Origin: Candidatus Bathyarchaeia archaeon
Lineage (GTDB): Archaea > Thermoproteota > Bathyarchaeia > Bathyarchaeales > Bathycorpusculaceae
Direction of reading: 5' to 3'
Length of the DNA stretch: 10,455 nucleotides
Assembly (NCBI GenBank): GCA_050012755.1
Contig: JBEKGO010000060.1
Span: 1 to 10,455, forward strand
Under the pieces are notes generated by a model. That model made no database searches. It saw nothing but the letters and a program-made list of their open reading frames with translations, and was not told the DNA's origin. This document shows positions 1-10,455 of this stretch, piece after piece. Each line of letters starts with the position of its first letter. Within the stretch, counting starts at the first letter, position 1. The translations under genes and the position numbers were made by a program.

Positions 1-115
1 TTTTAACAAACTCATTTCCTTTAAAGAAAAGAAGTCTTTCTTTGAGATGGGTTAATGCATGTTTGAAAATTGTCATATCTTCATCTTTTATAATTCCTTT
101 AAACTCTTTTGCCAT
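1..115 (-). CDS. Hypothetical protein, N-terminal part (runs off the left edge): MAKEFKGIIKDEDMTIFKHALTHLKERLLFFKGNEFVK...
   Basis: Hand translation: ATG at 115, open frame to the window edge, GAGGT SD-like motif just upstream. Not in the ORF track. No family recognised. Confidence 0.65.
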   Translation of the reverse strand, partial: MAKEFKGIIKDEDMTIFKHALTHLKERLLFFKGNEFVK

Positions 116-402
116 AGAAACAACCTCTCTAAATTATTGAGTGTTTGTTTTATTTAAGATTTATAATCATCCTACGACAGTTAACAGAGAACTTTCTCAT
201 ATGAAAAGCTGTAATTAAGATTTGTTGGTAACAAAAGATACAACTATCATTTAGAATCGTAAATAGACCCTATCCGATGAACGGTAACACCTTAATCAAA
301 CCGATACAGAGGTAACAGTACCTGTTTGATGCATCTAAAGTGCTAATAGTTTTTAATTTAGCCAAGCTTTTTCTATAAGTCCAATCTTTAGAATAACTTT
401 GT

Positions 403-720
403 TCAAGATTTTTCAACAATAGCTTTTATTATGTCCTCTGCAGGTTTCACTTGTCGAATTTCAATGCTGTTCCAGAAAGCAAAGCCTATGTCCTTAAAGT
501 AGTCCTCAACTGCCTCTTGGGAAGAAGCTTCAACAACGTAGAAAACAAGATGATCCATAACTGAAGTCCAAGCACTCAACACATGTACACCATGCTTCTT
601 TGCTCGATCCCAAACTTCCTCTCTTTTACCTAGCATTTCATTTAACTTTTTCTTAACCTCAGCATTAAACAATGGACAAGACTCAGCAGTGTGCTTCATA
701 TTAACTGCGAAAGTAGGCAC
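403..720 (-). CDS. Small ferredoxin-like-fold protein, GYD/DUF3303-like (105 aa)
   Basis: ORF 403..741. Start moved to GTG at 720, which follows GGAGGTG. The HTAESCP motif and the C-terminal 'HLVFYVVEASSQEAV...IEIRQV' pattern resemble GYD/DUF3303-like proteins (recognition from memory). Confidence 0.6.
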   Translation of the reverse strand: MPTFAVNMKHTAESCPLFNAEVKKKLNEMLGKREEVWDRAKKHGVHVLSAWTSVMDHLVFYVVEASSQEAVEDYFKDIGFAFWNSIEIRQVKPAEDIIKAIVEKS

Positions 721-887
721 GTTTGCACCTCCGATAATCAATATTGTTAATCTCTTTTCTTAAAACTTGTCATCGCTAATGGTGTGAAAATAGTGCGCAC
801 GCTTACAAAAAAGCTTAAAAGTAACTGGCAAAGCATCATGAAAACGATATATAGCAATCCTACCATAACTCAAAGAAGTGATTAATC

Positions 888-1112
888 ATGCCGAAATACC
901 CAAATTGCACGGCGCACACGCAAGGACCCGATAAGGAATGGGACTTTGGACGATTCCGAGTCAAGATGTATAGGTGTACTAAATGTGGAAATCAATTTAG
1001 AGAATACCCCAAAGAAAACACTTTGAAATTTGTGTTGAGCGCACACAACGGTGGTTTAGGAAAGACCAGAGTGAGCAAAGAAACAACAGACAAGCACAAG
1101 TCCTATCAATGA
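888..1112 (+). CDS. Cren7-like / zinc-ribbon small basic protein, putative chromatin protein
   Basis: The P-x-K-x-W...VKMYRCxxCGxxFREY pattern resembles Cren7-family PEKVW...VKIGLFKDPETGKYFR. The first Cys position reads Tyr (YPNC). AAGTGA SD-like motif upstream. Confidence 0.5.
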   Translation: MPKYPNCTAHTQGPDKEWDFGRFRVKMYRCTKCGNQFREYPKENTLKFVLSAHNGGLGKTRVSKETTDKHKSYQ

Positions 1113-1380
1113 CTCTTTTCTCACTTGAATATTGGTTCGTTCTATTTGCAACCCTGATTTTCGCCAAGCTTTAGATGCTTGTAAACTAAATTATGGCAGC
1201 AGAATTTTAAGTTGACAAGTCTTATAAGAATTCGAGACTACTTACAATACGGCAGCGTTTAGCGGTTTCGTGGCATCAAATCCTCTTTATCCATGAATTT
1301 ACCGCAATATGAGAAAAAACTGCTAGATTCTGCTTTTAGAAGAAGTATGAAAAATACACGATTAAAGGAGGTGAAAAAAA

Positions 1381-2040
1381 GTGTTGAGATCTAAGTATCC
1401 TATCGAGTATGAATTGAACCCTACGGAGATAGACAAAGGAGTGCAATGGCTAACATTGAGGCTGAAAAACGTGGGAAGTGCAACTCTTAAGAGGCTTGAC
1501 GTGGAATTGCACTCTCTAGACACCTTTCCTCTTACCCCTCTATTTCTTCCCTATGGAACAGGACACTACGTCGGAGAGCTTAAGCCAAATGAAGAGATAG
1601 AAGAGGTTTTCCGAGTCAACGCAACCGGAGTAGCTGATGTATACGTCACTATTATCGCACGTAAGGGTGGCGAAAACTTCTGGTGGGAATCCGGTTTTAC
1701 GCATATCTCTGTAAGCGAGGAGAAAGCAGAACTTGAACGTCTAGTAGTGCTTTCACACCCGTATACGACAATTGGAAAGACCCTCTCGGTCGAGGCAACC
1801 ATTAAGGGCTTGAGAAAAGGTACGGGACTGAAACTGGAATTCTGGGTGGAAACCCCCTCAGGAAAGTTTGAAGAGCAAGCCAAAATAAATATAAAGGAAC
1901 TCTCCGCAGGAGAGGAAGCCCGCTACACCGCTGAGTTCACACCCCATGAAACAGGGCACTACAGCGTACACGCGTATTTATCAGATGAATGGATAAGAAT
2001 AGGTCACAAAACAGATTTCGTTTTTGCGCAGGAAGAGTGA
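1381..2040 (+). CDS. Hypothetical protein with two tandem Ig-like (CARDB-like) beta-sandwich domains
   Basis: 219-aa ORF with a strong AAGGAGGTGA SD. Two halves share the L-x-P/A-x-E-E pattern ('LTLRLKNVG...VGELKPNEE' and 'VEATIKG...IKELSAGEE...FTPHETGHY'). No signal peptide or TM segment seen. Confidence 0.65.
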   Translation: MLRSKYPIEYELNPTEIDKGVQWLTLRLKNVGSATLKRLDVELHSLDTFPLTPLFLPYGTGHYVGELKPNEEIEEVFRVNATGVADVYVTIIARKGGENFWWESGFTHISVSEEKAELERLVVLSHPYTTIGKTLSVEATIKGLRKGTGLKLEFWVETPSGKFEEQAKINIKELSAGEEARYTAEFTPHETGHYSVHAYLSDEWIRIGHKTDFVFAQEE

Positions 2041-2073
2041 CAGCAGCCAAAGGGGACTTTGAAGTGCACCGCA

Positions 2074-2202
2074 CTAAGCACTTGGTACTATTTCTCCTCT
2101 GAAGACTTGGTACCACCTGTCTGAGCAGAAGCCTTGAAAATCATTGTCTGGCATGAATAGTTTTCCACAACTTTTGCACTTTCGCTTAGCCCTTTTCTGC
2201 GT
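2074..2202 (-). pseudogene. Cryptic or degraded zinc-finger microprotein: TQKRAKRKCKSCGKLFMPDNDFQGFCSDRWYQVFRGEIVPSA*
   Basis: Hand translation. CxxCG...FCSxx(C) layout, but the last ligand reads Trp (TGG) and the first codon is ACG rather than ATG. Confidence 0.45.
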
Positions 2203-2265
2203 TCACTTCTTCCCCTAATCAGCAAGTTATCTTGACTGGTTACATGTTTACCTCTAAGGTGAAGG

Positions 2266-2451
2266 TTAGCGTGGGTGCGAGTTATATGCCTCAGCATTAT
2301 AATGGGGGTTCTTAGTCCCGCAGGTTCCGCAGAATTTCTCCGTTAGGTCTATAGATTTCTTGCATTTTTCGCAATCGTACAGTAATTGCGTGCCACAATT
2401 CGTGCAGTATTTCTTCTCCATGCTATCTGTTCCGCATGAGCACCGAACCAT
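2266..2451 (-). CDS. Double zinc ribbon protein (61 aa)
   Basis: Four Cys pairs: CSC, CTNCG, CEKC, CGTCG ('KYCTNCG...KFCGTCG'). ATG at 2451 preferred over TTG at 2460. Confidence 0.85.
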   Translation of the reverse strand: MVRCSCGTDSMEKKYCTNCGTQLLYDCEKCKKSIDLTEKFCGTCGTKNPHYNAEAYNSHPR

Positions 2452-2640
2452 AATCCACAACTCAATTGTTAGTATCTGCCCGCATCTTTTAAGTTATTCT
2501 ACAATGTCAACTAATGTTAAGACTCAATGTAGAGACTATCAAGAGAAACTACTCAGAAAAGTTAGGGCGCAAACAATCTGAGAATTTCATAGCTTTTTTG
2601 GTTGGAACATTGATAGCAATCAAAAAGCTTCGTTAGTTTC

Positions 2641-2699
2641 TTGGGTTTGGGATCAAAATTTAATCCCCACACACAGATTAAATTTTAGTCCAACCCAAC
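2641..2699. repeat. Hairpin containing copy 1 of the CACACA(A)GATTAAA-TTTAGTCCAACC dispersed repeat
   Basis: Perfect 11-bp inverted repeat AAAATTTAATC (2655-2665) / GATTAAATTTT (2676-2686) with a 10-nt loop. Imperfect outer arms TTGGGTT.../...AACCCAA. Confidence 0.85.
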
Positions 2700-3013
2700 C
2701 AGCAGAGGAGCCAAATCAAGCCAGGCATCCACGTAAAAATCTTGAAGCAAGACCAGCAGAGCGGTAAATTAACCGAGGGTATTGTCAATGATGTTCTCAC
2801 CAACAGCTCAACACATCCGCAACTTTGGTAACATCAGACTTTATAGCAAACGTCCGCATGGAAAAAACCTTTTTCTATACTGCTGTCCCTATATACTCCA
2901 CAAGGCTATAATAGAGATTTGTCGAGATTTCTTAAGAAGAAGAATGCAAATCTATTCCACGCTACTTTGCTTTCCCAAGACAGTTCTGGCAAAAAATATG
3001 GAAGAAAAAAACT

Positions 3014-3655
3014 TTGAGACATAAAAAACCAATCATAATCGAGCATCTCGCCTATCTTTCGGTGAAGTACTACGTTTACGTTTCAGAGCTCTACCGTGCT
3101 TTAGTTTCGGCAAGAGGAATTGGAGAATCTACCTGTGGGACTTTAACAATCGAGTACCGCGGCATCATAAATGGTCAAGCTATCTTTCTAATCACAAAAG
3201 GCAGTATCGTCGTAGCGCAGTTCCAAGTTGAGGAAGAATTTCTGTTTAGAAAGAACATAAGTTTTGAGAGCTGGTTGGATACTGACAAAATACGCAGACA
3301 AATAACTAAACAAAACCTCAAATTTGATTCAATGTTAATTCAAAATTTGCGATACGGAATGAAGAAGGTTAATCTAACGGCAGAAGTTTTGGAGACCGAA
3401 AAACCCTGCCTAATACACACACGGTATGGAAACAATGTCATGCTAACTGGGGTCTGGATAGGTGATGAAACTGGAAAAGTCAAGGTTTGCCTCTGGGGTG
3501 AACAAGCAAACTTCCCCGTCGCAGGTGACATAGTACAAATTAAGCATGCATCAGTAGGAACTTTCAATGGAAAAAGACTACTGAGTTTGGGAAAATTCGG
3601 TTCACTTAGCATTCTACGCTCGTTAATTGTTGATAATGGTAACGTGACCGCATAA
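3014..3655 (+). CDS. OB-fold single-stranded nucleic-acid-binding protein (SSB/RPA-like) with an extra N-terminal domain
   Basis: C-terminal 'VNLTAEVLE...IGDETGKVKVCLWGEQ...GDIVQIKHA...FNG...LSLGKFG' is the archaeal SSB/RPA OB-fold signature (DETG..LW). Confidence 0.85.
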   Translation: MRHKKPIIIEHLAYLSVKYYVYVSELYRALVSARGIGESTCGTLTIEYRGIINGQAIFLITKGSIVVAQFQVEEEFLFRKNISFESWLDTDKIRRQITKQNLKFDSMLIQNLRYGMKKVNLTAEVLETEKPCLIHTRYGNNVMLTGVWIGDETGKVKVCLWGEQANFPVAGDIVQIKHASVGTFNGKRLLSLGKFGSLSILRSLIVDNGNVTA

Positions 3656-3893
3656 AAGCTCTCCAATTTCTTTTAGAATTAGCCTTTTTTGGATTAGATA
3701 GGGTTCAACAGTAACATGTTAAAGGCCAAGAGCAGCGAGTGTTTTTCAAATGGCGAAAGAATGGTGATAAGACATCTCACAACCCTTAACCGTTTGTTAG
3801 TCAACCAAGTTTGCTTAAGAAACTTACTTAAGTCCCAGTTTTCTTTGCTTTCAATCAACTACATTACAGCGTTATACTTAAAAAGAAAAGAAA

Positions 3894-4073
3894 TTAAGGC
3901 TTCTTTAGCGGTTTCGCAACCATAAAAACAGGGGCATCAACATGTCTTACCTTTTCTTTTCCATATTTTCTTTCTTTAATTAAATGGTGTTTCTCACATT
4001 TCCAGAACTCTTTTCTGTCATCTTCGTAAACTTTCTTGGTTTTTCCACCACATAATTCACATTTAAAACTCAT
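3894..4073 (-). CDS. Zinc-ribbon microprotein, 59 aa: MSFKCELCGGKTKKVYEDDRKEFWKCEKHHLIKERKYGKEKVRHVDAPVFMVAKPLKKP
   Basis: Hand translation, ATG 4073 to TAA 3894. CxxCGG...CxxH ligand set. Not in the ORF track. Confidence 0.7.
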   Translation of the reverse strand: MSFKCELCGGKTKKVYEDDRKEFWKCEKHHLIKERKYGKEKVRHVDAPVFMVAKPLKKP

Positions 4074-4313
4074 GTACTAAGCTTCCTGCTTGCGTTCTTG
4101 AACTTTAGCTACTATAACCCAAAAGCTACTCTTACAGCTTTCTAAGTCCTCTTTTTTCTCTTTTTTCCTCTTCAGAGCAGGTTTGGTTTTTTATTATTCT
4201 ATTGTTATGCTTTTAAGAATTGCCTAAACACCTTATTCAAGCATTCAGACTTGACTATAACTTGTGTGTCCCATACTCAGTGTCAAAACACAGTAGCAAC
4301 AAAAGAAGAGACT

Positions 4314-4637
4314 TCATTTCGGAATCATACACAGTAGCCTCAATGTTTTTTCGCTTGTGTTTCTTACCTGATGAGTTTCTCCAGCTGGAATAGAAATGGC
4401 ATTTCCAGCAACAACCACTTTTGTTTCTTTTTCTCCAACTACAGAACCCTGACCTTCAAGCACAAACATCTCATGCTCCCAAGGATGACTATGCAACGGA
4501 CTGTAACCACCTAGCTCAAATTCACAGTGTTTAACTGCAAAATTCTCTGAACCACTGGTATTAAGCCATTTCATCTTAAGTTTGAAGCCTTCTTCAACTT
4601 CCTTTGCTTCTACGTCTTGGTAATGAACAATTTTCAT
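4314..4637 (-). CDS. Cupin domain protein (Cupin_2-like)
   Basis: Cupin motif 1 'GGYSPLHSHPWEHEMFVLEGQG' and motif 2 'GNAISIPAGETHQVRN'. Confidence 0.93.
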   Translation of the reverse strand: MKIVHYQDVEAKEVEEGFKLKMKWLNTSGSENFAVKHCEFELGGYSPLHSHPWEHEMFVLEGQGSVVGEKETKVVVAGNAISIPAGETHQVRNTSEKTLRLLCMIPK

Positions 4638-4697
4638 CTAACCAAGCACCAGTTCAATCTTGACAAGAAGAGTTATAAACTTGCTGAATACCCATAA

Positions 4698-4717
4698 GAA
4701 CACACAAGATTAAAATT
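4698..4717 (+). repeat. Copy 2 (short) of the dispersed repeat: GAACACACAAGATTAAAATT
   Basis: Matches 6041-6064 except for two fewer CA units. Confidence 0.75.
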
Positions 4718-4764
4718 AAATACCTAACTGCTACACTTTTAAAACTTGTTCAGTTAACCCGAAG

Positions 4765-4869
4765 ATGCCAAATGGTCACTATCCAGAATACGAATGCTTC
4801 ATAGCTAAAAAAAGCAGTGAGTATAAGCATAAGAGCAATGAGTGTAAAAATGAGAAAAGAGTTAGATGA
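4765..4869 (+). CDS. Possible 34-aa microprotein: MPNGHYPEYECFIAKKSSEYKHKSNECKNEKRVR
   Basis: TTTTAAAA (4737-4744) starts 28 nt before the ATG, which fits a leaderless transcript. The stop overlaps the next ATG (ATGA). Confidence 0.3.
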   Translation: MPNGHYPEYECFIAKKSSEYKHKSNECKNEKRVR

Positions 4870-5006
4870 AAATGTGTCAATATAGAGCAGGTTTGGTTAA
4901 GAACTGTCGCAGGTGCAAATCGAGTATTCGACTTAATTGCCCGATTAGAAAGAAAGTGAAAAAGAAAACCTACAGCGACACCCAAAAGAGGGGCGAAAAT
5001 AAATAA
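4866..5006 (+). CDS. Possible 46-aa basic Cys4 microprotein: MKMCQYRAGLVKNCRRCKSSIRLNCPIRKKVKKKTYSDTQKRGENK
   Basis: Hand translation. C-x9-C-x2-C-x7-C with a Lys/Arg-rich tail. Confidence 0.4.
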   Translation: MKMCQYRAGLVKNCRRCKSSIRLNCPIRKKVKKKTYSDTQKRGENK

Positions 5007-5046
5007 CAACTACAAAGAGTGAAGCCAAATAACAACGGAGAAAAAA

Positions 5047-5172
5047 TTGAATAACGTTTTATGTCCAAGGTGTCCTTATTGTGGTAGCACTCGCCTTCAA
5101 GAAGATGAAGATACCGTTAAGTGTCTTGATTGTGGCATGGGGAAGTATAAGAAAGGTAAGCATAAGCAGTGA
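5047..5172 (+). CDS. TFIIB-type zinc-ribbon microprotein, 41 aa: MNNVLCPRCPYCGSTRLQEDEDTVKCLDCGMGKYKKGKHKQ
   Basis: TTG start 6 nt after a GGAG SD. CPxCGS...VxCxxCG zinc-ribbon pattern. Not in the ORF track. Confidence 0.7.
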   Translation: MNNVLCPRCPYCGSTRLQEDEDTVKCLDCGMGKYKKGKHKQ

Positions 5173-5228
5173 AGTATTGTAAATAATTACTTGAGTAATG
5201 ATATGGAAAAACATTGGATAATTTGGTC

Positions 5229-5420
5229 ATGTTCGAATCTAATGGAAGCCCACGTAGCAATTGGGGAAGCAATCTACCTTACGAGTGCCTTCGATGCGGA
5301 GAAACCACAATGGACGAAAACATAGAGGAGAGAAACGGCCTAATCAAATGTATCGTATGCGGATACAGAGTTTTAAAGAAGACGAAACCGCCAGTTGTAA
5401 AGAGAGTTCTTGCAAGATGA
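5229..5420 (+). CDS. rpoP: DNA-directed RNA polymerase subunit P (Rpo12), possibly a paralog
   Basis: YxCxxCG...IKCxxCGYRVLKKxKPPVVKRVxAR signature. ATG at 5229 preferred over TTG at 5214. Confidence 0.88.
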   Translation: MFESNGSPRSNWGSNLPYECLRCGETTMDENIEERNGLIKCIVCGYRVLKKTKPPVVKRVLAR

Positions 5421-5589
5421 TGTAAGAATTTTGCATCAAAATTGTGTCTTTTTAAGTCAATATAGCTCCTGCCTCTTATACGTTTTTGGAGAAGGAAACT
5501 AAAGCAAAAGAAGCTTCAAGAGAAAACAAGAATAGCCAAAACATGTGCCGCGCTTTATGTTTGCTTAGCGCGTGTTTCGCAAAGTATTC

Positions 5590-5877
5590 CTACGCTTTTG
5601 TAAGCATTATTTCAATTGTTGAAACCATACGTGCTCTGGTTTCGCCTTCTCTTGGCGGCATCTCCTCTGTTCCTATCACGATCTTGTTTACTTTCAGGTC
5701 TTTTATGAAGCGATTTCTCGTTATTTCAGCTGCGTCAACAGCTGTGGCTATTGCTTGTCCTCTCGCCTTCAAGGTTATTTCTTTAGCATCGCTCGCCGAC
5801 AGCTCTGTAATAATCGCTAGAACATAGTCCATTGGCATTTTCTTTCCAACGAAAACAATTTTTGATTTTTCCGACAT
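5590..5877 (-). CDS. albA: DNA/RNA-binding chromatin protein Alba
   Basis: 'VFVGKK..MDYVLA', 'LKARGQAIATAVDAAE', 'IGTE' and 'VSTIEI' motifs. GGTGA SD upstream. Confidence 0.95.
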   Translation of the reverse strand: MSEKSKIVFVGKKMPMDYVLAIITELSASDAKEITLKARGQAIATAVDAAEITRNRFIKDLKVNKIVIGTEEMPPREGETRARMVSTIEIMLTKA

Positions 5878-6040
5878 TTTCCATCACCATTTAATCATAA
5901 CGTTAACGCCCTATACTACGCAAACTTACCTATAAAGCGATTAAACAACAGAGCAGCACATGCGATAACAAACATTCCCAACAGTTCTTAGCTCCCTGCC
6001 TTGCTCAAGCAGCCTCTTTTTCAGGCAGGTTCACGTCGTT

Positions 6041-6077
6041 GAACACACACACAAGATTAAAATTTAGTCCAACCAAC
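6041..6077 (+). repeat. Copy 3 of the dispersed repeat: GAACACACACACAAGATTAAAATTTAGTCCAACCAAC
   Basis: 6046-6077 aligns with 2668-2699 with two single-base indels and one substitution. Confidence 0.85.
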
Positions 6078-6080
6078 ATA

Positions 6081-6500
6081 AAAATTAGAAAAAGTTAGAC
6101 CTTTTTTGAAAAAGGTTGAATGGTTTAATATTAGGTTTAAAAATTCTAAAAAAAGGCAAAAAATGTTCAGGGCAGAAAAGTGAAGGCTAACAGGGATTAA
6201 GCATTTTCGTTTTTCCAGATTTTTGTTCTTTGTAGTTCAGGTTGCTTTTCTGCTCAAAAGCTTGATTTCTTTGCAGGTTGAGTAAACAGAAGCACACTGA
6301 AGTAAAAGGAAGCAAACACAAGCACAAGAATGTAAACCTGCGCAACCCAAAGCAAACACTTTCATTTTTTGTTCACTATGGTTAGCTCAGGGCTTGATTT
6401 CTCTGCAGGCTGCGGCTCCACGCGGTTTTATACGTCTCCCTGCGGCTCTATGCGTCTCTGCCCGTCTCGTTGCGTCTCCCTGCGTCCCAAAATGTCCTCC
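6081..6500. repeat. Composite phased-repeat locus A: A-rich array (6081-6200), 60-bp box (6221-6280), 8x10-bp GYAMA array (6281-6360), shortened box (6367-6412), 9x10-bp CGTCTC array (6411-6500)
   Basis: Motifs line up in consecutive 10-nt columns. Homologous to 9919-10204. Confidence 0.9.
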
Positions 6501-6582
6501 CTGAACTAGGCAAATCTGTAGCATGAAGGACTTAAAATCTAAAACTTCTTAAAAAAGAAAAACGGAGCTCATAGCTGCGTTT

Positions 6583-6951
6583 CTACCTTGCGAGCAATCC
6601 ACCAATGAATCCGCCAATCGTTGAGGCAATCGCTCCAAAGATCGCAAGAATAATCGCTATTACTCCAATTGCCAAACCAGCCAAGCCACCGAAAAGACCA
6701 CCCAGGATTCCACCAGCGACTCCTCCGACAACTGCAAGACCGAGAATTGCGAGGATCGCAATGATTATGCCGCCAAATATGCCTGCAAGAAAACCTGCCA
6801 ATGCTCCTCTCAACATCCCCCCGCGAGCTATGATGCCTGCCACAAAACCACCTATAAGTCCCCCTATTAGGTGTCCAATGCCTGGAAAGAGAAAACCAAG
6901 AACCAATGTTATTAAGAAACCAACGAAAGCTCCAAGCCACAAACTGCCCAA
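6583..6951 (-). CDS. Gly-rich small membrane protein (DUF5518-like)
   Basis: Hydrophobic helices with many GxxxG motifs, 'GALAGFLAGIFG' and C-terminal 'IGGFIGGLL'. GGAGGTGA SD before the TTG start. Confidence 0.85.
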   Translation of the reverse strand: MGSLWLGAFVGFLITLVLGFLFPGIGHLIGGLIGGFVAGIIARGGMLRGALAGFLAGIFGGIIIAILAILGLAVVGGVAGGILGGLFGGLAGLAIGVIAIILAIFGAIASTIGGFIGGLLAR

Positions 6952-7108
6952 AAAATCACCTCCGTTTTTTTCCTCCCAAATCTTTGTCTGGAATACTTAG
7001 GATAAAAGTTTTTTTATGTTTATTCAAGCGCATTTTCTCTTTCTACTAATTCCAGAGCCTCAGGAAACCCTTGAGGTTAAATTTTTCAGTTCAACTCATG
7101 GTCCAATT

Positions 7109-7132
7109 TGGACCACTGCAGGATTTGAACCC
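7109..7132 (-). other. Degenerate tRNA 3'-end-like sequence (possible att remnant)
   Basis: Minus strand reads GGGTTCAAATCCTGCAGTGGTCCA, i.e. a T-loop plus an acceptor-like end. No 5' tRNA half found. Confidence 0.35.
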
Positions 7133-7343
7133 ATGCCAAATGGAGATATCACCCGCTTACCCTTTTTTTATTTTCTTCACCCCAGACTTTCCATCATTTT
7201 GGGCTTCCATGCCTAGTGGTGGATTTTCGTAGCTGCGTCAGCAGTACCTTCGCTATTATCCTTTCTGGGATAATCCGTTGTGGTTTCTCTTTTCATGCAA
7301 CACCAAATAACTCGGGGGAGGCGAGAAATCTTGGGATTTCTCG

Positions 7344-8408
7344 TCACTTACGGTGAAGCTCAAGGGAGTGGTTGAGAATTCTGTCGTTTATCATTTCCCA
7401 AAGTTCAATTTCCTCTATTGGCCTAAATCCAGAACAGAAGCGTTCCTTGGCAATCTCATAAATAGCCTGATTAATGGGCATCGGGACTCCTGATCTATGG
7501 GCCAAGCCTAGCATATAGCCGTTCAACGACTCTAGTTCCGTATTTGTCTTCCCACAAAAAACGTCCTGTGTCATGCTAGTCGGTCCTACTCTGTTAACAA
7601 TAAAGTCATGAAGTGGATTTGTCGGTGATTCTGGATTGTTAACAGCAGTTCGTATTTCGGTCCACGAAGGCATGACACCAAGACGATGCTCCTTAAAGCC
7701 TGCTGCTTGGAGGACGTTAACCCCCTCCTCCAGTAACCTAGTTGTGATGTGCACGAGAATCTTTTCAGATTCAATGGAGCGTTTTCGAAATCCAACTAAC
7801 GCCATTTCCGCGTTTATGAGGTTGATTGCCAGTTTGCAGTGAACTGCATCTTGCAGACGGTCCGTCACGACGCAGGTTAATCCTGGATTTAGGACGTTTG
7901 CAACACTTTGAAGTTCAAGTTGTAGCTCCCTCTTCAGAGCCCCAATAATTACGTGCCCACGTTTTACGTAAGAGACTTTTGACGCGCCCTCGCGCCATGC
8001 ATTATAGCATATCACCCCAAATGTGGGTTTAGAAAAATATTTTGGCAGTATCCGCTGGTTTTCGACTCCATTTTGGAGACCCGCAATAATTGGCTGTCGA
8101 TTCCCAAGCTGTCGCCTGAGTGCCTGTGCTGTTTGGTCCAAGTCATAGTTTTTAACGGTGATTATTATAATGTCAGGAGACGGTATTTCCTCCAAGGATT
8201 CAATTAGGTTCACTCGTATTGAAGGGACAGTCTCTTTGTCTGTTTGGTGAAGCTGTATGCCGTGGCTTCTAATTTCTGGAACACTGTTGCCTCTAGCGAG
8301 CAAGAACAAATCTCTATTTTGAGGGGAAATCCAGCCTGTTAAGCTCAAACCTATTGCGCCTGCCCCAACGACAACAATGACAGGTGTATTTTCCAAAGCG
8401 TCCCGCAC
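7344..8408 (-). CDS. panE: Ketopantoate reductase (PanE/ApbA) family oxidoreductase
   Basis: VVGAGAIG Rossmann motif, 'TVKNYD', 'LQNGV', catalytic-type 'KLAINLIN', and 'SMTQD...TELESLNG'. Substrate cannot be established from sequence. Confidence 0.88.
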   Translation of the reverse strand: MRDALENTPVIVVVGAGAIGLSLTGWISPQNRDLFLLARGNSVPEIRSHGIQLHQTDKETVPSIRVNLIESLEEIPSPDIIIITVKNYDLDQTAQALRRQLGNRQPIIAGLQNGVENQRILPKYFSKPTFGVICYNAWREGASKVSYVKRGHVIIGALKRELQLELQSVANVLNPGLTCVVTDRLQDAVHCKLAINLINAEMALVGFRKRSIESEKILVHITTRLLEEGVNVLQAAGFKEHRLGVMPSWTEIRTAVNNPESPTNPLHDFIVNRVGPTSMTQDVFCGKTNTELESLNGYMLGLAHRSGVPMPINQAIYEIAKERFCSGFRPIEEIELWEMINDRILNHSLELHRK

Positions 8409-8496
8409 CTCGCCATTCTAAATCTCTTGGCAACGTAAATCCTTAGGCGAACGCGCCACATATAGCTTACCGGGAATCACGGCAAACAATGTTGAA

Positions 8497-8517
8497 GTGG
8501 ACCTGGGGGATTTGAGC
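8497..8517 (-). other. Second degenerate tRNA 3'-end-like sequence
   Basis: Minus strand reads GCTCAAATCCCCCAGGTCCAC. Shares TGGACC-N4-6-GGATTTGA (+ strand) with 7109-7128. Confidence 0.35.
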
Positions 8518-8536
8518 GCGCCGCGGAAGAATCTAT

Positions 8537-8785
8537 TTAAAAATGTTCTAGGACTTTCCCTTCCATCTGAATCAAAGTCAAAGTTGACCGAACTTGGTCA
8601 ATTGTGCGAACTTGATGTGAAACTGAAGTTTTCAGCTCTTCCAGAGTGTCTGCCTTGACACGTACAACCAAATCGTATACACCGTAGGAAACGTAAGCTT
8701 CTTCGACGTTATTCATTTTCCTAAGCTCTTTTAAAACATTATCTTCAGAGCCCGGCTCAACATTAATCAACATATACGCTCGCAC
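8537..8785 (-). CDS. Stand-alone Lrp/AsnC ligand-binding (RAM) domain protein
   Basis: 'AYMLINVEPG.E..V...L....VEEAYVSYGVYDLVVRV...VRSTLTLI'. No HTH. GTG at 8785 follows an AGGTG SD. Confidence 0.9.
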   Translation of the reverse strand: MRAYMLINVEPGSEDNVLKELRKMNNVEEAYVSYGVYDLVVRVKADTLEELKTSVSHQVRTIDQVRSTLTLIQMEGKVLEHF

Positions 8786-8983
8786 ACTCAAACACCTATT
8801 TTTCAATAATTATAAAGGTAATTAAATAGTTTGAGATAAAACAGTTTTATAGATAACTGTTGAACGAATCAAGCTAATGCTGTGTCTAATAAGAATTTGA
8901 AATGCAATCGCGCGCAAACAGCGATTATGCTGGGATCCGTTCGGGCGAAAATTGCTTTATTGTTTACTGTTTTTGAGACAGGT

Positions 8984-9427
8984 TTAATTGGTTTCGATTT
9001 TTTTGAGAAATTCTTTCACTGATACAATCTGCGTTTTTTTGTAGCAGCCTACTTTGAGAAGATGCTTGTCGCCACTAACAATGTAGTCTGCTCCAGCCGC
9101 CAAGGCGCATTCCACAAATTTATTATCTGCCGAATGTTCCCGCACAACATCAAGTTTTTTTGTAACTTTAACGAATTTTGCAATTCTCAATACTGTTTGA
9201 ATCAAAGTTTCCCTGCTTAATTCAACAGCTTGGTAAATGCTTCTAATTTTAGGATAAGCCAAAACTCGGCTAATCTCGGCAACAATTTCTTCGGAGACAA
9301 AAATAACTACTCGGTTTTGTTCAGCTGCTTTTATGATTTCTGCAGGTTTGCCGCCCCAAAGAAAAGCTGAAATCCAAACGTTTGTGTCAAGAACTACTTT
9401 CGGCTCTTGCTTCGTCAACGAGGGCAC
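8984..9427 (-). CDS. PIN-domain toxin (VapC-like, PIN_3 type)
   Basis: 'VVLDTNVWISA', 'EI.RVL', 'DNKFVECAL...ADYIVSGDKHLL'. The start (GTG 9427 or TTG 9418) overlaps the antitoxin 3' end. Confidence 0.93.
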   Translation of the reverse strand: MPSLTKQEPKVVLDTNVWISAFLWGGKPAEIIKAAEQNRVVIFVSEEIVAEISRVLAYPKIRSIYQAVELSRETLIQTVLRIAKFVKVTKKLDVVREHSADNKFVECALAAGADYIVSGDKHLLKVGCYKKTQIVSVKEFLKKIETN

Positions 9428-9656
9428 TTATGTCTTCCTCCGACAGACCCATCTGTCTAACTTTTGCCCACACCGGCTTCATAGTTTCTTCAAAGGATTT
9501 ATCAATTATTTTTTTAAGAACAATCATGTCGTCAATAGCTATGGCCAAAATCTTCTCGCCCTTCCTAAGGTTGGCGGCCTTTCGCACATTCGCGGGGATA
9601 ACCACTTGCCCTTTAGACGAAACTTTGGTTGTAGACGCCTCCACCATTATCATCAT
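9387..9656 (-). CDS. AbrB/MazE/SpoVT-family antitoxin
   Basis: 'TKVSSKGQVVIPANVRKAANLRKGEKI' swapped-hairpin signature, directly upstream of the PIN gene. Start could be ATG 9656, 9653 or 9647. Confidence 0.92.
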   Translation of the reverse strand: MMIMVEASTTKVSSKGQVVIPANVRKAANLRKGEKILAIAIDDMIVLKKIIDKSFEETMKPVWAKVRQMGLSEEDISALVDEARAESSS

Positions 9657-9663
9657 CAACAAG

Positions 9664-9687
9664 AAGTAAGAACATTCTTACTTAAAA
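9664..9687 (-). promoter_or_regulatory. Palindromic operator overlapping the putative TATA box of the toxin-antitoxin operon
   Basis: AAGTAAGAA-CA-TTCTTACTT is a perfect 9-bp inverted repeat (9664-9683). Minus-strand TTTTAAGT at 9687-9680 starts about 30 nt upstream of the ATG. Confidence 0.75.
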
Positions 9688-9918
9688 CACTTCTCTCTTC
9701 TAAAATAAAATCAACAACTCTTCTTCAAGCAAAAAATGGAAAAATAAGGAGCTAAAAACAAAAGGTTTTACCATTCGTCTCTTTTGCTATCTGACTCTTT
9801 TTTGTTGGTTTCTTCAATTTCACGGTAAATACTTTTGTCTGCCTTGGAAACCACCGCTAAAGAGGGTTCTCCAAAGCTCTTCACAACTGGAATTCCTATC
9901 AGTCTGGACTCACGTTGA

Positions 9919-10455
9919 TTTTGTTCAGGTTGTTTTAGATTGCTTTTTTGATTTAAGATTTGAATTGGTTGCAGGCTGCGTACAAAAAAGCAAATAAAAG
10001 CAAAAGCACGCAAACAGAAGCAAAAGCAAGCAAACCTACGCAAACCTAAGCAAAACCAACTACACTTTTTGTTCTTTAGAGTTCAAGTTGCTTTTCTGCT
10101 TAAAAGCTTGATTTCCTTGCAGGCTGCGGCTCCACGCGTCTCTGTGCGTCTCCTCCCGTCTCTACCCGTCTCGCTGCGTCTCCCTGCGTCCCGAAACGTC
10201 CCTATAGAATAAGTTATTGACGGGTTTTTGTGCAGGTTTTGTTCTTTGTGTTTTGGGTTGCTTTTTTGGTTTAGGGTTTGCAATGTTTGCAGGTTGCGTG
10301 TTTATTTGTGTGAATTTGAGCTGAAATGTGTCCAATTGTGTTAAAATGTGTTTATATGTGTAATTCTGTGTGGAAATGCGCGAAAACGGGGCGATTATTA
10401 TAAGGTTTCTGCACAAGACTTTGTCCTCTGTACATTGGGTTGCTTTTTTGGTTCA
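9919..10455. repeat. Composite phased-repeat locus B: 60-bp boxes at 9919, 10067, 10237 and 10419 (truncated), separated by 10-bp-period arrays of GCAAA, CGTCTC and TGTGT
   Basis: Boxes align without gaps to TTTTGTTC-N13-TTGCTTTTYTG-N9-TTG-N6-TTGCAGGYTG. Array motifs fall at exact 10-nt intervals. Confidence 0.93.

Follow-up and report, generated by a model that had tools for sequence, protein, structure and literature searches.

Box and decamer modules at the locus

The window, by which we mean the whole stretch of 10,455 nucleotides analysed here, is an entire 10.5-kb contig (C60) of a peat-soil Bathyarchaeia archaeon. Bathyarchaeia, a group of uncultured archaea, are abundant in peat and sediments, and to our knowledge almost nothing is known of their non-coding DNA. 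Two clusters of a small module lie in the window, each module consisting of a T/G-rich box of 60 nt followed at once by a cassette of decamers. The 3' end of the contig carries three complete modules (box plus 8–9 decamers) and a fourth box truncated by the contig end, while two further modules form a second cluster at 6221–6492 that is absent from the list given in an earlier note on this DNA. Both here and on contig C33 the clusters sit among PIN, MazF and MazE/AbrB genes. The features of the window, all on the + strand, are as follows.

6060..6219, +: eroded A-rich remnant of an additional module, its box undetectable (read directly; 0 profile matches to the box here)
6221..6280, +: complete box (nhmmer E=3.3e-10; sequence-only covariance model E=9.2e-18)
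6281..6360, +: cassette of 8 decamers with words AGCA/AGTA, GCAAA-type class (sequence reading, class listing)
6364..6412, +: box with an internal deletion of ~14 nt, T-run core gone (weak nhmmer matches at 6371–6412 and 6383–6412; by-eye comparison with the full box C43:51)
6413..6492, +: cassette of 8 decamers with words CGTCTC/CGGCTC (TRF period 10/20 at 6429–6486; sequence reading)
9919..9978, +: box 1 (sequence reading, profile search, covariance model)
9979..10058, +: cassette 1, 8 decamers, unit 1 with CGTACA and later units with AGCAAA/CGCAAA words (sequence reading, tandem-repeat and class listings)
10067..10126, +: box 2 (sequence reading, profile search)
10127..10206, +: cassette 2, 8 decamers with words CGTCTC/CGGCTC/CGTCCC (sequence reading, tandem-repeat and class listings)
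10207..10236, +: inter-module linker '..GTTATTGACGG-TTTTTGTGCAGG', recurrent 5' of many boxes (sequence reading)
10237..10296, +: box 3 (sequence reading, profile search, covariance model)
10297..10386, +: cassette 3, 9 decamers with the word TGTG (sequence reading, tandem-repeat and class listings)
10387..10418, +: class-specific tail of the TGTG module (same tail 3' of TGTG cassettes on C5, C33 and C46)
10419..10455, +: box 4, with the variant 5' half CTTTGTCCTCTGTACATTGGG, truncated by the contig end (sequence reading, profile search)

Direct reading confirmed the three boxes and the cut fourth one where the earlier note had placed them, together with its motif positions: GCAAA from 9990 to 10050 with GTACA at 9980, CGTC ending at 10140 to 10200 with CGGC ending at 10130, and TGTG-like 4-mers ending at 10300 to 10380. 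Its statement that each array starts right at the end of its box also extends beyond the window, as the cassette begins at the first base after the box and this register holds genome-wide. Several parts of the window recur elsewhere in the genome. Cassette 3 has copies of 88–97% identity on C33, C46, C5, C4 and C27, the 5' half of box 2 is a variant regularly found 3' of GCAAA-class cassettes, and the final ~55 nt of the eroded remnant ('tgttcagggcagaaaagtgaaggctaac...cattttcgtttttccaga') resemble the tail 3' of an AGTC-class cassette at C10:42730. Contigs C55 and C61 open with the same 120 nt as the box 4 region and then diverge into different cassettes.

Family size, phase and constraint

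A genome scan with a profile of the box, as the earlier note had proposed, was run with a profile built from the three window boxes at a threshold of E<1e-3, and returned 120 box copies in 73 intergenic clusters of the 2.4-Mb genome, and modules occupy ~5% of all its intergenic regions. No cluster is strand-mixed, and tandem modules are always co-oriented. That the arrays are non-coding is borne out by the 70 of 73 clusters without a spanning ORF of at least 100 aa. Almost all modules (118 of 120) have 3–10 decamers, the remaining two scoring only two in-phase units; at least four in-phase units are present in 113 of 120, and counts of 4, 5, 6, 7 and 8 units were seen 18, 18, 28, 14 and 25 times, respectively.

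The periodicity is a property of the family and not of the window alone. Downstream autocorrelation, also suggested in the earlier note, is best at a lag of 10, 20 or 30 in 115 of the 120 modules. Over the 70 nt that follow the box, lag-10 identity is 0.61 as against 0.26 ± 0.06 in 2000 random 70-mers, and it exceeds 0.5 in 105 of 120 modules versus 7 of 2000 controls. The whole genome has 82 stretches that are periodic at lag 10, compared with 0, 1, 4, 1 and 2 at lags 7, 8, 9, 11 and 13 and 22 at lag 12; 73 of the 82 adjoin a detected box and eight of the other nine a degenerate one (81 of 82 in total). Where word spacing could be scored (109 of 120 modules), it is 10 in 441 cases, 20 in 29, 9 in 8 and 11 in only 2, in agreement with the earlier claim that selection maintains the 10-nt phase. 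Dozens of genomes that were assembled independently, several of them in 1–10 contigs, show the same architecture, which rules out an assembly artefact.

Each decamer combines a word of 4–6 nt with a variable, mostly A-rich linker. There are more than 20 word classes, and other species have the same classes with different linkers. In 88% of 720 units G stands at phase 2, to which it is nearly restricted; phase 3 is T in 67%; G/C is enriched at phases 1, 2 and 4, and A accounts for 46–66% at phases 7–10, most classes alternating a G/C-containing half with an A/T-rich half. Cassette composition is strand-asymmetric, with 102 A-rich, 41 T-rich and 37 other cassettes (n=180). We considered whether the T-rich classes are inverted A-rich classes and rejected this as a general rule, as the mean best profile match was 0.595 compared to 0.573 in a complement-only control; the sole standout was TGACT versus AGTCA (0.68–0.71 vs 0.55).

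Changes between homologous cassettes are distributed very unevenly over the decamer. The minimum numbers of changes at phases 1 to 10 are 58, 17, 43, 23, 67, 66, 77, 72, 65 and 49 (chi-square p=1e-11), and among copies no more than 10% apart they are 13, 1, 7, 1, 14, 8, 12, 10, 7 and 8 (p=0.008), so that substitutions are rare at phases 2 and 4. Phase and words are under purifying selection.

These regularities bear on two rival explanations. The first is that the arrays are intrinsic DNA-shape signals, in which phased A/T tracts and G/C steps bend the DNA or position histone tetramers or hypernucleosomes and the words matter only for shape. Certainly, wrapped DNA would have a matching period of 10, the genome has two histone-fold genes, at C4:13815–14000 and C42:3841–4020, and the G/C enrichment at phases 1, 2 and 4 with A at phases 7–10 is of the expected kind: archaeal histones favour repeats of alternating A/T and G/C motifs, and positioning sequences of the Clone20 type, as the same source describes them, share with the cassettes both this alternation and a period of ~10 bp (PMC10151503). 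Clone20-type sequences are, however, artificial or statistical signals, whereas the modules are a dispersed family that has a conserved box and words specific to each class. Moreover, an A/T half is missing from some classes, such as CGTCTCCCTG; beyond composition, selection targets two particular phases and the words of each class; array lengths do not favour multiples of 30 bp; and many species of the genus are without the element. Histone positioning leaves the class-specific words, the box and the patchy distribution unexplained, and we consider it distinctly unlikely as a full account.

The second starts from phases 2–4, which read G-T-N. By analogy, the arrays might work as single-stranded DNA in which primase initiation triplets are spaced one primer unit apart beside a T/G-rich loading box. 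G predominates at phase 2 and T at phase 3, the pRN1 primase requires GTG, and both the exact integer period and the strict asymmetry of the strands would fit a single-strand process. Archaeo-eukaryotic primases can be specific for triplets, with primers of a set length: the N. equitans enzyme is described as priming at central-T triplets and stopping at ~9 nt (PMC10250227), and the unit length given for the pRN1 primase is 8 nt (PMC8076596). The resemblance is one of analogy only, and the unit here is 10 nt and not 8–9. No primase-polymerase gene is linked to the modules, the persistence of 20 or more third-base classes would be without reason, and orientation along contigs is only weakly coherent: on contig C4 of genome G055, 23 clusters fall into 8 runs as compared to 11.4 expected, so that a replichore-type orientation is only weakly supported. 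We regard this explanation as very improbable.

Mosaic boxes, persistence and distribution

The box is not inherited as a single unit. Columns -29..-1 covary with the class of the downstream cassette (z up to 15.7), whereas columns -75..-30 do not exceed |z| of 2 with the downstream class and reach z of 2–4.5 with the upstream cassette at many columns. The box is therefore a mosaic whose 3' half is inherited with the downstream cassette and whose 5' half is inherited with the upstream neighbour, an arrangement that is compatible with recombination in the invariant core GGTTGCTTTTTTG.

Different species retain modules at orthologous positions. One example is a convergent intergenic site, where box identity between species is 82–85%, with flanking genes at 76–83% and the cassette at 58–64%; in other species the same site is empty (28–50 nt), and differently filled states also occur. 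Within the genome, nearest-neighbour identity has a median of 0.81 and reaches 0.90 in only 10 of 120 modules, which indicates that most copies are old. Genomes with a 90%-identical ApbA-like gene are ~68–85% identical elsewhere and show no synteny around the window, and since the compared genomes are so diverged and non-syntenic, exact insertion junctions are not definable.

The modules were found in a single genus, at 0 to at least 75 copies per genome. No match was obtained in 19 of 61 genomes of the genus, including 96–99% complete ones in 1–4 contigs, and this patchy distribution shows that the element is non-essential and suggests that it is dispensable at the genus level. Even inside the module-rich group, the single-contig genome G003 has just 1 match, as against 74 to at least 75 in G055, G015 and G043. 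Neither 72,556 plasmid records (blastn) nor viral contigs extended its range: the former gave 0 matches, and the 17 viral loci with the exact box pattern included none that is periodic, 15 of them being one unrelated phage sequence. The earlier note did not recognise the array as a described element, and the searches agree, with 0 Rfam matches at E<=1 on both strands of the whole window and no such element described in the main texts covered by literature searches (Bathyarchaeia repeats, 10-bp periodicity, histone positioning and MITEs). We know of no repeat family in which an exact 10-nt phase is combined with protected bases at fixed phases. To judge from these searches, the module family is a so far undescribed non-coding DNA element.

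Known repeats nevertheless offer instructive comparisons. CRISPR arrays consist of identical repeats of 24–48 nt alternating with unique spacers of similar length; as a CRISPR array the modules can be rejected, their units being 10 nt, their boxes lying 150–190 nt apart at a pairwise identity of ~69%, and the stretches between boxes being themselves periodic. The closest formal parallel is to the BOX elements of streptococci, which are present on the order of 100 copies per ~2-Mb genome. As portrayed in PMC3049150, the pneumococcal and streptococcal BOX elements are, like the modules, interspersed, intergenic, modular, clustered and found in composite permutations, and in both a conserved module of ~50–60 bp is followed by variable tandem internal units. 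In BOX elements these units, the tandem boxB copies between boxA and boxC, are ~45 bp, as against 10 here, and BOX elements have a boxC end that pairs with boxA, terminal inverted repeats and predicted stem-loops, whereas the modules have no terminal partner, inverted repeats or fold. We found no common 3' module of the boxC kind, as tails are class-specific or absent, and the strict 10-nt phase and more than 20 word classes are features of the modules and not of BOX elements. Repeats of the REP/BIME, ERIC, NIME and MITE types are likewise small, non-coding, intergenic, high-copy, patchy and mosaic, but they are built on palindromes or inverted repeats and often have a cognate transposase (RAYT or an IS element); the modules have no palindrome, no visible target duplication and no linked transposase.

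It is nonetheless conceivable that the modules are purely selfish, non-autonomous mobile DNA whose box is recognised by a trans-acting enzyme and whose arrays are functionless by-products of copying, through slippage or repeated template use. The range of copy number among species of one genus would be expected of such an element, as would the filled, empty and differently filled states of one orthologous site, the copies that are 91–97% identical within the genome while relatives are ~70–83% identical, and the position of modules at contig breaks and of clusters in variable, toxin-antitoxin-rich regions. Near-perfect tandem arrays occur in other species (e.g., 'tgtgtcggga' x6), and the two commonest units are complementary to the core of the box, TTGCTTTTTTGA, which could hint at a templated origin.

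Several hallmarks of mobility were nevertheless not seen. A search of both window clusters turned up no terminal inverted repeats; the complementarity found was confined to A-runs and T-runs, in the box core and the GCAAA cassette. An alignment of seven same-class modules gave similarity from ~12 nt before the box to the last decamer, with ends that are not inverted. The T/G-rich box has no dyad. No target-site duplication is visible in the same-class alignment, nor at the filled and empty orthologous site in species that are ~76–83% identical, a divergence at which junctions cannot be fixed. As for a partner enzyme, the genome has 0 TnpB, 0 reverse transcriptases and a single IS200-type Y1_Tnp gene that is unlinked and not flanked by boxes, lying on a contig (C64) without any. 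Ten tyrosine-recombinase matches are also present in the genome. The modules' age is a further difficulty, as most copies are old yet have kept their phase, with phases 2 and 4 protected, and between species the word classes are conserved and the linkers free, whereas slippage alone predicts uniform decay. Taken together, a purely selfish origin of the arrays seems to us unlikely, though it deserves serious consideration.

Candidate functions of box and track

No gene family marks the surroundings of the modules: among 128 flanking proteins, at most three members of any family lie beside modules, downstream genes share the strand of the modules in 35 cases and lie on the opposite one in 32, and the 3 of 73 clusters that adjoin tRNA genes are about what chance would give. 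The window's OB-fold protein was considered as a partner and rejected, since it is present in 60 of 61 genomes of the genus and does not correlate with module count.

These observations weigh heavily on the proposal in the earlier note that the array might be a centromere or partition site or an iteron-type origin. The parC/ParR centromeres, the omega/ParG operators and iterons are indeed short, helically phased direct repeats that are cooperatively bound by small dimeric proteins, with one-turn spacing in parC-type architecture and two turns in iterons. Such systems, however, have a single repeat type and occupy one locus or a few in each replicon, next to par or rep genes, whereas here 120 modules with a common box and many word classes are spread over 73 loci, and no par, rep or Orc gene recurs next to them. 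So many loci, 73 in a genome of 2.4 Mb, exclude a single centromere or origin. Module orientation is independent of neighbouring genes, several near-complete genomes of the same genus have no module at all, the plasmid records gave no match, and the viral-contig matches are unrelated and non-periodic. A plasmid or chromosome centromere of the ParR/SegB type or an iteron-type origin appears hardly tenable.

A different possibility is that each module is a small non-coding RNA gene, whose product would be an unstructured decoy or sponge RNA of 60–100 nt with 4–10 words at a 10-nt pitch. T-runs in the 5' half of the box could end the preceding transcript, and a non-canonical promoter in its 3' half might start transcription near base 1 of the cassette. 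The product would then sequester a sequence-specific RNA-binding protein or endoribonuclease, and many toxin-antitoxin RNases are encoded nearby, with clusters among the PIN, MazF and MazE/AbrB genes of the window and C33. The layout of a constant and then a variable part, with its exact integer period, suits a single-strand footprint; the start of the array exactly at the box end in all classes, the constant co-orientation of tandem modules and the strong strand asymmetry, with G nearly limited to phase 2, are readily accommodated; and a T/A-rich stretch, 'TTTTTTGATTTA', lies at -35..-24, the position expected of an archaeal TATA box. Lack of structure, too, is what a sponge requires.

The promoter and fold tests were less encouraging. 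An initial reading of the 3' half of the box as a BRE plus TATA element was not supported: a matrix derived from 35 tRNA promoters gives negative mean scores across the box on the + strand, and its recurrent matches of at least 8 bits fall only inside A-rich cassettes, where they look like an effect of composition. Archaeal RNA polymerase stops at oligo-T: T-rich classes (TGACA.., CGTT..TTTG) hold T5–T7 runs and should stop their own transcription, the box, as read from its letters, has a T6 run, and A-rich cassettes place T-runs on the other strand. Rfam gave no match, and across 120 modules there is no fold beyond that of shuffled sequences (mean z +0.19 and +0.29 on the two strands). Known RNAs of this kind also differ in build. 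ToxI-type antitoxin RNAs and CsrB-type sponges are non-coding repeats that bind several copies of one protein, but the ToxI repeats are 36 nt long and directly upstream of the toxin gene, as compared to 10-nt units with no adjacent toxin gene here, and the CsrB motifs are displayed in hairpin loops whereas the modules are without structure. A type III antitoxin RNA was rejected, as co-orientation with the gene downstream is seen in only 35 of 67 cases and no family recurs there. With no toxin gene regularly adjacent and an orientation independent of neighbours, an RNA gene seems to us unlikely, though it too deserves serious consideration.

The reading that we prefer, tentatively and with less than even confidence, is that of a recombining interspersed DNA element in which the box nucleates proteins on a helically phased track. 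The element would act as double-stranded DNA. Its box would be a common site of recognition and nucleation, and perhaps also the place of recombination, and at every turn the decamer track would bring the same few bases, above all the G of phase 2 and the base at phase 4, to one face of the helix. A DNA-binding protein might load at the box and then extend by cooperative binding or DNA wrapping across 40–100 bp, the family meanwhile spreading and turning over as other interspersed repeats do. Mechanistically, a loading box with an array as track is most closely paralleled by the DnaA-box with its DnaA-trio, in which a double-stranded recognition box adjoins a short-period array along which the same protein continues as a filament. 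The DnaA-trio differs in having a 3-nt period at a single locus and in serving the replication initiator of bacteria, and we do not mean to imply such a protein here.

The earlier note had also pictured a constant box beside a phased track for an oligomerising binder, and in this it anticipated the best reading that we can offer; the binder itself is the part that did not materialise, as no binding protein was found and no gene family is recurrent beside modules. Other features sit uneasily with the nucleated track. The more than 20 word classes would call either for many specific binders or for a single one that is tolerant. The period keeps to exactly 10, never 11, which double-stranded DNA at 10.5 bp per turn does not demand, and an exact 10 suits a single-strand footprint or an inherited unit length equally well. 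The strand asymmetry of the cassettes is, in addition, not needed for a pure duplex site.

It is tempting to speculate that the shared box loads a protein and that the more than 20 phased decamer classes are 'addresses', such that different classes may bind different paralogous partners or pair loci that share a class, or else, in a version that would be just as new, that the family is a library of unstructured multivalent decoy RNAs with one class for each sequence-specific RNA-binding protein or toxin RNase. We consider this bolder proposal doubtful. The address model would, if true, make the family a chromatin or nucleoprotein system of a kind not seen before, coded in the sequence and confined to one Bathyarchaeia genus, and would mean that ~100 intergenic sites per genome are organised by a selected word code that is reshuffled by box recombination. 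If a binder exists for the nucleated track, the more than 20 word classes would provide a built-in specificity series, and if the modules are transcribed they would represent a new kind of multivalent RNA. For this Bathyarchaeia genus, the family offers a natural experiment on helical or fixed-footprint phasing.

There is finally a practical side. Contig breaks fall at modules, which disrupt short-read assemblies of these genomes, and the modules can be used as a lineage marker in binning checks. One contig in a bin labelled Acidobacteria carries a module.

Modules of the window and their period

Two clusters of modules, each module a conserved 60-nt box followed on its 3' side by a cassette of decamers, lie in the window, which is one complete 10,455-bp contig (C60) of the source genome, that of an archaeon (G000; 2.41 Mb in 65 contigs, 41.6% G+C). 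The box coordinates and motifs that the earlier note gave for 9919-10455 proved exact on direct reading of the sequence; the cluster at 6221-6492 was absent from its list, and an eroded module remnant lies 5' of that cluster.

6221-6492: complete box and 8 decamers, then a box lacking ~14 nt including its T-run core, then 8 CGTCTC-type decamers
9919-9978: box, with array at 9979-10058; 8 decamers (CGTACA, then A/CGCAAA)
10067-10126: box, with array at 10127-10206; 8 decamers (CGTCTC/CGGCTC)
10237-10296: box, with array at 10297-10386; 9 decamers (TGTG)
10419-10455: box, its array cut by the contig end

The array begins at the first base 3' of the box, a register that is valid genome-wide. A profile built from the three boxes at 9919-10296, iterated twice and run over G000, as had been proposed together with a downstream autocorrelation, recovered 120 boxes at E<1e-3 (114 at E<1e-5) on ~35 contigs, with a best lag of 10, 20 or 30 in 115 of the 120. 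Identity in the 70 nt 3' of the box was 0.61, 0.59 and 0.56 at lags 10, 20 and 30 respectively, as against ~0.26-0.34 at other lags and 0.26 ± 0.06 in 2000 random 70-mers; lag-10 identity exceeded 0.5 in 105/120 modules versus 7/2000 controls, and at least four in-phase units were present in 113/120. Genome-wide, lag 10 yields 82 periodic stretches, lag 12 yields 22, and lags 7, 8, 9, 11 and 13 yield 0-4 each. Of the 82 lag-10 stretches, 73 adjoin a detected box and eight of the other nine adjoin a degenerate one, correctly oriented. The box and its decamer array thus form an obligate pair, to which almost all of the 10-nt periodicity of G000 can be traced.

The box is T/G-rich (consensus TTGTTCTTTGTGTTTTGGGTTGCTTTTTTGATTTAGGGCTTGAATTGTTTGCAGGTTG), with a core, GGTTGCTTTTTTG, and an end, TTGCAGG, that are nearly invariant, and mean pairwise identity is 69% among boxes and 42% among cassettes. 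When positions within the decamer are numbered as phases 1-10, G occupies phase 2 in 88% of 720 units and T occupies phase 3 in 67%; C and A occupy phase 4 in 47% and 29%, and A accounts for 46-66% at phases 7-10, G being rare except at phase 2. Bases 1-4 to 1-6 of the unit form the recurrent word by which cassettes are classed and the remainder is variable, with conserved tails or linkers in some word classes. Classes recurrent in G000 include AGTCnAAAAA, CGTCAC, CGTCTC, AGCAAA, AGTACA, TGTAAG, TGTGT, AGGTY/CGGTY, CATCCC, TGACA, TGACT and CGTT..TTTG, to which other species add AATCG, TATCC, TTCTCG, TAATCTAGTT, GGCAA, GCACA, TGGTTAGAAT and GTAAAT, among others. The invariant core, as TTGCTTTTTTG(A), is complementary to units of the two commonest classes (AAAAGCAA and TCAAAAAAG), with sites at 9930-9950 (with 9983-10003), 10088-10098, 10246-10268 and 10440-10450; the example inside module 1 spans 21 nt at 81%. 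Because folding z-scores are no higher than those of shuffles, the complementarity may be an effect of composition or a trace of how the array originated.

Maintenance of phase and mosaic structure of the box

The commonest phase 2-4 triplet of each cassette recurs at a spacing of 10 in 441 cases, 20 in 29, 9 in 8 and 11 in 2, as counted in 109 usable modules (11 were dropped, either for want of a triplet present in at least three of six units or because the sequence left its contig), and the 441 cases against 8 and 2 bear out the suggestion that the 10-nt phase is under selection. Minimum changes per column in 180 cassettes from G000 and other species, grouped by ungapped similarity, were 58, 17, 43, 23, 67, 66, 77, 72, 65 and 49 for phases 1-10 (chi-square p=1e-11), and the bias is also present in groups of copies ≤15% apart (p=5e-6) and in those ≤10% apart (13, 1, 7, 1, 14, 8, 12, 10, 7 and 8; p=0.008), which are unlikely to be misaligned by whole units, the groups not being independent lineages and unit indels being capable of inflating the effect at looser thresholds.

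Word classes are common to several species and their linkers differ. One orthologous site, flanked by convergent genes, holds a module in three species, with boxes 82-85% identical (versus 76-83% for the flanking genes) and with two cassettes of the same class and a third of another; in two species it holds a degenerate box and no array, and in three it is an empty 28-50 nt. Within G000 the nearest-neighbour identity of modules has a median of 0.81 and reaches at least 0.90 in 10/120. Most module copies are old yet still in phase. Near-perfect tandem arrays at five loci of other species of the genus (L099, L131, L149, L069 and L088; lag-10 identity 0.85-0.90), among them tgtgtcggga x6, agtcggaaaa x4-5 and cgtcactaca x4, indicate that units of exactly 10 nt are still being duplicated.

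The two halves of the box have separate histories. Numbered back from the cassette start, columns -29..-1 covary with the downstream cassette class (97 modules, 7 classes; z reaches 15.7 at -1, 12.3 at -2 and 9.0 at -4/-5), whereas in the same modules columns -75..-30 do not (|z|≤2). For many of the latter the covariation is with the upstream cassette class (z of 2-4.5 in 44 tandem pairs); columns -29..-1 mostly lack it in those pairs, the exceptions being -16 and -11. The five TGTG modules are alike from the start of their own box to the middle of the next and are then followed by different cassettes. The two box halves, then, are inherited independently and meet at the invariant core, which fits recombination inside the box, either homologous or site-specific.

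Occurrence, setting and candidate roles

A sequence-only covariance model of the box (E≤0.001) matched in 42 of 61 genomes of the genus, with counts per genome from 0 to at least 75; G000 and two others (G015 and G043) each have at least 75, and another, G055, has 74 in the joint search and 89 when searched alone. The 19 genus genomes with no match include some in 1-4 contigs that are 96-99% complete. A sample of the order gave matches in 3/121 genomes, all three of this genus; the 16 genomes from the family's other genera and the 95 from 11 other families gave none. One species has a divergent box variant, which again precedes a decamer array. An exact box-pattern scan of one genome per prokaryote species returned at least 113 loci; among the 80 listed with titles, 56 are Bathyarchaeota/Bathyarchaeia, 47 of these with lag-10 identity ≥0.5, and the other 24 include one typical module in an Acidobacteria-labelled bin and 22 scorable loci with lag-10 values of 0.17-0.45. 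That typical module (L051), a box with a AGTCAAAAAA array and lag-10 identity of 0.70, is on DATIXS010000167.1, a 10,089-bp contig binned as Candidatus Acidoferrum that is probably a mis-binned Bathyarchaeia contig. Plasmid records gave no box match, and among viral contigs only unrelated, non-periodic phage sequence matched.

The 120 boxes of G000 form 73 clusters (41 singletons, 22 pairs, six triples, three of four and one of five), none of mixed strand. No crude ORF of ≥100 aa spans 70 of them, and the ORFs of 112-135 aa that span the other three are probably spurious; ORFs across modules have no Pfam match and the period is 10, and the modules are non-coding, as the earlier note had argued from the period. 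Clusters run in the same direction as their downstream gene in 35 cases and against it in 32; for the upstream gene the figures are 28 and 40. The 62 clusters with two neighbours lie in 21 divergent, 15 convergent and 26 tandem intergenic regions (genome-wide, 369, 379 and 1270). Among 128 flanking proteins no gene family recurs, save three paralogues on one contig. The contig with most clusters, C33, has eight in an 18-kb stretch (10000-27878; L025) rich in PIN, MazF, CcdA-like, MazE/AbrB and small winged-helix regulators. Some ten contig ends lie inside or beside modules, so the repeats break the assembly. Neighbouring clusters on G000 contigs share orientation in 27/39 pairs (hand count), and on contig C4 of G055 a stretch of ten consecutive clusters spans ~290 kb on the same strand (8 runs among 23 clusters versus 11.4 expected), which is weak evidence for a regional or replication-related orientation. 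Clusters C4:10647-11771 and C14:15825-16873 of G000 are each bracketed by a divergent tRNA pair (Thr/Leu and Phe/Val), and a third, on C34, lies beside tRNA-Ile; 3/73 is about the chance expectation.

Archaeal RNA polymerase is stopped by oligo-T, and the box holds a T6 run while the opposite strand of A-rich cassettes has T5-T7 runs. These runs, the negative scores that a tRNA-derived BRE/TATA matrix gives the box, and a module orientation independent of neighbouring genes all argue against transcription of the modules into putative decoy RNAs, which we regard as unlikely. A structured RNA or hairpin-forming single strand was rejected on folding (z of -1.9 to +0.95 in six folds; plus- and minus-strand means of +0.19 and +0.29 over all 120 modules). 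An exact period, a strongly strand-asymmetric composition, an array start exactly at the box end and a T/A-rich stretch at -35..-24 would nevertheless suit a single-stranded role. Single-strand priming sites, an idea that comes purely by analogy with triplet-specific archaeo-eukaryotic primases, which make unit-length primers (PMC10250227, PMC8076596), seem very improbable.

We rank first, tentatively and from sequence features, a role as duplex DNA, in which the box would serve as a shared nucleation site and place of recombination and the helically phased decamers would form a track for putative cooperative binding or wrapping. Pure DNA shape or histone positioning ranks well below both this and the decoy RNAs, and is improbable. 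A centromere/partition-like site or iteron-like origin, as the earlier note had considered, is rejected on the grounds of 73 loci and no linked genes.

Among described elements the modules come closest to modular interspersed repeats, of which pneumococcal BOX elements are the best example; these (PMC3049150) have in common with the modules dispersal, intergenic location, mosaic permutations, patchy occurrence and a conserved ~60-bp module followed by a variable tandem array. Unlike BOX elements, the modules have 10-nt units in strict phase and many word classes under purifying selection, and are without inverted ends, fold or 3' module, differences that touch defining features. A MITE/REP/BOX-type element in the defining sense was rejected, as no terminal inverted repeats, 3' partner module, target duplications or linked transposase were seen; that the modules are purely selfish is about as unlikely as the decoy RNAs. 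The earlier failure to recognise a described element is matched by our own searches, in which no known RNA family matched and no literature description of such a box with a decamer array was found. We class the modules as a new variety of interspersed mosaic repeat, outside every named family; that they are a sequence-coded nucleoprotein or RNA-decoy system of a wholly new category is a minority possibility.

Gene content of the window and related contigs

The genes of the window include an Lrp/AsnC-type protein and the following:

3014-3655, plus strand: 213-aa protein with a weak Ssb-like OB-fold match
5590-5877, minus strand: Alba
7344-8408, minus strand: ApbA/PanE-like gene (region 7121-8515)
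8984-9662, minus strand: PIN_3 toxin and MazE/AbrB-type antitoxin, directly adjoining the module cluster

Relatives of the ApbA-like gene are in Bathyarchaeota/Bathyarchaeia records from peat, bog, palsa and soil. Its copies in four other species are 90-93% identical in protein and ~89-91% in DNA. The flanks there lack synteny, and a second region compared in those genomes has an identity of only 68-85%; the ApbA-like gene is apparently a single gene exchanged horizontally not long ago. The OB-fold protein has four full-length paralogues in G000 and is present in 60/61 genus genomes, in 1-5 copies. One paralogue is encoded on C64 (3281 bp), which also carries the sole IS200-type Y1 transposase gene of the genome (2783-3244, minus strand; a short tandem duplication lies close to the 3' end of the gene) and two ORFs that by eye resemble Ku and a LigD-type polymerase domain. 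Two histone-fold genes lie outside the window (G000:C4:13815-14000 and C42:3841-4020), one of them ~2 kb from a four-module cluster.
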